Both the position numbers and the translations under genes were made by a program. The notes beneath the pieces are model-generated. The model saw nothing but the letters and a program-made list of their open reading frames with translations. It did no database searches and had not been told where the DNA came from. From Thermoanaerobaculia bacterium (GTDB lineage Bacteria; Acidobacteriota; Thermoanaerobaculia; Gp7-AA8): a stretch of 64,000 nucleotides of DNA. The stretch lies in assembly GCA_038230535.1 (NCBI GenBank), contig JBBRNB010000019.1, positions 2,165 through 66,164 of the forward strand, given 5' to 3'. This document shows, piece by piece, positions 1 through 64,000 of this stretch; within the stretch, counting starts at the first letter, position 1, and each line of letters opens with the position of its first letter.

Positions 1-1488
1 GGGGCTACAGAAGCGGTTACCGGCGCCGGAGGTGGAGCCGGGGCAGTCCGGGTTGTCGTCTTGACGACGATTGGTGCGGTGGTGGTCGTCGGGATAGTCC
101 TGGAGAGCGGAGTCGTCGTCGTCGTGGCGATCACGGATGAAGTTGTGGTCATTGTGGTGGGATTAGTCACCGATGGCGATGTGATCGAGACCGGCGGCGA
201 GGACGCCGCCGGGCCAGCCGGCGGGACGCCAGCGTTCCGGAGTTTGGGTGGGGTATGACGGACGGCTACCACCGGCTCCGGCTTCTGGCGGCCTTGCCAC
301 CAGATCCAGCCTGCATAGCCACCACCCACGACGACCAGGAGAATGAGCAACGGGATCAGCAATCCCCGGCCTGACTTTGACGGTTTCACGGAAACCGCGG
401 AACTGGATGTCTGCACTTCGTCATTTCCTTTCACCGGCACCGCGGCGCGGCGGGCAGCTTCGATCTGCGCGTCGTCGAACCCCCACTGCGGCTCGGCTGC
501 CGGTGTAACCACCGCGGGCATGATCTCGGTCTTGGAAAAGGAGTCGTCGTCGCCCGGTTCGTCCCAAACCGAGTGCGCCGGCGGCTTCGGCGCGGATGCA
601 GGATCCGGCTTCTCCCATGGCGGCAGCACCGGGATGTTCACGGCCGGGCTGTGCGCCGGCTCCCAGCTTTCCGTAGGCGGAGCGGAGACGGGAGGCGCTA
701 CATCATCCAGCGTGAAGTCAGGATTCTCCACGTCCCACTCTGCTGTCTCCGGCGCAGGTGTGAATACCTCATGTTCTGCTGGAGGTTTACCGGAACGGGT
801 CACAAGCCCGAGGAGCCGCAGCGCTTCGAGCAGCTTGTACACATTGAACACATCTTTGCCCGACCTGCTGGCAACCTCGGCTGCGCTATTGCTGCCGCCG
901 ATCTGCGCGACGATTTGTTCCGCGTCTTCGTTCAGCCCGAGGCGGCGGAAACCGTCGTCGAAGTGTGCGGCCTTCTCAAAGACCGCGTTGCCGCTATCCA
1001 TTGCCTGCTCGGACTTGGTGCGGTCGGTGTCGGTGACGACCAGTTCGACGATGATTTGCGACAGAGGGTAGATCGTCCCCTCCTCGCGCTTGGGCAGGTA
1101 GTCAGCGACGATCGTGTAGGAACCGGTCTTCCAACTGTTGATCGAGCGAAGGATGCCGATCACCTGGACACGCCGGGCCCAGGTCAGCTCCTTGCGTGTG
1201 ATGAAACCGAGCCCGAGGAGAGCATCGCCGAGGGTCTCGCTCTCTTTCCGCTTCGCCAACGCCTGCTTGACGTGCTCGCGCGTCACCTTGTTGGCGCGCA
1301 TGAGAATCTCGTCAATGGCATCGGCGCGGTCGTTCGTCGACGCGGAGAGGACATCGCCACCCTTGAAGTAAACGATCTTGATGATGCCGTCGCTCTCGAA
1401 ACGGATCGCGCCGGTGAACAGCTCGCTCCCGAGCTCGACGAGCCGCTGAATCAAATCAATCTCGCCGATTTCGCCTTCGAAGCTCATT
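1..1488 (-). CDS. DUF4388 (PatA-like) domain protein. N-terminal DUF4388 domain, one TM helix, long Pro/Thr-rich low-complexity C-terminal tail. Partial: C-terminus runs off the window start.
   Basis: Reverse translation from ATG (complement of 'cat' ~1486-1488) gives MSFEGEIGEIDLIQRLVELGSELFTGAIRFESDGIIKIVYFKGGDV..., a typical DUF4388 N-terminus. Third-position GC is very high on the minus frame, whereas the listed + ORFs 573..1565 and 343..1071 show mixed codon bias. Absent from the ORF track because it lacks an in-window stop. Confidence 0.6.
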
Positions 1489-1616
1489 GGTGCCCACCCT
1501 TTGCGCGGCATTATCGCATGCGTGAATTGGCGGAGTCGGGTGTCGGGGGTAGGACGCGCCCGTAATGAATGTCTCTGCCCGATCCAACCCCAAACACCCG
1601 ACCCACGACTCCCGCA

Positions 1617-3437
<1,821 letters not shown>

Positions 3438-3666
3438 CGGGTCCAGGTAGAACAAGTTACGAGTGGAATGTCATCCCGCGGCATGCAGTCATCGAATCGA
3501 CTGGTCAACACGTTGACGAGTCAATAGGAGGTGTTGAGACAAGGCGATCCCGCGGCCGGGACGGGGATGGCCGGGATTCACGGGCCGGCTTGTCAGCAGC
3601 CACGAATGGGATCGCCATCTGACGGCGGCGTCGCTGAACACGGGTACGATCGAGCTCGACCCTCAC

Positions 3667-3899
3667 GAGAATCTCGCCGATATCCACGAACTTCTCGCCG
3701 ATGTCGACGAGAATCTCGCCGATGTCCGCAGACTATCTCGCCGATGTCCACGAGAATCCAGCGAATATTCACGACAATCTCGCGAATATTCACGAGAATC
3801 TTGCGAACATTGACGAGAATCTCGCGAATATCCACGAGAATCTCGCGAACATTGACGACCCCTCTCGCGGATGTCGGCGAACTTCCAGCCGGCATTCAC
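3667..3899. repeat. 11 tandem copies of a 21-bp unit (consensus GAGAATCTCGCGAATATTCAC, two subfamilies). Each unit holds two palindromes, CGAGAaTCTCG and GAATATTC.
   Basis: Direct reading of the intergenic region between the esterase stop (3972) and the uvrC start. The 21-bp period keeps all six frames open, which produces the spurious ORFs 3531..4063. Confidence 0.85.
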
Positions 3900-3971
3900 T
3901 AACTTTTTGTCGATGTCCGAGAACGCTATCGTCATCAACTGCAACCGCGGATGGGGTTCGCGTCGACAAAA

Positions 3972-4595
3972 TCACATCCGCGCCAGGAACTCCCCTGCCG
4001 CGCTGCGGAACTCCGCCGTCCATTCGTGGCCGCCGTCAAAGACGCACGTGCTGGCCGTGGTAACGCTCGACAGAAACTTCAAGTCTTTCTCGAACTTCTC
4101 CTGTGTGTACCAATCCTCCCGCGTTCCTCGCCCGATGAGCACCGGTGGAAGACGAGGCGGCGAAATGAAGAGCTCTGGCGGAACATCCCCGCCGAGGGCG
4201 ATCAGGCCGGTTGCCGCCGATCCGACGGCAGCGCGATAGGCCATTGCCACACCCTGAGAGAAGCCGATGAAGACCAGTTGCTTCGGCGATGGGAACTGCG
4301 CGACCACCGATCGGACGTACGCGCGGTTGTCCTCGATTGCCAGCTCCCGGTCGAGACTGGTCATCCACGACGCCGCGATCGTGCCCGTACGATTCACATA
4401 GAAAGGATGGAGCCCCTGCACGGCGACAGTGGTCCAACGCTCGACGCCGGGGATCTTCTGCAGCTCGGCCATATGGATCGCTGCCGTTTCGCCGTAGCCA
4501 TGAAAGCCGGCGAGGAGACGTTCTGGCGGACCTTGCTGGACGAGATAGTGGCCATGGACGGAGGTGGCGATGGTACGGATGTCGAAGTCAGTCAT
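3972..4595 (-). CDS. Alpha/beta hydrolase, phospholipase/carboxylesterase family
   Basis: GFSQG nucleophile elbow (GxSxG), ~207 aa, dienelactone-hydrolase/carboxylesterase-like architecture. Confidence 0.6.
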   Translation of the reverse strand: MTDFDIRTIATSVHGHYLVQQGPPERLLAGFHGYGETAAIHMAELQKIPGVERWTTVAVQGLHPFYVNRTGTIAASWMTSLDRELAIEDNRAYVRSVVAQFPSPKQLVFIGFSQGVAMAYRAAVGSAATGLIALGGDVPPELFISPPRLPPVLIGRGTREDWYTQEKFEKDLKFLSSVTTASTCVFDGGHEWTAEFRSAAGEFLARM

Positions 4596-4623
4596 CCTTG
4601 AATCGTAGCTACAATGCGCCCGC

Positions 4624-5358
4624 GTGTCGCGCCTTACCCTCGTCGTTCCCTGCTACAACGAAGAGCGCCGGCTCGACGTGGAGGCTTTTCGGCGCGTTTC
4701 CGCCGGGGGCTGCGAAGTCGATTTCCTCTTCGTGAACGACGGCAGCCGGGACGGCACTCTCGGACTGCTCGAGAAGCTCCGCGACTCCGATCCGAAGCGC
4801 TTCGCCGTCTTGAATCTGGAGCGCAACAGCGGGAAAGCCGAGGCGGTGCGGCGCGGATTTGTCGCCGCGATGGAGCAACCAGCCGGCTATGTCGGTTTCT
4901 GGGATGCCGACCTGGCCACTCCCCTCGCCGAGCTTCCAGGCTTTCTCGACGTTCTGGAGTCGCGTCCGGCGATTCAGATCGTGATGGGATCCCGCGTCCG
5001 CCTCCTCGGCCGCGAGATCAGCCGCCGCCCTTCACGTCACTACGCCGGCCGCGTCGGTGCGACGCTGATCTCATCGACCCTCGGTCTGGCGGTCTACGAT
5101 ACTCAGTGCGGCGCGAAACTCTTCCGTACGAACGACACGCTTCGCGAGGTCTTCGCCACTCCGTTCCTCTCGCGCTGGATCTTCGACGTCGAGATCATCG
5201 CCCGATACGTCGAGCGCCTTGGCCGCGATGCCGTGGCCGGCGCAATCTACGAGTTACCCGTCACCCGCTGGCACGACGTGACCGGCTCCAAGGTCAAGTC
5301 GCACGACTTCCTGCGAGCGCTGCTCGATCTCTGGAAGATCCGGCGTGCGTATCGGTAG
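4624..5358 (+). CDS. Glycosyltransferase family 2 (dolichyl-phosphate mannose synthase-like)
   Basis: LTLVVPCYNEE...VNDGSRDGT...DAD motifs typical of GT-A fold GT2. Confidence 0.75.
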   Translation: MSRLTLVVPCYNEERRLDVEAFRRVSAGGCEVDFLFVNDGSRDGTLGLLEKLRDSDPKRFAVLNLERNSGKAEAVRRGFVAAMEQPAGYVGFWDADLATPLAELPGFLDVLESRPAIQIVMGSRVRLLGREISRRPSRHYAGRVGATLISSTLGLAVYDTQCGAKLFRTNDTLREVFATPFLSRWIFDVEIIARYVERLGRDAVAGAIYELPVTRWHDVTGSKVKSHDFLRALLDLWKIRRAYR

Positions 5359-5592
5359 ATCGGTGGATCAGAGGGTCGGTGGATCGGTAGATCGGTGGAT
5401 CAGAAGGGTCTGTGGATCGGTAGATCAGTAGATCGGTGGATCGGTGGATCAGAACCAGGTTGGCTCTGGTCAGAGGCAGTTGGTTCCGATCCACTGACCT
5501 ACTGATCTACTGATCCACTGACTCACATCCACCGACCGGCCGATCTACTGATCCACTGATCTACTGCTCCACCCGACTGATTTACAATCCCC
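5356..5592. repeat. GATC-rich inverted-array intergenic element. Left arm has repeated GATCGGTGGATCAG units; right arm has CTGATCCACTGATCTACTG units.
   Basis: The arms are reverse complements built from ~9-10-nt TGGATCAGT-like units and sit strictly intergenic. Same family as 15836, 21421, 23797, 26058 and 52003. Confidence 0.8.
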
Positions 5593-5596
5593 ATCG

Positions 5597-6874
5597 ATGA
5601 CTATCGCGCCACCTGCAACCACAAACGACAGCAGCCTCTCGAAACTCGCACTCGGACTGACCGGCTCCGAGATCCTGAAGATCTCCGGGGAGATCAGGTT
5701 GCTCTCCGAAGCAGGACGCGACATCTGCAACCTCACCGTCGGCGACTTCTCGCCGAAGGAGTTCCGGATCCCCCGAGTCCTCGAAGATCTGATCGCCGAG
5801 GCCTTTGCTGCCGGCGAGACCAACTACCCGCCATCGGATGGAACGAAAGAGCTGCGTCAGGCACTGATCCGTTTCTACGACGACGCCCTCGGCCTGAAGT
5901 ATCCGATCGAGTCGACGCTCATCGCCGGTGGCGCGCGGCCGATCATCTTTGCCGCGTATGCAGCGGTCGTCGATCCGGGCGACAAAGTCGTCTACACCAT
6001 CCCTTCCTGGAACAACGCCCACTACGTCTACCTCGTGCGCGGCGTACCGGTCGAGATCACCGTCGGACCGGAGACGAACTTCCTCCCCACCGCCGGCCTG
6101 CTGCGGCCGCACATCCGCGACGCGCGCCTCATCTGCATTTGCACCCCGCTCAATCCGACCGGCACCGTCATGGCGAAGGACGAAGTGGAGCGGATTGCCC
6201 GGCTCGTGGTTGATGAGAACGAGCGCCGTGCCGCGACTGGTGAGCGCGCGTTGTTGCTGATGTGGGATCAGGTTTACTGGATGCTGACCTTTGGCGGCTA
6301 CCATCACTACACGCCGCCGCAGCTCGTCCCCGAGGTCATGCCGTACACGATCTTTGTCGACGGGATCTCGAAATCGTTCGCCGCGACGGGGCTACGCGTC
6401 GGATGGACGGTCGCGCCGCCGGTGATCACAGCGAAGATGCGCGACATCCTCGGCCACGTCGGCGCCTGGGCACCGCGCCCCGAACAGATCGCCGTGGCGA
6501 GGTTCCTCGGTATGCGCAGCGCGATCGACGAATACCACGAAGGAATGATTCGCGAGCTGCAGCTCCGGCTCGATCTCCTCTATGACCGAATCGAAGCGAT
6601 GCGCTGCGACGGCCTCCCTGTCCGCGCCATCACGCCGCAGGGAGCGATCTATCTCTCCGCCCAGTTCGACCTCATCGGCCGGGGCGGCATCACCTCGAAC
6701 GAGCAGATCCGCCGCATACTCCTCGACGAAGCCGGCTTCGCCGTCGTTCCGTTCCAGGCATTCGGCTTACTGCAAGAGACAGGCTGGTTCCGTCTCAGCG
6801 CCGGCGCAGTGTCGCCGAGGGAGATAGAAGAGGGGTTGGCGCGGGTTCGGAGTGTGTTGGGAAGGTATGTTTGA
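5597..6874 (+). CDS. PLP-dependent aminotransferase class I/II (aspartate/aromatic aminotransferase-like)
   Basis: Fold-type I architecture with the SKSFAATGLRVGW lysine motif, ~425 aa. Confidence 0.75.
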   Translation: MTIAPPATTNDSSLSKLALGLTGSEILKISGEIRLLSEAGRDICNLTVGDFSPKEFRIPRVLEDLIAEAFAAGETNYPPSDGTKELRQALIRFYDDALGLKYPIESTLIAGGARPIIFAAYAAVVDPGDKVVYTIPSWNNAHYVYLVRGVPVEITVGPETNFLPTAGLLRPHIRDARLICICTPLNPTGTVMAKDEVERIARLVVDENERRAATGERALLLMWDQVYWMLTFGGYHHYTPPQLVPEVMPYTIFVDGISKSFAATGLRVGWTVAPPVITAKMRDILGHVGAWAPRPEQIAVARFLGMRSAIDEYHEGMIRELQLRLDLLYDRIEAMRCDGLPVRAITPQGAIYLSAQFDLIGRGGITSNEQIRRILLDEAGFAVVPFQAFGLLQETGWFRLSAGAVSPREIEEGLARVRSVLGRYV

Positions 6875-6875
6875 T

Positions 6876-6962
6876 GGGGAGTGGGGTGTGGGGTGTGGAG
6901 ACGCGAATATTGAATGTTCGATGTCTGCCTCCCACTCCCCACCCCCTACTCCCCACCCCCCG
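6876..6962. repeat. G-tract/C-tract inverted element. GGGGAGTGGGGTGTGGGGTGTGG on the + strand, ~30 nt spacer, then CCCACTCCCCACCCCCTACTCCCCACCCCCC (G4 motif on the minus strand).
   Basis: Direct reading. At least 4 runs of G3 or longer on each strand. A second copy sits at 52638..52716. Confidence 0.7.
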
Positions 6963-6981
6963 GTAGCCTATACTTCACCGC

Positions 6982-7449
6982 ATGAGTGACACGCCCGAAC
7001 CAAAGCCTTGGACTTCGAAGGCGGCAAAGTACCTCGGCCTGGCCGAAAGCACCGTTCTGATTCTGATCGGATGTGCTCTGGTGCTGGTGGCGGTGTTGCT
7101 CCTTTACTCCAGCATGCATGACCTTCTGGCGGCCGCGCAAGGGGGCCCGAAGGAGATCGAGCACAAGTCCATCGAGATCCTGAACACGGTCCTGCTGGTC
7201 ATGATGACCATGGAGATCGTCTACACGGTGGCCATCTCACTCGAGTCGCACACGCTCAACGCCGAGCCGTTCCTGATCATAGGTTCCATCGCCGGGATCC
7301 GGCGCAAGCTGGTGATCACCGCCACATCGACCGAGAGCGAAACGAAACCGGCCATGTTCCACAACACTCTCGTGGAGCTCGGCCTCCTCTCGGCGACCGT
7401 GGTGGCCATGGCCGGCCATGGCCATCGCCATCTGAATACTTCGATATAG
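6982..7449 (+). CDS. PsiE-like (phosphate-starvation-inducible E family) small membrane protein
   Basis: ~155 aa, 4 predicted TM helices, IAGIRRKLVI segment resembling the PsiE family. The family assignment is tentative. Confidence 0.45.
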   Translation: MSDTPEPKPWTSKAAKYLGLAESTVLILIGCALVLVAVLLLYSSMHDLLAAAQGGPKEIEHKSIEILNTVLLVMMTMEIVYTVAISLESHTLNAEPFLIIGSIAGIRRKLVITATSTESETKPAMFHNTLVELGLLSATVVAMAGHGHRHLNTSI

Positions 7450-7570
7450 CCAACGTAGGTTTGTCGACCGGCCACCCGGCGAAGCAACTGTCGCCGAACC
7501 GGCACACCATTGACACCTGTTTCGCGCGAAGCTGGTGCGTGGTGATCTCTTCGATCAAGGAGGCTTCATC

Positions 7571-10366
7571 ATGTCCGCTCTTCGGAAACTTCTCCCCTTC
7601 GCGTTACTCGTCGCACTCCCTCTTGCCGCGCAGACCACGGGGTCGGTCAGCGGGCACGTGACCGATTCCAACGGCGCAACGCTCCCCGGTGTCACGGTCG
7701 AAGCGACGAGCCCCGCGCTCCAGGGGATCCGCATCGCCCTCAGCGACGTGTCGGGTCTCTATCGACTGCCGTTGCTTCCGCCGGGAAGCTACACCGTGCA
7801 ATTCACTCTGACCGGCTTCGCGGCGAAGAAAAACGCATCCATCCCGGTTTCGCTTGGGAAAGAAACGACCGTCGATGCCGCCCTCTCACCGGCGATGACC
7901 GAGGTGATCACCGTCGGAAGCTTCGCACCGCCAATCGATACGGCGTCGAACACCCTCGGCACCAACTTCAACGCCACCCAGATCGAGACGCTGCCGACGC
8001 AGCGCAACTACTCCTCCGTCGCGCAGGTCACTCCCGGTGTCTCCACCGACGCCATTCAGTCCGACGACAAGCAGACGCCGGCGATCACGGTCTACGGCTC
8101 CTCGGGCGCGGAGAACGCGTTCTACATCGATGGCGTCAACACCACGAATGCAGAATACGGTTTTCAGGGCAAGGAGCTGAACTTCGAGTTCATCGATGCC
8201 GTGGAAGTGAAGACCGGCGGATATGAAGCCGAGTACGGCCGCGCCACCGGCGGCATCATCAACGTCGTCACGAAGTCCGGGAGCAACGAGCTCCATGGCG
8301 ACGCCTTCGGCTACGACAACAACGACTCGCTCCAGGCCAATTCGAAAACCGTCGCCGGCGGCACGCCGGCGACTCTCACTCGGAAGGACTACGGCGCCGA
8401 TCTCGGCGGCTACATCCTCAAAGACAAGCTCTGGCTCTTCGGCGCCTACGACCAGGTCCGCAACACGCAGGGGAACATCCTTTCTGACGGTCCCGATGCC
8501 GGCAAATCCGTAGCGTCTTTGAGCCATCGGAACCTCGGCTCCGCCAAGGTGACGTTCAGCGCCACGCCCAGCAACATGTTCGTCGGCACTTTCCTGCAGG
8601 ATCCCCGCGCCGATACCGGCGCGATCAACGACGCCAATCACTCGCTCATCGGCGACCCCGTCACCTACCTCGGGCGGCAGGACTTCGGCGGCCGCGATTA
8701 CGCCATTCGCTACGACGGAGTGATCGGAACCAAATGGCTTTTCTCCGCGCAGGACGCGAGCCACAAGGAGCGGAACTCCGTCGGACCGGCGACCAGTGCC
8801 GGCGACGCCATCGAGTACATCGACGCCCGCAACAACTTCTTCCAGACCGGCGGCTTCGGACTCATCCAGCAGAAGTCCTTCGAACGCAAGTTCTACGGCG
8901 GCTCGGCCACCCGATTCCTTGGCGCGCACCAGATCAAGGCTGGAATCGAGATCGAGGACCAGACCGCAGACGTCATCAAACGCATGTCCGGCGGGCAGCA
9001 GGTCAACGTGTTCGACAATCCCAACAACCCGGCCAAGCCGATCTACAGCCATTTCTACTGGACGACGGCGAACGCCACCGTGGCGAACGCGCCGGTGTCG
9101 GCGTTGAACGCGTCGCCGGAGCACAAGAACACCACCGCCTTCGTTCAGGACCGCTGGACGATGAAGAACCTGACGCTCAACGCCGGTCTGCGCTGGGACC
9201 GCCAGCGGATCATCGACGCCGCCGGCGTCACGCAGATCGATCTCAAAAAAGACTACGCGCCGCGGCTCGGATTCGTGTGGGACCCCAGCGGCTCCAATCA
9301 CGCCAAAGTCTTCGGCTCCTACGGCCGCTATTACGAAGAGATTCCGATGGATCTCGTCATCCGCTCATTCTCGTACGAGCGCCAGCCGCGCATCATCAAC
9401 TACAGCCCAACCAGCGTCATCCCCGATCCGAATGCGGAGAGCGACGCCGGGACGAAGTCAGCCATCCTCGGCGGCTTCACCGAGCCGGCCGATCCCAATC
9501 TGAAGAACCAGTTCCTGACCGAGTACATCGTTGGCGGTGAGCGCGAGCTGATGCCCAGCATCTCCGTCGGCGTCAAGGGGATCTACCGCAGCTACGGCCG
9601 CGTGATCGAGGACTTCCTCTGCTCCAGCGACGGCACCTACTGCATCGGCAATCCCGGCGAAGGGATCATGAAGAAGATCTTCACGCTCGACTACTCGCAG
9701 CAGTTCGATGCGCCGAAACCGAAGCGGACGTACAAAGGCATCCAGCTCGACGCCACGAAGGTCTACTCCAACAACTGGCAGGCCATGGCCTCGTACGTCT
9801 ACTCGCGGCTCGAAGGCAACTACGACGGCGAGTTCGCGCCGTTCACGAATGTAGGCGCCGATCCGAACATCTCCGCCGCATACGACTACTACGACTTCTT
9901 CACCAACGGCCGGGACCTCACCAAGATCACCAACCGCGGCGCGTTGTCGAACGACCGCCGTCATCAACTCAAAGCCTCCGGCATCTACAACACGCCGTGG
10001 AAGCTTTCGCTGGGCGTTTCCGCCTACTGGCGCAGCGGCACGCCGGTCACCCGCTACGGCTACTCCGACGCGTATCGCCGCTACGAGTTCTTCCTCACGC
10101 CGCGTGGCACCGAGGGACGCACGCCGAGCAACTACGACGCCGACATCCACCTCGGCTACCCGATCGCAGCCGGGCGCTCCAAGGTCAACCTCCTCCTCGA
10201 CGTCTTCAACATCCTGAACACGCAGCGCGCCGTCCTGCTCGACGAGCGCTACGGCTTCCAGGAGAGCGACAACGCGCTGCCGAAGCCGGCCAACCCCAAC
10301 TACCTCAAACCGACCGTCCGCACTCCGTCGACTTCGGCGAGGTTGGGCCTGCGGTGGAGCTTCTGA
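7571..10366 (+). CDS. TonB-dependent receptor-like outer-membrane protein with N-terminal carboxypeptidase-regulatory-like (CarboxypepD_reg) domain
   Basis: Signal peptide MSALRKLLPFALLVALPLAAQ, then TTGSVSGHVTDSNGATLPGVTV (Cna-B/CarbopepD_reg). Plug and barrel follow, with a C-terminal aromatic residue (...LGLRWSF). RBS AAGGAGG lies before the ATG at 7571; the track start 7535 is an upstream GTG. Confidence 0.8.
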   Translation: MSALRKLLPFALLVALPLAAQTTGSVSGHVTDSNGATLPGVTVEATSPALQGIRIALSDVSGLYRLPLLPPGSYTVQFTLTGFAAKKNASIPVSLGKETTVDAALSPAMTEVITVGSFAPPIDTASNTLGTNFNATQIETLPTQRNYSSVAQVTPGVSTDAIQSDDKQTPAITVYGSSGAENAFYIDGVNTTNAEYGFQGKELNFEFIDAVEVKTGGYEAEYGRATGGIINVVTKSGSNELHGDAFGYDNNDSLQANSKTVAGGTPATLTRKDYGADLGGYILKDKLWLFGAYDQVRNTQGNILSDGPDAGKSVASLSHRNLGSAKVTFSATPSNMFVGTFLQDPRADTGAINDANHSLIGDPVTYLGRQDFGGRDYAIRYDGVIGTKWLFSAQDASHKERNSVGPATSAGDAIEYIDARNNFFQTGGFGLIQQKSFERKFYGGSATRFLGAHQIKAGIEIEDQTADVIKRMSGGQQVNVFDNPNNPAKPIYSHFYWTTANATVANAPVSALNASPEHKNTTAFVQDRWTMKNLTLNAGLRWDRQRIIDAAGVTQIDLKKDYAPRLGFVWDPSGSNHAKVFGSYGRYYEEIPMDLVIRSFSYERQPRIINYSPTSVIPDPNAESDAGTKSAILGGFTEPADPNLKNQFLTEYIVGGERELMPSISVGVKGIYRSYGRVIEDFLCSSDGTYCIGNPGEGIMKKIFTLDYSQQFDAPKPKRTYKGIQLDATKVYSNNWQAMASYVYSRLEGNYDGEFAPFTNVGADPNISAAYDYYDFFTNGRDLTKITNRGALSNDRRHQLKASGIYNTPWKLSLGVSAYWRSGTPVTRYGYSDAYRRYEFFLTPRGTEGRTPSNYDADIHLGYPIAAGRSKVNLLLDVFNILNTQRAVLLDERYGFQESDNALPKPANPNYLKPTVRTPSTSARLGLRWSF

Positions 10367-10410
10367 GCGCCACGATGCGCGCGGTCACCTGGGAGTACCA
10401 TAGGTGTTCC

Positions 10411-10635
10411 ATGGACTACCACGACATCATCACGATCGAACCCGGCAAGCGAGGTGGTAAGCCATGCATTCGCGGACTCCGAATCACGGTGTACGACGTT
10501 CTGTCGTTTCTTGCCGCCGGGATGACTGAAGAGGAGATCATTTCGGATTATCCGGATCTGACTCACGACGACATACTCGCAAGCCTAAGCTACGCTGCTG
10601 ACCGGGAGCGGAAAACAGCGATGTCTCACGCGTGA
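10411..10635 (+). CDS. DUF433 domain protein (putative antitoxin/HTH-like)
   Basis: ~74 aa MDYHDIITIEPGKRGGKPCIRGLRITVYDVLSFLAAGMTEEEIISDYPDLTHDDILASL is a canonical DUF433. It is embedded in the longer artefactual ORF 9997..10635, and its stop overlaps the start of the next gene. Confidence 0.7.
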   Translation: MDYHDIITIEPGKRGGKPCIRGLRITVYDVLSFLAAGMTEEEIISDYPDLTHDDILASLSYAADRERKTAMSHA

Positions 10636-10967
10636 AGCTGCTCCTGGATCACAACATCTCGCACAAGCTCGTAGCTCGATTGGAGGACGTCTTCCCGGGA
10701 AGCACCCAGACGCGCCTCTTGAATTTCGGCCGCACCGGCGATTCGCAGCTTTGGCTTTTCGCGAAGACCAACGGCTTTGTCTTCGTTACCAAGGACCGAG
10801 ACCTGGCGGAGCTGGCGATCCTGCGAGGTGCGCCTCCAAAAGTCATCTGGCTGCGCATCGGCAACTGCAAGACCCCTGTCGTCGAGCGGATCCTTCGGTC
10901 AAGCATTGATGCGATCGCCGACTTTGCGCAAGATCCAGAACAGGCTGTTCTGGAACTCTACGACTAA
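10632..10967 (+). CDS. DUF5615 family PIN-like protein (putative toxin partner of DUF433)
   Basis: ~111 aa; MKLLLDHNISHKLVARLEDVFPGS...FVFVTKDRD is typical of DUF5615, a PIN-like family frequently paired with DUF433. GTG start overlaps the upstream stop. Confidence 0.65.
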   Translation: MKLLLDHNISHKLVARLEDVFPGSTQTRLLNFGRTGDSQLWLFAKTNGFVFVTKDRDLAELAILRGAPPKVIWLRIGNCKTPVVERILRSSIDAIADFAQDPEQAVLELYD

Positions 10968-11011
10968 CAGCTCTCGCGAAGATCCGAATCCACAAGTCAA
11001 AGGCTAAAGAC

Positions 11012-13006
11012 TCACACGAAGATCCGAATCTCCTTCAGCTCCTTCAGCTTGTCCCGGATCTCCGCAGCTTTCTCGAAGTCGAGGTTCCTGGCGGCGTCCT
11101 TCATCTCCTTCGTCAGGCGGGAGATGGCTTTGTCCAGGTCCTCCCCGTCCGTGAGATCGAGACGCGCCTTTGACGAAGGGCCGCCGGGGACTTCGAAGTA
11201 GTCGAGGTTGGCCATCTTCACGAGGTCGCTGTCGATGGCTTTGATGATCGAGGCCGGCTCGATGCCGTGCTCCTCGTTGTATGTCTGCTGGATGGTGCGG
11301 CGCCTGTTAGTCTCGGCGACCGCGAAACGGATCGAGTCGGTCATCTTGTCGGCGTACAGGATGGCGATGCCGTTCAGGTTGCGGGCGCAGCGGCCGATGG
11401 TCTGGATCAGCGACGTCTGTGAGCGAAGGAAGCCTTCCTTGTCGGCATCGAGGATGGCCACGCACGAGCACTCCGGAATGTCGAGACCTTCGCGGAGGAG
11501 ATTGATGCCGACCAGCACGTCGTAGGTGCCGATGCGGAAGTCGCGGATGATGGCGATGCGCTCGAGCGTCTCCACATCCGAGTGCAGGTAGTTGACCTTG
11601 ATTCCGAGCTCCATCAGGTAACGCGTCAGGTCCTCGGACATCCGCTTCGTCAGCGTCGTAACCATGACCCGCTCGTTCTTCGCCACGCGCTCCTTGATCA
11701 CGCCGATCAGATCGTCGACCTGTCCCTTGACCGGCCTGATGTCGATCTGAGGATCGAGCAGCCCAGTCGGACGGATGACCTGTTCGGCGAAGAGACCCCC
11801 GGTCTTCTCCATCTCGAACGGCCCGGGTGTGGCGGAGACATAGACGATCTGCGTCAGCTTTCCTTCGAACTCCAGAAACGACAACGGCCGGTTGTCGATG
11901 GCGCTCGGCAGCCGGAACCCGTACTCCACCAGCGTCTCTTTTCGCGCACGGTCCCCTCCCCACATCGCACGCACCTGCGGGATAGTCTGGTGCGACTCGT
12001 CGACAACGAGGAGAAAGTCTTTCGGGAAGTAGTCGATCAGAGTCGGCGGCGGTTCACCTTTCAGCCGGCCGGATAGATGCCGCGAATAGTTCTCGATGCC
12101 ATTGCAGTAACCGAGCTCCGCGATCATCTCCAGATCGAACATCGTCCGCTGCGACAGGCGCTGTGCCTCGAGGAGGCGGTCGTTGGCGCGAAGCTCGGCC
12201 ACGCGCTCGTCGAGCTCGACCCGGATGTTCGTCATCGCCACCATCAGACGCTCGCGCGGAGTGACGTAGTGTGTGCGTGGGTAAACAGCCAGGCGGTCGT
12301 ATTCGTGGCCCGAAGTACGGCCCGTGATCGGATCGATCCGCGTCATCTTGTCGATCTCGTCGCCGAAGAACTCGATGCGCACCGCATCGTCTTCATAGGC
12401 CGGCCAGAGCTCGAGGACATCTCCGCGCACGCGGAACGTGCCGCGGGCCAGATCGTACGGCGTCCGCTCGTACTGCATCTCCGTCAGGCGGCGCAGGTAT
12501 TCGATCATGGGCTGATCAACGCCGCGCTCGAAGAAGACCAGCATGGAGTGGTAGAGGTCGGGATCGCCGATTCCGTAGATGCACGACACCGACGAGACGA
12601 TGATGACGTCGCGGCGCTCGAAGAGAGACTTCGTCGCCGCCAGCCGCAGCTTGTCGATCTCGTCGTTCTTCGTCATCTCCTTTTCGATGTAGAGGTCGTT
12701 CTGCGGGATGTAGGCCTCGGGCTGGTAGTAGTCGTAATAGGAGACGAAGTACTCCACCTTGTTCTCGGGAAAGAAGTTCTTGAACTCCTGATAGAGCTGT
12801 GCCGCCAGCGTCTTGTTGTGGCTGAGCACGAGCGTGGGCCGGTTGACTTCCTCGATCAGCCTGGCGACCGTAAAGGTCTTACCCGAACCGGTCACGCCGA
12901 GGAGCACCTGATCGCGCGTGCCGGCCTTCACGCTCTCGGTGAGCTGCCGGATGGCCTCGGGCTGATCGCCCTGCGGAGTGAATGGGGAGACGAGTTTGAA
13001 GTTCAT
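11012..13006 (-). CDS. uvrB: Excinuclease ABC subunit B (UvrB)
   Basis: 664 aa, [19 protein letters not shown]..., Walker A GVTGSGKT, helicase motifs, C-terminal UvrC-interaction helix. Confidence 0.95.
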
Positions 13007-13015
13007 GGTGATCCG

Positions 13016-13080
13016 GTGTAGGGCCGCCGCCCCCGGCGGTCCGCGCAGCCGTCAGGCCGCCGGGGGCGGCGGCCCTACAC
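13016..13080. repeat. REP-like palindromic doublet GTGTAGGGCCGCCGCC(CCCGG)CGG...CCGCCGGGGGCGGCGGCCCTACAC
   Basis: Two self-complementary modules that are also reverse complements of each other. Same family as 20003, 31422, 47504 and 53426. Lies between the uvrB start and the stop of the upstream gene. Confidence 0.8.
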
Positions 13081-13089
13081 GCAACCCAC

Positions 13090-13620
13090 TCATTTCACGC
13101 TTCGATTCACTTCCCTCAGGGCAGCGATCAGCTTATCGGCTTCGGCGTGATCGATCTTCTCATCCGCGTCGACATCGGTAGCCAGCTTGAGGAATGACTG
13201 TGTCTTGTCGAGCTTCAGCTTTCCAGCGATCGCGGCGGCACGCATGGTCTTCATCCCGGCAGCGAAGTCCGCTTTCTGAACAGGCGTCACGGCAACGGTA
13301 AAGTGCGTTGTGATGTCGTCCTGCATCTTGCCGAAGATCCAGTCGAGCATCGAGCCGGAGCGCGGGAGAAACGCCCCGGCCGCGAACAGGGCGATGACAA
13401 AAACAAGTGCTGCCCATCCGCAGCCGATGGGCACCCATCGGGGGAAGAGCGGCCGCAGATCGGAGCCTGGCGCCGCGTAGTAGTCGGCCGGACGGCGAAA
13501 CGGAAGCGGAGCTCCTGCCGGTTCAGGCCGCGGTGCCACGGGATACGGTTCATACGGTGTGATGTCGTCCAAATGTGCCCTCGGATTGTCGTTACGGCAG
13601 TGGGAAAATGTATCATGCAC
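13090..13620 (-). CDS. Hypothetical membrane protein (Pro-rich N-terminus, one TM helix)
   Basis: High GC3 ORF with a TM segment (GWAALVFVIALFAAGAFL). No recognisable domain. The start is uncertain. Confidence 0.4.
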   Translation of the reverse strand: MHDTFSHCRNDNPRAHLDDITPYEPYPVAPRPEPAGAPLPFRRPADYYAAPGSDLRPLFPRWVPIGCGWAALVFVIALFAAGAFLPRSGSMLDWIFGKMQDDITTHFTVAVTPVQKADFAAGMKTMRAAAIAGKLKLDKTQSFLKLATDVDADEKIDHAEADKLIAALREVNRSVK

Positions 13621-13663
13621 CGAAGTCGCCCCCGCCGAATCTACTGTTGGAAGGAACTACTGC

Positions 13664-14044
13664 ATGCCCGCGTCGCTGTCGAAAGTGGCGGTGTTGATCC
13701 TCGATGACAACCCGCTGGTGCTGAAACTTGGACGCGCGCTCCTCGAGCGCGAAGGATGTACGGTCCTGACAGCGACGAGCTGGATCGAGTTCAACCATGT
13801 CCTGGCCAGCAATTCTCCTGACATCATCTTTCTCGACGTCAATCTGCCGAGCATCAAGGGCAACCGCCTCAGCGAAGTCCTGAAGTCGCAGTCGAGCAAA
13901 AAGGACATCCCCATCGTGCTGATCTCCGATCTCCCGGAGAAGTCGCTGGAAGAGATGTTCCCCAGCTCCGGCGCCAACGCCTGGATGCGCAAGCCGCTCA
14001 CGCGCGACAAGATGATCGACATGATCAACCGCTACGTCGGATGA
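13664..14044 (+). CDS. Single-domain response regulator (CheY-like receiver)
   Basis: VLILDDNPLVLKLGRALLEREGCTVLTATSW...DIIFLDVNLPSIKG...IPIVLIS has a conserved phospho-acceptor Asp context. ATG at 13664 sits inside the listed ORF 13559..14044. Confidence 0.7.
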   Translation: MPASLSKVAVLILDDNPLVLKLGRALLEREGCTVLTATSWIEFNHVLASNSPDIIFLDVNLPSIKGNRLSEVLKSQSSKKDIPIVLISDLPEKSLEEMFPSSGANAWMRKPLTRDKMIDMINRYVG

Positions 14045-14691
14045 CAGACGAGACCCGGATTCTGCGCACCGTCGGTATTCCGATCATCATCGCGGTGGTG
14101 CTCCTCTTCATGATCCCCAAGATGTGCGCTCGCGCCGTCACCGTGACGAAGGCGCGCCAGGAGAGCCAGGAGCGGCCTTCCTCCGGATTGCACATCGAGT
14201 CCTCCCAGAAGCCGGCCCAGCCGGTGAGTTATCCCGCGGGACTGGATCCGGACCGGATCCGCTATCTGATCGAGATCGACAACGGATTCGCCACTCCGCA
14301 CACCGCGCACCTTCTCAAGGCACCGCACCTGGGGGCCACCCCGATCGAGCTGCGCCTGCTTCCCGCGCTGCGCAAGCTCGGCTATATGGACATCGCAAGC
14401 GACGGCACTCCGACCCTGACGCGCGACGGCCTGCTGCATCTCGACGGTCTCGTCGATGACGGCGCCTCCTGGACGTTCCCCCTGGCAAAACGGCAATTCG
14501 ATTCCGTGACTTCGGTCGACAACGACGGCAGCACAGCCCACGCCGCGTTCACCTGGAAATGGCAGCCGAACGCCGTCGGCGAAGAGCTGTTGAATTCCCC
14601 CAGGAGCCACAACGCCCGAGCCGAATTGAGAAACGTCGGCGATCACTGGTCCCTTGGCTCGATTGCCGGTCTGGATAACGAGCTCAACTAA
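14041..14691 (+). CDS. Hypothetical protein (N-terminal TM helix), translationally coupled to the response regulator
   Basis: ATGA start/stop overlap with the upstream gene and high GC3. The competing antisense ORF 14032..14646 has poor codon bias. Confidence 0.5.
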   Translation: MTDETRILRTVGIPIIIAVVLLFMIPKMCARAVTVTKARQESQERPSSGLHIESSQKPAQPVSYPAGLDPDRIRYLIEIDNGFATPHTAHLLKAPHLGATPIELRLLPALRKLGYMDIASDGTPTLTRDGLLHLDGLVDDGASWTFPLAKRQFDSVTSVDNDGSTAHAAFTWKWQPNAVGEELLNSPRSHNARAELRNVGDHWSLGSIAGLDNELN

Positions 14692-14853
14692 CGGTTGCGG
14701 GCCGTCTGGTTGATCAGCTCAGCACGGTCGAGAAGGGCTTGAAATTCACATGCGACTCCCCGGCACCGGTCAACCTCGGCGACTCGGCAACATAGCAACC
14801 CGGAAACCGAGCCACCAAACTACAATGCGCGCCACTTTCCCTGCGAGGTACAC

Positions 14854-15834
14854 ATGAATCCAGTCCAACCCATCACAGTCGCGCAATACGGCATCGGCCC
14901 GATCGGTGCGGAGATCGCCCGCCTTCTGCTCACCAAACCATGGCTTCGCGTCGTCGCTGCGGTAGACGTCGATCCCAGCAAGATCGGCAAGGACCTCGGC
15001 GAGGTCATCGGTCTCGACCGCGAGGTTGGCGTCAGAGTCACTGCCGAGCTAACCGGTAATCCTGACGTCGTCTGCCACTCCACCGGTTCCCGGCTGCGCG
15101 ATGTCTCCGGCCAGCTCAAGGATCTGCTGACGCGCGGCTGTCACGTAGTCTCCACGTGCGAAGAGCTCTCCTTCCCTCTCGATCAGCAGATCCGCGAAGA
15201 GCTGCAGCAGATGGCGCGCGCAAAGAACGTGACGCTCCTCGGCACCGGCGTCAATCCGGGTTTCGTCATGGACAAGCTGCCGCTGACCATCACCTCAGTC
15301 TGCCAGCGCATCGACTCCGTGGAGATCATCCGTATCCAGAACGCCTCCACCCGGCGCGAGCCTCTGCAGCGCAAAGTTGGCGCCGGCATGACGCCGGACG
15401 AGTTCCGCGCCGCCGTCGCTGCCGGCAAGATCAAACACATGGGCCTCCGCGAGTCTCTGATGATGGTCGGCAAGGGCCTCGGCGCGGAGTTCGAGGAGGT
15501 CAGCGGCGAGGACATCCAACCAATCATCGCCGAGCGTGAAGTGGTCACGCAGTACCTCACCTGCGCTCCCGGCCAGGTCGCCGGTGTCCATCAGACCATC
15601 CGGGGCCGCGGCAAGATCAACGTCAGCCTGGAGCTGCGTATGTACGTCGGCGCCGAGGATGTGGCCGCCGATCGCGTGCTCGTGCATGGAGTGCCGGACG
15701 TCGAGATGGTCATCAAAGGCGGCGTCCACGGCGACCGCGCCACCGCGGCAATGGTGGTGAACGCGATCCCGCGCGTCGTCAGCGCCAAGCCGGGCGTGCT
15801 GACGATGGACGACATTCCGATCTCGTTCCGGTGA
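14854..15834 (+). CDS. NAD(P)-dependent amine dehydrogenase / DapB-like oxidoreductase family protein
   Basis: N-terminal Rossmann (AQYGIGPIGAEIARLL) and a C-terminal DapB-like domain. It resembles the 2,4-diaminopentanoate dehydrogenase / dihydrodipicolinate-reductase-like family. Confidence 0.5.
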   Translation: MNPVQPITVAQYGIGPIGAEIARLLLTKPWLRVVAAVDVDPSKIGKDLGEVIGLDREVGVRVTAELTGNPDVVCHSTGSRLRDVSGQLKDLLTRGCHVVSTCEELSFPLDQQIREELQQMARAKNVTLLGTGVNPGFVMDKLPLTITSVCQRIDSVEIIRIQNASTRREPLQRKVGAGMTPDEFRAAVAAGKIKHMGLRESLMMVGKGLGAEFEEVSGEDIQPIIAEREVVTQYLTCAPGQVAGVHQTIRGRGKINVSLELRMYVGAEDVAADRVLVHGVPDVEMVIKGGVHGDRATAAMVVNAIPRVVSAKPGVLTMDDIPISFR

Positions 15835-15835
15835 T

Positions 15836-15992
15836 GGAGTAGTGGAGTAGTGGATCAGTGATCGGTGGATCAGGCACAATTGCGCCCCACGCCTGAACCA
15901 AAGCCGCGTTCCGCATACCTGTCATCCAGGATGACAGGAAGGGCTTGGCCCTTGTTCCTGATCCACTGATCCACCTGTCACTGATCCACTGA
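15836..15992. repeat. GATC-rich inverted-array intergenic element (TGGAGTAGTGGAGTAGTGGATCAGTGATCGGTGGATCAGG ... CCTGATCCACTGATCCACCTGTCACTGATCCACTGACC). The loop contains the palindrome CCTGTCATCCaGGATGACAGG.
   Basis: Direct reading at a convergent gene junction. Confidence 0.8.
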
Positions 15993-16268
15993 CCCACGGA
16001 CACGCCGAATGTATGCGCAGACAGCCAGAGCGCTCAACCCCGTTACCAGCCAAAGTGCAATCCACCCCACCGGCGCCGATCGCATCCAGTTCCACAAAGC
16101 CAGCGTGATCGCCCAGAGACCGTAGACGAAGAGAAACATCCGGCGGTGACCGCGGTCGTCTTCGACACCGGCGGCGATGCTTCCGCCGAGGATCATCGTG
16201 GGGATGAGGCCGAAGACGATGTTCAGGATGTGAATCACGAAAGGGTCACGTCCGATACCGCACGTCAA
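15978..16268 (-). CDS. Small hydrophobic membrane protein, last gene of the rSAM/GT operon
   Basis: ~96 aa, 3 predicted TM helices. It overlaps the stop of the upstream rSAM gene. The start is uncertain. Confidence 0.35.
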   Translation of the reverse strand: MTCGIGRDPFVIHILNIVFGLIPTMILGGSIAAGVEDDRGHRRMFLFVYGLWAITLALWNWMRSAPVGWIALWLVTGLSALAVCAYIRRVRGSVDQ

Positions 16269-17175
16269 TCACTTTGCGCACCACGTCCTTTGCCACCCCC
16301 GGGAGGTTCTGGACGCGCGTCAGTACGTCGTTGAAAGTGTGCGACTCACCGCCGTGCTTGAAGCACTCCGCGCAGCGGGGGAGGTTCGTGAAGTCGCGCC
16401 GTTCGAAAGCGGCCTGCATCGTGGCGAGGCGCGGGGAGTCGAGGATCTCGTGCAGCGACTGCGTTTTCAGATCGCCGAGGACCTGATCGGCGTGCGCGTC
16501 GTAGCAGCAGTGCGTCACGCGGCCGTCGGCGAAGATCACCACCCAGGTGAAGAAGGCTCCCTGCACACAGCCGTAGAACTTTCCGTGCAGGTCGGTATCC
16601 TCGTTGACGTCGAGCGCTTCGCAGGTCTTCTCGATGACGCGGGCGTTGCGGTATTGGCGAAGGTTGAACAGCGTGCGGAAATCGTCGACGGTCTCCTCGA
16701 GCGTGAGCCGTGAGCGCATCTTCTGGATCTCGATCCGGATGGGATGGCCTTTGGCCTGTTCGAGAAAGGCGCGCGTCAGTACGACCAGCTTGTCGAAGTC
16801 GCCGCCGGTTCGAAGCTGCGGGTAGACCTCCGGGTTCACCGAATCGACGCAGATGCGGATCCGTTTCAGCGGCGATGCCAGCAGCTTCGCGCCGATCTCC
16901 TCCGTCAAGACCAATCCGTTCGTGGAGAGGCTTGCCTCGGGAAAGAGACGGATGGCGTCGTCGATGCGGGCATAGAGCAGCGGCTCCCCCATCTCGTGCA
17001 GCCACTTCAGCTTCAGCCCCGCGCCGTGGATCTCGCGCTCCGCCTTCTCCACCATCGGCCAGACCATGTCCTCGTACGGACGGCGCAGCACCGGCAGCGG
17101 GCACATGCCGCAGCGAAGGTTGCACTTCGACGTCAGTTCGAGGCCGACTTTGATGCGGCGGGGGTTGAGTTTCAT
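16246..17175 (-). CDS. Radical SAM protein with SPASM/twitch-type C-terminal Cys cluster
   Basis: CNLRCGMC (CxxxCxxC) radical-SAM motif. C-terminal region contains CCYDAH...CAEC cysteines. The start at MKLNPRR (17175) overlaps the upstream GT1 stop. Confidence 0.7.
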   Translation of the reverse strand: MKLNPRRIKVGLELTSKCNLRCGMCPLPVLRRPYEDMVWPMVEKAEREIHGAGLKLKWLHEMGEPLLYARIDDAIRLFPEASLSTNGLVLTEEIGAKLLASPLKRIRICVDSVNPEVYPQLRTGGDFDKLVVLTRAFLEQAKGHPIRIEIQKMRSRLTLEETVDDFRTLFNLRQYRNARVIEKTCEALDVNEDTDLHGKFYGCVQGAFFTWVVIFADGRVTHCCYDAHADQVLGDLKTQSLHEILDSPRLATMQAAFERRDFTNLPRCAECFKHGGESHTFNDVLTRVQNLPGVAKDVVRKVIDVRYRT

Positions 17176-18263
17176 CTCCCGTCCACTAAGGCCGCGAACA
17201 CCGCAGCGTATTCCGTCCACGAGTACTTGCGCGCCGAGCCGGCGGCGGCGTGCTCCATCGATGCGCAGTCGCGTGTCGTGAAAAACTCATCGACCGCGCG
17301 CGCGAGCGCCGCTGGATCTTCGGGCGGGACGAGGATGCCGTTGCTGCCGTCGATGATCTCCGGAAGGCCGCCGACAGTCGTGGCGATGACGGGCCGCGCG
17401 AAGTGGAACGCGGTGAGTGCGACACCGCTCTGCGCCTCGATGCGGTACGGCGCGAGGACGACATCCGCGGCGGCAAAGTAGGTGGCGATCTCCGCGTCGG
17501 GGATGAAGCGAAACTCGAAGCGGACGTTGGTGAGCCCTGCCGCGAGCGCGCGATATTCATGCTCCCGTTCCCACCACGCCTCCCCTGCCACGACGAGCAT
17601 CACATCGCTCGTCAACTCGCGCCAGGCACGAAGCGCGATGTCGAGTCCTTTGAACGGACGGACGTGACCAAAGAAGAGCGCGACATTGGCTGCTCTGTCG
17701 ATGTTCAACGTGATGCGCGCATCGTTGCGCGATGGGATCGCACCACCAAGCTCGTGTACCGGGAGGAAGGTGCGAACGACTCTCCGTCCTCGCGAGCGTT
17801 TCCACGCTTCATCCCCTTCCGTGCGCGCATGCGTCACGAGAACATCGCCACGGCGTAGCACGCGATCCGTCAGCCACCGTTTCCACGCCGCCGGCTCTTT
17901 GTCACCGATGTTGTGGCATTGCAGGATGACGCGTGTACGCCGCCGCAGCAGCGCAATGATCGTCAGGTAAGCGGGAGCGAAGATCCACACCCACCAGACC
18001 AGGATCACAGCATCGTAGCGGCGCAACCGCCATCCGGCGCGCAGCCACGTCAAGGGGTTCACGACGTCGATGATGAAAGCAGCGCCGGCGCGCGGGAGCG
18101 TCGGATCGATATCGTCGCCGCCGGGGTAGAAACGCTTCGGAAACTGCCGCGAGAAGGAGATGACGTCGGCGTGAAGCTCCTCCGCCAGCCTGGTCGTGCA
18201 ATACGCGATGCCGGCGCGAAAGGGGAAAACAGGGCCGACGATGGCGAGCTTCACGCGCGGCAT
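17172..18263 (-). CDS. Glycosyltransferase family 1 (GT4-like, GT-B fold)
   Basis: The C-terminal domain has the EAQSGVALTAFHFARPVIATTVGGLPEII motif typical of GT1/GT4. Confidence 0.75.
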   Translation of the reverse strand: MPRVKLAIVGPVFPFRAGIAYCTTRLAEELHADVISFSRQFPKRFYPGGDDIDPTLPRAGAAFIIDVVNPLTWLRAGWRLRRYDAVILVWWVWIFAPAYLTIIALLRRRTRVILQCHNIGDKEPAAWKRWLTDRVLRRGDVLVTHARTEGDEAWKRSRGRRVVRTFLPVHELGGAIPSRNDARITLNIDRAANVALFFGHVRPFKGLDIALRAWRELTSDVMLVVAGEAWWEREHEYRALAAGLTNVRFEFRFIPDAEIATYFAAADVVLAPYRIEAQSGVALTAFHFARPVIATTVGGLPEIIDGSNGILVPPEDPAALARAVDEFFTTRDCASMEHAAAGSARKYSWTEYAAVFAALVDGR

Positions 18264-18381
18264 GGTAACGCCGCAGGAGACCCAATCCGCAGATGGCGCA
18301 GATTACGCAGAATGTGAATAGAAACGTCTCCTATTCTGTGTTCATCTGCGTAATCTGCGGATCAAGCTTTTGACTGTCGGA
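18264..18381 (-). other. Intercistronic 118-nt region with a long imperfect hairpin (CAGATTACGCAGAaTGTGAATAG...CTATTCTGTGTTCATCTGCGTAATCTG) between rSAM-2 and GT1
   Basis: Direct reading: ~20-bp stem with a nested 6-bp stem. It sits inside a same-strand operon. Confidence 0.55.
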
Positions 18382-19464
18382 TCACGCCGCCGACAGGAAG
18401 TTCACTACCGTCGAGGCGAAATACGCCCCCCACGTGCGAACGTCGAACACCAGCGATGACGACATGAAGCACGAGTGCGTGCAATGGCACTCCTTCGCTT
18501 TGATCGAGGCCCGTTGCGCGTCAGCGGCGGGCGAGAACCAGAGCTTGCCGAAGTCGTAGCCGGTGTCGCGCACGTTGCCGACGGCGTCGCGAAGCTCGCA
18601 CATCTTCACTTCTCCCCGCGCGTCGAGCACGCCCGAGATCCGGCCGGCGTGGCACGGCTTGACCTGCGTCTCCTGCTCCAGGATCTCCAACTCCAGGCGG
18701 CGCGTATAGATCTTCACGAACTTCAGGAAGCTGTCGTAGTGCGAGTAGGTGTTCCAGTACGTCTCGAGCTTCGGGAGCAGCTCGCGGTACTTGTCCGTCG
18801 AGACCGGCTGGATGTTCTTGTCCGGTTGATCACCGCGCAGCATCTCGAAGGAGTGAAACGAGATCGTCGGAAAGTCCTGCCGGACCGCGGCAAACAACTC
18901 GTCGAGATCATCGGCGTTGTAGCTGCAGAGGCACGTATGTACGTTGATGGTCAGGTTCCCGTACTTCTCGCGCAACGGCACCAGCGCGGCGTAGGTCTTC
19001 TTCGCCCGCTCGTAGTTCCCCGGCACGCCGCGGATCCAGTCGTGCTTCTCGCCCACGTGATCGATCGACAGATTGACGACGATCTGCGTGTCCGGACAGC
19101 GCTGCAACGCCGCCTCGGTGGATCGCGCCGTCAGCTCGCTGGCGATGGCACCTGTCGGGATGGTGATCTGCTTGACGTGGTTCTGCGACGACAACATCGC
19201 GCAGACGTCCGGCAGGTCGCGGCGCAGGAACGGCTCGCCGCCGCTCATGACCACGAACAAGAGGTCGCCGAGGGAGGAGAACGTCTTCTCCAACTCCTCG
19301 AATGACAGCTCGTGCTCTTTGTTCTTTCGGAGCTGCTCCCAGTTGAAGCAGGTGCGGCAGAACGAGTTGCAGTCGTACGTCAGCCCGAGAATCATGTAGA
19401 CGGGCTTCATCCCCCGTTTGTCGACGAGGTAACGAAGGTACTGCAGCTTGTCTGTGAACTTCAT
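18382..19464 (-). CDS. Radical SAM protein with SPASM domain
   Basis: CNSFCRTC (CxxxCxxC) motif and a C-terminal Cys-rich region (CHAGRISG...CELRD...CHCTHSC). Confidence 0.7.
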   Translation of the reverse strand: MKFTDKLQYLRYLVDKRGMKPVYMILGLTYDCNSFCRTCFNWEQLRKNKEHELSFEELEKTFSSLGDLLFVVMSGGEPFLRRDLPDVCAMLSSQNHVKQITIPTGAIASELTARSTEAALQRCPDTQIVVNLSIDHVGEKHDWIRGVPGNYERAKKTYAALVPLREKYGNLTINVHTCLCSYNADDLDELFAAVRQDFPTISFHSFEMLRGDQPDKNIQPVSTDKYRELLPKLETYWNTYSHYDSFLKFVKIYTRRLELEILEQETQVKPCHAGRISGVLDARGEVKMCELRDAVGNVRDTGYDFGKLWFSPAADAQRASIKAKECHCTHSCFMSSSLVFDVRTWGAYFASTVVNFLSAA

Positions 19465-19506
19465 CGCCTGAGATCGCTCAACCCGGCACCGGCGCGTGGT
19501 AATCCA

Positions 19507-19932
19507 TCACACCAGCCGCGCCTTGAGCGTGATCTCCGTCGACCGCAGTGCCTTCGAGATCGGGCAACCCTCTTTCGCTGCGACGGCCTGGGCATGGAAG
19601 CCGTCTTCGTCGATCCCCGGCACCTCGGCCTCACAATCGAGATCGATACGGGTGATCTCGAACGCTTCGCCAACTTTCTCCAACCGAACCGACGCCGTCG
19701 TGTGTACGCGCACCGGCGGATGTCCCGCGCGCGTCAGCCCCGCCGCCAGAGCCATCGAGAAGCAACCGGCGTGCGCAGCACCGATCAACTCTTCCGGATT
19801 CGTGCCGCCTGCTTCTTCGAAACGCGAGGCAAACGAGTACTTGCCTTCAAACGCTCCGCTGCCAAGTTTGACCTGACCGCTCCCCTCGCGTAACGATCCC
19901 TTCCACTCCGCTTCTGCAGTTCTGACTGCCAT
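19507..19932 (-). CDS. osmC: OsmC/Ohr family peroxiredoxin-like protein
   Basis: ~141 aa with the conserved paired Cys (AGCFSMAL...EGCPISKA) of the OsmC family. Confidence 0.75.
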   Translation of the reverse strand: MAVRTAEAEWKGSLREGSGQVKLGSGAFEGKYSFASRFEEAGGTNPEELIGAAHAGCFSMALAAGLTRAGHPPVRVHTTASVRLEKVGEAFEITRIDLDCEAEVPGIDEDGFHAQAVAAKEGCPISKALRSTEITLKARLV

Positions 19933-20002
19933 CGTGACTCTCCTTCGTTGGTGCTTCCGTGATCAAGCCATGCTAACGCAGCTTCGCCACCGCCCGGTTG
20001 TT

Positions 20003-20097
20003 GTGTAGGGCCGCCGCCTCGGCGGCCTGATTCTCACCCGCGAGAACCTGGCCGCCGAGGGCGGCGGCCCTACACACAGGGCGGCCCTACACACAGG
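20003..20097. repeat. REP-like palindromic doublet (GTGTAGGGCCGCCGCCTCGGCGGCC...GGCCGCCGAGGGCGGCGGCCCTACACA) with an extra partial arm
   Basis: Direct reading; same family as 13016. Confidence 0.8.
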
Positions 20098-20102
20098 GAG
20101 CG

Positions 20103-20474
20103 CTATTTGCCGGCCCACTTGCTGCTATCGAAGAAGATTGACCTCTTCTGGCCGTTGGCGGTCTCGAGATCGATCCGGTCTGCGGCCTTGTCGTTGCAGC
20201 GAATCGGTGACCGCGACACCATCTTCGCGCCGGGGTAGTTTTCCTCGATCCAGGCTTTCTCTTTGGCGATCCCCTCCCGCTCGTCGCTGGTGTTGATCGC
20301 GACAGGCGCATCGCAGGAGAGGCCGTTTGACAGAATGGGAACGGAGCCCGACCTCACCGGCCGGGTTTCGGCCGGCGCCGGCGCGGGGGCAGGCGAAGGC
20401 GACGGTGCTGGCGGCGCGGGCTGCGTCGAGACACACGCGGTAGCGAGAAAGAGCATGATGGCTGGTAAGCGCAT
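20103..20474 (-). CDS. Hypothetical lipoprotein (Pro/Ala-rich linker)
   Basis: Signal peptide with lipobox MRLPAIMLFLATAC, followed by an APAPAP linker. No known domain. Confidence 0.5.
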   Translation of the reverse strand: MRLPAIMLFLATACVSTQPAPPAPSPSPAPAPAPAETRPVRSGSVPILSNGLSCDAPVAINTSDEREGIAKEKAWIEENYPGAKMVSRSPIRCNDKAADRIDLETANGQKRSIFFDSSKWAGK

Positions 20475-20484
20475 GACATAAATC

Positions 20485-21414
20485 CTAACGCAGCTTCGCC
20501 CGGACTGCTCCCCACACAATTCCGGCGAAATAGGTCGCGTGATGAGCGGCGAAGGCGAACGGGAGCACGAGCCAGTAGCGCATCGGCAGCCGGGTGGTGC
20601 GCGCGCCGAGAATCAGCGTGGCGACGAAGTACGGGACGATGGCGATCGGCGCCGCCACGATGGCGATCGCACCGACGAGGAGGAACGCCCAGATCTTGCG
20701 GTTCTTCGTGTACGGCGATGAACCGCGGGCAAGCATCTCGCCCGTTTTGACCCGGTAACGCCACCGCTGGCGAAGGTACGGGCCGGGAAATGACCGCCGG
20801 CGGTGAAACACGCGGACACCGGAGTGATAGACGACGTTCGGCAGCAGCGATGCCACGAGCGAAGTGTCTTCACCGATATAGCCGACGGTCTCGTCGAACC
20901 CGTGAAACGACTGCCTCCGGACGAAGAGATTGACGAGAGCTACGTCGCTCGGGCTGGCGACCGGAAAGATCCCCGGAGGATTCTCGTGGCAGACCAGCCC
21001 GCTGCCGATGTACGGTGTGGACAGAAGCGTTTCGGCGATGAGCTCGGCGCGGGTGGAGTCGCGAGGAGCCGGATCGGGCCCGCCCAGAGCAAGGACGCCG
21101 GGATGTGCATCCAGCCAGGAGACGGCCGTGGCAAGCCAGCCCTCATCAGCGGCCGCATCGTCGTCGATGAAGGCCAGGATCTCCCCTCGGGCCTCGGAAA
21201 CGGCTCGATTTCTTCGAGTTGCGGGATTACGATTCGGCTCGATGACGTTCCGTACGCCGGTCCCGACTTCAACTCCCAACGGCGCCGCGGAGACCAGAAT
21301 CAACTCGAAAGGAAAAGGCGCTTCCTGACGCAGCACCGACTCGATCGCGCGCTCCGCGTCGCCTCCGATCCGCTCCACGGGCATGATGACAGTGACTTTG
21401 ATTTCGGCGCGCAT
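20485..21414 (-). CDS. Glycosyltransferase family 2 with C-terminal TM helices
   Basis: VTVIMPVERIGGDAERAIESVLRQ...IDDD motifs, plus a C-terminal membrane segment. Confidence 0.7.
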   Translation of the reverse strand: MRAEIKVTVIMPVERIGGDAERAIESVLRQEAPFPFELILVSAAPLGVEVGTGVRNVIEPNRNPATRRNRAVSEARGEILAFIDDDAAADEGWLATAVSWLDAHPGVLALGGPDPAPRDSTRAELIAETLLSTPYIGSGLVCHENPPGIFPVASPSDVALVNLFVRRQSFHGFDETVGYIGEDTSLVASLLPNVVYHSGVRVFHRRRSFPGPYLRQRWRYRVKTGEMLARGSSPYTKNRKIWAFLLVGAIAIVAAPIAIVPYFVATLILGARTTRLPMRYWLVLPFAFAAHHATYFAGIVWGAVRAKLR

Positions 21415-21420
21415 GTTGCG

Positions 21421-21600
21421 TGTGGAGTAGATTAGTGGATTGGTAGCTCAGTCGATCAGGAACCCCAGCCGCGAAGTCTTGATTGGAGTCGATCACTGGA
21501 TCAGGCGATCCGTTGACCGGGAGTCCCCAGGTTCATTCCGACCGAGCTCCGTCGTCCTGATCCACTAATCTACTAACCTACTGATCCACTGATGGACTGA
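21421..21600. repeat. GATC-rich inverted-array intergenic element (divergent promoter region)
   Basis: TGGAGTAGATTAGTGGATTGGTAGCTCAGTCGATCAGG ... CCTGATCCACTAATCTACTAACCTACTGATCCACTGATGGACTG. Confidence 0.75.
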
Positions 21601-21607
21601 AAACTAC

Positions 21608-22831
21608 ATGAAGCTTATCGTTCAAATCCCAGCCTTCAACGAAGAAGCGACGATCGCGCAGACGCTTCGCGACCTCCCGAAGAAAATAGACGGCGTCACA
21701 ACGATCGAGAGCCTCGTCGTCGATGACGGCTCTTCCGACAAGACCGCCGAAGCCGCGAGGAAAGCTGGCGCGACCCACGTGGTGCTGCTCAAAACGCACC
21801 GCGGCCTCTCCTCAGCGTTCCTGGCCGGCATCAACGCCGCGCTCCGCCTCGGCGCCGACATCATCGTCAACACCGACGCGGACAATCAATACGCAGGCGC
21901 CGACATCGCCAAACTCATCGCTCCGATCGTCCACGGAACGGCGGATGTAGTCATCGGCGACCGTGAGGTCGCGAAGTCGCCGCATATGTCCGGGTTCAAA
22001 CGCCTGCTGCAGCGTCTCGGCAGCCGGACGGTCGGGCTGGCGTCAGGGATTCGCGTCAGCGACGTGACCAGCGGCTTCCGCGCCTTCTCGCGCGACGCGG
22101 CGATGCAGATCAACGTCTTCAACCCCTTCACCTATACGCTCGAAACGATCATCCAGGCTGGCAACCGCAACCTCGGCGTGCAGTCCGTGCCGGTGCGCAC
22201 GAACCCGCCGGCGCGCCCGTCCCGGCTGTATCGCGGCATCGGCACGTACTTGCGCAAGTCGGTAGCCACCATCTTTCGGATCTACACGATCTACAAGCCG
22301 CTGAAAACGTTCTTCACGATCGGCGTGCTCCTTCTGCTGGCCGGCTCAGCCCTTGGCGCCCGTTTCCTCTGGGCCTTCGCACACGGCGATCGTGGTGGCC
22401 ATGTGCAGTCGCTGATCCTGGCGTCCGTGTTCCTGATCGCCGGCTTTCAGACGCTGCTGATTGGACTGGTGGCGGACCTCATCTCCGTCAACCGGCGCCT
22501 GAGCGAAGAGGTTCTCGTCCGGCTGAAACGCCTGGAGCCGCCTGTCGTCGCCGAACGCCGTCCCATGCCGCAGCAATTACCTCGCGCAGCGCATGCCGCA
22601 CGCCCTCCGGCGCCGAAACGAGAACGCCCCGAGCCGAAAAACGCCGCAACGCAGTGGGTGTGGCTGCTCGACGAAGAGAAGCTGCAGGATCGCATCAAGC
22701 CCGAGCCCATCCAGGAGCCGGATCTCGACGATGACCTGCCTCCACCAACGCCGCCTCCAGCCGGCGAACCACGCCGCCGCCGCCGTCGCCGCGGCGGAGC
22801 ACGCCCAGGTTCGGAACCGCCTACGACGTAG
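21608..22831 (+). CDS. Glycosyltransferase family 2 (DPM-synthase-like) with TM segments and a Pro/Arg-rich C-terminal tail
   Basis: MKLIVQIPAFNEE...VVDDGSSDKT...NTDADNQY motifs. C-terminal PPPTPPPAGEPRRRRRRRG tail. Confidence 0.75.
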   Translation: MKLIVQIPAFNEEATIAQTLRDLPKKIDGVTTIESLVVDDGSSDKTAEAARKAGATHVVLLKTHRGLSSAFLAGINAALRLGADIIVNTDADNQYAGADIAKLIAPIVHGTADVVIGDREVAKSPHMSGFKRLLQRLGSRTVGLASGIRVSDVTSGFRAFSRDAAMQINVFNPFTYTLETIIQAGNRNLGVQSVPVRTNPPARPSRLYRGIGTYLRKSVATIFRIYTIYKPLKTFFTIGVLLLLAGSALGARFLWAFAHGDRGGHVQSLILASVFLIAGFQTLLIGLVADLISVNRRLSEEVLVRLKRLEPPVVAERRPMPQQLPRAAHAARPPAPKRERPEPKNAATQWVWLLDEEKLQDRIKPEPIQEPDLDDDLPPPTPPPAGEPRRRRRRRGGARPGSEPPTT

Positions 22832-22835
22832 TGTG

Positions 22836-22993
22836 CCCTTGATTTCGCGCGAAGCGCTTTGGAGCGCGGTAGCCGTAGCTACCGCTTTCTGAAATTCTCT
22901 ACGAGATGTCGGACCAGTCGCGAGGCGCCCCCTCCCTCCCAAAGCGGTGGCTGCGGCCACCGCGCACTCCAAGCGCTTCGCGCGAAATCAAGC
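22836..22993. repeat. Long-range inverted repeat with ~33-bp arms (CTTGATTTCGCGCGAAGCGCTTTGGAGCGCGG / CCGCGCACTCCAAGCGCTTCGCGCGAAATCAAG). It encloses two internal hairpins (CGGTAGCcgtaGCTACCG and GCGGTGGctgcggCCACCGC).
   Basis: Direct reading between convergent genes: GT2 end at 22831 and hydrolase stop at 22997. Confidence 0.65.
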
Positions 22994-22996
22994 TGG

Positions 22997-23791
22997 TTAC
23001 GCGTATACGCCGATGAATCGCGCTGTCAGCGCGGCGGCCATGGTCAGCTCGAAGGGTACAGTGACCAGCGGATGGATGGCGTTGTAGCTGTGACTGGCGT
23101 TCGCGATCACGACGCGGGAGGCGTCGGGAGCATACGTCTCGATCTCGGACGATTCCGCGACCGGCACATTCTCGTCGCGTGCTCCGTGGACGACGAGGAT
23201 CGGTTGTTCGATCTGCGTCGCGCACTTGAGGATGTCCAGGCGGTTGCGGTTCGCGTCCATGTCGTCGAGCATCCGCGTCGATATCCGCATCATCTGTTTC
23301 GTACGCGTGTTCTGGACCTCGATATAGCCGATGCGGCGCCACAGCGCTTTCGTCGCATCGTCCCAGCGCTCGCTGCGCGCAATCGAGCTCCACGTCACGA
23401 TCCCGCTGAGATTCTCGATGCCCGAGGCCGCGAGCAGCGATATTCCGCCACCCCGTGAATAGCCGACCAGAAACGTGGGGGCGTCGACACGCTGCTGGCA
23501 GTAGCGGACGACCTTCTGCAGGTCGGCGATCTGCCCCGAAAACGTATCCTCGGCGAAGAGATCGAGGCGATCGAATGTCTGCGGGTTCTCGCCGATCCCG
23601 CTGCGCGCCATGTTGAAGCGGCAGACGGAGAATCGGTTGTTGCGGAGAGTTTCCGCGAGCCAGGGAAAGAAGCCCCAATCCTTGAATCCCTTGAATCCAT
23701 GAACGAGGACGACGAGCGCCTTCGCTCCCGGCAACACGTCGAGATCGCCGCGGATTGGAAGGCCTTCGTCGCTGAGGATGGTGAATTGCAT
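22997..23791 (-). CDS. Alpha/beta hydrolase fold protein
   Basis: HGFKG oxyanion region, GYSRGG nucleophile elbow, C-terminal His. ~264 aa. Confidence 0.7.
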   Translation of the reverse strand: MQFTILSDEGLPIRGDLDVLPGAKALVVLVHGFKGFKDWGFFPWLAETLRNNRFSVCRFNMARSGIGENPQTFDRLDLFAEDTFSGQIADLQKVVRYCQQRVDAPTFLVGYSRGGGISLLAASGIENLSGIVTWSSIARSERWDDATKALWRRIGYIEVQNTRTKQMMRISTRMLDDMDANRNRLDILKCATQIEQPILVVHGARDENVPVAESSEIETYAPDASRVVIANASHSYNAIHPLVTVPFELTMAAALTARFIGVYA

Positions 23792-23796
23792 GAGAG

Positions 23797-23925
23797 TCGA
23801 TCGGTGATCAGTAGATCAGTGATCAGAGGAGCAGTGGATCAGGACAGAGGTTGACTCAGTGGTACTTAGAAGAGAAACACCGCCTTCTGACCCACTCATT
23901 GCGAATCCACTGATCGACTGATCCA
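23797..23925. repeat. GATC-rich inverted-array intergenic element
   Basis: GATCGGTGATCAGTAGATCAGTGATCAGAGGAGCAGTGGATCAGG ... GAATCCACTGATCGACTGATCCATC. Confidence 0.75.
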
Positions 23926-25020
23926 TCACACGTTGAAGCGGAAGAGGATCACGTCCCCGTCCTGTACCACGTAATCCTTTCCTTCGCTTCGCATCTTCCC
24001 GGCTGCCTTTGCGGCCTGCTCTCCACCGAGGGAAACGTAATCGTCGTACCCAATCGTTTCGGCCCGGATGAAACCGCGCTCGAAATCGCTGTGAATCTTT
24101 CCTGCTGCCTGTGGACCCTTCGAGCCGCGAGGAATCGTCCATGCGCGCGCTTCTTTTGGTCCCGCGGTGAAGAATGTCTCGAGCTCCAGGAGTGTGTACG
24201 CGGCGCGGATCAGGATGTTGAGGCCCGGCTCATCGAGACCCATCTCCGCCAGAAAACCGTCGCGCTCGCCGGGTGGGAGTTGCGAGATCTGCGCCTCGAG
24301 CTCGCCGCAGATAACGACGACCTCTCCTTTCTTCTTCGCAGCCACGTTCCGGACCTGTTGCAACAACGGCGTCTCGCTGCCGAGGTCTGACTCCGCGACA
24401 TTCGCCACGTAGAGCACAGGCTTCAGCGTGATGAGACTCAGCTCGGCCAGCGCCGCGCGTTCGTCGTCGGTGAGGTCGACTGCGCGCAGCGGCGTCCCTT
24501 CATCGACCGCGGCCTTCGCCTTTTCGAGCGCCTCGGCTTGTGCGATGTACTCCTTCTGACCGACCCGAGCGAACCTGCTGACGCGGTCGAGTTTCTTGCT
24601 GATGGCATCGAGATCGGCCAGCAACAGCTCGGTCTCGATCACCTCGATGTCACGCTCCGGATCGACCGATCCCTCGACATGCATGACGTTCGGATCGTCG
24701 AAGCATCGCACCACGTGCAGGATGGCGTCGGTCTCGCGTATGTTGGCAAGGAACTGGTTGCCGAGCCCCTCCCCTTTCGACGCGCCCCGCACGAGTCCGG
24801 CGATGTCGACGACTCTGAGGTCGGTGTAGACAGTTTGTTTGCTCTGCGCAAGTGCCACGAGCTTGTCGAGCCGCGCATCGGTGACCGGAACGATGCCGAC
24901 GTTCGGCTCGATCGTGCAGAAAGGATAGTTGGCGCTCTGAGCCCCAGCAGCCGTGAGCGCGTTAAAGATCGTCGACTTGCCGACATTCGGCAGCCCGACG
25001 ATTCCGACAGAAAGACCCAT
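23926..25020 (-). CDS. ychF: Ribosome-binding ATPase YchF (Obg-family GTPase/ATPase)
   Basis: [24 protein letters not shown]1 motif, C-terminal TGS domain, 364 aa. Confidence 0.95.
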
Positions 25021-25085
25021 GTGTGTGTTGACTCCTCTGAACCGCGGCGGGGTAACGGTTGAGGAGAAACTGTCATTCCGAGCCG

Positions 25086-26039
25086 CTACTTCAGCATCCG
25101 AATTCCCATCTCCGCGGCGCCCATGAGCCCGACCTTCGGATTGGTGATCAGATTGACTGGAATCGCGGCCAGAACGTGCTGGAAGCGGCCTTTGCGCAGG
25201 AAGGCTTTCATGAAGCGGCCGTCGGTGAATCGATCGATGTTCTTCGCGGCAACGCCACCTGCGAGGTAGACGCCGCCGCGGGCCAGGAGGCGGAGGGCCA
25301 TGTTGCCTGCCTCGGCGCCGTAGATGTCGACGAAGATCTCGAACGTGCGCGCCGCCACTGGATCGCCGGAAGCAAGCGCCTTTGCGATCTCCATCGGCAA
25401 CGACTCGTCGTACGGCCGCTCTTCACCCGACAGGAAGTTGTGGATGTTCACCAGTCCCAGGCCGGACAGCAGGCGCTCCCAACTCACATGACCGTACTTC
25501 GCGAGGAGCGCGAGGAAGAGGCGTGTCTGTTCTTCATCCTGCGGTGCGAAGTCGGCGTGGCCCCCCTCGGAGGGGATGACATCCCACTTCAAGCCGTCGT
25601 GGACGAGATTCGCTTCGCCGAGGCCCGTGCCCGCGCCGAGGATCGCGATGGGAGCGAAATTGACGCGCGTCCCGGCGTTGAGGACGAGAAAGTCCGCCGG
25701 AGCGAGAATAGGAACGCCGAGGGCGACGGCATAGAAGTCGTTGATCAGAGAGACGCGGCCGATCGAGAACTGCTTCGCGAGAGCCGTGGCGTCCATTTTC
25801 CACGAAAGGTTCGTCACCTCGGCGCGATCGGCGAAGACCGGTCCGGCCACGGCGAAGCACGCGGCGTCAACAGGACCGGCCACGTGATCCTTGAAGAACG
25901 CGCCGAGCATCTCATCGAACGTCGAGTAGGCACCGCTCTCGTATCGCTGCTCCGCAACGACGGTCCGCCCGGTCTGTGACGCGTCAACGAGTTGCAGCAG
26001 GACCTTCGTCCCACCGATGTCACCGGCAATGATTTTCAT
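25086..26039 (-). CDS. glk: Glucokinase (ROK-independent Glk family)
   Basis: MKIIAGDIGGTKVLLQL ATP-binding motif and overall glucokinase architecture, ~317 aa from the ATG at 26039. Confidence 0.85.
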   Translation of the reverse strand: MKIIAGDIGGTKVLLQLVDASQTGRTVVAEQRYESGAYSTFDEMLGAFFKDHVAGPVDAACFAVAGPVFADRAEVTNLSWKMDATALAKQFSIGRVSLINDFYAVALGVPILAPADFLVLNAGTRVNFAPIAILGAGTGLGEANLVHDGLKWDVIPSEGGHADFAPQDEEQTRLFLALLAKYGHVSWERLLSGLGLVNIHNFLSGEERPYDESLPMEIAKALASGDPVAARTFEIFVDIYGAEAGNMALRLLARGGVYLAGGVAAKNIDRFTDGRFMKAFLRKGRFQHVLAAIPVNLITNPKVGLMGAAEMGIRMLK

Positions 26040-26057
26040 CGACGCGTAGTGTGGCAT

Positions 26058-26224
26058 GAATCAGTGGAGCAGTGGAGCAGTGGAGCAGTCGATCTGTAAT
26101 CAGGCGGCCTGATTCTATCGACCAATCCACTGATCCACTGATCCACTGATCGACTTCTCTACAGTCGATCCGTAGTCAGGAAGCCTGATTCTGATCGACC
26201 AATCCACTGATCCACTGATCGACT
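26058..26224. repeat. GATC-rich inverted-array intergenic element, tandem double copy (CAGTGGAGCAGTGGAGCAGTGGAGCAG ... CCACTGATCCACTGATCCACTGATCGAC, then a second partial copy)
   Basis: Direct reading. The loop has the palindrome AATCAGGCGGCCTGATT. Confidence 0.75.
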
Positions 26225-26226
26225 CT

Positions 26227-26718
26227 CTAAATCGCCTCGTCCGCGCTGGCGCCGTAGACCGCAGGCAAAGACACGTCGAGCATGCGCAGGTAGACCGAGA
26301 GTTGTCCGCGGTGGTGGTAGGTGTGATTCATCAGGATCGAGCGGATGAACACGTTCTTGCGGGTCTGGGTCACGACCTCCCCGTTGCTCGAGATGACGAA
26401 CGGCGCTCGCAGCGCTTCATCGTCGAGCGCCGCGATCGTAGCGGATACGGCCTGGAGGTTTGTGCGGAACGTGTTGATGAACTCGGGATTCTCGGGCATC
26501 GGCTGCGGCCCGCCGTTGGTGATGTCGAACCTTCCGGCGTTGATCAACCGGACGGCGATCTCCGGCATGGACACGAGATGCCAGGCTAGGCGTCCGAGCG
26601 TCATCGACTTGGGGTGAGGCGTCCATTCGAGCTTGTCCGGAGGCACCCGCTCGAGCATCCGCAACGTTGACTTCCCTTCCTGTTCCAACTCCGCGATCAG
26701 TGCATTGGCAAGCGGCAT
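26227..26718 (-). CDS. DinB/YfiT-like (DUF664) damage-inducible family protein
   Basis: ~163 aa four-helix-bundle family with conserved His residues (MNHTYHHRGQLSVY). Confidence 0.65.
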   Translation of the reverse strand: MPLANALIAELEQEGKSTLRMLERVPPDKLEWTPHPKSMTLGRLAWHLVSMPEIAVRLINAGRFDITNGGPQPMPENPEFINTFRTNLQAVSATIAALDDEALRAPFVISSNGEVVTQTRKNVFIRSILMNHTYHHRGQLSVYLRMLDVSLPAVYGASADEAI

Positions 26719-26737
26719 TCACAACCTCCGGCGTCAT

Positions 26738-27622
26738 CTATGGCACAGCCGGGATGTCACCCGGCGGAAAACCGAAACTGATACGGACGGCAGCGTACTC
26801 TGGATGCACGGAGCCGTTTTTGCGGCGAATAATCAGCGGTGGCTCGATCCACGGCTCGCGTCCCGGAGGCAGGTCAGCACCACGGATCGCGGCGAAGAGG
26901 GAGATCATCGGGGGCTCGCCTTCCTTGAACACCACATCGCGCCGCCGGAGCACGATCAGCCCATTCATCCGCAGCGCCTCCTCGGCGCGGCTGCGTTGCA
27001 CGCATGGGAAAACGAATGCGAAGACGCCGCCCGGGGCCAGGATGCGGGCAGCGGCCGCGGCGTAATCAGCCACGGAACCGCGAATCTCGATGCGTGCCGG
27101 GATCGCCTGCGGATGAGCCGCCTCCGCGGCGCTGCCGGCCGGCCAGTACGGCGGCGATCCGGTGACCAGATCAAAGGGAGGCTCACCCGCGAGGATCGCA
27201 GGATCGCGGAGGTCGCCCTCATAGACCGTGAAGCGTGACTCCAAACCGTTGTACTGGACGCTCTTCCGGGCAAGGCGCGCGGACATCGCTTGCGCCTCGA
27301 CCGTACAGAAACATGCACCGGGCAGGCGCCAGGCGGCGATGAGAGCGACGGAGCCTATGCCTGAGCCGAGGTCCGCGGTGCGGCCGACACGAGGAGCCCA
27401 TTGGGTGCCGTACCAGGCGGTGAGGACATCGTCGGTCGAATAGCGGTGGCCGCGCTCGTACTGGAAGATGCGAAAATGGCCGCAGAGATAGTCGAGCGTC
27501 TCCCCCGCCTCGGGCGCGACGCCTCGCGGAGGCACGGGTCCGGGGCGCCGCCAGCCTCGATAGGCATCGTCAGTACCGTTCGATGAATTCTGCAATAAAC
27601 GAAACCCTCTTCGCGTCAACAC
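26738..27622 (-). CDS. SAM-dependent methyltransferase, N6-adenine/tRNA methylase-like with (S)PPY catalytic motif
   Basis: TADLGSGIGSV SAM-binding motif and a DLVTGSPPYW motif, resembling TrmN6/YfiC-type methylases. Confidence 0.65.
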   Translation of the reverse strand: MLTRRGFRLLQNSSNGTDDAYRGWRRPGPVPPRGVAPEAGETLDYLCGHFRIFQYERGHRYSTDDVLTAWYGTQWAPRVGRTADLGSGIGSVALIAAWRLPGACFCTVEAQAMSARLARKSVQYNGLESRFTVYEGDLRDPAILAGEPPFDLVTGSPPYWPAGSAAEAAHPQAIPARIEIRGSVADYAAAAARILAPGGVFAFVFPCVQRSRAEEALRMNGLIVLRRRDVVFKEGEPPMISLFAAIRGADLPPGREPWIEPPLIIRRKNGSVHPEYAAVRISFGFPPGDIPAVP

Positions 27623-27708
27623 GTATCACAGAAACCGCACATTCTCGCGTCTCGGGAAGCGTTTGCCCGGCGCATGGGCGGAAAACCTCAAACACCTGGA
27701 GGTATCAT

Positions 27709-29244
27709 TTGAAGGAAGCAGCTCGAAGACTGTCTCACTCACTCTTCCTGCTTCTGACGATCACGGCGACCCTGCACGCGCAGGATCTCGCCTCGGCCGA
27801 GAAGCGCACCACCGTGCGCAAGCTCGACAACGGTCTGACCGTGATCGTCATGGAGCGCACCGAAGCCCCTGTCTTCTCGTTCACCACAATCGTGAACACA
27901 GGGTCGGCACAGGAAGTGCCAGGGATCACCGGCCTTGCGCACATGTTCGAGCACATGGCGTTCAAGGGGACCGATAAGATCGGTACGACGAACTACCCGG
28001 CGGAGTCCGCCGCGCTGGCCAAGGTCGAAGAGGCCTACGCCGCCTACGACCGGGCCCGCCGCGATCCCGTCAGCCATGACGCGGCGAAGATCGCCGATCT
28101 CGAAAAAGGGTGGAAGGCCGCCATCGACGAGGCGCAGAAGTTCGTAGTGCCGAACGAGTTCAGCAAGATCGTCGACCGCGCCGGCGCTTCCGGCGTCAAT
28201 GCCTTCACCAACACCGACGAGACGACGTACTTCTACTCGATGCCGTCGAACCGCGTGGAGCTCTGGGCCTACCTCGACTCCGAGCGCTTCCTCCACCCGG
28301 TCTTCCGCGAGTTCTACAAAGAGCGAGACGTCGTCCACGAAGAGCGGCGCATGCGCACCGAGAGCACACCGACCGGCCGCATGTTCGAGCAGGCTCTGGC
28401 AGCGGCCTTCACCGCACATCCGTACGGGCAACCCGTGGTCGGCTGGCCGTCGGACCTTCAGAGCTTTTCGGCTACTGACGCGGCAGCGTTCTACAAGAAG
28501 TACTACGTCCCGGCCAACATGGTCGTGGCAATCGTCGGCGACGTCAAAACCTCTGAGGTGATGCCGATCGTCGAGAAGTACTTCGGACGTCTGCCAAAAG
28601 CGGCAGCACCCGATCCGCTTCGGACCGTCGAGCCGAAACAGACGGCCGAGCGAATGGTCACCCTCCGCGAGCAGTCGCAGCCTGTTTATTTCGAGCTGTA
28701 TCACCGCCCCGCGGTGACGGATCCCGACGCGCCAGTCTTTGACGCCATCGAAATGCTCCTTTCAACGGGTCGCACCTCGCGCCTGTACCGCTCGCTCATC
28801 CGCGACAAGAAGGTCGCCGCGGGAGCCGCCGGGTTCAACACCTTCCCTGGAAACAAATACCCGACACTCTTCGGGGTGATCGCCATCCCCAGCGCCGGTC
28901 ACTCGGCTGGCGATCTGGCCGATCCCATCCATGCTGAGCTCGAGCGCCTCAAGAGTGAGGATGTTTCCGCGGACGATCTGCAGTCGGTCAAGACGCGGAC
29001 GAAGGCCACACTGCTCCGGCAACTCGATACCAACGAAGGGCTGGCCATCCAGCTCGCCACCTACCAGACGGTCTTTGGCGACTGGCGCGAGCTGTTTCAC
29101 GAGGTCGAGAGGCTCGACAAGGTGACCGCCGCGGACATCCGCCGCGTCGCCAGCGCAACGTTCGTGCCGGCGAACCGCACCACGGCCACGATCGAGTCGT
29201 TGAAGAAGACCTCCGCCCCGATTCTGAAGGGAGACTCGAAATGA
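27709..29244 (+). CDS. M16 family (pitrilysin/insulinase) zinc peptidase, secreted
   Basis: HMFEHMAFKG (HxxEH) zinc motif and a signal peptide after a TTG start preceded by a GGAGG RBS. The track ORF begins at an upstream ATG (27583). Confidence 0.8.
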   Translation: MKEAARRLSHSLFLLLTITATLHAQDLASAEKRTTVRKLDNGLTVIVMERTEAPVFSFTTIVNTGSAQEVPGITGLAHMFEHMAFKGTDKIGTTNYPAESAALAKVEEAYAAYDRARRDPVSHDAAKIADLEKGWKAAIDEAQKFVVPNEFSKIVDRAGASGVNAFTNTDETTYFYSMPSNRVELWAYLDSERFLHPVFREFYKERDVVHEERRMRTESTPTGRMFEQALAAAFTAHPYGQPVVGWPSDLQSFSATDAAAFYKKYYVPANMVVAIVGDVKTSEVMPIVEKYFGRLPKAAAPDPLRTVEPKQTAERMVTLREQSQPVYFELYHRPAVTDPDAPVFDAIEMLLSTGRTSRLYRSLIRDKKVAAGAAGFNTFPGNKYPTLFGVIAIPSAGHSAGDLADPIHAELERLKSEDVSADDLQSVKTRTKATLLRQLDTNEGLAIQLATYQTVFGDWRELFHEVERLDKVTAADIRRVASATFVPANRTTATIESLKKTSAPILKGDSK

Positions 29245-31391
29245 CACGGCTTCGCATACATGCGATCGCAGCGGTGGCGGCGCTTCTGACGTTGCCGGCG
29301 ATCGCCCAGGTTTCCGACTATCACGACATCAAGACCCCGCCTCTGCATCAGATTCAATTGCCACAGCCGAAACGCGTTCAGCTTGCGAACGGCCTGGTGA
29401 TTTTTCTGATGGAGGATCACGAACTGCCGCTGATCCGCGGAGGCGCACGGATACGCGGGGGCGGCCGCGACATCGCTGCGGACAAGTCCGGCCTGGCGGC
29501 CATTTACGCCACCGTGTGGCGCACCGGCGGCACGGAGTCGAAGACCGGCGATGCGCTCGACGATTTCCTCGAGTCACGAGCGGCGCGAGTGGAGTCGGTT
29601 CCGGGCGAGGACTTCACAAACCTCAATTTGAGCGTGCTCAAGGGTGACTTCGACACGGTCTTCCCGATCTTCGCCGACGTGCTGGAGCACCCGGCGTTTC
29701 GCCAGGACAAGCTCGATCTGTCCAAGACCCAAGCCATCACGGTCATCTCCCGCCGTAATGATGACGCTATGGGTGTCGCGGACCGCGAGATGCTGAAACT
29801 CGGTTTCGGCGAAGGCTCGCCCTATGCGCGCCGCTCCGAGTACGCGACCGTCAACTCGATCACCCGCGATGACCTTCTCGCATTCCACAAGAAGTATGTC
29901 CATCCGAACAACATCATCCTCAGCTTCACAGGCGATTTCGACTCCGCGGCCATGGAGCAGAAGTTGCGCGCCGCGCTCGGGTCGTGGCCCAAGGGTGAGC
30001 AGGTGCCTACAGCGGCGCCAGCAATTGGCGGCACGCAGGCCAAGCCTGGTGTCTATTTCGTAGCCAAAGACGACGTGACGCAGAGCAACATTTACGTTGT
30101 TCACGGCAACACCGGTGTGCTGCGCAACAGCCCTGACTTCTATCCGATCGCGGTGATGAACGAGATCCTCAGCGGAGGGTTCTCGGGACGCCTGATGAAT
30201 GACATCCGCACGCAGCGTGGCCTTGCTTACGGAGTCGGTGGCGGCGTCGATGCCGCGTATGACCGCCCGGGTCTCTTCCACATCTGGATGGGAACCAAGA
30301 GCGGGTCGACTGTCGAAGCGGTCAACGCGTTGCGCACTGACCTGGCCGATCTGGGAACGAAGCCGTTCACCGCCGAGGAGTTGCAGCAGGCCAAGGAGTC
30401 GATCCTCAACGCCTATGTCTTCACCGCGGACACCAAGGCGAAGGTCCTGACGCAACGGGTGAACCTCGAGTTCTATGGCTACCCTGCTGACTACTACCAG
30501 CAGTATCCAGCCAGACTGCAGGCCGTCACTACCGACGACGTCGCGCGTGTAGCAAAGAAGTACGTCCAGCCGAATCAGGTGTCGGTGCTCGTGGTCGGCA
30601 GAGAGAAGGATTTCGACAAGCCTCTCTCAACCCTCGGCGCGGTGACTCCGATCGACATCACCATCCCCGAAGGGAATGCAAAGCCGGCCGCGGCCGGTGC
30701 AGCCGCGGCAGCGCCGTCGATGCCGGCATCCAGCAGCCCCGAAGGACTTGCGCTGGTGAAGAAAGTGCAGGACTTCGTTGGCGGCAAGACGAAAATCGAC
30801 GCCGTCGAGGCAACTCACAGCGTCGGCTCGATGCAGGCGCAGACGCCGCAGGGACCGATGGAGCTCGAAGTCGACAGCCTGGTGAAATACCCCGACTCGA
30901 GCCGCCGCGTCATGAAGATGCCGATGGGCGAGATAACGATTGTGGCCACGCCTGATGCGGCATTCATGAGCGGACCGATGGGCCAGCAGGACTTGCCTGG
31001 CTCGCAGCGCGATGCTGCACGCAACGAGTCGCGCGCCGACCTCATCAACGTGCTCAAGAATGTCAACAACCCCAAGTACACGTTCTCGGTTGGCGGTACA
31101 GAGAAAGTAAGCGGCGTCGATGCGCAGGCTCTGTTGATCAACGCCGACGGCACGTCTTTCAAGTGGCTTGTCGATCCGGCTTCCGGAAAGGTCGTGCGGA
31201 AAGTCTCGCAGTCTCCACGAGGCGAAGCCGTGACCGACTACACCGACTGGAAGGCCTTCTCCGGTATCACGCTGCCAACCGGCTTCTCGACCTCAACGGG
31301 CGGCCAGCCGAGCGGAAGCGGCAAGATGAGCACGATAGAGATCAACCCGACAGTCGATCCAAAGGTCTTCGAGAAACCCGCAGCGAAGTAG
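29241..31391 (+). CDS. M16 family peptidase-like protein (non-catalytic partner type) with a ~250-aa C-terminal extension
   Basis: The M16 fold lacks the HxxEH motif and carries a signal peptide. Its start overlaps the upstream stop (ATGA). The C-terminal extension may be a beta-rich domain. Confidence 0.75.
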   Translation: MTRLRIHAIAAVAALLTLPAIAQVSDYHDIKTPPLHQIQLPQPKRVQLANGLVIFLMEDHELPLIRGGARIRGGGRDIAADKSGLAAIYATVWRTGGTESKTGDALDDFLESRAARVESVPGEDFTNLNLSVLKGDFDTVFPIFADVLEHPAFRQDKLDLSKTQAITVISRRNDDAMGVADREMLKLGFGEGSPYARRSEYATVNSITRDDLLAFHKKYVHPNNIILSFTGDFDSAAMEQKLRAALGSWPKGEQVPTAAPAIGGTQAKPGVYFVAKDDVTQSNIYVVHGNTGVLRNSPDFYPIAVMNEILSGGFSGRLMNDIRTQRGLAYGVGGGVDAAYDRPGLFHIWMGTKSGSTVEAVNALRTDLADLGTKPFTAEELQQAKESILNAYVFTADTKAKVLTQRVNLEFYGYPADYYQQYPARLQAVTTDDVARVAKKYVQPNQVSVLVVGREKDFDKPLSTLGAVTPIDITIPEGNAKPAAAGAAAAAPSMPASSSPEGLALVKKVQDFVGGKTKIDAVEATHSVGSMQAQTPQGPMELEVDSLVKYPDSSRRVMKMPMGEITIVATPDAAFMSGPMGQQDLPGSQRDAARNESRADLINVLKNVNNPKYTFSVGGTEKVSGVDAQALLINADGTSFKWLVDPASGKVVRKVSQSPRGEAVTDYTDWKAFSGITLPTGFSTSTGGQPSGSGKMSTIEINPTVDPKVFEKPAAK

Positions 31392-31421
31392 GTAGTGTCG
31401 CTGAAAAAGTCCAGTGTAGGG

Positions 31422-31451
31422 CCGCCGCCTCGGCGGCCCTTTTCTTGTTTG
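31422..31451 (+). terminator. Rho-independent terminator (GGGCCGCCGcctcGGCGGCCC + TTTTCTTGTTT); single-module REP-family copy
   Basis: GC-rich 9-bp stem and a T-tract immediately after the M16 stop. Confidence 0.8.
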
Positions 31452-31510
31452 CACGCCGGCCCATGATCTGCCATCAGATTCAAGAATGAAGAGACCCAGG
31501 CAACCCACCC

Positions 31511-32929
31511 TCAGAACACTCGCCTGAGTGCCGACTGCGCGGCCCAGTAGCCACACATCCCGTGTACTCCACCGCCGGGGGGCGTGGAGCTGGAGGCGAT
31601 GTAGATGCGCTTGTTGGGCGTCGAGTATGGATCGCGGCGAAGAAATGGCCGCGCCAGGACTTGCCGGAGCGTGTTGGCGCCGCCGGCGATGTCGCCGCCG
31701 ATGAAGTTGGCGTTGTACGACTCATACGCGGAGGTATTGATGGTGTGGCGTGCCAGGATACGTTCCCGGAATCCTGGTGCGAAGCGTTCGATCTGTTGCT
31801 CGATGGCGCCGGTCATGTCTTCGGTCGATCCGTGCGGCACGTGGCAATAAGCCCAACCGGTCTGCTGTCCCCGAGGTGCACGCGTGTCGTCGAAGAGGCT
31901 CTGCTGCGCGACGAGCACGAATGGCCGATCGGTAGCTCGCCCCTGCCAGATGGCCGCTTCATGATTCGCGATCTCCTCGATCGTGCCCCCCACGTGGACA
32001 GTCGCTGAGTGCTTGCACTCTTCGGCGCGCCAGGGGATCGGTCCGTCGAGAGCCCAGTCGATCTTGAAGACGCCAGGACCGTAACGGAACCGGCGCAGGC
32101 GGTTCACATACGACGGAGGCACGGCATCGCCGGCGATCACAGCCAGCTGTCGCGGTGTGACGTCGAAGAGTACGGCCCGCGACGGAGGCACGCCGGCCAT
32201 CGATCGGACGGGAGTGGACGTTCGGATCGTTCCGCCCAGCGAACGGAAGAAGCTCGTCAGTGCGTTGATGATGGCAACGGAGCCCCCCTTTGCGCACGGC
32301 CAGCCGACGGCGTGACCGGCCACCGCGAGGACGAGTCCGAACGAGCCGGACCCGGCAGCGTCGAGCGGCAGGAAGGAGTGCGCCGCGCAACCGCCGAGGA
32401 GAGCACGCACAGCATCCCCTCGGAAGCGTTTGGTCAGGGACAGTCCGGAGCGAATCCCGTCCAGTCCGAAGCGGGCCAGGAGAAAGGGATGCCGCGGAAC
32501 GAGCCGGAGAGGGCGGAGGATCTCGTCGAACAACGCCGAGGCATTGCTCGCCAGGGGCTGCATCAAGTGCCGGTACGCATCGCCGTCGCCGCCGAAGCGC
32601 AGTGCCGTCTTCTCCAACGATAGCTCCAGCACCGCAGCGGAACCGTCGTCGAGCGGATGCGTGATCGCATAGGGCGATTCCCTCCACTCGAGTCCATGCG
32701 AGGCAAGCGGCAACGATTGGAAGAACGGCGAGACCACGGCCATCGGGTGGATGGCTGAGCAGACATCGTGATGAAAGCCCGGAAGCGTCAGCTCTTCGGT
32801 CCGCGCACCGCCGCCGGCCGTCGCCTGCGCCTCGAGTACGAGGACGGAGAGGCCTTTCTGCACGAGGGCAATGGCCGCTGCCAGCCCATTCGGCCCCGCA
32901 CCAACCACGACGGCATCGAATTCAGTCAC
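31511..32929 (-). CDS. FAD-dependent oxidoreductase (phytoene desaturase/amine-oxidase-like family)
   Basis: N-terminal DAVVVGAGPNGLAAAIAL dinucleotide-binding motif, 472 aa. GTG start. Confidence 0.75.
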   Translation of the reverse strand: MTEFDAVVVGAGPNGLAAAIALVQKGLSVLVLEAQATAGGGARTEELTLPGFHHDVCSAIHPMAVVSPFFQSLPLASHGLEWRESPYAITHPLDDGSAAVLELSLEKTALRFGGDGDAYRHLMQPLASNASALFDEILRPLRLVPRHPFLLARFGLDGIRSGLSLTKRFRGDAVRALLGGCAAHSFLPLDAAGSGSFGLVLAVAGHAVGWPCAKGGSVAIINALTSFFRSLGGTIRTSTPVRSMAGVPPSRAVLFDVTPRQLAVIAGDAVPPSYVNRLRRFRYGPGVFKIDWALDGPIPWRAEECKHSATVHVGGTIEEIANHEAAIWQGRATDRPFVLVAQQSLFDDTRAPRGQQTGWAYCHVPHGSTEDMTGAIEQQIERFAPGFRERILARHTINTSAYESYNANFIGGDIAGGANTLRQVLARPFLRRDPYSTPNKRIYIASSSTPPGGGVHGMCGYWAAQSALRRVF

Positions 32930-33230
32930 GAGTCAATAGTCTTGCACGCCCGCGACAATTTGACAGAGTCTCCCGCGATCCTCCCTCCGCAGAGAGAAGA
33001 GGTGTACCAGCGATCGGCGGTCCGCACGTGGGATTCGGAGGTGCGCACGTGCGTATCGCCAAAACACAAGCGTTTCGGCCCCTCGCACGGACGACCTCCG
33101 AAGGGAGGTGTCATATCCCTCGGTTGTCTGCTGACGTCTGATGCTAATCCCCAACTGTCCCGTTCCCGTTCTCCCTACCTCGGCAGGAAACTCACAGCGG
33201 AGTGATGCACTCCAAATTACACTGCGGCGA

Positions 33231-34514
33231 ATGCCCAGTCTGACTGACGAATCTGCACAATCGCGCCGCATCGCCGCGATCGCCCTCGGCAAGCGTGGCG
33301 GTGACGGCGCGGTAGCGGCGTTGAGTACAGCTCTGGCCCGCGAAGAGATTGGATGGGTAAGGCCGTCGATGATCCTCGCGCTCGGCAAGATCGGCGGTGA
33401 CGAGGCGCGCGCGGCTCTGGCAGGGATCGAGCCGCGTTCCGATGCCGAGGCCGAGGCGTTGCGGAAAGCGCGAGACCGGGTCAGCGGGCCGGCAACAGGA
33501 TTCTCCTGGCACGACGAGCCGAGCAGGGAACGCATCTTCGCCGCCGTTCCGATTGGACTCGAAGATGTCGCGGTCGCCGAGGCGCGCGAGCGCGGTGTAA
33601 CAGCCGCGTCCGTTCGGTCAGGGATGATCGTCATGCCGGCACGGCCGCCCGCGCTTCGCTGCGTTTACGACATCCGCTACCGCATCGCTGAGGGACCGGC
33701 CGGCGCCTATGCGGAGACGATGCGCCGCGCCGTGGTTCGCTGGCGCAAGTGGATTCACAGCGAGTCGGATACGCTTCCCTACCGCTTCTCGCTGGAGAAT
33801 GTACGGGTCGCGAAGCAGGAGTTCAACGACCTGCTGCGTTTGACCCGCGAGACGCTCTCGCCCCAAGGCCTGGTGGACTCGCCATCCAGCTATGCGGCGA
33901 TGCTTCGGGTAGAGGCGGATATCGATGCCACGCGGATATGGCTCGTACCGACGTTCGAGGCAGATACCCGTTTCGCCTACCGAGTCTCCGATGTCGGCGC
34001 GTCGATCAATCCGGTGGTGGCTGCATGCATGGCGCGGCTCGTTCGCCGCGTGGACGGCGGTTTTGTCGTCGATCCGACATGCGGAAGCGGAACGCTGCTC
34101 GTCGAACGGGCGCGGCTCGATGCCGGTGCGATGCTCGCGGGTATCGACATCAGCCCGACGGCGGTCCGCGCGGCCACGGGCAACGTCATCGCCGCCGGTC
34201 TGGCCGCGCGCATCGCTGTGCGCCAGGGCGACGGAGGCGATCCGTCCGCGTGGCCGGATCGATGCGACGAAGTGCTGGCCAATCTGCCATTCGGCCTGCG
34301 CACCGAGGATCGCAACCTCGACGGTCTCTACCGTCGCGTCGTCGGCAACATCGTGCGAACCCTGGCTCCGGGCGGCCGCGCGCTGTTGTACACAGCACAC
34401 GCGAAAACGCTCGTCGCTCTCTTGCGCCGCACGAAGAATCTCGAGGTCGTCGAGGAGCGCGCGGTCGAAAGCGGTGGCCTGCAGGTCGGGGTGTGGCTTC
34501 TGGAGAAGCGATGA
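33231..34514 (+). CDS. HEAT-repeat + THUMP-like + SAM-dependent RNA (guanine-N2)/N6-adenine methyltransferase-like protein
   Basis: N-terminal PBS-lyase HEAT-like repeats (AAIALGKRGGDGAVAAL...ILALGKIGGDEARAAL) and a C-terminal VVDPTCGSGTLLVE SAM motif (RlmL/UPF0020-like). The start may instead be 33141. Confidence 0.6.
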   Translation: MPSLTDESAQSRRIAAIALGKRGGDGAVAALSTALAREEIGWVRPSMILALGKIGGDEARAALAGIEPRSDAEAEALRKARDRVSGPATGFSWHDEPSRERIFAAVPIGLEDVAVAEARERGVTAASVRSGMIVMPARPPALRCVYDIRYRIAEGPAGAYAETMRRAVVRWRKWIHSESDTLPYRFSLENVRVAKQEFNDLLRLTRETLSPQGLVDSPSSYAAMLRVEADIDATRIWLVPTFEADTRFAYRVSDVGASINPVVAACMARLVRRVDGGFVVDPTCGSGTLLVERARLDAGAMLAGIDISPTAVRAATGNVIAAGLAARIAVRQGDGGDPSAWPDRCDEVLANLPFGLRTEDRNLDGLYRRVVGNIVRTLAPGGRALLYTAHAKTLVALLRRTKNLEVVEERAVESGGLQVGVWLLEKR

Positions 34515-35083
34515 CGTTGGACGACGCTCTGCGCCGCCGGCTGGAATCGTTCCTCCGTCCGCTCTATCAGGATCTCGACGGCGCCTCACGCTTCGACGAG
34601 ATCGAGCGTGTCGCCACGATCGCGCGACTACTGTTTGTCCCGCTGCACGGCATCGACGTCAGGGCATTCGAGCTGCTCCTCCTCTTCCACGGCCTTGGCC
34701 GCTGGCTGGAAAAGGTCGGCAATCTCTCTCGCGCGGTGCTGACGCTGGGCCTTACCGAGGGCGAATTGCGAAAGACGGCAGCCTCCATCCGCAGGCTCGA
34801 GGAACCGGTGACCGATGCGGAACGCGCGGTAGCCGCGGCGCTTCTGATCGACTCAGCGGGAGTTCGCGGCCTGGCCGAACGCCTGTCGCGCGCGCGGCGC
34901 GAAGGAAGCACGGTGATGGATGTGGTAGGGCTCGCGATCGCCGAGATGGCCGTGCCGGAGTGGTTCCCTTCCTCAGCACGGCCCTTGCTCGATTCGCGCT
35001 TCGAGACGCGGCGGATGTTCTGCCGCGCCATTCTCGACGAAATCTCGATCAGCGATGTATCGGCTGTACCGCTTACCGGTTAG
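34511..35083 (+). CDS. Hypothetical protein, translationally coupled (ATGA) to the upstream methyltransferase
   Basis: High GC3 ~190-aa frame embedded in the listed read-through ORF 33749..35083. No recognised domain. Confidence 0.45.
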   Translation: MTLDDALRRRLESFLRPLYQDLDGASRFDEIERVATIARLLFVPLHGIDVRAFELLLLFHGLGRWLEKVGNLSRAVLTLGLTEGELRKTAASIRRLEEPVTDAERAVAAALLIDSAGVRGLAERLSRARREGSTVMDVVGLAIAEMAVPEWFPSSARPLLDSRFETRRMFCRAILDEISISDVSAVPLTG

Positions 35084-35085
35084 CT

Positions 35086-37008
35086 TCACGTGCGCAGTAC
35101 GCCGGCACGCTCGAACACCTTCGCCTCGATGAAGATGGTTACCAGCGCCGCGTCCAGCAGACCGTCGCCGACCTCCATCTCGAGGATGTCGAGTGCGCGC
35201 TCGGTAGAGATGGCTCGTTTGTACGGGCGGTCGTTCGCGGTCAAAGCGTCGTAAATATCGGAGACGGTCATCATCCGCGACTGGATGGGGATCTCCGCCG
35301 CTGTCAGCCTGCGCGGATAGCCGCGGCCGTTGAGCTTCTCGTGATGGGCGTAGGCGATCTCGGCCACCGCCGCCAGATCCTTGGTCCAGGGGATCTTCTG
35401 GAGGAAGTTGAAAGTGTGCGTGACGTGGCTCTCGATCTCGCTCCGTTCGGTGGCGTCGAGGTTTCCCTTTCGAATCGAGAGGATGCGCACCTCCTCCGGG
35501 TTCAATAGTCGCCGCCGTTCGCCACGCATGTCACCGAACTCCTGCTCAGCCAATTGCTGGAGATACTGAAACTCCCCTTCCGGCAATACCGTTGGCTCAT
35601 TCGACTTGGTGATGAACGCGAAGTCTTTCTGCATGCGCGCGAGTTGCTCGCGCAGAGCCTCGTCGGTTCGCGTGCCGAAATCGGCGAAGGCCTCGCGCCC
35701 GTGCTCGAGGAGGTACTCGAGCTTGCGCCTGTTCGCCTCATTCTCGGCGGTCTTCATGGCGAACTCGAACCGGTTGCGAAGTGTTTCTAGCTGCAGTGGA
35801 TAGAGTTTCTTCTCTTTCACCAGCACCTGTTCGCGAACGCCGACTTTGCCGAAGTCGTGAAGCAGCGAGGCGTACCGGATCTCGCGCACCTGTTCAGAGC
35901 TGAAATGAACGTCGCGGTAGCGCTCATCGTCGCGATCGACGACGCGCGCAAGCTCGACAGTGAGGTCAGCCACGCGGAAGGAGTGACCGGAAGTGGTCGG
36001 ATCCCGCTGCTCGATGGCGGTGACCGCGGCCGTGACGAACCCTTCGAACAGGCGCTCGATCGATTTGTAGAGCAGGTTGTTCTCGACCGCGACGGCAGCC
36101 TGTGCCGCGAGAGAGCGCATCAATTCGACAGTCTCGTGGCCGAACGGAACCACCTCCGACGGCACAGTGGCCGCGGTCAGCTTCAACGGCGCTCCCGGCT
36201 TTTTGCGGTTGATGAGTTGCAGGACGCCGGCGAGCTCGCCCACATGGGTGACCATCGGGAAGACCAGTATCGATCGGGTCAGGTAACCGTTCTTCTCATC
36301 AAAGGAACGGTTGATCGAGTACTCGGCGTCGTCCGGGAGCGCGTATGCGTCGTCGATGACGAGCGTATCGCCGGTCAGAGCCACCCATCCGGCCAGACTG
36401 CGGCGGGTGATCGGCAGCACCATCTCCTCGAACGCCTCGACTTTGATCGAGTCGTTCTGCGCCAGTTTCCAGCGCAGCATCTTCTCACCGTTCACTTCAT
36501 CGAGGAGGTAGAGCGACCCGGCATCAGCGCGCGACAGCTCGCGTGCTTTGCTGAGGATCGTCGTCAGCAGAACGGAGTGGTCGCGCTCGGTGGAGAGCGC
36601 GATTCCCACCTCGCCCAGCTCGCGCAGCTCCCGAGTCCGCTCGCCGAGTTGACGCTCCAGCTGGCCGGCGCGCAGCTTCTGATAAAGCGACTGCCATGCG
36701 CGCTTGACGGCCCCCATCAACGAGGGCGGCGACGGGTTCGCCGGCAGGTCGAGGTAGATGCTGTCGCTCGTCAGCCACTTCGGTTCTTCATCCAATCCGA
36801 TGCCGACGATGGCGGTGCGTCCGTCGAACGACGATGGCCGCCCGTTGTTGATGGCCGGATCGAGCAGAATCACACGGAGTGCGCCGGCTTCGGGAGTGAG
36901 CTCGTCAAGGCTGGCCAGAGTCATCGGGGCGATAGACTCACGCCGCAGGACGTCGGCATAGCGGCCGATCGGAAAGCTCTCGGAATGGATCAGCGTCAGC
37001 GTCTGCAT
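35086..37008 (-). CDS. GAF domain + HD-GYP domain protein (predicted c-di-GMP phosphodiesterase/signalling protein)
   Basis: HDFGK ... HHEKLNGRGYP (HD-GYP signature), with a central GAF domain. 640 aa. Confidence 0.8.
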   Translation of the reverse strand: MQTLTLIHSESFPIGRYADVLRRESIAPMTLASLDELTPEAGALRVILLDPAINNGRPSSFDGRTAIVGIGLDEEPKWLTSDSIYLDLPANPSPPSLMGAVKRAWQSLYQKLRAGQLERQLGERTRELRELGEVGIALSTERDHSVLLTTILSKARELSRADAGSLYLLDEVNGEKMLRWKLAQNDSIKVEAFEEMVLPITRRSLAGWVALTGDTLVIDDAYALPDDAEYSINRSFDEKNGYLTRSILVFPMVTHVGELAGVLQLINRKKPGAPLKLTAATVPSEVVPFGHETVELMRSLAAQAAVAVENNLLYKSIERLFEGFVTAAVTAIEQRDPTTSGHSFRVADLTVELARVVDRDDERYRDVHFSSEQVREIRYASLLHDFGKVGVREQVLVKEKKLYPLQLETLRNRFEFAMKTAENEANRRKLEYLLEHGREAFADFGTRTDEALREQLARMQKDFAFITKSNEPTVLPEGEFQYLQQLAEQEFGDMRGERRRLLNPEEVRILSIRKGNLDATERSEIESHVTHTFNFLQKIPWTKDLAAVAEIAYAHHEKLNGRGYPRRLTAAEIPIQSRMMTVSDIYDALTANDRPYKRAISTERALDILEMEVGDGLLDAALVTIFIEAKVFERAGVLRT

Positions 37009-37184
37009 CGAAGTGCCGGCTTAGGCTGCAACCGGGGGGGTCCCATCGATCTTCCATGCGGCCGCGGAACCGCTTACAATCCGCCGCGCCGCCGACGGAT
37101 TATGGCACCGATCCGGCGAGAATGTTGCTGAGTCAACGGGCGTTGCGTACTGTCGACCGCGTTCGTGGTTTCTCAGGAGGATCA

Positions 37185-38441
37185 TTGGCAGCCTACACGA
37201 CGGAGACGATCACACAGAAGCATCACGACGCCCTGGTGGGGTGGCAGAAAAAGAACTTTCCCGAGTTCGAGTTTCTGCAGACAAACTGGTCGAAGTACTA
37301 CAACCAGACGCCGTTCCAGCTCTTCGCCAAAGTCGGCAAGCTGGCATCGGAGAACATCACGTACGGGCGCATGACCGGTCAGCTTCGCTTCGAACAGGCC
37401 GGGGACATGGTCGGCAACATGTTCTACACGGCGCGCGACATCATCCGCGCTCAGGCATCCACAGAGCTCGGCTCGATCCAGCAGCATCGCCTGACGCTCG
37501 AGGATGCGCCATCCGATCAGATGAAGATGGCCGTGCTCCGGATCATGGCCGAGGAGCTGCGGCACGGGTATCAGATGTTCTGGGTGTTCGACCACGACCC
37601 TAGCTGGAAGAAGCCGGGCCATCCCGACGTGGCCCAGGACACGATCGACGAGCTGCTGGCGATGGAGCTGGGAAGCCACGTTCTCGATGCGTTCAACATC
37701 CCGTTCGTGAACTTCCTCGACAACGTCGTCTTCGCCACGGTGATCGATCTGGTCGGCAAGTATCAGCTCGAGATGCAGCGGGTTTTCTCGTATGCGCCGA
37801 TGGCGCGGTCGATGGGACCGATGCTCTCCGAAGAGGGCTTCCATATCGGCAGCGGCCGTGGTTTTCTGCGCGATCTCGCGGTGGCAGCGCACAACGATAC
37901 GGGCCGGTACTCGATCGCGGAGATTCAGCGCGTGTTGAATGTCTGGGTTCCGCGCGGGGTGGAGATGTTCGGCAACGAGCGCGGCGGCGATACCGCAATT
38001 GCCTTCGGTTTCAAGGACCGCAACAACGCCACCGCCCAGAGCGAGTACTACAACGAGGTACGCGAGGTGCTGGAGCAGGCGAATGTCGCCGTGGTCCAGG
38101 CGAAAGTGAAGGACACTCCCGCCCCCGAGGCCCGGACCATCGTTCGGGAGGTACAGGACACGCGCGAAACGATCAGCGGCGTGGCGCCGGAGGATCTGCT
38201 CTTCGCGCCCGACGTGAAGTTCTTCCGCTCCCGAGGGATGGAAGAGATCGCCTTCATGCCCTACGGCGTCGACGGCGAGATGATCACCGAGAACGGGAAG
38301 CCGGCCAGTGGCGAGAAGTACCTGGAGTACCTGAAGAAGGTCCTCCCCGATTACTACATGGCCGGCCGCGAGTTCGCAAAGTATCGCGAAGCACTACTGG
38401 GACGCGATGCTCCGTCGCCCGGGCGAAGTTACGGTTGGTAG
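37185..38441 (+). CDS. Ferritin-like di-iron oxygenase family protein (PaaA/BoxB-like, phenylacetate/benzoyl-CoA oxygenase family)
   Basis: EELRHGYQMF-type di-iron ligand region, ~420-460 aa. TTG start 5 nt after an AGGAGGA RBS; the alternative ATG is at 37122. The family assignment is tentative. Confidence 0.45.
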   Translation: MAAYTTETITQKHHDALVGWQKKNFPEFEFLQTNWSKYYNQTPFQLFAKVGKLASENITYGRMTGQLRFEQAGDMVGNMFYTARDIIRAQASTELGSIQQHRLTLEDAPSDQMKMAVLRIMAEELRHGYQMFWVFDHDPSWKKPGHPDVAQDTIDELLAMELGSHVLDAFNIPFVNFLDNVVFATVIDLVGKYQLEMQRVFSYAPMARSMGPMLSEEGFHIGSGRGFLRDLAVAAHNDTGRYSIAEIQRVLNVWVPRGVEMFGNERGGDTAIAFGFKDRNNATAQSEYYNEVREVLEQANVAVVQAKVKDTPAPEARTIVREVQDTRETISGVAPEDLLFAPDVKFFRSRGMEEIAFMPYGVDGEMITENGKPASGEKYLEYLKKVLPDYYMAGREFAKYREALLGRDAPSPGRSYGW

Positions 38442-38624
38442 TGGTTGCGAGGTCGCGGGGTTCCGTGGTCTCGTGGTGGTTGCTGAGTTGCTCAGCTTCC
38501 GGTTGCGGCATCACTCACAACTCAGCAACGGGCAACCCAGAGACCCGCAACCCCGGGGACCGCGCGATTGTTTTCAAACTTGAAACTTGCGATTAGTGAG
38601 CGTTGGCGGCTACCCTTCGCGCGC

Positions 38625-39050
38625 ATGCTCCGTAAGCTCATCCCGCTCGCACTTCTCCTTCTGGTTGCATGCGGCAAACTGAAGGAACCGACTGACCCCG
38701 GCATTGGCGGTGGCGACCCGATCGATCCGACAGCGACGTTCACTCGCGTACAGAACGAGGTCTTTACACCGACCTGCGCGCAACTCGGCTGTCATGACCC
38801 GTTGGGCCGGCAGGAGAGTCTCATCCTCTCGCCGGGCCGCGGCTATGCAATGATCGTCGGAGTCGCCAGCGTCGAAATGCCGCAGCTCTCACGCGTGACG
38901 CCGAGTGACCCGACGAGCTCGTATCTCTATCGTAAGATCACCGGATCCGGAATCACCGGTGACCGGATGCCGCAGGGCGGTCCGTTCCTCAATGACGCGC
39001 AGATCAAACTGGTGCGCGATTGGATCCGCCGAGGTGCACCAAATGACTGA
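38625..39050 (+). CDS. Hypothetical lipoprotein (possible cytochrome-c-like CxxxxCH motif)
   Basis: MLRKLIPLALLLLVAC lipobox and a TPTCAQLGCH motif. Confidence 0.45.
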   Translation: MLRKLIPLALLLLVACGKLKEPTDPGIGGGDPIDPTATFTRVQNEVFTPTCAQLGCHDPLGRQESLILSPGRGYAMIVGVASVEMPQLSRVTPSDPTSSYLYRKITGSGITGDRMPQGGPFLNDAQIKLVRDWIRRGAPND

Positions 39051-39996
39051 GTTGAAGGCAGAAAGCAAAAGGATGAAAGCAGAAGTCATGAATACGATGA
39101 CGCGCCGCATGGAGCGATCTGGTCAGCGGAGACGCAGCCTGACGAGTGCGCTCTTCTGCCTTCTGCTTTCTGCCTTCTGCCTTTCCGCTGCCGCACAGGA
39201 TGACCGTTACACGCCGGCCAAACAGGTGCCGCTCGGCGATCTGCTCCTCTCGCTGCCAACCTCACATATCCCGTCCGAGGGGACGTGGGAGATCAAGTTC
39301 ACGCACCGGTTCAACCAGTCGCTCGACCAGGGAAGCTTCAGTGACCGCGTGCATTCGCTATGGGGACTCGACAGCAACGTCGACGTAGGAATCGGCCTGT
39401 CGTACGTGATCAACCGGGATCTGCAGGCTACGTTCGTGCGAAGCAACGTCAACGACGACATCGAGTCATCATTCAAGTATGTGGTCATGCAGCAGGCGCC
39501 TGCGATCCCGTTCTCTCTGGCGTTGCGAGGCGGGATGGACTGGCGGACGGAGCGCGACCTTCGCGATCGCACCTCATTCTTCGGTCAGGCCATCATTTCG
39601 CGGCAGTTCGGCGGCCGGGCTGAGATTTTCCTGATGCCAACGTACGTGACGAATGCCGGACGTGCCGTCAACGGTACGACGTCGGCAGCGCTCTTCAAAC
39701 ATGCTGTGAACGTACCGATCGGCGGCGCGGTAATGATCAGGCCTGGACTCAGCATCGTCGGAGAATTCACTCCGAAGAACCGTGACCTCCCGTCAACGAT
39801 GAAGAAGGGGGATTTCGGTTGGGCGCTCGGACTCAAGCGCGCCATCGGCGGTCACTACTTCGAGATCCTGTTGACGAACAGCAACGCCACGCATACCGAC
39901 CAGTACGTCACATCGACGTACCAGGGCTCGCCGTTGAACAAGAGTGATATTCATCTTGGGTTCGACATCGAGCGCCGTTTCGGCAGCCGGCACTAG
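39043..39996 (+). CDS. Hypothetical secreted/outer-membrane protein (possible beta-barrel), coupled to the upstream lipoprotein
   Basis: Signal peptide (RRRSLTSALFCLLLSAFCLSAAAQ) and an alternating beta-strand pattern. The start is ambiguous (ATG at 39043, 39071 or 39098). Confidence 0.45.
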   Translation: MTELKAESKRMKAEVMNTMTRRMERSGQRRRSLTSALFCLLLSAFCLSAAAQDDRYTPAKQVPLGDLLLSLPTSHIPSEGTWEIKFTHRFNQSLDQGSFSDRVHSLWGLDSNVDVGIGLSYVINRDLQATFVRSNVNDDIESSFKYVVMQQAPAIPFSLALRGGMDWRTERDLRDRTSFFGQAIISRQFGGRAEIFLMPTYVTNAGRAVNGTTSAALFKHAVNVPIGGAVMIRPGLSIVGEFTPKNRDLPSTMKKGDFGWALGLKRAIGGHYFEILLTNSNATHTDQYVTSTYQGSPLNKSDIHLGFDIERRFGSRH

Positions 39997-40075
39997 AGAA
40001 GTGGGAGGTAGGGCGTCGGGGGTCGAAAGAAGCTGGCAAAACGCTGGGTGGCAATCCCCGACACCCGGCTTCCGG

Positions 40076-40246
40076 CTACGGAACCTCGGTACCTTCGACG
40101 ACGAGATCGGCGAGATCGATGTCGGAGCCCGGCTCGCCCGGCTCGGCATTCTTCCGCTGGGCTCGCTTTTCTGCTTTCAACTGCTGGCGCTCGCGCTTGG
40201 CTTGCTCGCGCTGACGTTTGACGACGGAAACTTGTGGCCTGCCCAT
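40076..40246 (-). CDS. Small basic hypothetical protein (~56 aa, Lys/Arg/Gln-rich coiled segment)
   Basis: GGAGG RBS 5 nt before the ATG, high GC3, located just after the cspA terminator. Confidence 0.4.
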   Translation of the reverse strand: MGRPQVSVVKRQREQAKRERQQLKAEKRAQRKNAEPGEPGSDIDLADLVVEGTEVP

Positions 40247-40255
40247 AAACCTCCA

Positions 40256-40290
40256 CATAACGAAAAGGGCAGGATCGCTCCTGCCCTTTC
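40256..40290 (-). terminator. Rho-independent terminator of cspA (GGGCAGGAgcgaTCCTGCCC + TTTTCGTT on the minus strand)
   Basis: Direct reading immediately 3' of the cspA stop. Confidence 0.75.
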
Positions 40291-40311
40291 GTCGATAGCA
40301 ATATCGGCTAC

Positions 40312-40515
40312 TTAGACCGCGACGACGTTTGCCGCCTGGAGACCTTTCGGTCCTTTGACGATGTCGAACTCGACGGCGGCTCCTTCGGGAAGCGACCGGA
40401 AGCCGGCGCCCTGGATTGCCGAGAAGTGGACGAATACGTCGTCACCGTTCTCGCTGGTGATGAAACCGAACCCTTTGGCGTCGTTGAACCACTTTACGTT
40501 ACCTTGTGTTCTCAT
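40312..40515 (-). CDS. cspA: Cold-shock protein CspA family
   Basis: [19 protein letters not shown]...VFVHFSAI has the RNP1/RNP2 motifs. 67 aa. Confidence 0.95.
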
Positions 40516-40689
40516 CTTTGAATCTCCTTTCTGTGCTGCCTTCGGAGATTCAAAACGGTGTTCTTCGTCTCAACTCGGCAAATCACGGATGTACAGCCCA
40601 ACCGGAGCAGGTAGCAGCCTATTCCGTAAGTGGATGCCGGGCCCAAATGGGCATGATGGCGGAACGTTTGCAGTTACTACACGGCAGTC

Positions 40690-41697
40690 ATGCACTGCCC
40701 GGAATGCAACACTCCGTACGAAGCAAACGCGGCATCCTGCTCGAACTGCGGTCTCCTGCTGCTCAATCTCGCCCCTCACCGGCGCGCGGAGGACCTCGGC
40801 ACAAAGAAACGCCGCGCCGCCGATCAGATGGCGCCCTGCAAGTTCTGCGGCAGCGACATCCCGCTGAACGCGATCCGGTGCAGGCAATGCTCGGAGATCG
40901 TCAACGACGATTTCTATCGCGAACGATCTCAGCGTACCCGTTCCCGTATCAACCATGCGAGCTGGGTAGCCTACATCTTCGGCCTGGGCGCGCTCCTCGT
41001 GTTCCGTCCTGTCGGGCTCGTCTCGATCGGCGCGGGCCTGCTCCTGTCGATCCTTTACTACGCGATTCCGGTCGAGCCTCCCTCGTCGAAGCAGAATCCG
41101 CGCAAGCGTCTCTCCCTCTGGCAACGCATCCGGCAGCAGACGAAGCTGGAACGGGTATCGATCTCGATCCCCAACTTTCCGAAGCGGAAGCTCGTATTCG
41201 TCGGAACGCCCCTCATCGCCGCGATCATCGGCTACTCGGCGAACGTCATTCTCCTGCAGCAGCCGGTTGACGACGTGCTGCGCAAGAGCTCCGCGTTCGC
41301 CGGGATGGAAGTCTCGGCGCACTATCAGTACTACATGGTCCCGGGGGTGGTGGTCTACGACCTCCGCACCATCGGCATCCGCCAGTCGCCGATCGATGTC
41401 CACACGGCGTTCCTGGAGTTTGCGAAGAAGGTGCGCGACAACCGCTACAAGCGTGTCGAGCTGTCCTATCGCGGCACGACCAAGTTTTCCATCGACGGCG
41501 CCTCGTTCCACCAGATCGGTGACGAGTACGCAAAGCGGAACTTCAACTACGCGCTCTACAAGGTCCCTCACCTCTTCCACCGCGAAGGATCGACGGCCGC
41601 CAAGCCCTCCAGCTCCGATCGCGACGCGCTACTCCAGTTCCATCGCCAGTGGTACGGCGACGATCAACTGACGCGAAGCGTCTCGAACGGGATGTGA
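40690..41697 (+). CDS. Hypothetical membrane protein with N-terminal zinc-ribbon (two CxxC pairs) domains
   Basis: MHCPECNTPYEANAASCSNCG and CKFCGSDIPLNAIRCRQCS, followed by 2 TM helices and a soluble C-terminal domain. Confidence 0.5.
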   Translation: MHCPECNTPYEANAASCSNCGLLLLNLAPHRRAEDLGTKKRRAADQMAPCKFCGSDIPLNAIRCRQCSEIVNDDFYRERSQRTRSRINHASWVAYIFGLGALLVFRPVGLVSIGAGLLLSILYYAIPVEPPSSKQNPRKRLSLWQRIRQQTKLERVSISIPNFPKRKLVFVGTPLIAAIIGYSANVILLQQPVDDVLRKSSAFAGMEVSAHYQYYMVPGVVVYDLRTIGIRQSPIDVHTAFLEFAKKVRDNRYKRVELSYRGTTKFSIDGASFHQIGDEYAKRNFNYALYKVPHLFHREGSTAAKPSSSDRDALLQFHRQWYGDDQLTRSVSNGM

Positions 41698-41824
41698 GTT
41701 CCGGCGGGGCCGGTTTGTCGGGAGTCAGGTGTAAGAGGCCGACTCGGATAGCCGGGCCAGCGTGAGCTGGCCATCGCTGTGCTATCGGTTTTCCGCCTTC
41801 AGGCCTGGCGGTTGAGAATGCGGG

Positions 41825-42088
41825 TTACGATGCTTTGCGAGTTGCGCGCTCGATTGCCTGATGCAACTCCCAGTCAGCCTGTAGCCGCATCCAGAACTGC
41901 GGTGAGGTGTTGAATAGTCGTCCCAGTCGAAGGGCGCTGTCGGCGGTAATCGCACGCTTTCCGAGTACGATCTCATTCAACCTGTTCAGCGACATTCCGA
42001 GGCGTCGAGCAGCGTCGACCTGACCCATTCCGAGCGGCTTCAGAAACTCCTCGAGCACGATTTCGCCAGGCGGAATCGAAGGTCCCAT
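41825..42088 (-). CDS. higA: HigA-family antitoxin (XRE-type HTH)
   Basis: MGPSIPPGEIVLEEFLKPLGMGQVDAARRLGMSLNRLNEIVLGKRAITADSALRLGRLFNTSPQFWMRLQADWEL is a typical HigA. The track ORF extends to an upstream ATG (42175). Confidence 0.8.
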   Translation of the reverse strand: MGPSIPPGEIVLEEFLKPLGMGQVDAARRLGMSLNRLNEIVLGKRAITADSALRLGRLFNTSPQFWMRLQADWELHQAIERATRKAS

Positions 42089-42101
42089 CCAGTTTGGATC
42101 T

Positions 42102-42392
42102 CTAGTGATAGTCCTCGACGACGACTTCAAAGGCATTTCCCTGCTCCCATCGGAAGGTAACGCGATATTGACCATTAATTCGGATGCTGTGCCTGCCGGT
42201 TTGATCGCCTTTCAACGCCTCCAGTCGATTCCCAGAGGGAATCGTCAGATCCTGCAGGCGCACCGCCACATCAACCATCTTGAGCTTTCGCTGAGCGCTC
42301 CGCCAGATCTCACGCGGGATACTTCTGGCTGCGCGCGTGTTTCGTTCGCGAAAGATGTCGGAGGTCGCTTCGTCGCCAAAGGACTGAATCAA
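42102..42392 (-). CDS. higB: HigB-family toxin (RelE/ParE superfamily mRNA interferase)
   Basis: 96 aa, ...FGDEATSDIFRERNTRAARSIPREIW...LKGDQTGRHSIRINGQYRVTFRWEQGNAFEVVVEDYH. Toxin-first gene order. Confidence 0.8.
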   Translation of the reverse strand: MIQSFGDEATSDIFRERNTRAARSIPREIWRSAQRKLKMVDVAVRLQDLTIPSGNRLEALKGDQTGRHSIRINGQYRVTFRWEQGNAFEVVVEDYH

Positions 42393-42448
42393 AACGTCTG
42401 GACATACTACACGTTTACCGTGTAGTCGTCGATCTCATTGTCCTTCCG

Positions 42449-43057
42449 CTATAGCAGCCCTTCCGCCTCCAGCTCCCGAGTCAATGAACGTGCGTCGGTG
42501 AACTGGAAGGCGCGCATGCCGAGGGCTCGGGCAGCGAGGACGTTCTCCAGCAGGTCGTCGATGAAGATCGTGTTTTGCGAGGTCGCTCCGATCGATTCGA
42601 GTGCGCGGCGGAACACGTCCGGATCGGGCTTGGCGCACTTGAGGCGATGGGAGAAGACGAGGGGCTCGTCCTTGTGGAAGACGCCGGCGAACCGGGTGGG
42701 GATCACTTCCGCGTGGATCTCGTTCGAGTTCGAGAGAAAGGCCACGCGATAGCACTCCCGTACGCGATCGAGGAGGTCTTCGATGCCCGGCATCGTACCG
42801 TCGAAGAAGTCAGACCAGGCACGGTGAAAGTCGCGGATCGTGCCGCGGTAGCCGGTGTGATCGCAAAGGAAGTCGTAAAACTCGTAAAACGAGACAGCGC
42901 CGCGTTCCATGTCGCGGTATGCCCCCGGCGCTTCGAGCAGATCGACAAGCTCGTCGCGCGTAACCGTGGCATCCGCGCAGATCGCCGACAGCACTCGCTC
43001 GTACGCGAGTTTGATGACCGTGTTACCGAGGTCGAAGAGGAACCAGGTGGCTGTCAT
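42449..43057 (-). CDS. HAD-superfamily hydrolase (subfamily IA)
   Basis: FDLGNT (DxG/DxD motif I) and IFIDD motif IV. Confidence 0.7.
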   Translation of the reverse strand: MTATWFLFDLGNTVIKLAYERVLSAICADATVTRDELVDLLEAPGAYRDMERGAVSFYEFYDFLCDHTGYRGTIRDFHRAWSDFFDGTMPGIEDLLDRVRECYRVAFLSNSNEIHAEVIPTRFAGVFHKDEPLVFSHRLKCAKPDPDVFRRALESIGATSQNTIFIDDLLENVLAARALGMRAFQFTDARSLTRELEAEGLL

Positions 43058-43080
43058 TGTTGGTTATCGAGTTGATGAAC

Positions 43081-44688
43081 CTACATACGGAACACCCCAA
43101 ACCGCGGGTCATCAATCTTCGCGTTGTACGCGACCGAAAGTCCGAGGCCGAGGTATGTACGCGTATCGGCAGGATCGATCACACCATCGTCCCAGAGGCG
43201 CGCGGTCGAGTAGTACGGCGAGCCCTCGGTGTCGTATTTCCGGAGGACTGGATCGGCGATCGCGCGCTCCTCGTCGATGGTCAGCTCCTTCCCTTCGCGG
43301 GCGAGCTGATCGCGCTTGACCGTCGTCAGGACTCCCGCGGCCTGCTCGCCGCCCATCACACTGATTCGTGCGTTCGGCCACATCCAGAGGAACCGCGGCG
43401 AGTATGCGCGGCCGCACATGCCGTAGTTGCCGGCACCGAACGAGCCTCCGATGATCACGGTGAACTTTGGCACGGTGGAGTTGGCGACGGCGTGAACCAT
43501 CTTCGCCCCATCCTTGGCGATGCCGCCCCTCTCGTACTCCTTGCCGACCATGAAGCCGGTGATGTTCTGAAGAAACACGAGCGGTACGCGCCGCTGGTTG
43601 CACAGCTCGATGAAGTGCGTAGCCTTGAGTGCGCTCTCGGAAAAGAGCACGCCGTTGTTGGCGAGTATGCCGACCTTATAGCCGAAGATCCGCGCGAAGC
43701 CGGTCACGACCGTTGGCGCGTAGCGCTCCTTGAACTCCTGGAACCGGGAGCCGTCGACGACGCGGGCGATCACCTCACGAACGTCGTACGACTTCCGGAT
43801 GTCGCTCGGAATGACGCCGTAGATCTCCTTTGGATCGAATGCCGGTTCCTCCGGATCGATACGGGTCTCCGGCTCGCGCTTGTCGAGAGGAAGGTTCTCG
43901 ACGATGTTGCGCACGATGGCGATGGCATCGAGATCATCTTCCGCGAAGTGATCGGCGACGCCGCTGATCCTGGTGTGTACGTCAGCCCCGCCCAACTCCT
44001 CCGCGGTTACTTCCTCTCCCGTGGCCGCCTTCACCAGCGGAGGGCCGCCGAGAAAGATCGTGCCGGTGTTCTTCACGATGACGGCTTCGTCCGACATCGC
44101 GGGCACATACGCTCCGCCGGCGGTACAGGAGCCCATCACGGCAGCGATCTGCGGGATCTCGCGCGCCGACATGACCGCCTGGTTGTAGAAGATGCGGCCG
44201 AAATGCTCGCGATCCGGAAACACTTCGGCCTGCAACGGCAGGAAGGCGCCGCCGGAGTCGACGAGATAGATGCACGGAAGAGTGTTCTGCAGCGCCACTT
44301 CCTGGGCTCGCAGATGTTTCTTCACCGTCATCGGGAAATAGGTGCCGCCCTTGACGGTGGCGTCGTTGGCGATGATGAGGCACTCCCGCCCCTGGATCCG
44401 ACCCACACCGGTGATGATGCCGGCAGCCGGTGCGCCGTCCTCATACATGCCATTCGCGGCCAGCGGCGAGAGCTCGAGGAACGGCGTGTCGGGGTCGAGC
44501 AGCGCGGCGATCCGTTCGCGCGGCGGTAACTTCCCCTGCTCTTTATGGCGGGCCACGTACTTCGGCCCGCCTCCTTCCCTGGCCAAAGCCAGGCGACGTT
44601 TCAGATCGTCGACGAGCGCGCGTAGCGCGGCCGAGTTCCGCCGAAAGTCATCGGAAGTCGGATCGAGGTGCTTTGGTAGAGTTTCCAT
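43081..44688 (-). CDS. Acyl-CoA carboxylase carboxyltransferase beta subunit (methylcrotonoyl-CoA carboxylase beta-like)
   Basis: 535 aa with two carboxyltransferase domains and high similarity in pattern to MCCC2/LiuB/PccB-type proteins. Confidence 0.85.
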
Positions 44689-44743
44689 CTGCGCGGTCAG
44701 TTCCTTGGAATCCCTCCGTCGTCGAGCACGATCTCGTGAATGC

Positions 44744-45142
44744 TCACACGTTCACGGCGCGGCGGATAGCGTCGACGGCGGCAGCCGTCGGCGTCCCGGG
44801 CAGAAAGATCTCGCGGATGCCGATCGCCTTCATCTTCGGGATGTCTTTCTCCGGGATGATGCCGCCGGCGAAGACGATGATGTCGCTGGCGCTCTCTTCT
44901 TTCAAAAGCCGCATGATCTCGGGAAAAAGTACGTTGTGCGCGCCGGAAAGGATAGACAGGCCGATGGCATCGACATCCTCCTGCACGGCCGCGGCCACGA
45001 TCTGTTCCGGTGTTTGCCGCAGTCCTGTGTAGATCACTTCCATCCCGGCGTCACGCAGCGCGCGCGCGATGATCTTCGCGCCGCGGTCGTGGCCGTCAAG
45101 GCCTGGTTTCGCAATCAGCACACGGATTTTTCGCTCACTCAT
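44744..45142 (-). CDS. Cobalamin (B12)-binding domain protein (methylmalonyl-CoA mutase C-terminal-domain-like)
   Basis: [44 protein letters not shown] has the DxHxxG B12-binding motif. ~132 aa. Confidence 0.8.
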
Positions 45143-45753
45143 TTTGCAGAGTCTACCCCGGCGGTGGTTTGTGGTTGGTCCCGAAACCTCGAGAGGATCA
45201 CGATGTCGTGATAGCTGCCCTCGCGGAAGAAATCCCGCCGCAGGCAGCCCTCCTGCACGAAACCGAGCGTTTCCAGCACATGTTTCGCGCGGTCGTTGTA
45301 GTCGAAGACGTTGATGCGAAGCTTGCCGAGGTTCATCTCGTCGAAGGCAAAGCGGACGAGGGTCTGGATGGAATCGCCGCCGAACCCGCGGTTCCACGCC
45401 GTCGGCTCTCCGATGAAGAGCCCGAACCATGCCGTCTGCGAGACCCAGTCGATCTCATGAATCGACGCGTTGCCGATGTGCGTCCGGTCGTCCCTCCGCT
45501 CGATGGCGAAGTGACGCTCCGTCGGATTCGCGTGCATGGCCCTCTCGAGCCATTCGATCTCGTTCTGGAACGCGATCGGGTAACGGGTCTTCAGCGTCCG
45601 GACGATGTTCGGATCATTGATCCAGCGATAGCAGCGCTCGGCATCATCGCGCTCGAAGGCACGGAGAATGACGTGTTCGCCGGCGATCATGAAACGTCGC
45701 CTCACCGGCTCGCGACCAGGCTCGTTCAAATCTCGCTCAGTGCGATTGGTCAT
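45139..45753 (-). CDS. GNAT family N-acetyltransferase (RimJ/RimL-like)
   Basis: Acetyl-CoA binding region ...[45 protein letters not shown]. The start may be the internal MIAGEHV. Confidence 0.7.
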
Positions 45754-45928
45754 CGGGGTTGATTATATGGGTCGCGGGGGTTACGAGGCTGTGCTCCCGA
45801 ACACGGGGTTCGGCCCAGCGCAGCTGGGCCCTACAGGCTACGGCCGCCGCGAGAACAACATCGGCGAAACGTCACGGATGACGATTCGTGGGGCGGACGG
45901 GCACCGAACGGTAACCAAGGTACCCACA

Positions 45929-46858
45929 TCACCCTGCCAGCACAACCTTCGGCTTCACCTCGACCGGACCGCCTTCCCGCAGCACGTTCACGACCTCGCC
46001 GATGGCCACGAGGCGGTCTTCGGGGTTGCCTAGGGCCAGGAGATCGCCGTTCTTGACAGCAACCGATGGCGTCATGATCACGGACTGGCCGCGCATCAGC
46101 TTCCCCTGTTGCGACCAGTCAATTCTCAACTTCGGTAGTGGCAGCTCGACCTCGGAAAGAGACTGGAACCACGGCGCCCCCAGAATCTTTTCGAGCGGCG
46201 CCTCTTCGAGCATCTCGGGAGGCAGGGAGTCGGAGACGCGGAACTCTCCGATGGCGGTGCGGCGGAGCTCTTTCAGGTGGGCCGGAACACCGGCCGCGAC
46301 GCCGAGATCGTGCGCGAGGGAACGGACATACGTACCGGCTGACGAGCGGACGCGGAAGCGAACGGTCGATCCGACCACGCTCGAGATCTCGAACTCGTAA
46401 ACCGTAATTGCCTTTGGCGTCAGGGCGGCCACTTCACCTCTCCGCGCAAGCTCGTACGCGCGCACGCCGCCGACTTTCTTGGCCGAGAACTGGGGCGGCA
46501 TCTGCTCGATCGCGCCAAGGAAGGGCGCAACCAGCGGCGCGAAGTCGATGTGCTCGACATTGACCTCGGTCATCTCTCCTGCCGGCACACCTGCTGCGTC
46601 ATACGAATCGGTGGCCCAGCCGAACTGCATCACCCCTTCGTATGTCTTCTCCATGCCCATCAGGTAGGCCTGCAACCGCGTGGCCTTTCCGACGCATAGG
46701 ACGAGCAGTCCGGTGGCAAGCGGATCGAGCGTGCCTGTGTGCCCCACCTTCTTGATCTTGGAACGGCGCCGGAACTTCTCGACGACGTCGTGCGAGGTGA
46801 TGCCGGTCTTCTTGTCAACGAGAAGGAGTCCGTCTACCTTGGGTTGGGGCGTTTGCAT
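45929..46858 (-). CDS. truB: tRNA pseudouridine(55) synthase TruB
   Basis: GLLLVDKKTGITSHDVV...HTGTLDPLATGLL catalytic Asp motif, C-terminal PUA-like region. The track ORF starts at an upstream ATG (47029). Confidence 0.9.
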   Translation of the reverse strand: MQTPQPKVDGLLLVDKKTGITSHDVVEKFRRRSKIKKVGHTGTLDPLATGLLVLCVGKATRLQAYLMGMEKTYEGVMQFGWATDSYDAAGVPAGEMTEVNVEHIDFAPLVAPFLGAIEQMPPQFSAKKVGGVRAYELARRGEVAALTPKAITVYEFEISSVVGSTVRFRVRSSAGTYVRSLAHDLGVAAGVPAHLKELRRTAIGEFRVSDSLPPEMLEEAPLEKILGAPWFQSLSEVELPLPKLRIDWSQQGKLMRGQSVIMTPSVAVKNGDLLALGNPEDRLVAIGEVVNVLREGGPVEVKPKVVLAG

Positions 46859-46913
46859 GGGCGGGGAAGGATAAAGCAAACGCTCCCCTGCCGCCCGGGT
46901 AAAATGCCGCGGC

Positions 46914-47480
46914 GTGCTGAAGCCAGGCAAAGCAAAGCGAAGCAGGAAGTATCTCGTCTGGATGGACTGCGAGATGACGGGCCTGGATCCCGACAGGCAT
47001 GTGCTCCTCGAGATCGCAACGATCATCACTGACTACGATCTGCAAATCGTCGCCCGAGGACCGGTGCTGGCCATCCGACCCAGCAAGTCGAAGCTCGAGA
47101 TGATGGATGCCTGGTGCCGGCGGACTCACGGCCAAAGCGGCCTGCTCGACCGCGTGCGTGATGAAGGGGTCAGCGTCGCTGAGGCGGAGCGGCAGACGCT
47201 CAACTTCGTACGGCGTTACTGCTACGTGCGCAGCGCGCCTCTCTGCGGAAACTCCATCGGTCAGGACAAGCGGTTCCTCGCGAAGTACATGCCGCGGCTC
47301 GACGGCTTCCTCCACTACCGGATCGTCGATGTCAGCTCGATCAAGACGCTCGTGGCGGAGTGGTACGACGGCAAGTACAAGTCGCCGAAGAAGCAGGAAG
47401 CCCATCGAGCGTTGTCGGATATCGAAGAGTCGATCGCCGAGCTGGACTATTACCGGAAGACGGTGTTTATCAGGCCCTGA
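46914..47480 (+). CDS. orn: Oligoribonuclease (Orn)
   Basis: LVWMDCEMTGLDP...ICGNSIGQDKRFLAKYMP...YRIVDVSSIKTL...AHRALSDIEESIAELDYYR has the DEDDh exonuclease motifs. Confidence 0.9.
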   Translation: MLKPGKAKRSRKYLVWMDCEMTGLDPDRHVLLEIATIITDYDLQIVARGPVLAIRPSKSKLEMMDAWCRRTHGQSGLLDRVRDEGVSVAEAERQTLNFVRRYCYVRSAPLCGNSIGQDKRFLAKYMPRLDGFLHYRIVDVSSIKTLVAEWYDGKYKSPKKQEAHRALSDIEESIAELDYYRKTVFIRP

Positions 47481-47503
47481 CCGTAGCGCTTGTTGTTTCT
47501 GGT

Positions 47504-47577
47504 GTAGGGCCGCCGCCCTCGGCGGCCGGGCTCTTGTGCCGCGGGAAGATGGCCGCCGAGGGCGGCGGCTCTACACG
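47504..47577. repeat. REP-like palindromic doublet between convergent orn and rbfA
   Basis: GTGTAGGGCCGCCGCCCTCGGCGGCC ... GGCCGCCGAGGGCGGCGGCTCTACAC. Confidence 0.8.
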
Positions 47578-47600
47578 AGATGCGGGACCTGATCCTGACA

Positions 47601-47969
47601 TTACGATTCCTCGTCGTCGCTCTTCGGCTCTTTGTTGATGCCTGCGAGAAGCTCCTCGATCCGGCCGGCGCGCATGGTGGTCTCATCGAACTTGAAATCG
47701 AGCTCCGGCGTGGAGCGGAGGTGGATGCGTTTGCCGAGCTGGGAGCGGATGAACCCGCGGCGCTCCTGCAGAACGCGAACCGTATCCTTCGTCTCTTTCT
47801 CATCGAGGCCGCTGATGAAGACCCGCGCGAAGTGGAGGTCAGGGCTGACTTCGACGCTGGTGATCGATGTGAGGCCGAGGGAGAGGTCTTTCAATTCCTG
47901 ACGAAAGACCTCGACGAGTGCGTCACGGACCGACTCGCCGACACGGGAGGTTCTGCGGGTTTTGCGCAT
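47601..47969 (-). CDS. rbfA: Ribosome-binding factor A
   Basis: MRKTRRTSRVGESVRDALVEVFRQELKD...FISGL, a KH-like RbfA. 122 aa. Confidence 0.9.
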   Translation of the reverse strand: MRKTRRTSRVGESVRDALVEVFRQELKDLSLGLTSITSVEVSPDLHFARVFISGLDEKETKDTVRVLQERRGFIRSQLGKRIHLRSTPELDFKFDETTMRAGRIEELLAGINKEPKSDDEES

Positions 47970-47991
47970 ACGTCGAGTCTATCGTGCCCGG

Positions 47992-49023
47992 TTACAACAC
48001 CACATCCCGCACATTGCGCAGCACTCTGGCCTGGTAGTGATAGGAGTTGGGCCCGCTTCCGTTGTAGCGGCGGACGGCGTATGGCCAATCGCAGCCGATG
48101 TTCTCGCGTTTCGGGATGTTCGTGTATTCAGCCGAGGCGTAGTACGGCGTCGGCTGCATCGTTCCTGGTTGCGTCATGCCCGGCTTGGCGGCGTAGTACC
48201 GATCGCCCTCATGGATGTCGCGCGAGCCGGCGTCCACGCAACACTGGAGGCAGTCGGTGAGATAGCGTGGATCGCCGGCGGCGTATTTGCAGAGCCGGAG
48301 CGGGCCGCTGCCGATCTCCGCGGTACGGTCGCTGGCTTCGCTGCCACCGATGACGAAGTGGTCGAACTTGTCGCGCAACTCGCCCTGCGCCTTGCTCACA
48401 TTCTTCGCAGGGTCGTCCATGAAATCGGTAACCTCGTCCGTACGCGGCGGGTGATGAAAGATCGTGAACTGCCCGATGCCGTAGCCGCGCGACGTGATCT
48501 GGTTGGCAGTGGCCTTGTTGTTCCGGTCGAAGCCGGCGTAGACGCAGGCATCGGCCTCGTTGTAGTGCCGCAGGTCGCTCTCCTGTTTGAGGATGGCCAC
48601 GATGAAGCGCGAGGGGACGGAGGTCGACGGCAATGCAGCCACTTTCGCGCGAATGATCTGATTGTCGGCGGCGGCGTTCTCGGAGAGAGGCAGGCGGACG
48701 AAGGCCGGATCGTTCAGCATGTCGGCAATGCATTGCGCCAGGTTCTGATCGCAAGCGCCCGACACCTTGGTGACCCGTCCCTTGTTGTACGACGTCACGG
48801 CGACCGGCGCGTTGCCGTCTGACCCGCTGCCGTCGTTGTACAGAAGGTCGTATTGCAGCGCGCTCACAGCCCGCGCCGACCCGCCCTGAAACTTCCCGTC
48901 GATGCCGCCGGCCAGATAGCCGAGAGAACGCAGCGCGCTCTGCAGGTCCTTCACCTGGCCGGCGGTGGCGGCCGAGCCGCCCTCAGAGAATACGAGGCCA
49001 GGTTGCACGAAACTCATCGCCAT
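47992..49023 (-). CDS. Peptidoglycan-binding (PG_binding_1) domain protein with C-terminal Cys-containing domain of unknown function
   Basis: N-terminal LQSALRSLGYLAGGIDGKFQGGSARAVSALQ matches the PG-binding repeat. 343 aa. Confidence 0.55.
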   Translation of the reverse strand: MAMSFVQPGLVFSEGGSAATAGQVKDLQSALRSLGYLAGGIDGKFQGGSARAVSALQYDLLYNDGSGSDGNAPVAVTSYNKGRVTKVSGACDQNLAQCIADMLNDPAFVRLPLSENAAADNQIIRAKVAALPSTSVPSRFIVAILKQESDLRHYNEADACVYAGFDRNNKATANQITSRGYGIGQFTIFHHPPRTDEVTDFMDDPAKNVSKAQGELRDKFDHFVIGGSEASDRTAEIGSGPLRLCKYAAGDPRYLTDCLQCCVDAGSRDIHEGDRYYAAKPGMTQPGTMQPTPYYASAEYTNIPKRENIGCDWPYAVRRYNGSGPNSYHYQARVLRNVRDVVL

Positions 49024-49052
49024 ACGAGTGCCTCCGATTATGGAAGGAGATC

Positions 49053-50096
49053 TTACAGCACCGCGCCGATACCGTACGCGATCTCCTCCGCGGTGACGTC
49101 CGAGAACACTTCACAGCTTCCGATCGTTCGCGGGAAGACCATGACACGCTGGCTGCCGGTGTTCTTCTTGTCGTGCTCGGTCGCGGTGAGGATGGCCTCC
49201 CGATCGATGCCGTCGGGAAGCAGCGTGGGATTCCATCGGCGGATGGCGTGTTCGATCCGCGATGCGATCGCGCGGTCGAGCAGGCCGCGGCGCACGGCGA
49301 TGGCGTTCGCGCCGATCATCCCCCACGCCACCGCCTCGCCATGCGTCAGACCGCGATAATCGAGCGCGGCCTCGATACCGTGCGCGATGGTGTGGCCGTA
49401 GTTGAGGAGGCGCCGCAGATCGGCTTCCTTTTCGTCCGCCGAGACGATCTCCGCTTTCACCCGGATGGCCTTGCGTACGATCTCGCCGACATCGAGGTCA
49501 GGAGGCGATTCGAGCAGTTCGAAGAGCGAGGCGTCGCCGATCACGCCTCCCTTCAACGCCTCGAAGAGGCCGCTCAGCAGTTCCCGCCTCGGCAGTGAGT
49601 CGAGCGTATTCAGGTCGGAGATCACCGCGCGCGGCGGAAAGAAACTACCGATGAGATTCTTCCCCTTGGCGTGATTGACCGCGAGCTTACCGCCGAGCGA
49701 ACTGTCGACCTGCGCCAGCAGCGTAGTGGGAATGTGGACGAGGTCGATCCCGCGCAGGAAGATCGACGCCGCGAAGCCGGCCGTGTCGCCCACCATGCCG
49801 CCACCGACGACGACCGCCGTCGAGTCGCGCTTCGCACCGCGCTCGAGGAGCTGCGTCACGACGTAGTTGGCCGTGTCGAGCGTCTTGTGCGCCTCCCCTT
49901 CTTTGATTTCTATGACATCGGCATCGAGCGCCGCAGCGATCTGTTCTCCGAAGCGGTCGCGCAACATGGTCGATGTGATGACGAATGTCCGGCCGCGTCG
50001 AGGAACGAGCGAGGCGACATCGTCGAGGAGATTTCGCCCGACGTAAACGGGATACGTGGCGCTGGCTTGGCGGATGGTGAGAAAGGGCTGCATCAA
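49053..50096 (-). CDS. aroB: 3-dehydroquinate synthase
   Basis: GGGMVGDTAGFAAS NAD-binding glycine-rich motif, conserved His/Lys metal and phosphate ligands. 347 aa. Confidence 0.9.
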   Translation of the reverse strand: MMQPFLTIRQASATYPVYVGRNLLDDVASLVPRRGRTFVITSTMLRDRFGEQIAAALDADVIEIKEGEAHKTLDTANYVVTQLLERGAKRDSTAVVVGGGMVGDTAGFAASIFLRGIDLVHIPTTLLAQVDSSLGGKLAVNHAKGKNLIGSFFPPRAVISDLNTLDSLPRRELLSGLFEALKGGVIGDASLFELLESPPDLDVGEIVRKAIRVKAEIVSADEKEADLRRLLNYGHTIAHGIEAALDYRGLTHGEAVAWGMIGANAIAVRRGLLDRAIASRIEHAIRRWNPTLLPDGIDREAILTATEHDKKNTGSQRVMVFPRTIGSCEVFSDVTAEEIAYGIGAVL

Positions 50097-50228
50097 GGTG
50101 GAGTCTAACGTGCGCGTAGCGCCGGCGGCCTCGCCGGCTGGCCCGCCGCCGGCTCGGCGGCGACTCTCAACAATCGCCAGCGGGCCGCTGGCGGTCCAGC
50201 CGGCGGGCCGCCAGCGCTACGGGGACCC

Positions 50229-51968
50229 TCACTTCAACCTGATCCCCAGGTCATCCAACTGCTTCTCGTCTACCCCCGACGGTGCTTCGCTCATCAGATC
50301 CTGAGCGCGCGCGGTCTTCGGGAAGGCGATGACGTCGCGGAGGGATTCGCCGCGGGCCATCAGCATCACCATCCGGTCAAAGCCGAGGGCGATGCCGCCG
50401 TGGGGCGGGGCACCGAAGCGGAATGCGTCGAGAAGAAAGCCGAAACGATCGCGCGCGTCGTTATCGCTGATGCCGAGGGCTCGGAACATCGTCGTCTGCA
50501 GCTCGGGAGTATTGATCCGGATCGAGCCTCCGCCGACCTCCAGACCGTTCATGACCACGTCGTAAGCGCGAGCCAGCGTGGCGCCGGGATCGCTCTCGAT
50601 CTTGCCGGCGTCTTCCAGCCGTGGCGAGGTGAAGGGATGGTGGCGTGCGAAGAATCGTCCACTCTCCTCGTCCCACTCGAACAACGGGAAGTCGATGACC
50701 CAGAGGAAGTCCCAGCGGTCCGCGGGGATCAGTCCCTGCTCCCTGGCAACACGCAGACGCAGCGATCCGAGAACGTCCCATACGCGCGTGGTCTTGCCGG
50801 CGACGATCAATGCCATGTCGCCTTCATTCGCTTGCAGTGCATCGCGAAGCGAATCGAATCCAGCGTCGTCCAGAAACTTCCTGATCGACGAGCCGCGCTG
50901 GGCGTCGAACTTGATCCAGACCAGGCCGGACGCTCCAAGCTTTTTTGCTTCTTCGGTCAGATCGTCGATGCGTTTGCGCGACAGCGCCGCGCCGCTGGGT
51001 ACGACGATGCCGCGTACCGTCTCCGCCTCGCGGAATGCGGCGAAGTCGATAGTCCTGGCAACGCTTGTGATGTCGATCAGCTCCATCCCGAAACGCGTGT
51101 CCGGGCGATCGATCCCGAAACGGTCCATCGCTTCCTGCCAGCGCATTCGCGGGAACGGCGTCGTGATCGGAATACCCTCGGGTGGGAAGATCTCCGCGAA
51201 CATCCCTTCGATGAGAGTGAAGACGAACTCCTCGTCGATGAACGATGCCTCGATGTCGACCTGCGTGAACTCGGGCTGACGGTCGCGCCGCAGGTCTTCG
51301 TCGCGGAAGCAGCGGGTGATCTGGTAGTAGCGGTCGAAACCGCTGACCATCAACAGTTGTTTGAAGATCTGCGGCGACTGCGGCAGCGCATAGAACGTCC
51401 CCTTGTTCACTCTGCTCGGCACAAGGTAGTCGCGCGCCCCCTCGGGTGTCGACTTTGTGAGCACAGGAGTCTCGATGTCGAGGAATCCGTGCCGGTGCAT
51501 GTAGCTGCGCACGCCGTGCGCTGCGCGATCGCGTAGGATCAGGTTGCGCGTCAACATCGGCCGCCGCAGGTCGAGATAGCGGTACTTGAGCCGCAGATCC
51601 TCAGCGGCATCGACTTCATCGTCGATCGGGAACGGCGGCGTCTCGGAACGGCTCAGCAGCTCGATGCTGGCCGCGACCAGCTCGACCTCACCGGTCGGCA
51701 TCTTGGGATTCTTCGTCTGCCCGGAGCGCTCCCTGATCTCTCCGTGGATACGAACGACGTATTCGGAGCGAAGCTCTTTCGCGCTGACGAGGAGCGCATC
51801 GCTCGCTCCCTCCGATCGATCGACCACAACCTGAACGATTCCGCTCCGGTCGCGTACATCGATGAAGACGAGCTCTCCGAAGTCGCGATGCTTCTGCACC
51901 CAGCCCGCGATGGTTGTGGTTTGTCCCGCGTGAGACTTGTCGAGTGTTCCTGCGTAGATTCGAGTCAT
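50229..51968 (-). CDS. aspS: Aspartate--tRNA ligase
   Basis: N-terminal OB fold, class II motifs 1-3, GAD insertion domain. ~580 aa from MTRIYAG; the track starts at an upstream ATG (52028). Confidence 0.93.
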   Translation of the reverse strand: MTRIYAGTLDKSHAGQTTTIAGWVQKHRDFGELVFIDVRDRSGIVQVVVDRSEGASDALLVSAKELRSEYVVRIHGEIRERSGQTKNPKMPTGEVELVAASIELLSRSETPPFPIDDEVDAAEDLRLKYRYLDLRRPMLTRNLILRDRAAHGVRSYMHRHGFLDIETPVLTKSTPEGARDYLVPSRVNKGTFYALPQSPQIFKQLLMVSGFDRYYQITRCFRDEDLRRDRQPEFTQVDIEASFIDEEFVFTLIEGMFAEIFPPEGIPITTPFPRMRWQEAMDRFGIDRPDTRFGMELIDITSVARTIDFAAFREAETVRGIVVPSGAALSRKRIDDLTEEAKKLGASGLVWIKFDAQRGSSIRKFLDDAGFDSLRDALQANEGDMALIVAGKTTRVWDVLGSLRLRVAREQGLIPADRWDFLWVIDFPLFEWDEESGRFFARHHPFTSPRLEDAGKIESDPGATLARAYDVVMNGLEVGGGSIRINTPELQTTMFRALGISDNDARDRFGFLLDAFRFGAPPHGGIALGFDRMVMLMARGESLRDVIAFPKTARAQDLMSEAPSGVDEKQLDDLGIRLK

Positions 51969-52002
51969 GGTTGGTGGTTGCTCTCCGTCAGTACGCAAAC
52001 AG

Positions 52003-52110
52003 CAGATCAGTGATCGGTAGATCGGCAATCAGGACAAGCCGCATATTCCTGATCCACTGATCTACTAATCCACTGATCTACTGATCACCGATCTTCTGAT
52101 CACCGATCAA
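52003..52110. repeat. GATC-rich inverted-array intergenic element (compact copy) with a short loop containing AAGCCGCATATTCCTG
   Basis: CAGATCAGTGATCGGTAGATCGG ... CCTGATCCACTGATCTACTAATCCACTGATCTACTGATCACCGATC. Confidence 0.75.
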
Positions 52111-52611
52111 ATACCTTTCCTTATATTCGAGATAGCTCCGCCACGACTGCTCCAGCCGCACGATCTCGTCGATGCGAAGTTCGCGCTTGACGCGGGCGGG
52201 AACGCCGACGGCAAGCGTACGCGGCGGGATTTCCATCCCCTCCCCCACCAGCGCACCGGCACCGACCAGAGCTAGCTCGCCGACGCGCGCGCCGTCGAGT
52301 ACGCGTGATCCCATCCCGATCAGCGCGCCTCGCCCGATCGTGCATCCGTGCACGATGGCCCCATGCCCGATCGTGACCTCCTCGGCGATGTCGATCGGAA
52401 ACGTCCCGTTCGTGACATGGAGGACGCAGTTGTCCTGGATGTTCGTCCGCGCACCGATGCGGATCGAGTGCACGTCCCCGCGCAGCACCGCGCCGTACCA
52501 GATCGAGCAGTCATCGCCGAGCGCGACGTCGCCAACGAGCGTGGCATTCTCGGCGATGAAAACACGCTGTCCGAGGCGCGGCGACTTGCCATCGTAGGAT
52601 CGGAGAATCAT
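52078..52611 (-). CDS. Gamma-class carbonic anhydrase family / hexapeptide-repeat (LbH) protein (PaaY/CaiE-like)
   Basis: ~177 aa left-handed beta-helix with hexapeptide repeats and conserved His ligands (NCVLHV...IGHGAIVHGC). The track lists a 503-aa read-through ORF. Confidence 0.8.
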   Translation of the reverse strand: MILRSYDGKSPRLGQRVFIAENATLVGDVALGDDCSIWYGAVLRGDVHSIRIGARTNIQDNCVLHVTNGTFPIDIAEEVTIGHGAIVHGCTIGRGALIGMGSRVLDGARVGELALVGAGALVGEGMEIPPRTLAVGVPARVKRELRIDEIVRLEQSWRSYLEYKERYLIGDQKIGDQ

Positions 52612-52637
52612 GTTGGAGACTGTATCAGGTGGTTCGG

Positions 52638-52716
52638 GTGTGGGGAGTGGGTTGTAGAGGGTGCGCTTAACCCTGACGTAACTCCCACACCCCACACCCC
52701 ACCCCCCACTCCCCCC
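52638..52716. repeat. G-tract/C-tract inverted element, second copy (GTGTGGGGAGTGGG ... CCCACACCCCACACCCCACCCCCCACTCCCCCC); strong G4 motif on the minus strand
   Basis: Direct reading in the divergent intergenic region between the gamma-CA and DUF1211 genes. Confidence 0.7.
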
Positions 52717-52731
52717 AGCTACAATCTCCCC

Positions 52732-53421
52732 ATGCCCGAGTCCATCCCGTTTCGTAACCGCTCGCACGAAGTCTCTCGCATCGAGGCGTTCAGCGACGTC
52801 ATCTTCGGCTTCGCCATCTCGCTGCTCGTCGTGTCGCTGGAGGCTCCGAAGACGTATGCGCAGATGATGGAGATGCTGCACGGCTTCCTGCCGTTCGCCA
52901 TCTGCTTCTGGCTCTTCATCGACATCTGGTTCGAGCATCACCACTTCTACAAGCGCTACGCCTTGCATGACTCGATGACGATGGCGCTGAACACGTTCCT
53001 GCTCTTCGTCATCCTGTTTTACGTCTATCCGCTGAAGTACATGTTCACGCTGTTCACGCAAGGCATCCTCGGGCATCCGGCCGAGATGCCGGCCGGCGGC
53101 GCGGCATTCCTCTACACGATCTACGGAATCGGCGTGACATCCGTCTTCTGGCTTCTCGCGGCGATGTACGGTCACGCGTGGCAGTGCCGCGCGCACCTTC
53201 AGCTCAATGGGGTCGAAGAGATCGACACGCTGGAACGGGTCTACAACAACTTCTTCATGGGCCTCTTCGGAGTGATCTCCATCGTGCTCGCGCGGACGCC
53301 GTTGTTTCGATTCGCGGGGATGGTCTACTTCCTGCTCTGCATTCCGAAGACACTCGTGCCGTGGATGATGGGGATCAAACGGCGTAAACGCGAACAAGTG
53401 ATGCTGGCGGAAAAGGCATAG
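52732..53421 (+). CDS. DUF1211/TMEM175-like membrane protein (putative K+ channel family)
   Basis: RIEAFSDVIFGFAISLLV has the RxxxFSD signature, with 6 TM helices. The ATG at 52732 lies inside the listed ORF 52348..53421. Confidence 0.7.
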   Translation: MPESIPFRNRSHEVSRIEAFSDVIFGFAISLLVVSLEAPKTYAQMMEMLHGFLPFAICFWLFIDIWFEHHHFYKRYALHDSMTMALNTFLLFVILFYVYPLKYMFTLFTQGILGHPAEMPAGGAAFLYTIYGIGVTSVFWLLAAMYGHAWQCRAHLQLNGVEEIDTLERVYNNFFMGLFGVISIVLARTPLFRFAGMVYFLLCIPKTLVPWMMGIKRRKREQVMLAEKA

Positions 53422-53425
53422 GAAA

Positions 53426-53497
53426 GTGTAGGGCCGCCCCCTCGGCGGCCTTGCCCTGATTCGCAAGATGATGGCCGCCGGGGCGGCGGCCCTACAC
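53426..53497. repeat. REP-like palindromic doublet between convergent DUF1211 and MFS genes
   Basis: GTGTAGGGCCGCCCCCTCGGCGGCC ... GGCCGCCGGGGCGGCGGCCCTACAC. Confidence 0.8.
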
Positions 53498-54706
53498 TCA
53501 CGACTTCCACAGCCTCCACGTCCACGCGCCCCAGACGAGCGACCAGAGCACGCAGACCGAGGCAACGCCGGCGGTGGCAGCCATCGCACCGAAGCGGTCG
53601 GCGGCGATGCCGGCGACGAGGCTGGAAATACTCATCGTCAGCGTGACGAAGCCGTAGTCGGCGCCGAAGACGCGGCCTCGGATCCAGTCAGGCGTTTCGC
53701 GCTGAAGACCGTACGTCGATGTCTGCCACTGCGCGCCCCCGCCGAGGTGCGCGGCGAAGACGGCGAATGAGCCAACCAGCAGAGTGCGTGAGAGGCCGAG
53801 CGCCATGTATCCCGCTCCGAAGAGGAAGACGGACGCGGCGATGAGGCGGTATTGGAGATCGCCCTTCCGCCCGGCCATGGCACGAATCAGGAACGGGCCG
53901 AGCAGCGCGCCCACTCCGCGCGCGGCAAAGAGAAGTCCGATGCCGAAAGCGCCTGCGCGAAAGACTTCCCTGCCGAAGACGCCGAGCATGGCCACCACGC
54001 CGGCACCGAGTCCGTAGCCGCCTTTCGACGTCAGCAGCGCCAGGACGCGCGGATGGGCGCGGGCGTAGCGCAGCGTCTCTCGCGTCGACTCGATGAGCGC
54101 CGGGCGTTCGTGATGAGCAGCCCGCTCCTCGGCGAATTGTGCGCGCATCCGCCAGAGAATCCCTGCCGAGGCCACGAAGCTCAGCGCATCGACAACAAAG
54201 GAGACATCGCGGCCGAAGCGCATCGTTACCAGGCCGCCCAGCGCAGCACCGACGGCGAGCATCGTCCCCCACGTCGATCCCATCAGCACATTCGCCGCGG
54301 AGAGCTCGCTCCCATCGACCAGATTCGGCAGCGCTGACTGCGACGCCGGCTCGAAGTACGCCGAGCCAACGGAGATGAGAATCACGCCTGCGTATGCGAA
54401 CGGCAGCATCGCCGGCGTGCGTGCCAGCAACGGCAGCAGGCACGCGCCGGCGCGGATCAGGTCGACCACGATCATCAGCTTGCGGCGGTCGGCGTGATCG
54501 ACGGTGTGTCCAGCGACCGGCGTCACCAGAAATATCGGAAGCGACTGGCAGAGCAACATCAGCGAGGCCAGCGTGGCCGAGCCGGTGAGCTGGAGCACGA
54601 GATCGAGCAGAGCGACGGTGAGAAACCAGTCCCCCCCGAGGGAGATCAGCGAGCCCAAGTACAGCAGCCGGAAATCGCGGTTGTTGCGGAGGAGCCGCCA
54701 GTACAT
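53498..54706 (-). CDS. MFS transporter
   Basis: 12 predicted TM helices and a GRxxDRxGRR-like loop (DHADRRKLM). 402 aa. Confidence 0.8.
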   Translation of the reverse strand: MYWRLLRNNRDFRLLYLGSLISLGGDWFLTVALLDLVLQLTGSATLASLMLLCQSLPIFLVTPVAGHTVDHADRRKLMIVVDLIRAGACLLPLLARTPAMLPFAYAGVILISVGSAYFEPASQSALPNLVDGSELSAANVLMGSTWGTMLAVGAALGGLVTMRFGRDVSFVVDALSFVASAGILWRMRAQFAEERAAHHERPALIESTRETLRYARAHPRVLALLTSKGGYGLGAGVVAMLGVFGREVFRAGAFGIGLLFAARGVGALLGPFLIRAMAGRKGDLQYRLIAASVFLFGAGYMALGLSRTLLVGSFAVFAAHLGGGAQWQTSTYGLQRETPDWIRGRVFGADYGFVTLTMSISSLVAGIAADRFGAMAATAGVASVCVLWSLVWGAWTWRLWKS

Positions 54707-54906
54707 GCGCCGCGCATCGTACCGCTGAGATCCTTGGTAGCGTCCGGAGGCCTGCGTCAGTCTCGAACGTGGACGAGTGTCGCTGTTTCAAATGCGCGAG
54801 AGCGCACGGTTTGCGCGCGAAGGAGGGTAGGTCCCGATTTTGCCCGGCTCGGATGGGTGCGGGAGAACTGCCGCCGTGTCCCTCCAACCCTAGAAGGAGA
54901 AAGCCC

Positions 54907-55155
54907 ATGGCGAAATGCAAGCCGTACCACTCCGATTCTGATGAATCTGGGCAGAACCGCGAAGTGCATCACGATCACGACGACTGCTACGAGGGCAAGA
55001 AAATCGAAGCGAAGCACCTGGAAGAGTGGCACTGGAGACAAGCCGCGCTGCAAAGAGTGCATCCGGCTCGGTTAGCAGACGCGTTCACGGAACGTGATCT
55101 CCCAATGGGGTCCGGTTGGTTCGTTCCCGTCCAGGACATTCCAGACGCGGCGTAA
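54907..55155 (+). CDS. Small hypothetical protein (82 aa), His/Asp/Cys-rich N-terminus
   Basis: Strong RBS (GAAGGAGAA) 6 nt before the ATG. MAKCKPYHSDSDESGQNREVHHDHDDCYEG... Moderate GC3. Confidence 0.4.
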   Translation: MAKCKPYHSDSDESGQNREVHHDHDDCYEGKKIEAKHLEEWHWRQAALQRVHPARLADAFTERDLPMGSGWFVPVQDIPDAA

Positions 55156-55467
55156 CTGATCTACTGGCAAGCCGCATCCTGGACATACCGAAAGAGCGCA
55201 AGAGAACGGGTTGGCCCTTCAAGGTGTACAATCACATCCGTCATTCCATCTACAGGACGAAACGGTGAAGTGCCTTCTAGCGAGGCGGCAGAGGAGGGTT
55301 CTCGTGATGCGCTCGGGTCGCTTGGTACACCCTCCTGGCGGTTGCGTGCGAGGTTGGCCGCTGAGTTCTAAGCTCGTGATTATCCGGTCCTCCTCATTGA
55401 CGGCGGCTTCCGGCCCATTGAGCAGGCAACGCGCCGTCCGCTCAATCTCGAGGAGCCAGAGCGGGCC

Positions 55468-56037
55468 ATGCTGATTCCGATGGAGAGAGGTTTCGATCCC
55501 GCATCAAAGGCACTCTCGTCGTTCGTCGCTTTGGACTTCGAGACGGCGAACCGGGATTTCGGCTCTGCGTGTGCTATTGCGGCGGTCCAGGTATTGTCCC
55601 GAGAAGTCGTGCGAAGGCTCAAATTCGTACTGAACCCTGGGCCCGTTACGTTCGAATTTGCGGAAATTCATGGCATCACGCGGGAGCTGGCATCCGCTGG
55701 TGTGACGTTTGACCTCGCGTGGCGCGAGATCGAGCCACTGATTCGCGAAACAGGGTTCATTGTCGTAGCACACAACGCGAAGTTCGACAGGAGGGTCCTT
55801 CAAGCAACGGCACGCCGCCACACGGTACGCCTGCCAAAGGTGCGATTCATCTGCTCGCGGAATCTTGCAGAAGCAGTCTGGGGTCTGCGCCCAAACGATC
55901 TTGCGACGGTTGCTGCGTATCTCGGCATCCCGCTGGTTCATCACGATCCTCTCTCCGACGCCGAGGCTGCCGCGCGAATCGTACTTGCCGCGGAAGACGA
56001 AAAGCTCGCTCGGCTTGCGAAGGAGGTACAAGCGTGA
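55468..56037 (+). CDS. DnaQ-like DEDDh 3'-5' exonuclease (stand-alone), first gene of the cas operon
   Basis: Exo I ALDFETAN, Exo II VAHNAKFD, Exo III HHDPLSDAEAAARI. The TGA stop overlaps the GTG start of cas3. Confidence 0.75.
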   Translation: MLIPMERGFDPASKALSSFVALDFETANRDFGSACAIAAVQVLSREVVRRLKFVLNPGPVTFEFAEIHGITRELASAGVTFDLAWREIEPLIRETGFIVVAHNAKFDRRVLQATARRHTVRLPKVRFICSRNLAEAVWGLRPNDLATVAAYLGIPLVHHDPLSDAEAAARIVLAAEDEKLARLAKEVQA

Positions 56038-58712
56038 AGAACGCGCCTCAGTACTACCGTTACTGGGGAAAGGCACAGGGCGATTCTCCGGAGTCGTGGC
56101 ATCCACTCGTCTACCACATGCTGGAGGTTGGTGCCGTTTGTGAGATTTTCCTCGAACACGACAGAACGATCGTCAGGTCGGTCACACGGTCGAGTGGTCT
56201 CACGGAGAGCAGCGTCCGGAGCTTTCTTCCATTTCTCGCCGCCGTTCACGATCTGGGAAAGTTCGCCGGGAGCTTTCAGGATCTGAAACCGGAGATCGTC
56301 TCGAAGCTCCATGGCTCGCGTAGCGTCTCTCCGTACACAGTGAGGCACGATCGGCTGGGCTACGTTTTCTGGAGTGACGTTCTCAGTCGCCGAAGTTGGG
56401 ACAGCGGCTGGCCACTCGCGGCTGTCGATGACAGGGACGACTGGGACTTCGCCGTGTATCGTGACGCGATGGATCCATGGCTTCGTGCAGCAACTGGACA
56501 TCATGGACAGCCGCCTGGGATCAGTGCCCTAAAACCTGCGTCACAGTCGTTCTCGGCGACGGCATGCAACGACGCGATACAATTCGTTCGTGACCTGATG
56601 AACATTCTCCGGCCGCAACCGTTACTCTTTCGCGACGCGTACTCAGCGGAGTCTGCGCTGAACACTTCGGCCTGGTCAGTAGCGGGCCTTACAGTGCTCT
56701 GTGACTGGATCGGCTCAAATCAGAAGTGGTTTGAGTATTGCGCTGACGTCGTCCCGCTTGAGGAGTACTGGACGCGATCCCTCGGTAAGGCCCGGGATGC
56801 TGTGAGACAGACGGGCATTCTGCCGAGTCGCGTATCATCGAATCTGGGTATGGGTGCGCTTTTCCCGTCCTTTGAGCCCAGCCCTCTTCAGACATGCGTT
56901 GAAACGGTATTTCTCGGTGACGGACCCCAGCTTCTGATCGCGGAAGAGATCACAGGGAGTGGCAAGACCGAAGCCGCGCTCATTCTCGCGCACCGAATGA
57001 TCGATGCCGGACTCGCTGACGGGATCTACATCGCTCTACCGACGATGGCAACAGCCAACGCCATGCACGGCCGGCTTGACTCGAAGTACAAGCTTCTATT
57101 CGATGATGGCGAGCCTGCATCGCTTGTGTTGACTCACAGCGCTCGCCATCTCGACGATGCAGCATCGGACCACTGCACTGTGTGGCTGGCCGACCATAGG
57201 AAAAAGGCTCTGCTCTCGCAAGTCGGAGCCGGGACGGTCGACCAGGCCCTGCTCGGCGTTCTTCCTTCGAAACACAATGTGCTTCGCCTGCTAGGACTCC
57301 AGCGCAACGTTCTCATTGTCGATGAGGTCCATGCATATGACTCATACGTGAGCCGGATACTCGAGCGGCTGCTCGAGTTCCACGCGGCTCTCGGCGGCAG
57401 TGCGATTCTGCTGAGCGCTACGCTGCCGAAGCCGGTGCGTCAGCGATGTGTCAATGCATTCTCAAAGGGCCTTGGGCGCAAGCCTCCGCAACTCGGTCAG
57501 GATGCCTATCCTCTTCTGACACAGGTTGGCGGTGATGGCTTGTCGGAGATCCCACTCGAAACGCGCAGCGGCTCACGGCGGCAGGTGAAGGTGGAGTTTC
57601 TGGAATCCTATGATGCTGCTGTAGAGGCGATCGTGAATGCCGTGATGCGGGGACGCTCCGCCTGTTGGATTCGCAACAGCGTGGTCGATGCGATCGAGGC
57701 CTACGAAACGATCGCGAACCGGCTCGGCGGGCACATCGTCACGCTATTCCATGCGCGCTTCATGATGGGAGATCGCCTGGCGGCTGAACGGGACGTCGTG
57801 AACCGGTTTGGTCCATCAAGCGGGCACGCGGAGCGCGGCGGAAGAGCCGTGATCGCGACGCAGGTGATCGAACAGTCGCTTGATCTCGACTTTGACGTGA
57901 TGGTGTCGGATCTGGCACCGATCGATCTGCTGATTCAGCGTGCGGGACGGCTCCAACGCCACACCCGCACCGAAGAAGGAGACAGGACGGCGGGAGTCGA
58001 ACAGCGGTCTGCTCCGGTTCTGCAGATTCTCGCTCCGCGCTGGAGCGAAGAGCCGGAGCCGGAATGGCTTACCGCACTGCTGCCCAGAACCGCGCGCGTC
58101 TACGGGCACGTTGGTCAGCTCTGGCTTTCAATGCGAATTCTCCTCGACCGCGGCTGCATCGCGCTCCCGGATGACGCGCGTCTACTCATCGAATCCGTTT
58201 TCGGAGACGATGCCTGGGACCGAGTCCCTGAAGGTCTTGGTAACGCTTCCCGCAAGTTCGAAGGAGAGCAGAGCGCGAAAGCCTCACTTGCGGGATTCAA
58301 CGCGCTCGTGCTCCGCGATGGATACAAGAGCACGCCCGCTCATTGGATTGAGGATACAGTGACTCCCACACGCCTGAGCGAGCCGACGACGACGGTGCGC
58401 CTGGCGCGGCGTAGCAATGGAACCCTCGCTCCGCTGTTCGATCACGCAAAATATCCGTGGGACATGAGCCAAGTCTCTGTCAGGCGCGCACTGGTCGCCA
58501 ATCGGTCAGCCAGCTCACCGGAAGAAGAACGAATGGTTAAGGATGCCGAGGAGTTGATGCGCGACAAAGGCAAGTGGAGTTTGACTCTGGTCGTCGAGCC
58601 GGCAGTCCCAAGCGGGTGGCGTGGACGGGCTCTCGACGCGGGCGGTAACCCTGTCGAGACCCGATATGACCAACGTCTCGGTCTTCTCATCCGAAAGGAA
58701 GTAGATCAATGA
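56034..58712 (+). CDS. cas3: CRISPR-associated helicase/nuclease Cas3 (type I-E; HD nuclease + SF2 helicase)
   Basis: N-terminal YYRYWGK (E. coli Cas3-like), HD motif HDLGKF, Walker A GSGKTEAAL, DEVHAYD box. ~892 aa from the GTG at 56034 with an AAGGAGG RBS. The listed 997-aa ORF includes an out-of-context N-terminal extension. Confidence 0.9.
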   Translation: MKNAPQYYRYWGKAQGDSPESWHPLVYHMLEVGAVCEIFLEHDRTIVRSVTRSSGLTESSVRSFLPFLAAVHDLGKFAGSFQDLKPEIVSKLHGSRSVSPYTVRHDRLGYVFWSDVLSRRSWDSGWPLAAVDDRDDWDFAVYRDAMDPWLRAATGHHGQPPGISALKPASQSFSATACNDAIQFVRDLMNILRPQPLLFRDAYSAESALNTSAWSVAGLTVLCDWIGSNQKWFEYCADVVPLEEYWTRSLGKARDAVRQTGILPSRVSSNLGMGALFPSFEPSPLQTCVETVFLGDGPQLLIAEEITGSGKTEAALILAHRMIDAGLADGIYIALPTMATANAMHGRLDSKYKLLFDDGEPASLVLTHSARHLDDAASDHCTVWLADHRKKALLSQVGAGTVDQALLGVLPSKHNVLRLLGLQRNVLIVDEVHAYDSYVSRILERLLEFHAALGGSAILLSATLPKPVRQRCVNAFSKGLGRKPPQLGQDAYPLLTQVGGDGLSEIPLETRSGSRRQVKVEFLESYDAAVEAIVNAVMRGRSACWIRNSVVDAIEAYETIANRLGGHIVTLFHARFMMGDRLAAERDVVNRFGPSSGHAERGGRAVIATQVIEQSLDLDFDVMVSDLAPIDLLIQRAGRLQRHTRTEEGDRTAGVEQRSAPVLQILAPRWSEEPEPEWLTALLPRTARVYGHVGQLWLSMRILLDRGCIALPDDARLLIESVFGDDAWDRVPEGLGNASRKFEGEQSAKASLAGFNALVLRDGYKSTPAHWIEDTVTPTRLSEPTTTVRLARRSNGTLAPLFDHAKYPWDMSQVSVRRALVANRSASSPEEERMVKDAEELMRDKGKWSLTLVVEPAVPSGWRGRALDAGGNPVETRYDQRLGLLIRKEVDQ

Positions 58713-60289
58713 GTCCATACAACCTGCTTGCGGAACAATGGATCCGAGTCCGTCGCGCATCAGGATTGTTAGATTGGATTGCGCCATGGCAGATCGCGGA
58801 GATCGACGATCCGGCCATGAGGATCGAGAGCCCCCGTCCCGATTTCGACGGCGCGCTGATCCAGTTCCTGATTGGGCTGGTGCAGACGGCAGCCGCACCG
58901 GCAACAAAGATAGCTTGGCGCAAACTGCTAGATCACGCTCCCCAGGATCTGCGTGAGAAGTTCGATGGCGTCGCGGAGGCATTCAACCTCGACGGCCCGG
59001 GCCCGCGGTTCATGCAGGATCTGACACTGAAATCCTCCGACGTTGATGGGACAAAGCCGGTCAGTGCTCTCCTGATCGATGCGCCGGCTGAATTCTTCGT
59101 GAAGCCGGGACTGGTGTGCGCGATAAGCTATCCGATGGCCGCAATTGCTCTGTACACGTTGCAGGCCAATGCTCCGAGTGGCGGCGTGGGGCACCGCACG
59201 TCGCTCCGTGGTGGCGGCCCGCTGACAACCGTGATTCTCGGCGATACCCTGTGGCGCACTGTGTGGCTCAACGTAATGACAGAGGATGATTTCATCGGAG
59301 GGCCCGGAAACTCAGATCGCGATCAAGCCGGAGCCAAGTTCCCGTGGATGGCGCTCACACGCACGAGCGCGAAGCAGGGTGGCCGGTCAACGACGCCTGA
59401 AGACGCGCATCCCCTTCAACACTACTGGGGAATGCCACGTCGTATCCGACTGAATTTCGATGATACGGCCACAGGGCGCTGCGACTTGTCCGGTGTAGAG
59501 GCAACGCTCGTTACAAACTACATCACGAAGAATTACGGCACGAACTATGAGGGAGCATGGATTCATCCGCTCACACCTTACACGCTGCAGAAGGAAGGAC
59601 AACCGCCGAATCCGAAGAAGGGGCAGCCGGACGGCATTCCCTATCGTGACTGGCCGCAGCTCGTGCTTGCGGGCAAAGAACGCCTCCGCGCACGAGTCGT
59701 CGCTGTATACGAGAGCGACCGTCGCTTCGAGCAGCAGGCGTCACCGCAGTTATGGGTGTTCGGCTACGACGTCGACAACATGAAACCACGCTGCTGGTAC
59801 TCGGGCACCACCCCAATTTTCCCGCTCGCTGAAGAGCGGCACCAGCGGGCGTACGCCGGCCGGATGCAGCAATGTATCGACGCGAGCGAGGACGTTCGAA
59901 AGACGATGATTCAGCAGCTCAAGGCAGCACTGCTGCGCAGACCGCAGGATCGCAACGGAGATCTGTCGTTCCTGTCTCGGCAGTTTTGGGCTGATACCGA
60001 GTCCCGATTTTTCGGCGTTGCGCGACGAATTCACGATGCAATTGTCGATAACTCGGACGACAGTCAGGCGCGGGAGGAATGGCTGGCCGCGATTCATCGC
60101 GCCGCGCTTCGGATCTTCACCTTGAACTCACAGGAGGCTGGCGAATTCGCGGATGCCGACGTGAAGCGGATCGCCGTCGCATGGAACAACCTCATTCAAT
60201 TTACGTCGCCGCGTAGCAAGAAGCTCCGCGGCATCGTCGATCTTGCGCCTGTCCCGGATGCAAAGGATCAAGGAGGAACAGATGTCTGA
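58709..60289 (+). CDS. cse1: Cse1/CasA (Cas8e) large subunit of Cascade
   Basis: NLLAEQWIRVR, similar to E. coli CasA N-terminal NLLIDNWIPVR. LRGGGPLTT resembles LRGGTPVTT. ATGA overlap with cas3. Confidence 0.88.
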   Translation: MSPYNLLAEQWIRVRRASGLLDWIAPWQIAEIDDPAMRIESPRPDFDGALIQFLIGLVQTAAAPATKIAWRKLLDHAPQDLREKFDGVAEAFNLDGPGPRFMQDLTLKSSDVDGTKPVSALLIDAPAEFFVKPGLVCAISYPMAAIALYTLQANAPSGGVGHRTSLRGGGPLTTVILGDTLWRTVWLNVMTEDDFIGGPGNSDRDQAGAKFPWMALTRTSAKQGGRSTTPEDAHPLQHYWGMPRRIRLNFDDTATGRCDLSGVEATLVTNYITKNYGTNYEGAWIHPLTPYTLQKEGQPPNPKKGQPDGIPYRDWPQLVLAGKERLRARVVAVYESDRRFEQQASPQLWVFGYDVDNMKPRCWYSGTTPIFPLAEERHQRAYAGRMQQCIDASEDVRKTMIQQLKAALLRRPQDRNGDLSFLSRQFWADTESRFFGVARRIHDAIVDNSDDSQAREEWLAAIHRAALRIFTLNSQEAGEFADADVKRIAVAWNNLIQFTSPRSKKLRGIVDLAPVPDAKDQGGTDV

Positions 60290-60800
60290 GCCTTCAGAAC
60301 GGCCGGTTTCTACAGAGAACGAGGCTGCCGCTGAGGAACTGGGGCCGGTCGTTCGTCGCTGGTGGGCTGCACTTGACGGGCGGCGTGGAGACCGTGCTGA
60401 CCTTCGGCGTGCTCGAACGCCGGCGGCCGTAGCGTTTCTGCCGGCGTATCACGCCCTTGTCCGCGATCTCCGCCGGGCCGGTGTTCATTTGATTGGAGAA
60501 ACAAGTGCCGTGATCGCGGGGGTCCTCCCGCACGTCGAGCGAGACGAATCCGTCCGAAGCTTCGCCAAACAGATGGCGTCCGAGCACAACGGCAAGGCTC
60601 GGGTAAGCGGACTGCGTTTTCGGAGGCTCCTGGCCGTCGACGATCCAGCAGAGTTGCAGACCTCTCTCGTCAGGACAATTCGACTGCTCGACAGAACGGC
60701 CGCGGTAGGCGACCTGGCCGACTCAATTCGCTGGTGGAATGACAGAACGAAGAAACGATGGGCGTTGGACTATTACAGGACCGCGCCGAACGAAGATTGA
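60282..60800 (+). CDS. cse2: Cse2/CasB (Cas11) small subunit of Cascade
   Basis: ~172 aa alpha-helical protein. The WWNDRTKKRWALDYY region resembles E. coli CasB WWGKRERQQLLEDFV. The ATG overlaps the cse1 stop (ATGTCTGA). Confidence 0.85.
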   Translation: MSEPSERPVSTENEAAAEELGPVVRRWWAALDGRRGDRADLRRARTPAAVAFLPAYHALVRDLRRAGVHLIGETSAVIAGVLPHVERDESVRSFAKQMASEHNGKARVSGLRFRRLLAVDDPAELQTSLVRTIRLLDRTAAVGDLADSIRWWNDRTKKRWALDYYRTAPNED

Positions 60801-60825
60801 AGCCCGACGAAAGAATGGAGGCCCT

Positions 60826-61941
60826 ATGAGTGAATTCATCCAGATCCATGCGCTGACCGTCTATCCTCCCGGAAACCTCAACCGTGACGATCTCGGGCGG
60901 CCGAAGACGGCGATATTCGGAGGCACGCAGCGCTTGAGAATCTCCTCGCAGAGTTTGAAGCGCGCGTGGAGAATTTCGGACATTTTTTCGGCCGTACTTG
61001 CCGGCCACGTTGGTAAGCGCACGAAAGACATCGGCAACTACGCGTACGGTAAGTTGATCGAAAGGAACGTTGCATCCGATCGAGCGGATGAGCAATCAAA
61101 ACGGATCGCCGAGGTCTTCGGGAAACTCAAGGCAGTGAAGGAGACGGACGGCAAGAAGAGCCCCAAGGCACCGAAGGAAGCCAAAGCCGGCAAGGAAGCC
61201 GCAAAACACGCATCCGCGGGAAGGCAGATCGAACAGCTCGCGCATATCGGCCCCGCCGAGTTGGCGGCTCTCGACGCGCTCCTCGACCGCATCGCCTCGG
61301 GCGATACGCCTTCGAATGACGAATGCGCCGCGCTCCTATCAGATGCACACGGCGCGGCCGACATCGCGCTCTTCGGCAGGATGCTTGCCTCCACGCCTCA
61401 GAGAAACGTTGATGCCGCAGTCCAGGTGGCGCACGCAATCACCGTACACAAGGTCACGGTGGAGGATGACTACTTCACTGCTGTCGACGACCTGAACGAC
61501 GGTTCTGAAGATTCAGGCGCTGCGCATATCGGAACGACAGAATTTGGGTCGGGCGTCTTCTATCAGTACATCTGCATCGACCGCTCACTACTCGAAAAGA
61601 ACCTTGACGGGAACCGCGGACTGGCGAGCCTCGCGCGCCGCGGCTTGGTCGAAGCATGTGCGAAGATCGCGCCGTCAGGAAAGCAGAACAGCTTCGCCAC
61701 ACGTGCCCGCGCCGGCTACATGCTCGCCGAGCGAGGTGAAGAGCAGCCTCGCAACCTCGCGATGGCGTTTCTGAAGCCGGTCACCGGTGACGATCCTCTC
61801 GAGTCCGCGATTCGGTCGCTCGAAGAAACTCTCGGCAGGATGGACAAGGTCTATGGCCCGTGCGCCAGTGGGCGGTACACATTCAACGTACCAGCGGGAG
61901 AAGGCTCACTACAGAAGCTCCTCGACTTCGTGGCTGAGTGA
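60826..61941 (+). CDS. cas7e: Cas7e/CasC Cascade backbone subunit
   Basis: MSEFIQIHALTVYPPGNLNRDDLGRPKTAIFGGTQRLRISSQSLKRAWR closely parallels the E. coli CasC N-terminus. GGAGG RBS. Confidence 0.9.
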   Translation: MSEFIQIHALTVYPPGNLNRDDLGRPKTAIFGGTQRLRISSQSLKRAWRISDIFSAVLAGHVGKRTKDIGNYAYGKLIERNVASDRADEQSKRIAEVFGKLKAVKETDGKKSPKAPKEAKAGKEAAKHASAGRQIEQLAHIGPAELAALDALLDRIASGDTPSNDECAALLSDAHGAADIALFGRMLASTPQRNVDAAVQVAHAITVHKVTVEDDYFTAVDDLNDGSEDSGAAHIGTTEFGSGVFYQYICIDRSLLEKNLDGNRGLASLARRGLVEACAKIAPSGKQNSFATRARAGYMLAERGEEQPRNLAMAFLKPVTGDDPLESAIRSLEETLGRMDKVYGPCASGRYTFNVPAGEGSLQKLLDFVAE

Positions 61942-61948
61942 GGAATCG

Positions 61949-62698
61949 ATGCAGGCCTATCTTCTTTTTCGACTCTTCGGACCGATGGCGGCGTGGGGCG
62001 ACATTGCGATCGGCGAGCGTCGCCACATCTTTTCACAGCCCACGAAATCGGCAATCCTCGGGCTCGTCGCGGGTGCGCTGGGCCTTCGTCGTACGGACGG
62101 CGAGCAGCTTGCCGCACTGCACGATGGCTACGGCTTTGGGAGCCGTGTCGATTCTCCGGGTTTTCTTCTCACCGATTTTCACACTGCGCAGACGCCGCCG
62201 GAATCGGCGGTCAGGCGTGCGAAGGGCTTCCGGACACGGCGGGATGAACTGAGTATTCGACGGAGCGACCTCGAGACAATTCTCTCGTATCGCGACTACA
62301 GCACCGACGCGCTCGCTGTTGCCTGTGTCTGGCCAGTGGAGGGTGCGCCGTATTTGCTCGAGCAATTAGCCGAGGCTCTTCGCCGTCCGGTCTTTGCGCC
62401 GTACCTTGGACGGCGATCGTGCTCACCCTCGCTTCCGTTCGCGCCGCAAATCCTGGAGGAGAGCAGCCCGGTCGCAGCGCTGCGGGGCGTGACGTTCCCG
62501 GATGACGAGCTTCTGAAAAGCATCGTGAGCAGTGGGACGCGAAGCTACTACTGGGAAGGCGAGATCCCGGACGACATCAAGCATCTGCAGACAATCCGCC
62601 GGCGCGATGTCGCCCGAAGCCGGATTCAGTGGCAGTTCGCCGAGCGCGCCGAACACCATGCGGTGGAGGAGAACGCGAATGTTTCTGAGCAGAATTGA
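61949..62698 (+). CDS. cas5e: Cas5e/CasD
   Basis: MQAYLLFRLFGPMAAWGDIAIGERRHIFSQPTKSAILGLVAGALGLRR parallels E. coli CasD MRSYLILRLAGPMQAWGQPTF... Confidence 0.9.
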   Translation: MQAYLLFRLFGPMAAWGDIAIGERRHIFSQPTKSAILGLVAGALGLRRTDGEQLAALHDGYGFGSRVDSPGFLLTDFHTAQTPPESAVRRAKGFRTRRDELSIRRSDLETILSYRDYSTDALAVACVWPVEGAPYLLEQLAEALRRPVFAPYLGRRSCSPSLPFAPQILEESSPVAALRGVTFPDDELLKSIVSSGTRSYYWEGEIPDDIKHLQTIRRRDVARSRIQWQFAERAEHHAVEENANVSEQN

Positions 62699-63350
62699 GC
62701 TATGCGACGACGCCGCGCGGACAGCGCAGTTCTGGAAGCACATCGCGTCAATGAACGACGTTCATCATGTCGTCTGGTCGTGGTTTGCCGACAACCCCGA
62801 CCGTAAACGCGATTTCCTTTATCGGCACGAGGGGCAAGGGCTCACGACACGTTTTTTCACGCTCTCGACCCGGCTTCCTCTCGATTCGCGTGGCCTTTGG
62901 CGCATCGAGAGCAAACCGTTCGCTCCAAAGCTTGCCTCTGGCGAGCAGTTATTCTTCTCACTCCGTGCGAATCCGACGCGCAAGAAGAGTGACGGCTCGG
63001 GTAAGGGAAAGCGCCATGACGTCGTGATGGATGCGAAGCTGGTTGCACGGACCGAGGGAGGTGCGCCGAAGCCATTCGCCGAGCTCGTTGAGAGGGAGTG
63101 TATCGACTGGCTCGCGTCGCGAGCCGAAGCTTGCGGCTTCGAAATTGCGGAGGGAGACGTCCGCACGGACGCGTACCGGCCGGTCCGGTTCCCGCGCGGC
63201 AGGGGTCAGGCCGGCGCCTCGGTCACGATGGTCGACTATGAAGGACGCATTACTGTTCGCGACGTGTCTCTCTTCCTTCAATCGGTGATGCAGGGAATCG
63301 GCCCGGCGAAGGCCTTCGGCTGCGGGCTGATGCTGGTCAGGAGACTCTGA
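62679..63350 (+). CDS. cas6e: Cas6e/CasE pre-crRNA endoribonuclease
   Basis: MFLSRIELCDDAA..., C-terminal GIGPAKAFGCGLMLVRRL (E. coli GIGPAKSMGCGLLSLAPL). The start overlaps the cas5e stop. Confidence 0.9.
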   Translation: MFLSRIELCDDAARTAQFWKHIASMNDVHHVVWSWFADNPDRKRDFLYRHEGQGLTTRFFTLSTRLPLDSRGLWRIESKPFAPKLASGEQLFFSLRANPTRKKSDGSGKGKRHDVVMDAKLVARTEGGAPKPFAELVERECIDWLASRAEACGFEIAEGDVRTDAYRPVRFPRGRGQAGASVTMVDYEGRITVRDVSLFLQSVMQGIGPAKAFGCGLMLVRRL

Positions 63351-64000
63351 TGCTCCCGCCGCTGAAGCCGATCGCCATCAAGGAGCGTGTATCGATGCTC
63401 TTCATCGAGAAGGGCCAGATCGACGTCATCGACGGCGCCTTCGTGGTCGTCGATGTCACCGGAGTGAGGACACAGATTCCGGTAGGAAGTGTCACCTGCC
63501 TCATGCTCGAGCCGGGGACGCGCGTGTCGCATGCGGCCGTTACGCTGGCCAGCCGGGTGGGCTGTCTCCTCGTGTGGGTTGGCGAGGCAGGCGTGCGTGT
63601 GTATGCCGCCGGTCAGCCAGGCGGTGCGCGCTCGGATCGTCTGCTCTATCAGGCTCGCCTCGCTCTCGACGACGACGCGCGCCTAAAGGTCATTCGCAAG
63701 ATGTACGCAGTGCGCTTCGGCGAAGACGCACCGCAGAAGAGGAGCATCGAGCAGCTTCGGGGAATTGAAGGAGCGCGAGTACGCAGCATGTACGAACTAC
63801 TGGCACAGAAGGTTGGGATCACGTGGAAGCGAAGAAACTACGATCCCGAAGAGTGGGACCATGGCGACGTAGCCAATCGTTGTCTGAGTGCAGCGACGAG
63901 CTGCCTATACGGTGTAACCGAGGCCGCGGTTCTGGCGGCGGGGTATGCACCGGCGATCGGGTTTCTGCACACTGGAAAACCGCGTTCGTTTGTCTACGAT
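63350..64000 (+). CDS. cas1: Cas1 integrase (type I-E), partial; continues beyond the window end
   Basis: MLPPLKPIAIKERVSMLFIEKGQIDVIDGAFVVVDVTGVRTQIPVGSVTCLMLEPGTRVSHAAV ... YGVTEAAVLAAGYAPAIGFLHTGKPRSFVYD is near-colinear with E. coli YgbT/Cas1. Not in the ORF track because it has no in-window stop. ATG overlaps the cas6e TGA. Confidence 0.9.
   Translation, partial: MLPPLKPIAIKERVSMLFIEKGQIDVIDGAFVVVDVTGVRTQIPVGSVTCLMLEPGTRVSHAAVTLASRVGCLLVWVGEAGVRVYAAGQPGGARSDRLLYQARLALDDDARLKVIRKMYAVRFGEDAPQKRSIEQLRGIEGARVRSMYELLAQKVGITWKRRNYDPEEWDHGDVANRCLSAATSCLYGVTEAAVLAAGYAPAIGFLHTGKPRSFVYD

Follow-up and report, generated by a model that had tools for sequence, protein, structure and literature searches.

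A self-complementary 21-bp tandem array between an esterase gene and uvrC in Thermoanaerobaculia: a probable intergenic minisatellite

In a 64-kb stretch of Thermoanaerobaculia DNA (64,000 nucleotides; hereafter the window), an array of 21-bp units lies between an esterase gene and uvrC. We read it best as a lineage-specific, hairpin-forming minisatellite in intergenic DNA, comparable in kind to REP/BIME elements or VNTRs. We consider it probable that the array is a non-coding, self-complementary minisatellite of a small family, among the hairpin-forming intergenic tandem repeats of Thermoanaerobaculia. The first-pass annotation had preferred an iteron or multi-operator array and had listed a minisatellite as an alternative; it is this alternative that the evidence favours, through the anatomy of the units, the lineage-specific stretch that holds them and their self-complementarity.

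Anatomy and folding of the array

The array had been described as 11 head-to-tail copies of a 21-bp unit in a gap of about 530 bp between the esterase stop and the uvrC start. The spacer measures 534 nt and contains the array upstream of uvrC, and 11 units were indeed found, but the unit length does not hold throughout: segmentation by hand gives nine 21-nt units and two 22-nt units (Table 1). At 3664-3849, TRF detects 8.8 copies with a period of 21 and 79% matches. The one other assembly, a Logan assembly from SRR19962015, agrees with the window at 100% over 972-5201, and since it is independent, the 22-nt units are not one-off assembly errors. Units 1-4 form a subfamily A (..CTCGCCGATGTCCAC), units 5-9 form a subfamily B (..CTCGCGAAYATTSAC), and units 10 and 11 are degenerate. 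The array thus shows the features of a minisatellite, with non-coding head-to-tail units in the 10-100 bp range, decayed edges and locally homogenised subfamilies. The window holds one such locus: allowing up to three mismatches, the consensus 21-mer matched six times, every time within the array (expected 0; none in 100 shuffles). A CRISPR array was ruled out, as the units are contiguous and without unique spacers.

Two nested palindromes had been assigned to each unit, which is true of the consensus only. CGAGAATCTCG is perfect in four of the 11 units and GAATATTC in two, both are perfect together in none, and they are not nested but alternate along the array with their centres 10.5 bp apart. 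The proposed spacing of dyad-symmetric cores by one helical turn is borne out by these centres and by the period of 21-22 bp. Neither palindrome is enriched in the rest of the 64-kb window.

When rotated, the reverse complement of the consensus unit is identical to the unit itself at 18 of 21 positions (p ~0.001 against shuffles), and because of this near-identity the whole array is self-complementary. For 3640-3945, the minimum free energy (MFE) is -148.1 kcal/mol on the minus strand (shuffles -109.1 +/- 4.8, z -8.1) and -116.7 kcal/mol on the plus strand (z -7.4). The minus strand folds better on account of one C/A position in the unit, where C.A mismatches on the plus strand turn into G.U pairs on the minus strand; as this position is copied along with the unit, the G.U asymmetry has to be taken as one event and gives weak evidence of RNA-level selection. 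The predicted 90-pair stem has no T run. Against Rfam 15, the array gave only sub-threshold matches to miRNA hairpins, and nothing in the whole window reached a gathering score.

Table 1. Coordinates of the array, its surroundings and other repeats (window positions unless a relative's locus is named)
Feature	Position	Strand	Remarks
uvrC	1617-3437	-	606 aa from ATG at 3437
Conserved uvrC upstream block	3438-3523	-	86 nt, from alignment; candidate operator/promoter, separate from the array
Lineage-specific stretch holding the array	3524-3978	.	~450 nt; missing in L004-L008, L121, L124, L125
Decayed unit flanking the array on one side	3646-3666	.	12/21 to consensus
Core tandem array	3667-3899	.	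11 head-to-tail units, consensus GAGAATCTCGCGAATATTCAC; segmented by hand
22-nt unit U4	3730-3751	.	breaks every reading frame
22-nt unit U10	3857-3878	.	second frame break
Two decayed units flanking the array on the other side	3900-3941	.	10/21 and 12/21 to consensus
Predicted long single RNA hairpin	3668-3886	-	90 pairs (39 GC, 35 AU, 16 GU), loop 3774-3780
Predicted esterase/phospholipase	3972-4595	-	207 aa
Octamer hairpin elements	5351-5572, 15835-15997, 21557-21593, 23795-23925, 26062-26224, 52004-52109		
Second 21-bp array family	L002 3397-3830, L003 3408-3865, L122 3150-3560		esterase/uvrC junction of sister clade

The esterase-uvrC junction in relatives

On the minus strand, the order is esterase, array, uvrC. 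A UvrC search returned 80 loci from MAGs of Thermoanaerobaculia and Acidobacteriota with 74-94% identity (L numbers below designate individual loci or contigs, from this and other searches), and the order of esterase followed by uvrC is retained in nearly all of them (~70 relatives). The closest homologue of the esterase reaches 84% identity, and the databases contain no strain-level relative.

Directly upstream of uvrC lies an 86-nt block that is kept in the eleven closest of twelve aligned sequences. Its layout is TGACTCGTCA, a 6-nt gap, TGACCAGTCA, then TGAC, GGGATGACA, CTTGTTCTA and the ATG, which gives two TGAC-N2-GTCA palindromes 16 bp apart and extra TGAC half-sites. The TGA of the first palindrome, TGACTCGTCA, ends the esterase gene in most relatives; in the rest of the window, the full palindrome is no more frequent than expected by chance. 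This block, and not the array, is the candidate control region of uvrC; the array lies 122 nt farther upstream. A scan for promoters and terminators returned nothing, and an intrinsic terminator (a short GC-rich stem with a U tract) was not found in 3300-4100.

The 10-mer ATCCCGCGGC (GCCGCGGGAT on the uvrC sense strand) occurs both in the block (3473-3482) and in the lineage-specific stretch (3547-3556), 74 nt apart, and could be a trace of local duplication, if a weak one (p = 0.016). The idea that the 122-nt GC-rich flank is a duplicate of the uvrC block was not accepted, as this 10-mer is its only match. L118 is the relative whose full-length UvrC is most similar (94.5% identity); there, an insert of about 100 nt at 3060-3160, with a duplicated GGCCGGGTTCTCCAACCCG motif, separates the uvrC block from the ATG.

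The alignments showed that the array lies in about 450 nt specific to this lineage, between the esterase stop and the palindrome that opens the uvrC block. In the eight relatives that lack this stretch (Table 1), the TGA of TGACTCGTCA ends the esterase gene, directly adjoining the uvrC block; in the window, the stretch itself supplies a new stop codon (TGA, 3972-3974). Since most close relatives lack the array and keep the uvrC block, the comparison shows that the array is dispensable for the control of uvrC.

Three relatives (L002, L003 and L122) carry 14-20 copies of different 21-bp units (AGATCGATGTCACGAGTTCAC, AGATCGATGACTCGAATCGAC and CGATGACTCGAATCGAGTGAC) at the same junction. Some units of the L003 array are 22 nt long, and the L002 array has stops in all six frames. 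In their units, GATC occurs together with CGATGACTCG or TTGACTCG, which corresponds to the left half of the palindrome in the neighbouring uvrC block and suggests that operator-proximal sequence was amplified. In a neighbour-joining tree of uvrC, these three relatives form one clade and the window is on a separate branch; L121 and L118, which have no arrays, also fall outside the clade. Homology of the window unit with the three units was not accepted: the best p value, 0.0075, is uncorrected for 32 comparisons and was obtained in inverted orientation only. The window array was thus either gained independently or is a relic that has been heavily remodelled, and it is dispensable either way. 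Selection for a period of two helical turns could be the reason why 21-bp periods recur at this junction in a separate clade. Intrinsic curvature was rejected as the cause of the period: a wedge-model estimate predicts a straight window array (0.93 vs 0.95 for random segments) but curved L003 and L122 arrays, so curvature is not common to the arrays.

Other relatives fill the junction, or sites near it, in other ways. L013 has a hairpin made of an inverted tandem array of a 9-mer (ATGGGACYR) at 3862-3960, and the spacers of L126 (2630-2720), L017, L016, L057, L043, L054 and L011 contain long GC-rich hairpins with perfect stems of 20-35 bp; on the sense strand, these lineage-specific hairpins of eight relatives have z values of -5.4 to -10.6. 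L009, L015, L023 and L024 have kilobase-scale inserts that, judged by eye, are apparently coding. Overall, 13 of the 18 relatives' spacers with extra DNA fold at z <= -4, and their sequences are unrelated. Different hairpin-forming repeats have come to occupy this one junction independently of each other.

Related arrays and other hairpin repeats

A closely related array was found outside this junction. L130 (JGI Ga0613053_00132, 5.7 kb) has a GC content of 62.0%, equal to that of the window, and at 2944-3119 it contains 8.4 copies of GAGAATCTCGCGAACATTCAC, which is identical at 20 of 21 positions to the window consensus and to unit 9. The two arrays match by blastn with E = 6e-29, and their flanks are unrelated: the L130 array is not near uvrC, and its neighbours encode HicA/HicB, barstar, hypothetical proteins and two HTH proteins. 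The closest relatives of a large protein on L130 are from Thermoanaerobaculia MAGs (70% and 63% identity), so the contig looks like part of a Thermoanaerobaculia-like genome. The L130 array also folds strongly (MFE -127.9 kcal/mol, z -14.9 on the minus strand; -87.1 kcal/mol, z -9.6 on the plus strand). Its better-folding strand is antisense to the flanking genes and that of the window array is sense, which shows that orientation relative to transcription is not conserved. Two further repeats were observed on L130: a second short 21-bp array (TCAGCAGCATCGCCGAGAATC, 2.9 copies, 3693-3752) just upstream of a 126-aa ORF, and an inverted-repeat hairpin of a heptamer (ATTCTGC, 3165-3235) about 45 nt past the main array.

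A pattern scan of metagenomes gave 36 matches, among which only L106, and possibly L092, look like related non-coding arrays. Almost all of the matches were set aside as coding heptads within long ORFs; their self-complementarity is low, and the pattern, by its design, had selected for them. L106 (63% GC) has a related 21-bp intergenic array between carB and a convergent gene, with an MFE of -103.1 kcal/mol on the plus strand (z -10.3). Its unit has CGAGAATCTYG in common with the window unit, as the search pattern dictated, and also has GTCAACA in common with the L130 unit, which the pattern did not dictate.

Tandem-repeat hairpins with shorter units are frequent in the lineage. The window contains a dispersed family of at least six intergenic elements (Table 1) that consist of an octamer array, a loop and the reverse-complement array. 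The left arm is built from, for example, CAGTGGAT or GATCGGTG, the right arm from the reverse complement ATCCACTG, and the loop is 20-80 nt long. They occupy entire intergenic spacers, abutting start and stop codons irrespective of gene orientation, and had no Rfam match in the window. Heptamer arrays of TGGGGTG and CCCACCC were observed at 6875-6898 and 6931-6961, just past the stop of an aminotransferase gene, and one of CCCACAC at 52684-52717; these are probably further tandem-repeat hairpins. In L122, inverted heptamer arrays (TGTTGAA... / ...TTCAACA) lie at 2250-2470 between glycosyltransferase and esterase genes, which shows that every species possesses a short-unit hairpin family of its own. 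When TRF was run on the relatives' loci, periods of 7, 14, 8 and 16 dominated. A survey of prokaryotic satellites considers dispersed non-coding families rare, and unique non-coding bacterial satellites are generally ascribed to replication anomalies (PMC6749651).

For the minisatellite reading, we propose the following course of events. The stretch at 3524-3978 would have been gained by insertion, and the array may then have grown by slipped-strand or hairpin-assisted duplication together with unequal exchange, with the central units staying homogenised and the edge units decaying. The consequence would be structural. The DNA would be prone to form a cruciform, and a transcript reading through from the esterase gene to uvrC would contain an imperfect hairpin of about 90 bp, where stalling, termination or cleavage could occur.

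That another genome has a 20/21-identical unit, at a locus which is not homologous, is hard to fit with pure neutral drift, and the presence of this unit in both the window and L130 suggests spread between loci and genomes; the near-identity would imply either mobility or a constraint on the unit sequence. Together with the recurrent 21-bp periods in a separate clade, this keeps a functional or mobile reading alive. In its widest form, which we regard as speculative, the array would belong to an as yet undescribed class of intergenic elements in Thermoanaerobaculia: long hairpins with arms of tandem 7-, 8-, 9- or 21-nt units that colonise junctions beside short palindromes and spread between loci and genomes. 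An unknown mobilising enzyme could drive this spread, or a dimeric protein could instead read the GANTC-centred CGAGAATCTCG at two-turn spacing. If the sharing of units does mean mobility or protein recognition, this would be a new family of repeat elements in Acidobacteriota. For the biology of uvrC, the array matters little, given that the candidate control region is the adjoining block. What the array marks is the building and turnover of intergenic DNA in a poorly known soil lineage.

Alternative readings and known systems

REP elements and terminators without a U tract act as terminators, insulators or transcript stabilisers in other bacteria, and the array might likewise be a selected structural element, an RNA hairpin or DNA cruciform that serves as terminator, insulator or transcript stabiliser between the esterase gene and uvrC. 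We regard this as unlikely. The minus strand, which is the sense strand of both flanking genes, does fold best (-148 vs -117 kcal/mol), most relatives with extra DNA at the junction have a strong hairpin, and the L106 array lies between convergent genes. However, the closest relatives are without any hairpin insert, no terminator-like site was found (3300-4100), and the strand asymmetry goes back to the one copied C/A position. In addition, the strand that folds better in L130 is the antisense one, and the L002 array occupies the same site without excess structure (z ~0).

Rather less probable is a protein-binding array, on which dimers would sit every 10.5 or 21 bp, as an operator or decoy of uvrC or as an iteron-like or centromere-like site. 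This is close to what the first-pass annotation had put forward, an iteron or multi-operator array for a dimeric protein, and the part of that proposal that stands is the geometry: a period of 21-22 bp corresponds to two turns of the helix, with a distance of 10.5 bp from one dyad centre to the next. The unit is also conserved at 20 of 21 positions between two genomes, the half-palindrome CGATGACTCG or TTGACTCG of the uvrC block is present in the L003 and L122 units (which have 8-10 nt in common with the block), and L092 carries a symmetric variant, CCAGATTCTGG. The remaining evidence speaks against binding. The nearest relatives lack the array and retain the conserved uvrC block, the palindromes are broken in most units (perfect in 4/11 and 2/11) and are not enriched elsewhere in the window, and the L130 copy is not near uvrC. 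The array has no adjacent rep, par or regulator gene and no similarity to plasmids or phages (blastn; viral pattern scan). TGAC half-sites of the uvrC block are scarce in the window units, and TGACTCGTCA recurs in the window no more than by chance. As to the motif of the block, the window units have only TTGACGAG in common with it, at two of the 11 unit junctions, where an 11-mer matches at 10 of 11 positions with p ~0.05 by estimate.

The reading as a coding or recently pseudogenised segment of a heptad protein (ENLANIH, coiled-coil-like) is very improbable, in agreement with the earlier judgement, and we regard it as close to refuted. In the plus-strand heptad frame, L and I do fall at the a and d positions of a coiled coil, and many unit differences are synonymous or conservative. 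However, ENLA[DN][IV][HD] can be read through only with two +1 shifts, VNIREIL on the minus strand is interrupted likewise by the two 22-nt units, and no start codon for the heptad frame was found upstream of the array. It had been claimed that every frame is open through the array; in fact, two of the six frames have stops inside it. The four ORFs crossing the array gave no Pfam match, gene calling on the Logan contig placed nothing in the esterase-uvrC spacer, and six ORFs running through the array, taken with the start codons chosen here, were all absent from a collection of 15 billion proteins. A phmmer search with the longest array ORF against 1.84 billion representatives did match heptad proteins, but P0124, the best specific one, is in turn an ORF call that extends over a homologous, non-coding array and on through a heptamer hairpin. 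Such arrays give rise to spurious ORF calls, and P0124 in a public protein set is one example. Two other peptide matches, P0130 and P0157, were discarded as low-GC satellites unrelated to the array. The L002 array, with its stops in all frames, and the L003 array, with its 22-nt units, are non-coding too, and close relatives lack the array region. The ORF preceding the array has a GC3 of about 59% (hand-counted) vs 70-90% in genes; by hand tally, five of seven third codon positions vary vs seven of 14 others, a contrast too small to inform.

Among known systems, plasmid iterons resemble the array in their two-turn period, copy number and head-to-tail order. The R6K gamma ori has seven contiguous 22-bp iterons, those of F, P1 and RK2 are 19-22 bp long, and the array, with 11 units at a period of 21-22 bp, agrees with iteron direct repeats of 17-22 bp spaced at about 22 bp. 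Unlike iterons, which are asymmetric, the array units are dyad-symmetric, and the array lies without a rep gene or plasmid or phage similarity in a conserved chromosomal setting, flanked by the esterase gene and uvrC, and is missing in close relatives. Centromere-like arrays, such as F sopC (12 units of 43 bp, each with an inverted repeat) and parC of pSK41 and R1, are likewise tandem units that each have a dyad-symmetric core, but the window array has no par genes nearby and no replicon context.

The array is closer to non-coding minisatellites and VNTRs (MIRU in mycobacteria; the satellites in PMC6749651), with which it has in common head-to-tail units of tens of bp in a spacer of co-oriented genes, decayed edges, block-wise unit subfamilies and restriction to a lineage. 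MIRUs differ in being 40-100 bp long with small ORFs that overlap neighbouring genes, whereas the 22-nt units of the array break all frames. REP/BIME clusters of enterobacteria and pseudomonads have units of 30-40 nt in alternating orientation, in contrast to the self-complementary 21-nt unit of the array and its single copy in 64 kb. Like the array, these clusters are intergenic and non-coding, consist of palindromic, hairpin-forming units clustered head to tail, lie at gene ends, are present or absent between related genomes and have related copies at unrelated loci, as in the window and L130.

Follow-up and report, generated by a model that had tools for sequence, protein, structure and literature searches.

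A probably REP-like family of intergenic hairpins with arms built of octamer arrays in Thermoanaerobaculia

The window analyzed here is a stretch of 64,000 nucleotides from a Thermoanaerobaculia genome, and at six intergenic loci it carries a left run of 8-nt units, a spacer and a run of the reverse complement of the unit. The feature is real. Comparison of orthologous junctions among close relatives showed gain, loss and replacement of such elements; dispersal and bursts in individual lineages were evident, as was a fast turnover of unit number and unit variants. On balance we favor the view that the elements belong with the extragenic palindromes of the REP/BIME/REPIN type, with 8-nt tandem arrays for arms, and that these arrays have probably grown by slippage, have been copied in the manner of REPs and act as hairpins. 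The family, which we denote TRGATCRG after its unit, is an unnamed variant of the known REP-type elements. The GATC it contains is a by-product of the unit sequence and not the point of the element, and the emphasis that the sequence-only reading had placed on GATC should be dropped.

The six copies with inverted-array arms described in that reading were all confirmed in the sequence, with forward units followed by reverse units at 6/6 loci. The loci stood as described and the limits were refined to 15835-15997 for copy 2 and to 21421-21595 for copy 3. The unit, which had been taken to be about 9-10 nt, was a misreading, as Tandem Repeats Finder gave a period of 8 for every arm with occasional 7-mers, e.g. 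TGATCAG. Gene calling relied on a home-made finder based on codon scores, and the window proteins were scanned against Pfam. The copies and their surroundings are as follows.

5356-5592: copy 1, the largest, with about 12 left units at 5356-5452 (32-nt higher-order period), an inner loop at 5453-5485 and a right arm of about 10 units; a GT2 gene stop (5358) lies on one side, a TACAAT box (5583) and an aminotransferase start (5597) on the other
15835-15997: copy 2, the reported locus, with a left arm at 15835-15873 (5 units) and a right arm at 15958-15997 (5 units); it begins 1 nt past the stop of a DAP_DH-like gene, and a convergent 96-aa ORF takes its 3' end from the outer 20 nt (15978-15997)
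15874-15957: loop of copy 2, with two small hairpins inside
21421-21595: copy 3, between two divergent GT2 genes, with degenerate arms and a 93-nt loop
23797-23925: copy 4, adjoining the stop of ychF (23926-23928) and ending 5 nt short of a hydrolase gene start (23791), both genes on the minus strand
26058-26224: copy 5, made up of one hairpin module at 26058-26155 and a second in tandem at 26163-26224, flanked by the stop of a dinB-family gene (26227) and the glucokinase start (26057), both genes on the minus strand
52003-52110: copy 6, with a short left arm, a 14-nt loop and a long right arm, upstream of aspS (start 51968, minus strand)
52078-52110: outer units of copy 6, forming the last 11 codons of a gamma-CA-like gene

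The consensus of the unit is T[GA]GATC[AG]G in the left arm and C[CT]GATC[CT]A in the right, which in phase reads GT[GA]GATC[AG]. In the window, where G+C is about 62%, GGATCAGT occurs 13 times against 2.1 expected, and 0/100 shuffles reached 13. Scanning the window for additional full copies of the TRGATCRG unit gave none beyond the six. The arrays in the arms comprise 2-12 units, up to about 100 nt, and the elements span 108-237 nt. What the TRGATCRG copies have in common is the unit and, often, an inner boundary ATCAGG...CCTGAT; loop and stem base differ, and no internal sequence is shared between the copies, their loops being unrelated. Units without GATC are numerous (TGGAGTAG, TGGAGCAG and TGGATTAG), the outer units are the most degenerate part of the elements, and a terminal unit AGTCGATC...GATCGACT was seen repeatedly in several copies and genomes. 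The loop palindromes quoted earlier are present as described; a loop palindrome, CCTGTCATCC, was considered as a second dispersed family and its frequency in the window was not above chance. Tandem Repeats Finder also revealed higher-order periods of 16 and 32 nt within the arms, and whole modules stand in tandem, two in copy 5 and three in the relative L188. Together, these periods and tandem modules indicate block duplication.

Fold z-scores were computed against dinucleotide shuffles, with the elements treated as single strands. For four of the six copies the fold is much more stable than that of shuffled sequence (z -6.4 to -12.7), namely copy 1 (5350-5596; dG -145.5 kcal/mol, z -12.65), copy 2 (15832-15999; z -6.44), the first module of copy 5 (26056-26160; z -7.32) and copy 6 (52000-52112; z -6.52). 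Folding was weak for copy 3 (21415-21605; z -2.06) and copy 4 (23795-23928; z -2.74). The arms therefore pair into long hairpins as had been proposed, strongly in four copies and weakly in two (-2.1 and -2.7). Arms also co-vary between relatives, with C:G changed to T:A in every unit: L182 has GGTTGCC/GGCAACC and L184 has GGGTTGCT/AGCAACCC, and the versions in both all fold almost perfectly. The copy numbers of the two arms are weakly correlated (Spearman 0.24, p 0.16), and unique stem bases outside the arrays are found in both arms, e.g. GAAAGGC...GCCTCTC.

Transition differences between the arms give rise to G.U pairs on one strand only. At co-directional junctions tested in the window the sense strand folds better in 8/10. 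Across genomes the better-folding strand was sense in 13 and antisense in 9 co-directional cases, and from this overall count selection of pairing on the mRNA is not demonstrable. Strand-specific G.U pairing, which is striking in L085 and L101, was considered as evidence for an RNA role and dropped, as the antisense strand folds much better in L085, L068 and L086.

Four of the junctions are co-directional, one is convergent and one divergent, in agreement with the mixture of junction types reported before. The accompanying statement that copies never lie inside genes is nearly right, the exception being the outer right-arm units of copies 2 and 6, which form last codons. Five of the six copies begin 0-2 nt past a stop codon or overlap one, and three stop 1-6 nt short of a called start codon; for copy 3, comparison with L187 suggests a true start about 30 nt upstream of the called one. 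Conserved TACAAT boxes sit just outside right arms. Copy 1 ends at such a box, located 8 nt before the aminotransferase ATG and conserved in all relatives compared. No sigma-70 consensus promoters were found in 15-27 kb, and a promoter within the arrays was rejected as there was no sigma-70-type match; a resemblance of the octamer unit to a DnaA box or a CsrA site was likewise dropped as unsupported. A T-run after the stem is absent at all six copies, and scanning 15-27 kb for hairpin-plus-T terminators gave 7 sites where 7.3 were expected, and no element had one. The earlier suggestion that the hairpins act as terminators thus fails in its canonical form. Most gaps of at least 80 nt in the window hold a strong hairpin, either of an array-armed family or REP-like.

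The TRGATCRG family is the commonest of several array-armed hairpin families in this genome. Other inverted arrays with units of 7-9 nt, found in the genome and in Thermoanaerobaculia relatives, are built of TGGGGTG, GCAGAAG, AATGTTG, GGGTTGCT or CACAAAG, and these sister families share the architecture without containing GATC. Related features in the window are listed here.

6875-6961: TGGGGTG / CCCCACC inverted array between the aminotransferase stop and psiE, z -6.60, missing from this junction in relatives
13016-13080: REP-like hairpin (GTGTAGGGCCGCCGCC...) at the uvrB-start junction, with one leftover unit GCAACCCAC beside it
18264-18381: inverted array of a 9-mer
39055-39183: GCAGAAG / CTTCTGC inverted array upstream of a DUF5777 gene, z -4.28
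52633-52716: second, weaker inverted array of the TGGGGTG family at a divergent junction, its right arm abutting a TACAAT box (52720), z -2.30

The classical REP-like family GTGTAGGGCCGCCGCC is present at five loci in the window, and the array-armed hairpins use the kind of intergenic slot that is taken by the REP-like family (GTGTAGGGCCGCC...). A de novo search for a tandem array followed by its reverse-complement array, with any unit, returned many unrelated units in octamer-carrying genomes and Thermoanaerobaculia relatives, among them five inverted pairs in L183 (21 kb) and three in L184. In unbiased loci of diverse bacteria, about 600 kb in all, the same search gave a single pair. These control loci came from a YchF-based metagenome scan and represent distant relatives, the single close locus (L105) having broken synteny.

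The closest proteins to those of the window are from Thermoanaerobaculia (Acidobacteriota) MAGs, and orthologous loci were found via the aminotransferase and the DAP_DH-like protein, with the L086 locus met by chance. At the copy 2 junction (DAP_DH 3' end) every relative differs from the window: L189 (92% aa) has a GATC-free variant that still folds (z -5.3), L188 (89%) has a CACAAAG-family hairpin instead, and in L187 (90%) the gap is 0 nt and the two stop codons abut. At the copy 3 junction, an insert of about 195 nt in the window compares with a 21-nt gap in L187. The copy 4 junction (ychF / hydrolase) of L086 holds an octamer element with other unit variants (TGGATTAG three times) and other unit numbers, and its loop is unrelated to that of the window, with flanking DNA 81% identical. 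A graded situation was observed at the copy 1 junction (GT2 / aminotransferase), where the window has 12+10 units, L183 4+4 and L185 a single unit; L182 retains a right-arm remnant and L184 has another palindrome. At the start of uvrB the window has a REP and one leftover unit, L182-L185 have GGGTTGCT arrays and L188 has octamer (TRGATCRG) arrays. Finally, the divergent 209-aa / GT2 junction contains an AATGTTG element of 190-215 nt in L183 and L184, placed exactly between back-to-back -10-like boxes (ATCGTAG and CTACAAT), and is empty in the window, L182 and L185. The AATGTTG unit appears again at another junction in L074. The density of arrays ranges from about 8 in 19 kb of L188 to none in 21 kb of L187.

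Whole hairpins of the array-armed class have been copied to new sites. Direct evidence is given by two CACAAAG elements at different junctions of L188, which are about 92% identical over arms and loop and have unrelated flanks. Empty sites sometimes hold one unit-like stretch beside the promoter box, GATCCACTACAAT in L187 and CTGATCTACAAT in all copy 1 orthologues, and such stretches fit growth in place equally well as decay of an older element. A target-site duplication was sought by comparing filled with empty sites at three junctions; no clear direct repeat emerged, the nearest being a GCTA of ambiguous status and flanks that resembled each other diffusely.

The distribution of the octamer was analyzed by scanning one genome per species for three consecutive units, which returned at least 100 loci. 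Several loci per genome are present in relatives and in other phyla. Among the matches listed, inverted pairs numbered 18 in Thermoanaerobaculia/Acidobacteriota, 14 in Acidimicrobiia-type actinobacterial MAGs, 10 in Chloroflexota, 3 in Bacteroidota and 1 in the PVC group, and the 18 pairs of Thermoanaerobaculia compare with 5 solo arrays. The order of the arms is close to invariant: among the matches listed, the partner is found downstream of the array in 46 of 47 pairs (within 350 nt), and a strict count gave 26:0. Actinobacterial MAGs include zero-loop centers, CAGTACTG. Matches in Streptomyces, Proteobacteria and Gemmatimonadota fell, among those listed, mostly within long ORFs and are of another nature. 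In a viral collection of 2.9 million contigs the octamer had 1 match.

According to our favored reading, a hairpin seed would reach new junctions by REP-type copying, with a HUH/Y1 transposase as the obvious candidate for the enzyme. The repeat anatomy suggests that arms then grow and shrink by replication slippage, and they may be kept matched by intra-strand template switching, by selection for pairing or by both. Slippage and quasipalindrome correction are established processes. By analogy with REP hairpins, and given the position of the elements, a transcribed stem-loop at a gene end would block 3'-exonucleases and so protect the upstream mRNA; it would also limit read-through and thereby insulate neighboring transcription units. 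Among the window proteins scanned against Pfam there was no RAYT/Y1, other transposase or reverse transcriptase, and a tblastn search with E. coli rayT (a weak probe) over 1.5 Mb of fetched loci returned no homologue. The impression that this is not a recognized named element was supported: Rfam gave 0 matches at the gathering score over the whole window and, with relaxed thresholds, sub-threshold eukaryotic miRNA-precursor hairpin models only, far below threshold. The literal repeat sequence had no match among the papers searched, and a search for named classes of inverted tandem repeats yielded no name for such elements.

Several other explanations have to be weighed against this. The density of GATC is 54 per kb inside the elements vs 10 per kb outside (5.4 times), as would be expected if the elements were GATC clusters for Dam-type methylation, for a SeqA/MutH-like binder or for a restriction system. 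This idea, which matches the Dam/MboI-type site clustering proposed earlier, is largely refuted and we give it almost no credence: the observed/expected ratio of GATC is 0.96 genome-wide, unit variants without GATC are frequent, the L189 orthologue of copy 2 and the sister families have the same kind of structure with no GATC at all, and a Dam-like gene was not seen among the window proteins scanned. Inverted arms, fixed polarity, insertion polymorphism and the recurrent terminal unit in several copies and genomes could instead point to a cut-and-paste MITE with reiterated transposase-binding octamers as terminal inverted repeats. We find this quite improbable, as filled and empty pairs compared showed no target-site duplication, internal sequence is not conserved, the outer ends are the most degenerate part where they should be the best conserved, no autonomous partner was found, and the family is virtually absent from the viral contigs. 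Thus, of the suggestion of a MITE/REP-like mobile family, the REP-like part is the best reading and the classical MITE, lacking a target-site duplication and a shared core, is not. The elements could also be selected primarily as RNA elements, either factor-independent 'I-shaped' terminators or intercistronic hairpins for processing and stabilization, with repeats as the cheapest way to a long stem. The start 0-2 nt past stop codons in 5/6 copies, the lack of canonical terminators nearby, the compensatory changes between arms, the strong hairpin in most of the larger gaps and the better folding of the sense strand at window junctions are all in line with this. Nevertheless, the stems have no T/U tail, some elements separate divergent promoters, with both -10 boxes downstream, a position that does not require their transcription, the sense strand is not favored across genomes, and close relatives such as L187 dispense with them; hence we judge this explanation to be distinctly unlikely.

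Growth in place without any mobility, in which a native hairpin or a chance unit is amplified by slippage and matched by template switching, is unlikely in our estimation and is all the same a serious rival because of the unit-like seeds at some empty sites. The shared octamer would then reflect a mutational preference, for instance if its self-complementary GATC core favors slipped mini-hairpins. The graded series at the copy 1 junction (one unit in L185, remnants in L182, 4+4 in L183 and 12+10 in the window), the unique stem bases outside the arrays and the higher-order periods agree with such growth, as does the report that 7-nt repeats dominate in bacteria and are ascribed to polymerase slippage (Mrazek 2007, as cited in PMC4679880). 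It does not predict an identical 8-mer at many non-orthologous junctions in four phyla, nor would independent births be expected to give a polarity of 46:1 among the matches listed. Different families at one junction in close relatives, insertions of 190-215 nt where relatives have 0-21 nt, and the two CACAAAG copies that are near-identical over the whole element also speak against it. Accounts without a sequence-specific step leave the strict arm order and the cross-phylum unit unexplained. Another account holds the arrays to be scars of polar repeat addition: at a stalled fork or a break between genes, both 3' ends would be extended with the unit by a polymerase that is templated or slips, and the extended ends would then be joined with the help of the self-complementary GATC core. 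This would explain why the 5' array and the 3' complement keep a strict order, why a unit recurs at many loci, why arm lengths are weakly coupled and why the actinobacterial MAGs have zero-loop centers CAGTACTG. However, loops of 15-120 nt with hairpins of their own are unexpected, unique stem bases are common to both arms, whole-element copies exist, a reverse transcriptase or similar enzyme was not seen and the mechanism is wholly hypothetical in bacteria, which makes this version very improbable. A further proposal, which we put forward as speculative and doubtful, is that a polar process specific for the unit and common to at least four phyla has left the arrays as its footprint; one candidate is an unrecognized enzyme with structure and sequence specificity, either HUH/Y1-like or a templated repeat-adding polymerase. 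If true, such an enzyme would plant the octamer on each strand's 5' arm and extend it there, and the elements would be mobile 'array-armed' hairpins of a new class, in competition with REPs for the slots between genes. Such a process would account for the 46:1 polarity (among the matches listed), the lineage bursts and the replacement of families at one junction, as well as for one unit in Acidobacteriota, Actinomycetota, Chloroflexota and Bacteroidota.

Among published systems, the nearest analogue is the set of inverted heptamer pairs GGGAATC of Xanthomonas, with 70-75 convergent array pairs that are able to form a stem-loop; related genomes keep these pairs in place and of the same type, with arrays of differing length (Rehm et al. 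2015, PMC4692102). As in Xanthomonas, the elements described here consist of short units repeated in tandem between genes, a single unit predominates across many loci, and position is kept while length varies, as seen at the ychF, GT2/aminotransferase and DAP_DH 3' junctions. In both cases two arrays on opposite strands lie close together in convergent order, an arrangement that 6/6 window copies fit. In contrast to the heptamer, the unit here is 8 nt, has a self-complementary core and is not G-quadruplex-prone. Further differences are that several unit families coexist here, that the phylum is another one and that replacement by other families and by REP occurs at one junction.

The elements are similar to REP, BIME and REPIN sequences (PMC2817692, PMC3116915, PMC3333891, PMC3733652) in being extragenic, multi-copy and hairpin-forming, mostly just after coding regions, and in forming inverted dimers and tandem clusters with lineage-specific expansions. 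Moreover, the tetranucleotide GT[AG]G is present in every octamer unit (as GTGG or GTAG), for which we estimate a chance of about 12% in an 8-mer. REP stems are single palindromes of 5-13 bp with the GTAG tag outside the stem, REPs form dimers and clusters, and Y1 transposases ('TIRYT' genes) are reported from Acidobacteria (PMC3733652). Unlike the REP tag, the GTRG described here is base-paired with the other arm. The arms are arrays, there is no short (20-40 nt) full-length consensus whereas REPIN populations share the whole sequence, and the weak E. coli rayT probe found no RAYT in 1.5 Mb.

Long SSRs with units of 5-11 nt, and TAACTGA, are further cases in which one unit occurs at many loci and in unrelated phyla (Mrazek 2007, as cited in PMC4679880). 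Similarities of these and of the cyanobacterial heptamers to the present elements are the sporadic phylogeny, the one dominant unit per genome, the mostly intergenic location and the sharing of units across phyla. The cyanobacterial heptamer repeats are those termed STRR. Such arrays are mostly solitary and direct, whereas the arrays of Thermoanaerobaculia are as a rule paired with fixed polarity. With intrinsic terminators the elements share a stable stem-loop directly past stop codons, and a bidirectional action is possible at convergent junctions. For high-GC bacteria, intrinsic terminator hairpins without a U-tract have been reported. The present elements differ from intrinsic terminators in having no T-run and far longer stems, and in being placed also between divergent genes and dispensable in relatives.

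Short-unit repeats at hundreds of intergenic sites in bacteria have been reported for more than 10 years without a mechanism, as in the cyanobacterial heptamers, Xanthomonas GGGAATC and Beggiatoa TAACTGA. The present clade is an unusually rich and fast-evolving case, with several unit families beside classical REPs and with clear filled and empty sites. Together with the strict arm order and the cross-phylum octamer, this makes it directly testable in existing MAGs and metagenome reads whether the origin lies in a mobile element, in slippage or in enzyme-driven addition. In practical terms the elements break assemblies, and they extend or truncate ORF calls, as two genes end inside arrays. They also overlie the promoter regions of probable leaderless genes.

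The TACAAT boxes of the window directly adjoin the ends of array right arms (arrays being the intergenic inverted pairs of tandem 7-9-nt units), and they are located 7-9 nt upstream of start codons, at the following positions:

4610, TACAAT box
5583, TACAAT box
52720, TACAAT box
14821, a further TACAAT box

The CTACAATGCGC motif was found repeatedly, both in the window and in its relatives. The short distance between box and start codon suggests that the mRNAs of these genes are leaderless, and since the right arm ends at the TACAAT box, any -35 region would fall within the repeat.

Gene ends are affected as well, as two ORFs terminate inside array units:

52078-52611, minus strand, gamma-CA-like protein with the C-terminus ...LIGDQKIGDQ*
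15978-16268, minus strand, second ORF ending in array units

Arrays can thus supply extra C-terminal residues or change existing ones, and they can lead gene prediction astray, as exemplified by a related Thermoanaerobaculia locus (L184) where the start of a GT2 gene was called within an array. In another such locus (L188, 16360-16670) a segmental duplication of ~190 nt, comprising the first uvrB codons together with an octamer element's left arm and loop, has created a pseudo-ORF of 54 aa.

Octamer-type arms are also present in two Chloroflexota MAGs (L085, 6335-6470; L101, 2625-2775), with TGGGTCAG as left and CTGATCTA as right arm, so that every difference between the arms becomes a G.U pair on one strand. 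The folds of the two strands differ by 31-37 kcal/mol in these elements, and in L085 it is the antisense strand, relative to both neighbouring genes, that folds better.

Several other inverted arrays and palindromes were observed in the window:

6875-6961, inverted tandem array, unit TGGGGTG
52633-52716, inverted tandem array, unit TGGGGTG
39055-39183, inverted tandem array, unit GCAGAAG
18264-18381, inverted tandem array, CGCAGAT-type 9-mer
1512-1616, quasi-array, GTCGGG-type
22832-22996, long unique palindrome, perfect 22-nt outer arms, convergent junction (z -9.4)
50097-50228, long unique palindrome, co-directional junction (z -8.6)

Within the loop of the 6875-6961 array, 15 nt are identical to the unit of the AATGTTG family, a sister inverted-array family of relatives. 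A classical REP-like family, whose GTGTAGGGCCGCCGCC heads form GC-rich hairpins, shares the junction type of the arrays; GTGTAGGGCCGCCGCC gave 13 hits in the window vs. 1.7 expected, including nine exact heads and one with a single mismatch:

13016-13080, REP-like
20003-20092, REP-like
31414-31426, REP-like
47498-47580, REP-like
53425-53498, REP-like

Two further features were noted:

3664-3849, 21-nt tandem repeat of ~9 copies (CACGAGAATCTCGCCGATATC), in the 516-nt gap 3' of uvrC
55719-60286, beginning of a type I-E CRISPR-Cas operon, with cas3 (HD and helicase) and then cse1

Two possible readings of the tandem repeat are a coding region for a heptad-repeat peptide (HENLADI...) and an array of binding sites. 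Over the whole window CTAG is strongly avoided (11 observed vs. 63 expected, ratio 0.17) and TTAA is likewise low (0.41); GATC is neutral (0.96).

Follow-up and report, generated by a model that had tools for sequence, protein, structure and literature searches.

What might be made by two radical SAM (rSAM) enzymes encoded on either side of a glycosyltransferase gene and followed by a small membrane protein is the question raised by positions 15978–19464 of the 64,000-nt stretch of DNA analyzed here (the window). All four minus-strand ORFs are real, and their order is the one given by a sequence-only reading: rSAM1 (18382–19464, 360 aa), the glycosyltransferase, here termed GT4 (17172–18263, 363 aa, intact), rSAM2 (16246–17175, 309 aa), and the small protein (15978–16238). 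The overlapping or close junctions of that reading were also borne out: GT4 and rSAM2 overlap by 4 nt, the small gene begins 7 nt after rSAM2, and rSAM1 is separated from GT4 by a 118-nt spacer (18264–18381). The start of rSAM2 is placed at ATG 17175 rather than GTG 17220, because the resulting 309 aa is the length of every homologue; this codon overlaps the GT4 stop as ATGA, coupling rSAM2 translationally to GT4. The length of 96 aa proposed for the small protein requires reading from TTG 16268 and was revised, the most likely start being GTG 16238, just past the rSAM2 TGA, which yields 86 aa. An 86-aa product of 99% identity (P0407) is called on a 71,023-bp contig carrying a 100% identical rSAM2 (P0121).

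Both enzymes flanking GT4 are radical SAM proteins, but their description as a pair of SPASM enzymes holds only in part: rSAM2 matches Pfam SPASM (2.1e-11) and Radical_SAM (1.2e-10) through a domain that is twitch-like, whereas rSAM1 matches Radical_SAM (5.5e-12) and Fer4_12 and lacks a Pfam SPASM match. rSAM1 contains the CX3CX2C motif C32NSFC36RTC39 and a five-cysteine C-terminal auxiliary-cluster motif (C271-x17-C289 ... C326-x-C328-x3-C332), and these cysteines are invariant in the family alignment (A4). An AF2 model of rSAM1 (pLDDT 82.5) returned generic SPASM/twitch matches only, with the best TM-score for BlsE (0.60/0.65), the best Foldseek E-values for SkfB and anSME, and a mixture of peptide-modifying (SkfB, anSME, SuiB) and sugar-modifying (BlsE, DesII) neighbors. 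Neither rSAM reached a curated NCBIfam family, the best scores being 55 bits (rSAM1, cut-off 400) and 53 bits (rSAM2) against cut-offs of 380–400. The spacer downstream of rSAM1 has a lower GC content (0.50) and folds as one long hairpin (−47.1 kcal/mol, z = −5.5) that includes a perfect 15-bp inverted repeat (18297–18311 and 18345–18359). This hairpin was not found in the other 87 loci, and the spacer of relatives ranges from 0 to 720 nt and holds toxin-antitoxin genes (HicAB-type and ParDE-type insertions).

The glycosyltransferase had been labeled GT1, “group 1” being the Pfam name; by its domain matches (Glyco_trans_1_4, 2e-26; Glycos_transf_1, 3.9e-22; weak N-terminal Glyco_transf_4-type matches), it is assigned to CAZy GT4-type with a GT-B fold. 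Its best NCBIfam matches are MshA (78 bits, cut-off 462) and GlcNAc-phosphatidylglycerol synthase (65 bits, cut-off 480), and its best PDB match is likewise MshA (3c4q), aligned only in the C-terminal domain. GT4 aligns end to end with its relatives, differing in length by low-complexity inserts, and the one strongly hydrophobic segment (residues 84–107, by hydropathy) is possibly a membrane segment.

rSAM2 carries the motif C18NLRC22GMC25 and four to five cysteines in its twitch-like domain (C203-x19-C223-C224 ... C268-x2-C271), of which C203, C223, C268, and C271 are invariant and C224 is nearly invariant across the broad family; mean column identity over 20 homologues is 91%. Its closest solved relative is BtrN (4m7t/4m7s), the twitch-domain radical SAM dehydrogenase that acts on the aminocyclitol 2-deoxy-scyllo-inosamine in butirosin formation. 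BtrN ranked first with a broad-family profile built mostly of 30%-identity relatives (8.8e-36, followed by MoaA at 1.8e-17) and with a narrow profile (3.8e-5), while the single rSAM2 sequence gave no significant match to BtrN; the structure model of rSAM2 is poor (pLDDT 54). The alignment to BtrN spans the radical SAM core and the twitch segment, with the four auxiliary-cluster cysteines in register (Cx18-19C ... CxxC), and attack on a carbohydrate-like carbinol C–H, as in BtrN, fits the partnership of rSAM2 with a glycosyltransferase. The homology is nonetheless remote: rSAM2 is ∼40 to 60 residues longer, with a conserved C-terminal tail, and shows CC after the second ligand in place of the CF of BtrN. 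Unlike BtrN, rSAM2 is confined to Thermoanaerobaculia, has GT4 and the small membrane protein as obligate partners, and lies at a locus without aminoglycoside genes (deoxy-inosose synthase, aminotransferase) nearby.

The 86-aa protein has three hydrophobic segments by hydropathy, a conserved acidic/basic loop (vdDD..HRR), and a WNW..S motif (alignment A1), and the substitution pattern of its ORF is of coding type (mismatch fraction across 42 loci, 0.27 for the first, 0.165 for the second, and 0.46 for the third codon position). It belongs to an unannotated family of 709 proteins, all of 80 to 97 aa; the best 120 of the 709 include no fusions, and no Pfam family reaches its cut-off. Upstream of rSAM1 on the same strand, GT2a (20485–21414, 309 aa, Pfam Glycos_transf_2) has a C-terminal membrane segment by hydropathy, is closest to the curated family MftF (60 bits, cut-off 280), and is the probable start of a transcription unit shared with rSAM1; an MftF-like GT2 also directly precedes an rSAM1-like gene in loci L001 and L081. 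GT2b (21608–22831, plus strand, 407 aa) is divergently oriented and combines a family-2 domain (GT-A) with two C-terminal membrane helices and a Pro/Arg-rich tail, the architecture of polyprenyl-phosphate sugar synthases of the GtrB/DPM1/AglJ type (AglJ, 122 bits, cut-off 325; dolichyl-phosphate hexose transferase, 73; PpgS, 71). Two genes between rSAM1 and GT2a, both on the minus strand, are variable passengers. An OsmC-family peroxiredoxin gene (19507–19932; TIGR03562, 183 bits, cut-off 85.8), 42 nt upstream of rSAM1, occupies that position in few related loci and is outside the core, and a 138-aa ORF (20103–20519), matching nothing in Pfam or NCBIfam, was found among the closest relatives only (45–54% identity in a subset of loci); its N-terminal signal-like hydrophobic segment and Pro/Ala-rich linker indicate a probably secreted protein or lipoprotein.

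Comparison of 69 loci from GTDB species-representative genomes showed that this arrangement is not due to chance, since rSAM2 follows GT4 in all 57 related loci with room for it. The small protein follows rSAM2 in 51 of 54 loci and rSAM1 lies upstream in 39 of 50, while rSAM1 and GT2a are gained or lost together (both present in 31 loci, neither in 8, discordant in 1); GT2b is syntenic in 36 of the 40 loci with upstream room. All 69 loci belong to Thermoanaerobaculia or Acidobacteriota MAGs, and no cultured carrier was found in the collections searched. rSAM1 is 78 to 98% identical across Thermoanaerobaculia loci, and the identity of the rSAMs is at least that of YchF in the same genome pairs (rSAM2 89, rSAM1 88, and YchF 73 in locus L053; 81, 78, and 71 in L062), placing these genes under strong purifying selection. 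Other Thermoanaerobaculia encode a paralogous cassette of overlapping methyltransferase, MftF-like GT2, rSAM1-like (31% identity, E 6e-39), and rSAM2-like (48%) genes.

More distant relatives, a handful of which were examined for context, lie in glycan clusters. A 46% relative of rSAM1 overlaps an MftF-like GT2, and its cluster also encodes a Wzy-type polymerase that exceeds the TIGR04370 cut-off, an ArnA-like formyltransferase, a Wzx-type flippase, and a further flippase-like protein. Relatives of rSAM2 at 30 to 36% identity occur as fusions with GT41+TPR, GT2, hexapeptide acyltransferase, or methyltransferase domains, and others have Wzy_C, MurJ-type flippase, deacetylase, and GT4 genes as neighbors. 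Sugar tailoring by small rSAMs that carry at most one auxiliary cluster is known from BlsE (7vob), DesII (8hzv), and SpeY (7wzv), in which hydrogen abstraction at a sugar carbon leads to oxidation, epimerization, decarboxylation, or deamination; HygY and AviX12 are sugar-tailoring radical SAM epimerases of natural-product pathways. rSAM1, for which BlsE is the best structural match, shares 13 to 18% sequence identity with such enzymes, which come from actinomycete antibiotic clusters, whereas the present cassette is a conserved core locus with membrane-bound partners. Polyprenyl-phosphate sugar systems of the Gtr (GtrA/GtrB/GtrV) and Arn types are resembled in the architecture of GT2b, by the presence of a small multi-helix membrane protein (cf. 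GtrA or ArnE/F), and by locus L001, where Arn-like genes join a GT2 and rSAM1-like pair and a 49% relative of GT2b. The small protein, however, has three helices rather than four and no GtrA or SMR family match, the locus lacks a GT-C transferase, and neither Gtr nor Arn systems are known to include radical SAM enzymes. Hopanoid HpnJ is a lipid head-group radical SAM protein, a B12-binding class B enzyme; neither rSAM1 nor rSAM2 has a B12 domain or an NCBIfam match at HpnH/HpnJ level. Calditol synthase Cds of Sulfolobus also acts on a lipid head group (PMC13459092). The likeness to Cds and HpnJ is one of concept, in that a glycosyltransferase adds a hexose to a membrane lipid and an rSAM rearranges the sugar into a robust head group.

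The sequence-only reading had suggested maturation of a glycosylated RiPP-like product or of a modified lipid or glycan, and it is the second alternative that the evidence favors. In a RiPP-like cluster, one or both rSAMs would cross-link or epimerize a ribosomal peptide that GT4 glycosylates, and the small protein would serve in immunity or export or would itself be the precursor. Two auxiliary-cluster rSAMs beside a glycosyltransferase do resemble some RiPP clusters, and the Foldseek ranking of SkfB and anSME and weak NCBIfam matches to peptide maturases point the same way. However, the observation that no short precursor peptide is obvious withstood a search for short ORFs, which found none conserved; the spacer ORFs of relatives are the toxin-antitoxin insertions, and the genes inserted downstream are unrelated. 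The small protein, once considered an unusual precursor, is implausible in that role, having three helices, conserved charged loops, and no conserved Cys/Ser/Thr-rich core. With 31 (rSAM1) and 17 (rSAM2) residues before the CX3CX2C motif, both rSAMs lack an N-terminal RRE, and a Pfam/NCBIfam scan of the locus revealed no PqqD-like, protease, or ABC exporter genes; GT4 scores 27 bits against the rSAM-associated family TIGR04157 (cut-off 400). Because of these absences and of rSAM conservation at the level of YchF, a RiPP product is very improbable. The neighborhood is conserved and non-RiPP, but the rSAMs fall into no characterized family. Class-wide retention at such identity is not typical of accessory natural-product clusters.

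That retention would fit a core metabolite, as would be made if the cassette produced a soluble small-molecule glycoside. One example is a pseudo-disaccharide of the cyclitol or aminocyclitol type that acts as a low-molecular-weight thiol, as a compatible solute, or as the tail of a cofactor. A cyclitol glycosylated by an MshA/BtrM-like GT4 would then be oxidized by a BtrN-like rSAM, consistent with the GT4 matches to MshA, an inositol-phosphate GlcNAc transferase, with the aminocyclitol substrate of BtrN, and with GT2 partners nearest MftF, which decorates the mycofactocin cofactor. The GT2 preceding the rSAM1-like gene best matches MftF in all three cassette versions (60, 68, and 88 bits), and the methyltransferase of the paralogous cassette weakly matches MftM. 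Yet the MshA score is far under its cut-off, as are all scores against the mycofactocin families (cut-offs of 280 for MftF and 265 for the rSAM/SPASM protein MftC), no MftA, MftB, MftD, or MftE homologues were seen, and inositol-phosphate or deoxy-inosose synthase, aminotransferase, deacetylase, and ligase genes were missing among the neighbors scanned. With GT2a, GT2b, and the obligate small partner all membrane proteins and distant relatives in polysaccharide clusters, a soluble product appears unlikely. Membrane association would suit rSAMs that act on a lipid, e.g., forming C–C or ether bonds in membrane-spanning or branched lipids of acidobacteria before the glycosyltransferases add a head group. 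Unusual membrane-spanning lipids are a known feature of Acidobacteriota, and SPASM-type domains occur in several rSAMs that modify lipids (PMC13459092); the lipid synthase Tes is among the weaker PDB and NCBIfam matches of both rSAMs. These matches span the generic N-terminal core only (for rSAM2, 60.7 versus 126.7 bits for BtrN), both rSAMs are far shorter than Tes (solved chain, 526 aa), and relatives are fused to sugar-modifying domains and lie in polysaccharide rather than lipid clusters, so that action on the lipid part is improbable.

A glycan or glycolipid is favored because relatives of both rSAMs occur in polysaccharide clusters and as glycosyltransferase fusions, and because the small protein and its neighboring GT2s reside in the membrane; tailoring of its sugars is supported by the co-occurrence of rSAM1 with GT2a, the invariant GT4-rSAM2 pairing, and the rank of BtrN. 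The pathway would comprise an optional module (GT2a and rSAM1) and an obligate, translationally coupled one (GT4, rSAM2, and the three-helix protein), with GT2b, linked to them by synteny, probably supplying a polyprenyl-phosphate sugar. Each glycosyltransferase would install a sugar, and its partner rSAM would cleave SAM to a 5′-deoxyadenosyl radical that abstracts hydrogen from a carbinol C–H of that sugar or cyclitol. For rSAM2, the substrate radical may then meet one of two fates: BtrN-like oxidation to a keto-sugar by way of the auxiliary [4Fe-4S] cluster, or quenching at the opposite face to give an epimer, with C224 (Phe in BtrN) as candidate hydrogen donor. The small protein may tether the soluble rSAM2/GT4 pair to a membrane substrate or help move the product. 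Since the locus has no nucleotide-sugar synthesis genes, Wzx/Wzy, or GT-C transferase, the end point of the glycan cannot be traced from it. The operon was detected exclusively in uncultured soil Acidobacteriota belonging to Thermoanaerobaculia. We propose, with a probability of about 55%, that it encodes a class-specific, membrane-associated pathway in which a glycoconjugate is first built and its sugars are subsequently modified through radical chemistry, with a lipid-linked glycan, an envelope polysaccharide, or the head group of a glycolipid as possible products.

Four minus-strand genes, proposed on inspection to form an operon of two SPASM radical SAM (rSAM) enzymes, a glycosyltransferase, and a small membrane protein, were all confirmed as described, with two starts revised. 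rSAM1 (18382-19464; 360 amino acids) carries the motif C32NSFC36RTC39 and Pfam Radical_SAM and Fer4_12 matches, and is separated by a 118-nt spacer from the glycosyltransferase gene GT4 (17172-18263; 363 amino acids). The GT4 product is indeed a glycosyltransferase, but the label GT1 originally attached to it is a Pfam group name; its Glyco_trans_1_4 and Glycos_transf_1 matches, together with weak GT4-type N-terminal matches, place it among CAZy GT4-type GT-B enzymes. GT4 homologs in related loci are longer (387-430 amino acids), which raised the suspicion of a frameshift or truncation; this was rejected, as the extra length consists of lineage-specific low-complexity inserts of 45 to 70 residues in the relatives and GT4 itself is intact. 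The start of rSAM2 (16246-17175 after revision; motif CNLRCGMC; Pfam SPASM and Radical_SAM) was moved from 17220 to an ATG at 17175, which overlaps the GT4 stop codon as ATGA and yields a product of 309 amino acids, the length seen in all homologs. The small gene (15978-16238) most likely starts with the GTG at 16238, 7 nt past the rSAM2 stop, and the resulting 86-amino acid product is also called on a 71-kb contig with an identical rSAM2. It is a real coding gene, with mismatch fractions of 0.27, 0.165, and 0.46 at codon positions 1, 2, and 3.

Homologs of all four proteins were found in Thermoanaerobaculia (Acidobacteriota) metagenome-assembled genomes and in soil metagenomes, and a GT4 scan of one genome per GTDB species returned 69 loci, in every case from the Thermoanaerobaculia lineage. 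Neighbors in these loci were placed by tblastn and counted only in loci with room for them. GT4 was followed by rSAM2 in all 57 such loci, usually across a gap of 0 to 36 nt, the small gene lay downstream of rSAM2 in 51 of 54, and rSAM1 lay upstream of GT4 in 39 of 50. The family-2 glycosyltransferase gene upstream of rSAM1, GT2a (20485-21414, minus strand), was present together with rSAM1 in 31 loci and absent together with it in 8, with a single discordant locus. Given this joint presence and absence and the linkage of GT4, rSAM2, and the small gene, the locus is composed of two modules, GT2a with rSAM1 and GT4 with rSAM2 and the small protein. An rSAM1 relative (75% identical) was also found with a GT4 but without rSAM2, and the divergent glycosyltransferase gene GT2b (21608-22831, plus strand) is syntenic in most loci. 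A gene convergent to the operon (14854-15834, plus strand) resembles 2,4-diaminopentanoate dehydrogenase (NF040740, 244 bits against a cut-off of 400; Pfam DAP_DH_C) and is syntenic in most related loci at 75 to 93% identity, with no evident functional tie to the cassette.

Neither rSAM protein is less conserved than YchF, a universal GTPase whose gene is close by, and the glycosyltransferases and small protein diverge much faster. Identity across loci spans 74 to 97% for rSAM2, 78 to 98% for rSAM1, 71 to 87% for YchF, and 51 to 87% for GT4; the corresponding values for rSAM2, rSAM1, and YchF are 89, 88, and 73% in one related locus (L053) and 81, 78, and 71% in another (L062). Mean column identity over 20 rSAM2 homologs is 91%. 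Such constraint is unusually strong for enzymes that have no assigned function.

The SPASM assignment of the two rSAM proteins held in part. Auxiliary-cluster cysteines are present in both, but neither contains the full seven-cysteine motif (CX9-15GX4C ... CX2CX5CX3C ... C) that binds two auxiliary [4Fe-4S] clusters, and both C-terminal domains look like twitch or partial SPASM domains. Five cysteines are conserved toward the C terminus of rSAM1 (C271-x17-C289, C326-x-C328-x3-C332), and Pfam SPASM did not match this protein. In rSAM2 (Pfam SPASM, 44 bits), C18/C22/C25 are accompanied by C203-x19-C223(C224)...C268-x2-C271, in which the four auxiliary cysteines are invariant and C224 is nearly so. 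It had also been considered that both proteins might fall into well-characterized families with conserved neighborhoods; the neighborhood is conserved, but neither protein reached a curated NCBIfam rSAM family (best 55.3 bits against a cut-off of 400 for rSAM1 and 53.1 against 380 for rSAM2) in a comparison including GeoRSP, NirJ/Ahb, MftC, PqqE, MoaA, and the tungsten-cofactor maturase, and Pfam, NCBIfam, and PADLOC returned superfamily-level matches only. The AF2 model of rSAM1 (pLDDT 82.5) matched SPASM/twitch enzymes generically, with SkfB and anSME giving the best E-values, BlsE the best TM-score, and DesII also among the matches, so that the fold search does not discriminate peptide-modifying from sugar-modifying enzymes. 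The rSAM2 model was too poor (pLDDT 54) for inclusion in the fold search because all homologs in its alignment were at least 86% identical.

For rSAM2, profile searches point to BtrN. Among 1.84 billion representatives only 32 matched at E <= 1e-30, including a 48% identical sister family likewise from Thermoanaerobaculia; the next relatives form a broad set of rSAM/SPASM proteins of 270 to 340 amino acids at about 30% identity, and the BtrN-like family containing rSAM2 comprises 1173 representatives at E <= 1e-10. Searched against the PDB, the profile of the broad set matched BtrN (8.8e-36) far ahead of MoaA (1.8e-17), covering both core and twitch domain, and the narrow rSAM2 profile again ranked BtrN first (3.8e-5). 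In the HMMER alignment, C18/C22/C25 and all four auxiliary-cluster cysteines of rSAM2 align with those of BtrN, and rSAM2 shows the BtrN-type combination of CX3CX2C with a four-cysteine auxiliary cluster (Cx18C ... Cx2C spacing). As a single sequence, rSAM2 did not match BtrN in the PDB at E <= 0.01, and single-sequence searches with the rSAM proteins gave weak MoaA, QueE, or SkfB matches only. Since rSAM2 alone has no significant BtrN match, the two proteins appear to be related by remote homology and not by orthology. BtrN-type dehydrogenases oxidize a secondary alcohol of an aminocyclitol and are encoded in an aminoglycoside gene context; no aminoglycoside-type neighbors were seen among the window proteins scanned with Pfam and NCBIfam.

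The glycosyltransferases and the small protein have hydrophobic segments. GT4, closest to MshA though weakly, has one strongly hydrophobic segment, and GT2a has a membrane segment at its C terminus. GT2b (Glycos_transf_2, 2.4e-21 over residues 6-166; hydrophobic segments 231-258 and 266-295) shares with GtrB, DPM1, and AglJ an N-terminal GT-A (GT2) domain followed by two C-terminal transmembrane helices; its AglJ model score of 122 bits lies under the equivalog cut-off of 325, making this a match in architecture, with orthology not established. Its two membrane helices are followed by a Pro/Arg-rich low-complexity tail of about 80 residues (residues ~330-407; ...PPPTPPPAGEPRRRRRRRGGARPGSEPPTT), which resembles the inserts of the GT4 homologs in relatives. 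Three hydrophobic helices and the conserved motifs vdDD..HRR and WNW..S characterize the small protein, which matched no known family; its 709 relatives are exclusively unannotated Thermoanaerobaculia proteins of 80 to 97 amino acids, and no fusions were found among the best 120 of them.

Promoter, terminator, and Rfam scans of the locus returned only palindromes above background. The rSAM1-GT4 spacer (18264-18381) has a lower GC content (0.50) and folds as one long hairpin (-47.1 kcal/mol, z = -5.5) including a perfect 15-bp inverted repeat; lacking a U-run, it is not a canonical terminator, and none of the 87 related loci contains its sequence. In close relatives (L012, L014, L009, L017, and L020) the spacer spans 290 to 720 nt and holds small toxin-antitoxin-type genes, with family names assigned by reading the sequences and not from a database search: an antitoxin-like ORF of 74 to 78 amino acids in L012, L014, L017, and L020, followed in L020 by a ParE/RelE-like ORF, and an opposite-strand HicB-like ORF of 71 amino acids with a HicA-like partner in L009, L012, and L014. 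The spacer is thus a hot spot for toxin-antitoxin insertion in relatives, inside an otherwise tight operon. The locus terminates in a dispersed repeat made up of GTGGATCAG units; this repeat, with 8-nt units of GTGGATCA(G), is found between genes at 5363-5564, 15842-15997, 21579-21589, 23811-23918, 26064-26223, and 52055-52081; with at most one mismatch, GTGGATCAGTG occurs 21 times in the window against 1.1 expected. The copy at 15842-15997 lies where the diaminopentanoate-dehydrogenase-like and small membrane genes converge and has inverted arms of 32 nt; the last codons of the small gene (GSVDQ) fall within it. The form of the repeat suggests a REP- or MITE-like element, or else a terminator acting in both directions. 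Another long palindrome (22853-22977) lies between GT2b and an alpha/beta-hydrolase gene, which converge on it; its weak, sub-threshold Rfam microRNA-precursor matches on both strands indicate only a long hairpin.

The sequence-only reading had offered either a glycosylated RiPP-like product or a modified lipid or glycan, and had seen no precursor. That absence was borne out, as a short-ORF search of the locus and its relatives found no conserved short precursor ORF next to the rSAM genes. Seemingly conserved candidates in the rSAM1-GT4 spacers of relatives proved to be HicB/HicA-like and ParD/ParE-like toxin-antitoxin genes, genes inserted between rSAM2 and the small gene encode S1/P1-nuclease-like or unrelated secreted proteins, and the conserved 86-amino acid gene, considered as a precursor itself, encodes the three-helix membrane protein instead. 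No RRE/PqqD domain was matched by Pfam or NCBIfam in the ten proteins scanned, just 31 and 17 residues precede CX3CX2C in rSAM1 and rSAM2, and neither a leader peptidase nor a dedicated exporter was found among the window neighbors or syntenic loci. With RRE, precursor, protease, and exporter all missing, the intervening ORFs otherwise explained, and conservation resembling that of housekeeping genes, the RiPP reading is disfavored. The locus does not qualify as a mycofactocin system, with scores of 49 and 21 bits against 265 for MftC and 60 against 280 for MftF, and no other Mft genes (MftA, MftB, MftD, MftE) present. An anti-phage defense function, prompted by a weak Pfam GT4-conflict match to GT4 (24.5, under the cut-off of 26), was rejected; PADLOC gave no GT4 match and only weak pVip matches (24-32 bits) attributable to generic rSAM core similarity. 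For genome mining, two rSAM genes and a glycosyltransferase gene with neither a precursor gene nor an RRE domain should not be equated with a RiPP cluster.

The lipid or glycan alternative is favored by the pairing with glycosyltransferases and by the genomic context of relatives. The sister of rSAM2 at 48% identity belongs to a paralogous cassette of other Thermoanaerobaculia (L081, 204-3887; also L078 and L083), in which genes for a class I methyltransferase, an MftF-like GT2, an rSAM1-like protein (31% identical to rSAM1, E = 6e-39), and the rSAM2-like protein follow with overlapping stops and starts, and from which GT4 and the small membrane gene are missing; both rSAM families therefore travel together even there, again behind a GT2. 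Next to this cassette are toxin genes of PIN or HicA type and an ABC-2 transporter. In another cluster, the gene for an rSAM1 relative at 46% identity overlaps an MftF-like GT2 gene; encoded along with them are a DPM1-like GT2 (49% identical to GT2b), a flippase-like protein, a Wzx-type flippase, a Wzy-type polymerase, a UbiA prenyltransferase, and an ArnA-like formyltransferase. In several rSAM2 relatives (30-36%) the fusion partner is a GT41+TPR, GT2, hexapeptide acyltransferase, or methyltransferase domain; an Omnitrophota relative lies among genes for a MurJ-type flippase, Wzy_C, a methyltransferase, a B12-rSAM-GT2 fusion, a polysaccharide deacetylase, and GT4s, and another is near GT2 and GT32 genes.

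The reading with the best support is a membrane-associated pathway for a glycoconjugate: every glycosyltransferase would have an rSAM partner, and that partner would tailor the sugar which the glycosyltransferase has added. If it works as BtrN does, rSAM2 would remove a hydrogen from a carbinol carbon, with oxidation then proceeding through the auxiliary cluster; epimerization is left as an alternative outcome because BtrN has Phe at the position of the nearly invariant C224. The small protein may act as a membrane tether or aid product translocation. We infer these steps from the observed gene structure, motifs, coupling, co-occurrence, and context. A soluble cyclitol-glycoside is also a possible product, and the rSAM enzymes could instead have a role in modifying a lipid core. 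In a more specific form of the glycoconjugate pathway, two dedicated glycosyltransferase-rSAM pairs and a new three-helix microprotein would make a so far undescribed product that marks out Thermoanaerobaculia, either a head group derived from a sugar by radical rearrangement or an envelope glycan of this kind; this form is unlikely, at roughly one chance in eight. Such a product could possibly be a membrane lipid bearing a keto-, epi-, or carbocyclic (cyclitol-like) sugar, by analogy with archaeal calditol and hopanoid cyclitol ethers. If so, the polysaccharide clusters of bacteria would harbor, in the BtrN-like family with its 1173 representatives, a widespread and unrecognized group of radical enzymes that tailor glycans.

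Of known enzymes, BtrN comes closest, and the sugar-tailoring rSAM enzymes BlsE, DesII, and SpeY come next, a likeness that does not establish membership. The locus also resembles, in concept only and with membership likewise not established, head-group tailoring by calditol synthase (PMC13459092). No published description of this cassette was found in the literature, that article being a general review of lipid-modifying rSAM enzymes. New here are paired glycosyltransferase-rSAM modules with a novel microprotein, putatively for radical glycan tailoring and confined to an uncultured class. Thermoanaerobaculia are abundant, uncultured soil Acidobacteriota, and to our knowledge nearly all known sugar-tailoring radical SAM enzymes come from antibiotic pathways of actinomycetes in culture. 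In the present case, each of two uncharacterized rSAM families is tied firmly to a glycosyltransferase, and the locus is conserved class-wide like housekeeping genes. An envelope glycolipid or glycan as the product would be a new chemical trait of the lineage, possibly a biomarker, and would provide the first function for the broad BtrN-like family that recurs in polysaccharide clusters and glycosyltransferase fusions.

Follow-up and report, generated by a model that had tools for sequence, protein, structure and literature searches.

A complete type I-E CRISPR-Cas locus with a standalone DnaQ-like exonuclease gene coupled to cas3: a candidate prespacer trimmer

What does a DnaQ-like exonuclease gene do at the head of an otherwise standard type I-E CRISPR-Cas operon? 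The question is raised by the end of the window (the whole 64,000-nucleotide stretch of DNA that we analysed), where ORF calls and HMM searches place, on the + strand from 55468 to 64000, genes for a DEDDh exonuclease (here exo), cas3, cse1, cse2, cas7e, cas5e, cas6e and a partial cas1e (Table 1). In such systems, Cascade (Cse1, Cse2, Cas7, Cas5 and Cas6e) holds crRNAs, which Cas6e cuts from 29-nt hairpin repeats; Cas3 destroys the matched DNA, and new spacers are inserted by Cas1-Cas2.

Table 1. Features of the locus in window coordinates, with profile matches
Feature	Position	Strand	Description	Profile matches
upstream region	55156..55467	+	non-coding, presumed promoter region	
exo	55468..56037	+	standalone DEDDh (DnaQ-like) 3'-5' exonuclease (predicted activity), 189 aa, operon gene 1	PF00929 RNase_T 3e-13
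cas3	56034..58712	+	HD nuclease and SF2 helicase, 892 aa, GTG start	TIGR01587, TIGR01596, PF18019 Cas3_HD, PF22590
cse1/cas8e	58709..60289	+	Cascade large subunit, 526 aa	TIGR02547 4e-87, PF09481
cse2/cas11e	60282..60800	+	small subunit, 172 aa	TIGR02548 7e-24, PF09485
cas7e	60826..61941	+	Cascade backbone, 371 aa	TIGR01869 2e-97, PF09344
cas5e	61949..62698	+	249 aa	TIGR01868 3e-49, PF09704
cas6e	62679..63350	+	pre-crRNA endoribonuclease, 223 aa	TIGR01907 2e-43 (from residue 1), PF08798
cas1e	63350..64000	+	first 217 of 303 codons in window, remainder on contig L001	TIGR03638 2e-90

The sequence-only reading had recognised seven + strand genes in the canonical I-E order, and each of its assignments was borne out by TIGRFAM and Pfam HMMs. 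All seven Cas proteins passed curated I-E NCBIfam/TIGRFAM cut-offs, Cas3 through its domain models (TIGR01587, 215 bits; TIGR01596, 65 bits), its score against the full-length equivalog NF007248 (482.6 bits; 2e-144) lying under the 569-bit cut-off. Cse1 scored 293 bits against TIGR02547 (cut-off 70) and Cas1e 302 bits against TIGR03638, and PADLOC profiles matched Cas1e at 5e-120 and Cas2e at 1e-38. Counted from the chosen starts, the profile alignments begin between residues 1 and 7, except in Cse2 (residue 24).

Since cas1 runs off the window, cas2 and the array had been expected just downstream. An independent 11.7-kb contig from Logan (L001), identical to window positions 52912-64000 (11,089 bases), continues to window-equivalent 64618 and contains the full cas1 (303 aa), cas2 and a first repeat. 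We found that cas2e does lie there, at window-equivalent 64242-64541 (99 aa; PF09707/Cas2e), and that the first CRISPR repeat (CGTTCCCCACACGCGTGGGGATGAACC; window-equivalent ~64590-64618) begins 48 nt past the cas2 stop. The expectation of an array was upheld as far as this one I-E-type repeat; the rest of the locus's own array is out of view because L001 ends inside the repeat, and full arrays are seen in relatives only. These bear the same repeat directly behind cas2, at a distance of 47-77 nt, and a 78%-identical relative has 23 repeats with a 61-nt period at the equivalent place. The repeat forms a 6-bp GC hairpin, with AUGAACC(G) on its 3' side; we take its length (29 nt), the 61-nt period of the relatives' arrays, the GC hairpin and the 3' segment A-U-(G/A)-A-A-C-C-G to be likenesses to the E. 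coli repeat. Within the window itself, a scan of the whole stretch for CRISPR-like repeats was empty, in agreement with the earlier failure to find spaced direct repeats there. Rfam gave no match in the window and no match to a CRISPR repeat family (CRISPR-DR) in a relative's array, and exact-sequence look-ups returned nothing with Cas6e and contig L001 only with exo or Cas3.

Based on the Cas profile scores, the Pfam support, cas2 and the repeat on L001, the arrays of relatives and the repeat hairpin, we consider the I-E identity of the system nearly certain, and the locus an ordinary, complete chromosomal immune locus of this subtype. Its nine core genes have the same order as in the canonical locus of E. 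coli K-12 (cas3-casABCDE-cas1-cas2 plus array), again without cas4 (HMM searches of the window and L001 found no Cas4 among the operon genes), and the array, of which the first repeat is visible here, likewise follows cas2 directly and in the same orientation. The present locus differs from the canonical one in its very short cas2-to-repeat distance, and in having a DEDDh exonuclease gene coupled ahead of cas3.

The junctions of the operon are, in order, -4 (GTGA), -4 (ATGA), -8 (ATGTCTGA), +25, +7, -20 and -1 nt, with GGAGG or GAGG upstream of them. At the first of these, the GTGA shared by exo and cas3 is accompanied by a GGAGG within the last exo codons. The earlier claim that all junctions are translationally coupled was right as to tight coupling, but had missed the 20-nt overlap of cas5e with cas6e and the 1-nt overlap of cas6e with cas1e (TGATG). 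The locus is probably one transcription unit, running from exo through cas2e, with the array after cas2e.

The exonuclease gene ahead of cas3, already noted in the sequence-only reading, is supported as such by an above-cut-off PF00929 match, by its catalytic residues and by its predicted fold. Motifs Exo I (D-x-E), Exo II (D) and Exo III (H-x4-D) are present, and the catalytic pentad D23, E25, D107, H159 and D164 is invariant or nearly so in alignments. The AF2 model (pLDDT 93.2; pTM 0.87) has an RNase H-like DnaQ fold, and its top PDB matches in Foldseek are all DEDDh enzymes (probability 1.00), with DinG-exo, PolC-exo, ExoX, the Cas2-DnaQ domain, RNase T and epsilon among them. Together, the sequence and the model suggest an active-looking DnaQ-like 3'-5' exonuclease with DNA as its putative substrate. 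The Foldseek neighbours also include ERI1/3'hExo and further RNA exonucleases, and these, with RNase T, might be taken to mean that exo trims RNA, for instance the 3' ends of crRNA or pre-crRNA, as RNase T would. We think this very improbable, since the nearest solved sequence relatives are DNA exonucleases (the PolC-type exo 2p1j at 29% identity, ExoX and epsilon), and since a type I-E crRNA keeps its 3' hairpin, with Cas6e bound to it, and requires no trimming.

Two closer identities for exo were considered and set aside. It is not Pol III epsilon (DnaQ proper), given its scores of 25 bits vs a cut-off of 196 (NF004316), 24 vs 223 (TIGR01406) and 124 vs 373 (NF004844); nor is it the defence candidate PDC-S48, of whose 411-512 profile positions only ~24-164, the exonuclease domain, were matched.

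Is exo part of the CRISPR system, or simply beside it? Among 5.8 billion proteins, exo belongs to a clade of 12 clusters (P0001-P0012), defined by two private motifs, NLAE[AS]VWGLRP and the C-terminal tail EDEKLxRLAxEVQ[GSA]. In 7 of 7 clade members with readable context, exo lies directly 5' of an I-E cas3, overlapping it by 4 nt or very tightly spaced, and the flanking neighbourhoods are unrelated. Also peculiar to the clade is a helix that extends the C-terminus (161-188 in the AF2 model); part of the conserved tail (K/A-E-V) falls on the cas3 Shine-Dalgarno sequence, so that its conservation may partly reflect an effect at the nucleotide level. The divergence of exo tracks that of the locus (78/76/61/57% for exo, 91/92/83/84% for Cas1 and 74/77/44/44% for Cas3). 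Outside the clade (<=52% identity), homologues generally have no I-E linkage: those at 48-49% identity have no cas linkage, and among the matches listed at least 159 of 160 distant homologue loci are without I-E genes. Likewise, a scan of genome contigs with the clade alignment gave homologues of 32-44% identity, none of them I-E linked among the matches listed. A degenerate DNA pattern for NLAE[AS]VWGLRP, validated on the fetched loci of relatives and on the window, had zero matches in metagenome and viral contigs; a metagenome scan with the single exo protein gave distant homologues only, and tblastn against plasmids gave only homologues of <=40% identity, none of them useful. Separately, we observed that on one contig (L141) a distant DEDDh gene (28% identity) also precedes a cas3.

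Because exo overlaps cas3, resembles the cas genes in its low GC3, belongs to a clade with private motifs, keeps its linkage to cas3 and diverges together with the locus, we are confident that it is a functional part of the I-E locus. Its membership among CRISPR ancillary genes rests on the conserved gene neighbourhood and not on the PADLOC DEDDh profile (PDLC01247): exo matches this profile over its full length (7.5e-22), but in a control homologues unlinked to cas genes outscored the exo clade on it, so the match adds nothing and we dropped it as proof of CRISPR membership. That the wider family is mostly without cas linkage, that exo matches the exonuclease domain of PDC-S48 and that, according to a passage in PMC13344964, DEDDh exonucleases can perform defence alone would all suit an independent repair or defence gene that travels with the island and has no CRISPR mechanism. 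We consider this quite unlikely, given that the tight linkage to cas3 persists where Cas3 is only 44-47% identical and the flanks are different, that the clade, with its private motifs, is split from its unlinked relatives, and that the PDC-S48 match spans only ~140 of the 411-512 profile positions.

If exo belongs to the system, what might it do? I-E systems, to our knowledge, have no Cas4, and the likeliest job of exo is therefore prespacer trimming. We propose that exo, a fixed component of this I-E lineage, would shorten the 3' overhangs of Cas1-Cas2-bound prespacers to integration size, the PAM side being removed last. It would work in trans, as host DnaQ and ExoT do in E. coli, in a role parallel to that of the Cas2-fused DnaQ/DEDDh domain of Streptococcus thermophilus and Megasphaera. 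The trimming role, the exonuclease activity and the DNA substrate are what we deem most likely from these comparisons, and in the whole statement, a complete I-E locus with an exonuclease that trims prespacers, we have moderate confidence. Precedents come from Cas4-less systems, which use fused or recruited exonucleases (PMC10284694), and from Cas2-DnaQ, which trims prespacers, Pol III epsilon and ExoT giving partial rescue in trans (PMC10470216). Standalone DEDDh genes are moreover widespread CRISPR ancillary components (PMC10284694), and the ancillary DEDDh category of Makarova et al. 2020, as cited in that paper, likewise has a standalone DEDDh inside a cas operon.

The trimmer-integrase Cas2-DnaQ/DEDDh (Streptococcus thermophilus DGCC7710; Megasphaera NM10) is also of subtype I-E. 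It shares with exo the enzyme superfamily, the catalytic pentad and the fold (Foldseek 8h2f, E 4e-8, TMq 0.69), and presumably the same need for 3' trimming of prespacers without Cas4 (PMC10284694, PMC10470216). That enzyme is a fusion, however, whereas here Cas2 is plain (99 aa, Cas2e domain only) and the separate 189-aa exo is encoded 8 kb upstream. We rejected the idea that exo is such a fusion or its close kin, since Cas2 is unfused and the identity of exo to 8h2f/8h18 is only 18-19%; a search of the PDB with the clade profile found no Cas2/DEDDh chain at E<=1. At 18% identity and with no profile match, function is not transferable from Cas2-DnaQ by orthology, and the comparison points to an independent recruitment of exo rather than to a split fusion. 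Host DnaQ-family enzymes (E. coli Pol III epsilon and ExoT; ExoX; PolC-type exo) resemble exo in their standalone DEDDh fold, and their action in trans is the mode that we propose for it. Their genes, in contrast, are housekeeping genes unlinked to cas, while exo is operon-encoded, carries clade-specific motifs and scores far below the cut-offs of the equivalogs for epsilon, ExoX and others.

The position of exo has to be weighed as well. It lies beside cas3, within the operon maximally distant from cas1-cas2, and a role linked to Cas3 fits this position equally well. Exo might be a partner of Cas3 and not of Cas1-Cas2, acting in interference or primed adaptation, either by resecting or degrading 3' ends at the Cas3-nicked, unwound target or by converting Cas3 products into prespacers, and it might dock on Cas3 through the clade-specific C-terminal helix. 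In keeping with this, exo directly precedes cas3 in every case, with translational coupling between the two, the helical extension is private to the clade, and a distant DEDDh gene lies ahead of cas3 on L141 as well. We nevertheless give a Cas3 partnership only a minor chance: the 5'-end position may do no more than mark a site where insertion spares the operon, and the experimental I-E precedents for DnaQ-type enzymes are in prespacer trimming with Cas1-Cas2 (PMC10284694, PMC10470216). It also overlaps with the trimming explanation, because primed adaptation joins both modules. A further reading, tentative and rather unlikely, is that the clade is a dedicated Cas3-coupled exonuclease, independently recruited, whose C-terminal helix would dock to Cas3 or to a Cas3-Cas1-Cas2 primed-acquisition complex, so that Cas3 products would be trimmed straight to prespacers. 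If this were true, the docked exonuclease would physically connect interference with adaptation, in a way unlike the Cas2-DnaQ fusion.

The locus is of use chiefly as a test case, being otherwise a standard I-E system. A separate DnaQ-like exonuclease is a rare but already recognised type of CRISPR accessory gene, and DEDDh enzymes as ancillary nucleases are already in the literature. What is known of prespacer trimming and orientation in I-E systems comes solely from host enzymes supplied in trans and from Cas2-fused DnaQ domains; an unfused, operon-encoded DEDDh that is kept beside cas3 across deep divergence offers a third clean case. It could reveal if spacer length, PAM fidelity and orientation benefit from a dedicated trimmer acting in trans, and also whether the partner of this trimmer is Cas3 or Cas1-Cas2.

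In relatives, though not at the present locus, a WYL/HTH regulator is encoded upstream. Scans of 55156..55467 for promoters and repeats found neither a sigma-70 consensus site nor an inverted repeat. With the WYL regulators of relatives, tblastn gave a weak 34-aa match at 55372-55473 (44% identity; E 0.004), and a WYL HMM built from 5 sequences scored only 4.3 bits on the upstream stretch. These values are too weak for us to claim a WYL pseudogene upstream of exo, and 55372-55467 is at best possibly a relic of such a WYL/HTH regulator gene.

Lower third-position GC (GC3) in the cas genes had earlier been read as consistent with horizontal acquisition. We found that GC3 is indeed lower in exo and the cas genes (0.63-0.71) than in the flanking genes (~0.78-0.86), as with exo (0.63) and the neighbouring MFS transporter gene (0.83). 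This difference, together with the differing flanks in relatives, is consistent with horizontal acquisition, an origin that it fits without proving.

We found eight closely packed open reading frames on the + strand at window positions 55468-64000 (starts picked by profile alignment), and assigned the Cas proteins with subtype I-E NCBIfam/TIGRFAM models that carry curated cut-offs. Each Cas protein exceeded the cut-off of its I-E model (casA, 293 bits; casB, 85; casC, 327; casD, 168; casE, 149; cas1_ECOLI, 302 on the partial Cas1e; cas3_core, 215; cas3_HD, 65), and Pfam matches agreed with these assignments. Thus, the reading frames and profile matches confirm the sequence-only reading of seven cas genes, all assigned, in canonical I-E order with a DEDDh exonuclease gene (exo) in front. 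The junctions from exo to cas1e are -4 (GTGA), -4 (ATGA), -8 (ATGTCTGA), +25, +7, -20 and -1 nt, and GGAGG/GAGG motifs precede operon gene starts. From the open reading frame, profile and junction data, the earlier description of a translationally coupled operon is correct except that two of these overlaps were missing from its list. Cas7e is 371 aa long, with residues 3-343 covering the whole 325-position profile; at residues ~125-160 its translation has a Lys/Ala-rich stretch (KAVKETDGKKSPKAPKEAKAGKEAAKHASAGR), a possible insertion with respect to the I-E profile.

Coordinates of features in the window and on related contigs
Feature	Sequence	Coordinates	Strand	Remarks
exo	window	55468-56037	+	189 aa
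cas3	window	56034-58712	+	GTG start, 892 aa
cse1	window	58709-60289	+	
cse2	window	60282-60800	+	
cas7e	window	60826-61941	+	
Lys/Ala-rich stretch of Cas7e	window	61200-61310		
cas5e	window	61949-62698	+	
cas6e	window	62679-63350	+	
cas1e	window	63350 to beyond window end	+	partial in window
Regulator gene	L002	8692-9705		
Regulator gene	L003	8810-9775		uncalled ORF
Regulator gene	L004	5257-6258		
Regulator gene	L005	2314-3327		
Regulator gene	L091	1475-2458		
HIRAN-domain gene	L004	6269-6670		133 aa
P0013 gene	L089	3505-4044		
Type III-B genes	L089	6534-11573		
DEDDh gene	L141	37-534		
cas3 fragment	L141	1167-1856		
GATCYACT array	window	5355-5572		
GATCYACT array	window	15842-15997		
GATCYACT array	window	21427-21597		
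GATCYACT array	window	23803-23926		
GATCYACT array	window	26064-26223		
GATCYACT array	window	52051-52089		
Tandem repeat	window	3664-3849		

A repeat scan found no CRISPR-like spaced repeat within the 64-kb window, in agreement with the sequence-only reading, and no Rfam family reached threshold there. That reading had placed cas2 and the array just downstream. The exo protein is also recorded on an 11,707-nt Logan contig (L001), which agrees with window 52912-64000 at every base (11,089/11,089) and extends 618 nt beyond it. L001 completes cas1 (303 aa), encodes a 99-aa Cas2 (Cas2e profiles, 1e-38; PF09707) and ends, 48 nt after cas2, inside the repeat CGTTCCCCACACGCGTGGGGATGAACC. Thus, cas2 is where it was expected, and the array is borne out for one repeat, the only one readable from this genome's own array. 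L002, a contig with an exo homologue and Cas proteins 71-91% identical, carries 23 copies of this repeat with a 61-nt period, starting 76 nt past cas2; the repeat is also present on the related contigs L003-L006. The repeat folds as a 6-bp G:C hairpin with AUGAACC on its 3' side, a layout shared by the E. coli I-E repeat (a G:C hairpin and then an AUGAACC-type segment). The locus is a type I-E member, with all defining genes present and the array partly seen, and the content of L001 together with the profile matches leaves the I-E reading standing. Since the first repeat lies merely 47-77 nt past the cas2 stop (L001 11631-11707, equivalent to window 64542-64618, and L002-L006), either the leader is unusually short or it extends into the end of cas2; in L001 and L002-L006, this repeat follows a conserved TT(T)A-N-AATTGGT-like motif.

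The exonuclease matches PF00929 (RNase_T/DnaQ family) and many NCBIfam DnaQ-type models, the latter all below their cut-offs, and its closest named relative comes from a Thermoanaerobaculia (Acidobacteriota) MAG. The DEDDh pentad is conserved (D23 and E25 in DFET, D107 in NAKFD, H159 and D164 in HHDPLSD). Its AlphaFold2 model is confident (pLDDT 93.2), and every one of the best PDB matches is a DEDDh enzyme; these include the S. aureus DinG exonuclease domain, the T. maritima PolC-type exonuclease (29% identity), ExoX, the S. thermophilus Cas2-DnaQ domain (8h2f, 18% identity), RNase T and epsilon. By sequence, the nearest solved relatives are the PolC-type exonuclease, ExoX and epsilon. Exo is apparently a catalytically competent DnaQ-like exonuclease.

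Searching 5.8 billion clustered proteins for homologues gave 177 matches at E<=1e-5. Two private features are common to exactly the top 12 among the best 120 of these 177 matches (56-100% identity over the aligned region): the motif NLAE[AS]VWGLRP and a C-terminal extension, AE-[DRL]-[EQ]-KL-x-RLA-x-EVQ-[GSA], which lengthens the last helix (161-188 in the exo model). In this clade, the exonuclease gene is inherited together with cas3, to which it is translationally coupled: all seven members with readable context (P0001, P0006, P0008, P0009, P0010, P0011 and P0012) lie directly upstream of an I-E cas3, most with a 4-nt overlap, and the order is kept where Cas3 is just 44-47% identical to that of the window and the flanks differ. 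No cas genes lie near the homologues P0014 (49%) and P0020 (48%), and among the matches listed, I-E genes are absent within 10 kb at 159 of 160 loci with distant homologues (25-44% identity). The sole exception, the 2-kb metagenome contig L141, has a 28%-identical DEDDh gene upstream of a cas3 fragment (36% identical), which hints that this arrangement arose more than once.

Separately, the gene for the homologue P0013 (52%), which lacks both clade motifs, is 2.5 kb away from type III-B genes (Cas02710, RAMPs, Cmr5) on contig L089, and may be a distinct link between this wider exonuclease family and CRISPR. The PADLOC profile PDLC01247 ('DEDDh, CAS-associated') matches exo at 7.5e-22, but unlinked housekeeping-type homologues score higher (83-98 bits) than the cas-linked clade (67-77 bits). 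We therefore rejected this match as a sign of CRISPR membership; it says only 'DEDDh domain', and an automated 'DEDDh cas gene' call based on PDLC01247 is no evidence of CRISPR association.

We infer that exo acts on DNA 3' ends within the CRISPR pathway. By analogy, the best-supported role would be prespacer trimming, in which exo would shorten the 3' overhangs of prespacers for use by Cas1-Cas2 in this Cas4-lacking subtype. Systems without Cas4 rely on 'fused or recruited exonucleases' (PMC10284694), and standalone DEDDh exonucleases are, according to that paper (citing Makarova 2020), widespread as ancillary components. Moreover, S. thermophilus has a prespacer-trimming Cas2-DnaQ domain, for which Pol III epsilon and ExoT can partly substitute in trans when it is inactivated by mutation (PMC10470216). 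The main rival, suggested by the invariant position of exo beside cas3, is that exo works with Cas3 during interference or primed adaptation; this role and prespacer trimming could both hold at once. The conserved C-terminal tail of exo could be a docking element; since its K/A-E-V codons double as the cas3 Shine-Dalgarno sequence (GGAGGT/AGAGGT), conservation of the tail may be partly nucleotide-level.

As a prespacer trimmer, exo would resemble the Cas2-DnaQ/DEDDh enzymes in its presumed working mode. Membership in that fusion family is ruled out, however, since exo is unfused, lies away from cas1-cas2 and is only 18% identical; Cas2 at this locus is likewise unfused, and a profile of the cas-linked clade found no Cas2/DEDDh chains among solved structures even at E<=1. 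Exo can be placed among the standalone DEDDh ancillary genes, a recognised if loosely defined category. Apart from the main classification papers, the literature searched describes no I-E cas3 with a DEDDh gene coupled to its 5' end. The locus is of modest interest, chiefly because it offers a natural setting in which in-trans prespacer trimming could conveniently be tested.

The context of the locus is chromosome-like, with neighbours in the window that include UvrB, TruB, AspRS, DHQ synthase, a carboxyltransferase and a TonB-dependent receptor with a CarboxypepD_reg domain. Exo matches the cas genes in composition (GC3 0.63, against 0.63-0.71), whereas neighbouring housekeeping genes (AspRS, DHQ synthase, an MFS transporter and others) have GC3 of about 0.78-0.86; the low-GC3 block seems to start at ~54900. 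Relatives carry the same operon within unrelated flanks. Thus, the lower GC3 reported for the cas genes holds gene by gene, and the horizontal acquisition proposed with it, here of exo jointly with the cas genes, is consistent with GC3 and flanks, which do not amount to proof.

In relatives, an HTH-WYL-WCX regulator gene lies directly upstream of the exo homologue. The window has no such gene upstream of exo; a weak 34-aa, 44%-identity tblastn match to the regulator (window 55372-55467; E 0.004; HMM 4.3 bits) abuts the exo start codon in frame, and may be a deletion relic of it. On L004, a HIRAN-domain gene lies between the regulator and the exonuclease, with a 4-nt overlap at the exonuclease start. 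Since HIRAN domains bind DNA 3' ends, the position in front of cas3 may here hold a second accessory gene.

Elsewhere in the window, a GATC-containing octamer (GATCYACT) forms intergenic arrays at six sites, mostly with a block of minus-strand copies ahead of a block of plus-strand copies, so that large imperfect palindromes result. A 15-mer from these arrays occurs in 40 copies (0.3 expected), and they look like a genome-specific intergenic repeat family. There is also a tandem repeat of about 8.8 copies with a 21-nt period (consensus CACGAGAATCTCGCGAATATC); because 21 is divisible by three, this stretch may code for a protein repeat of seven residues.
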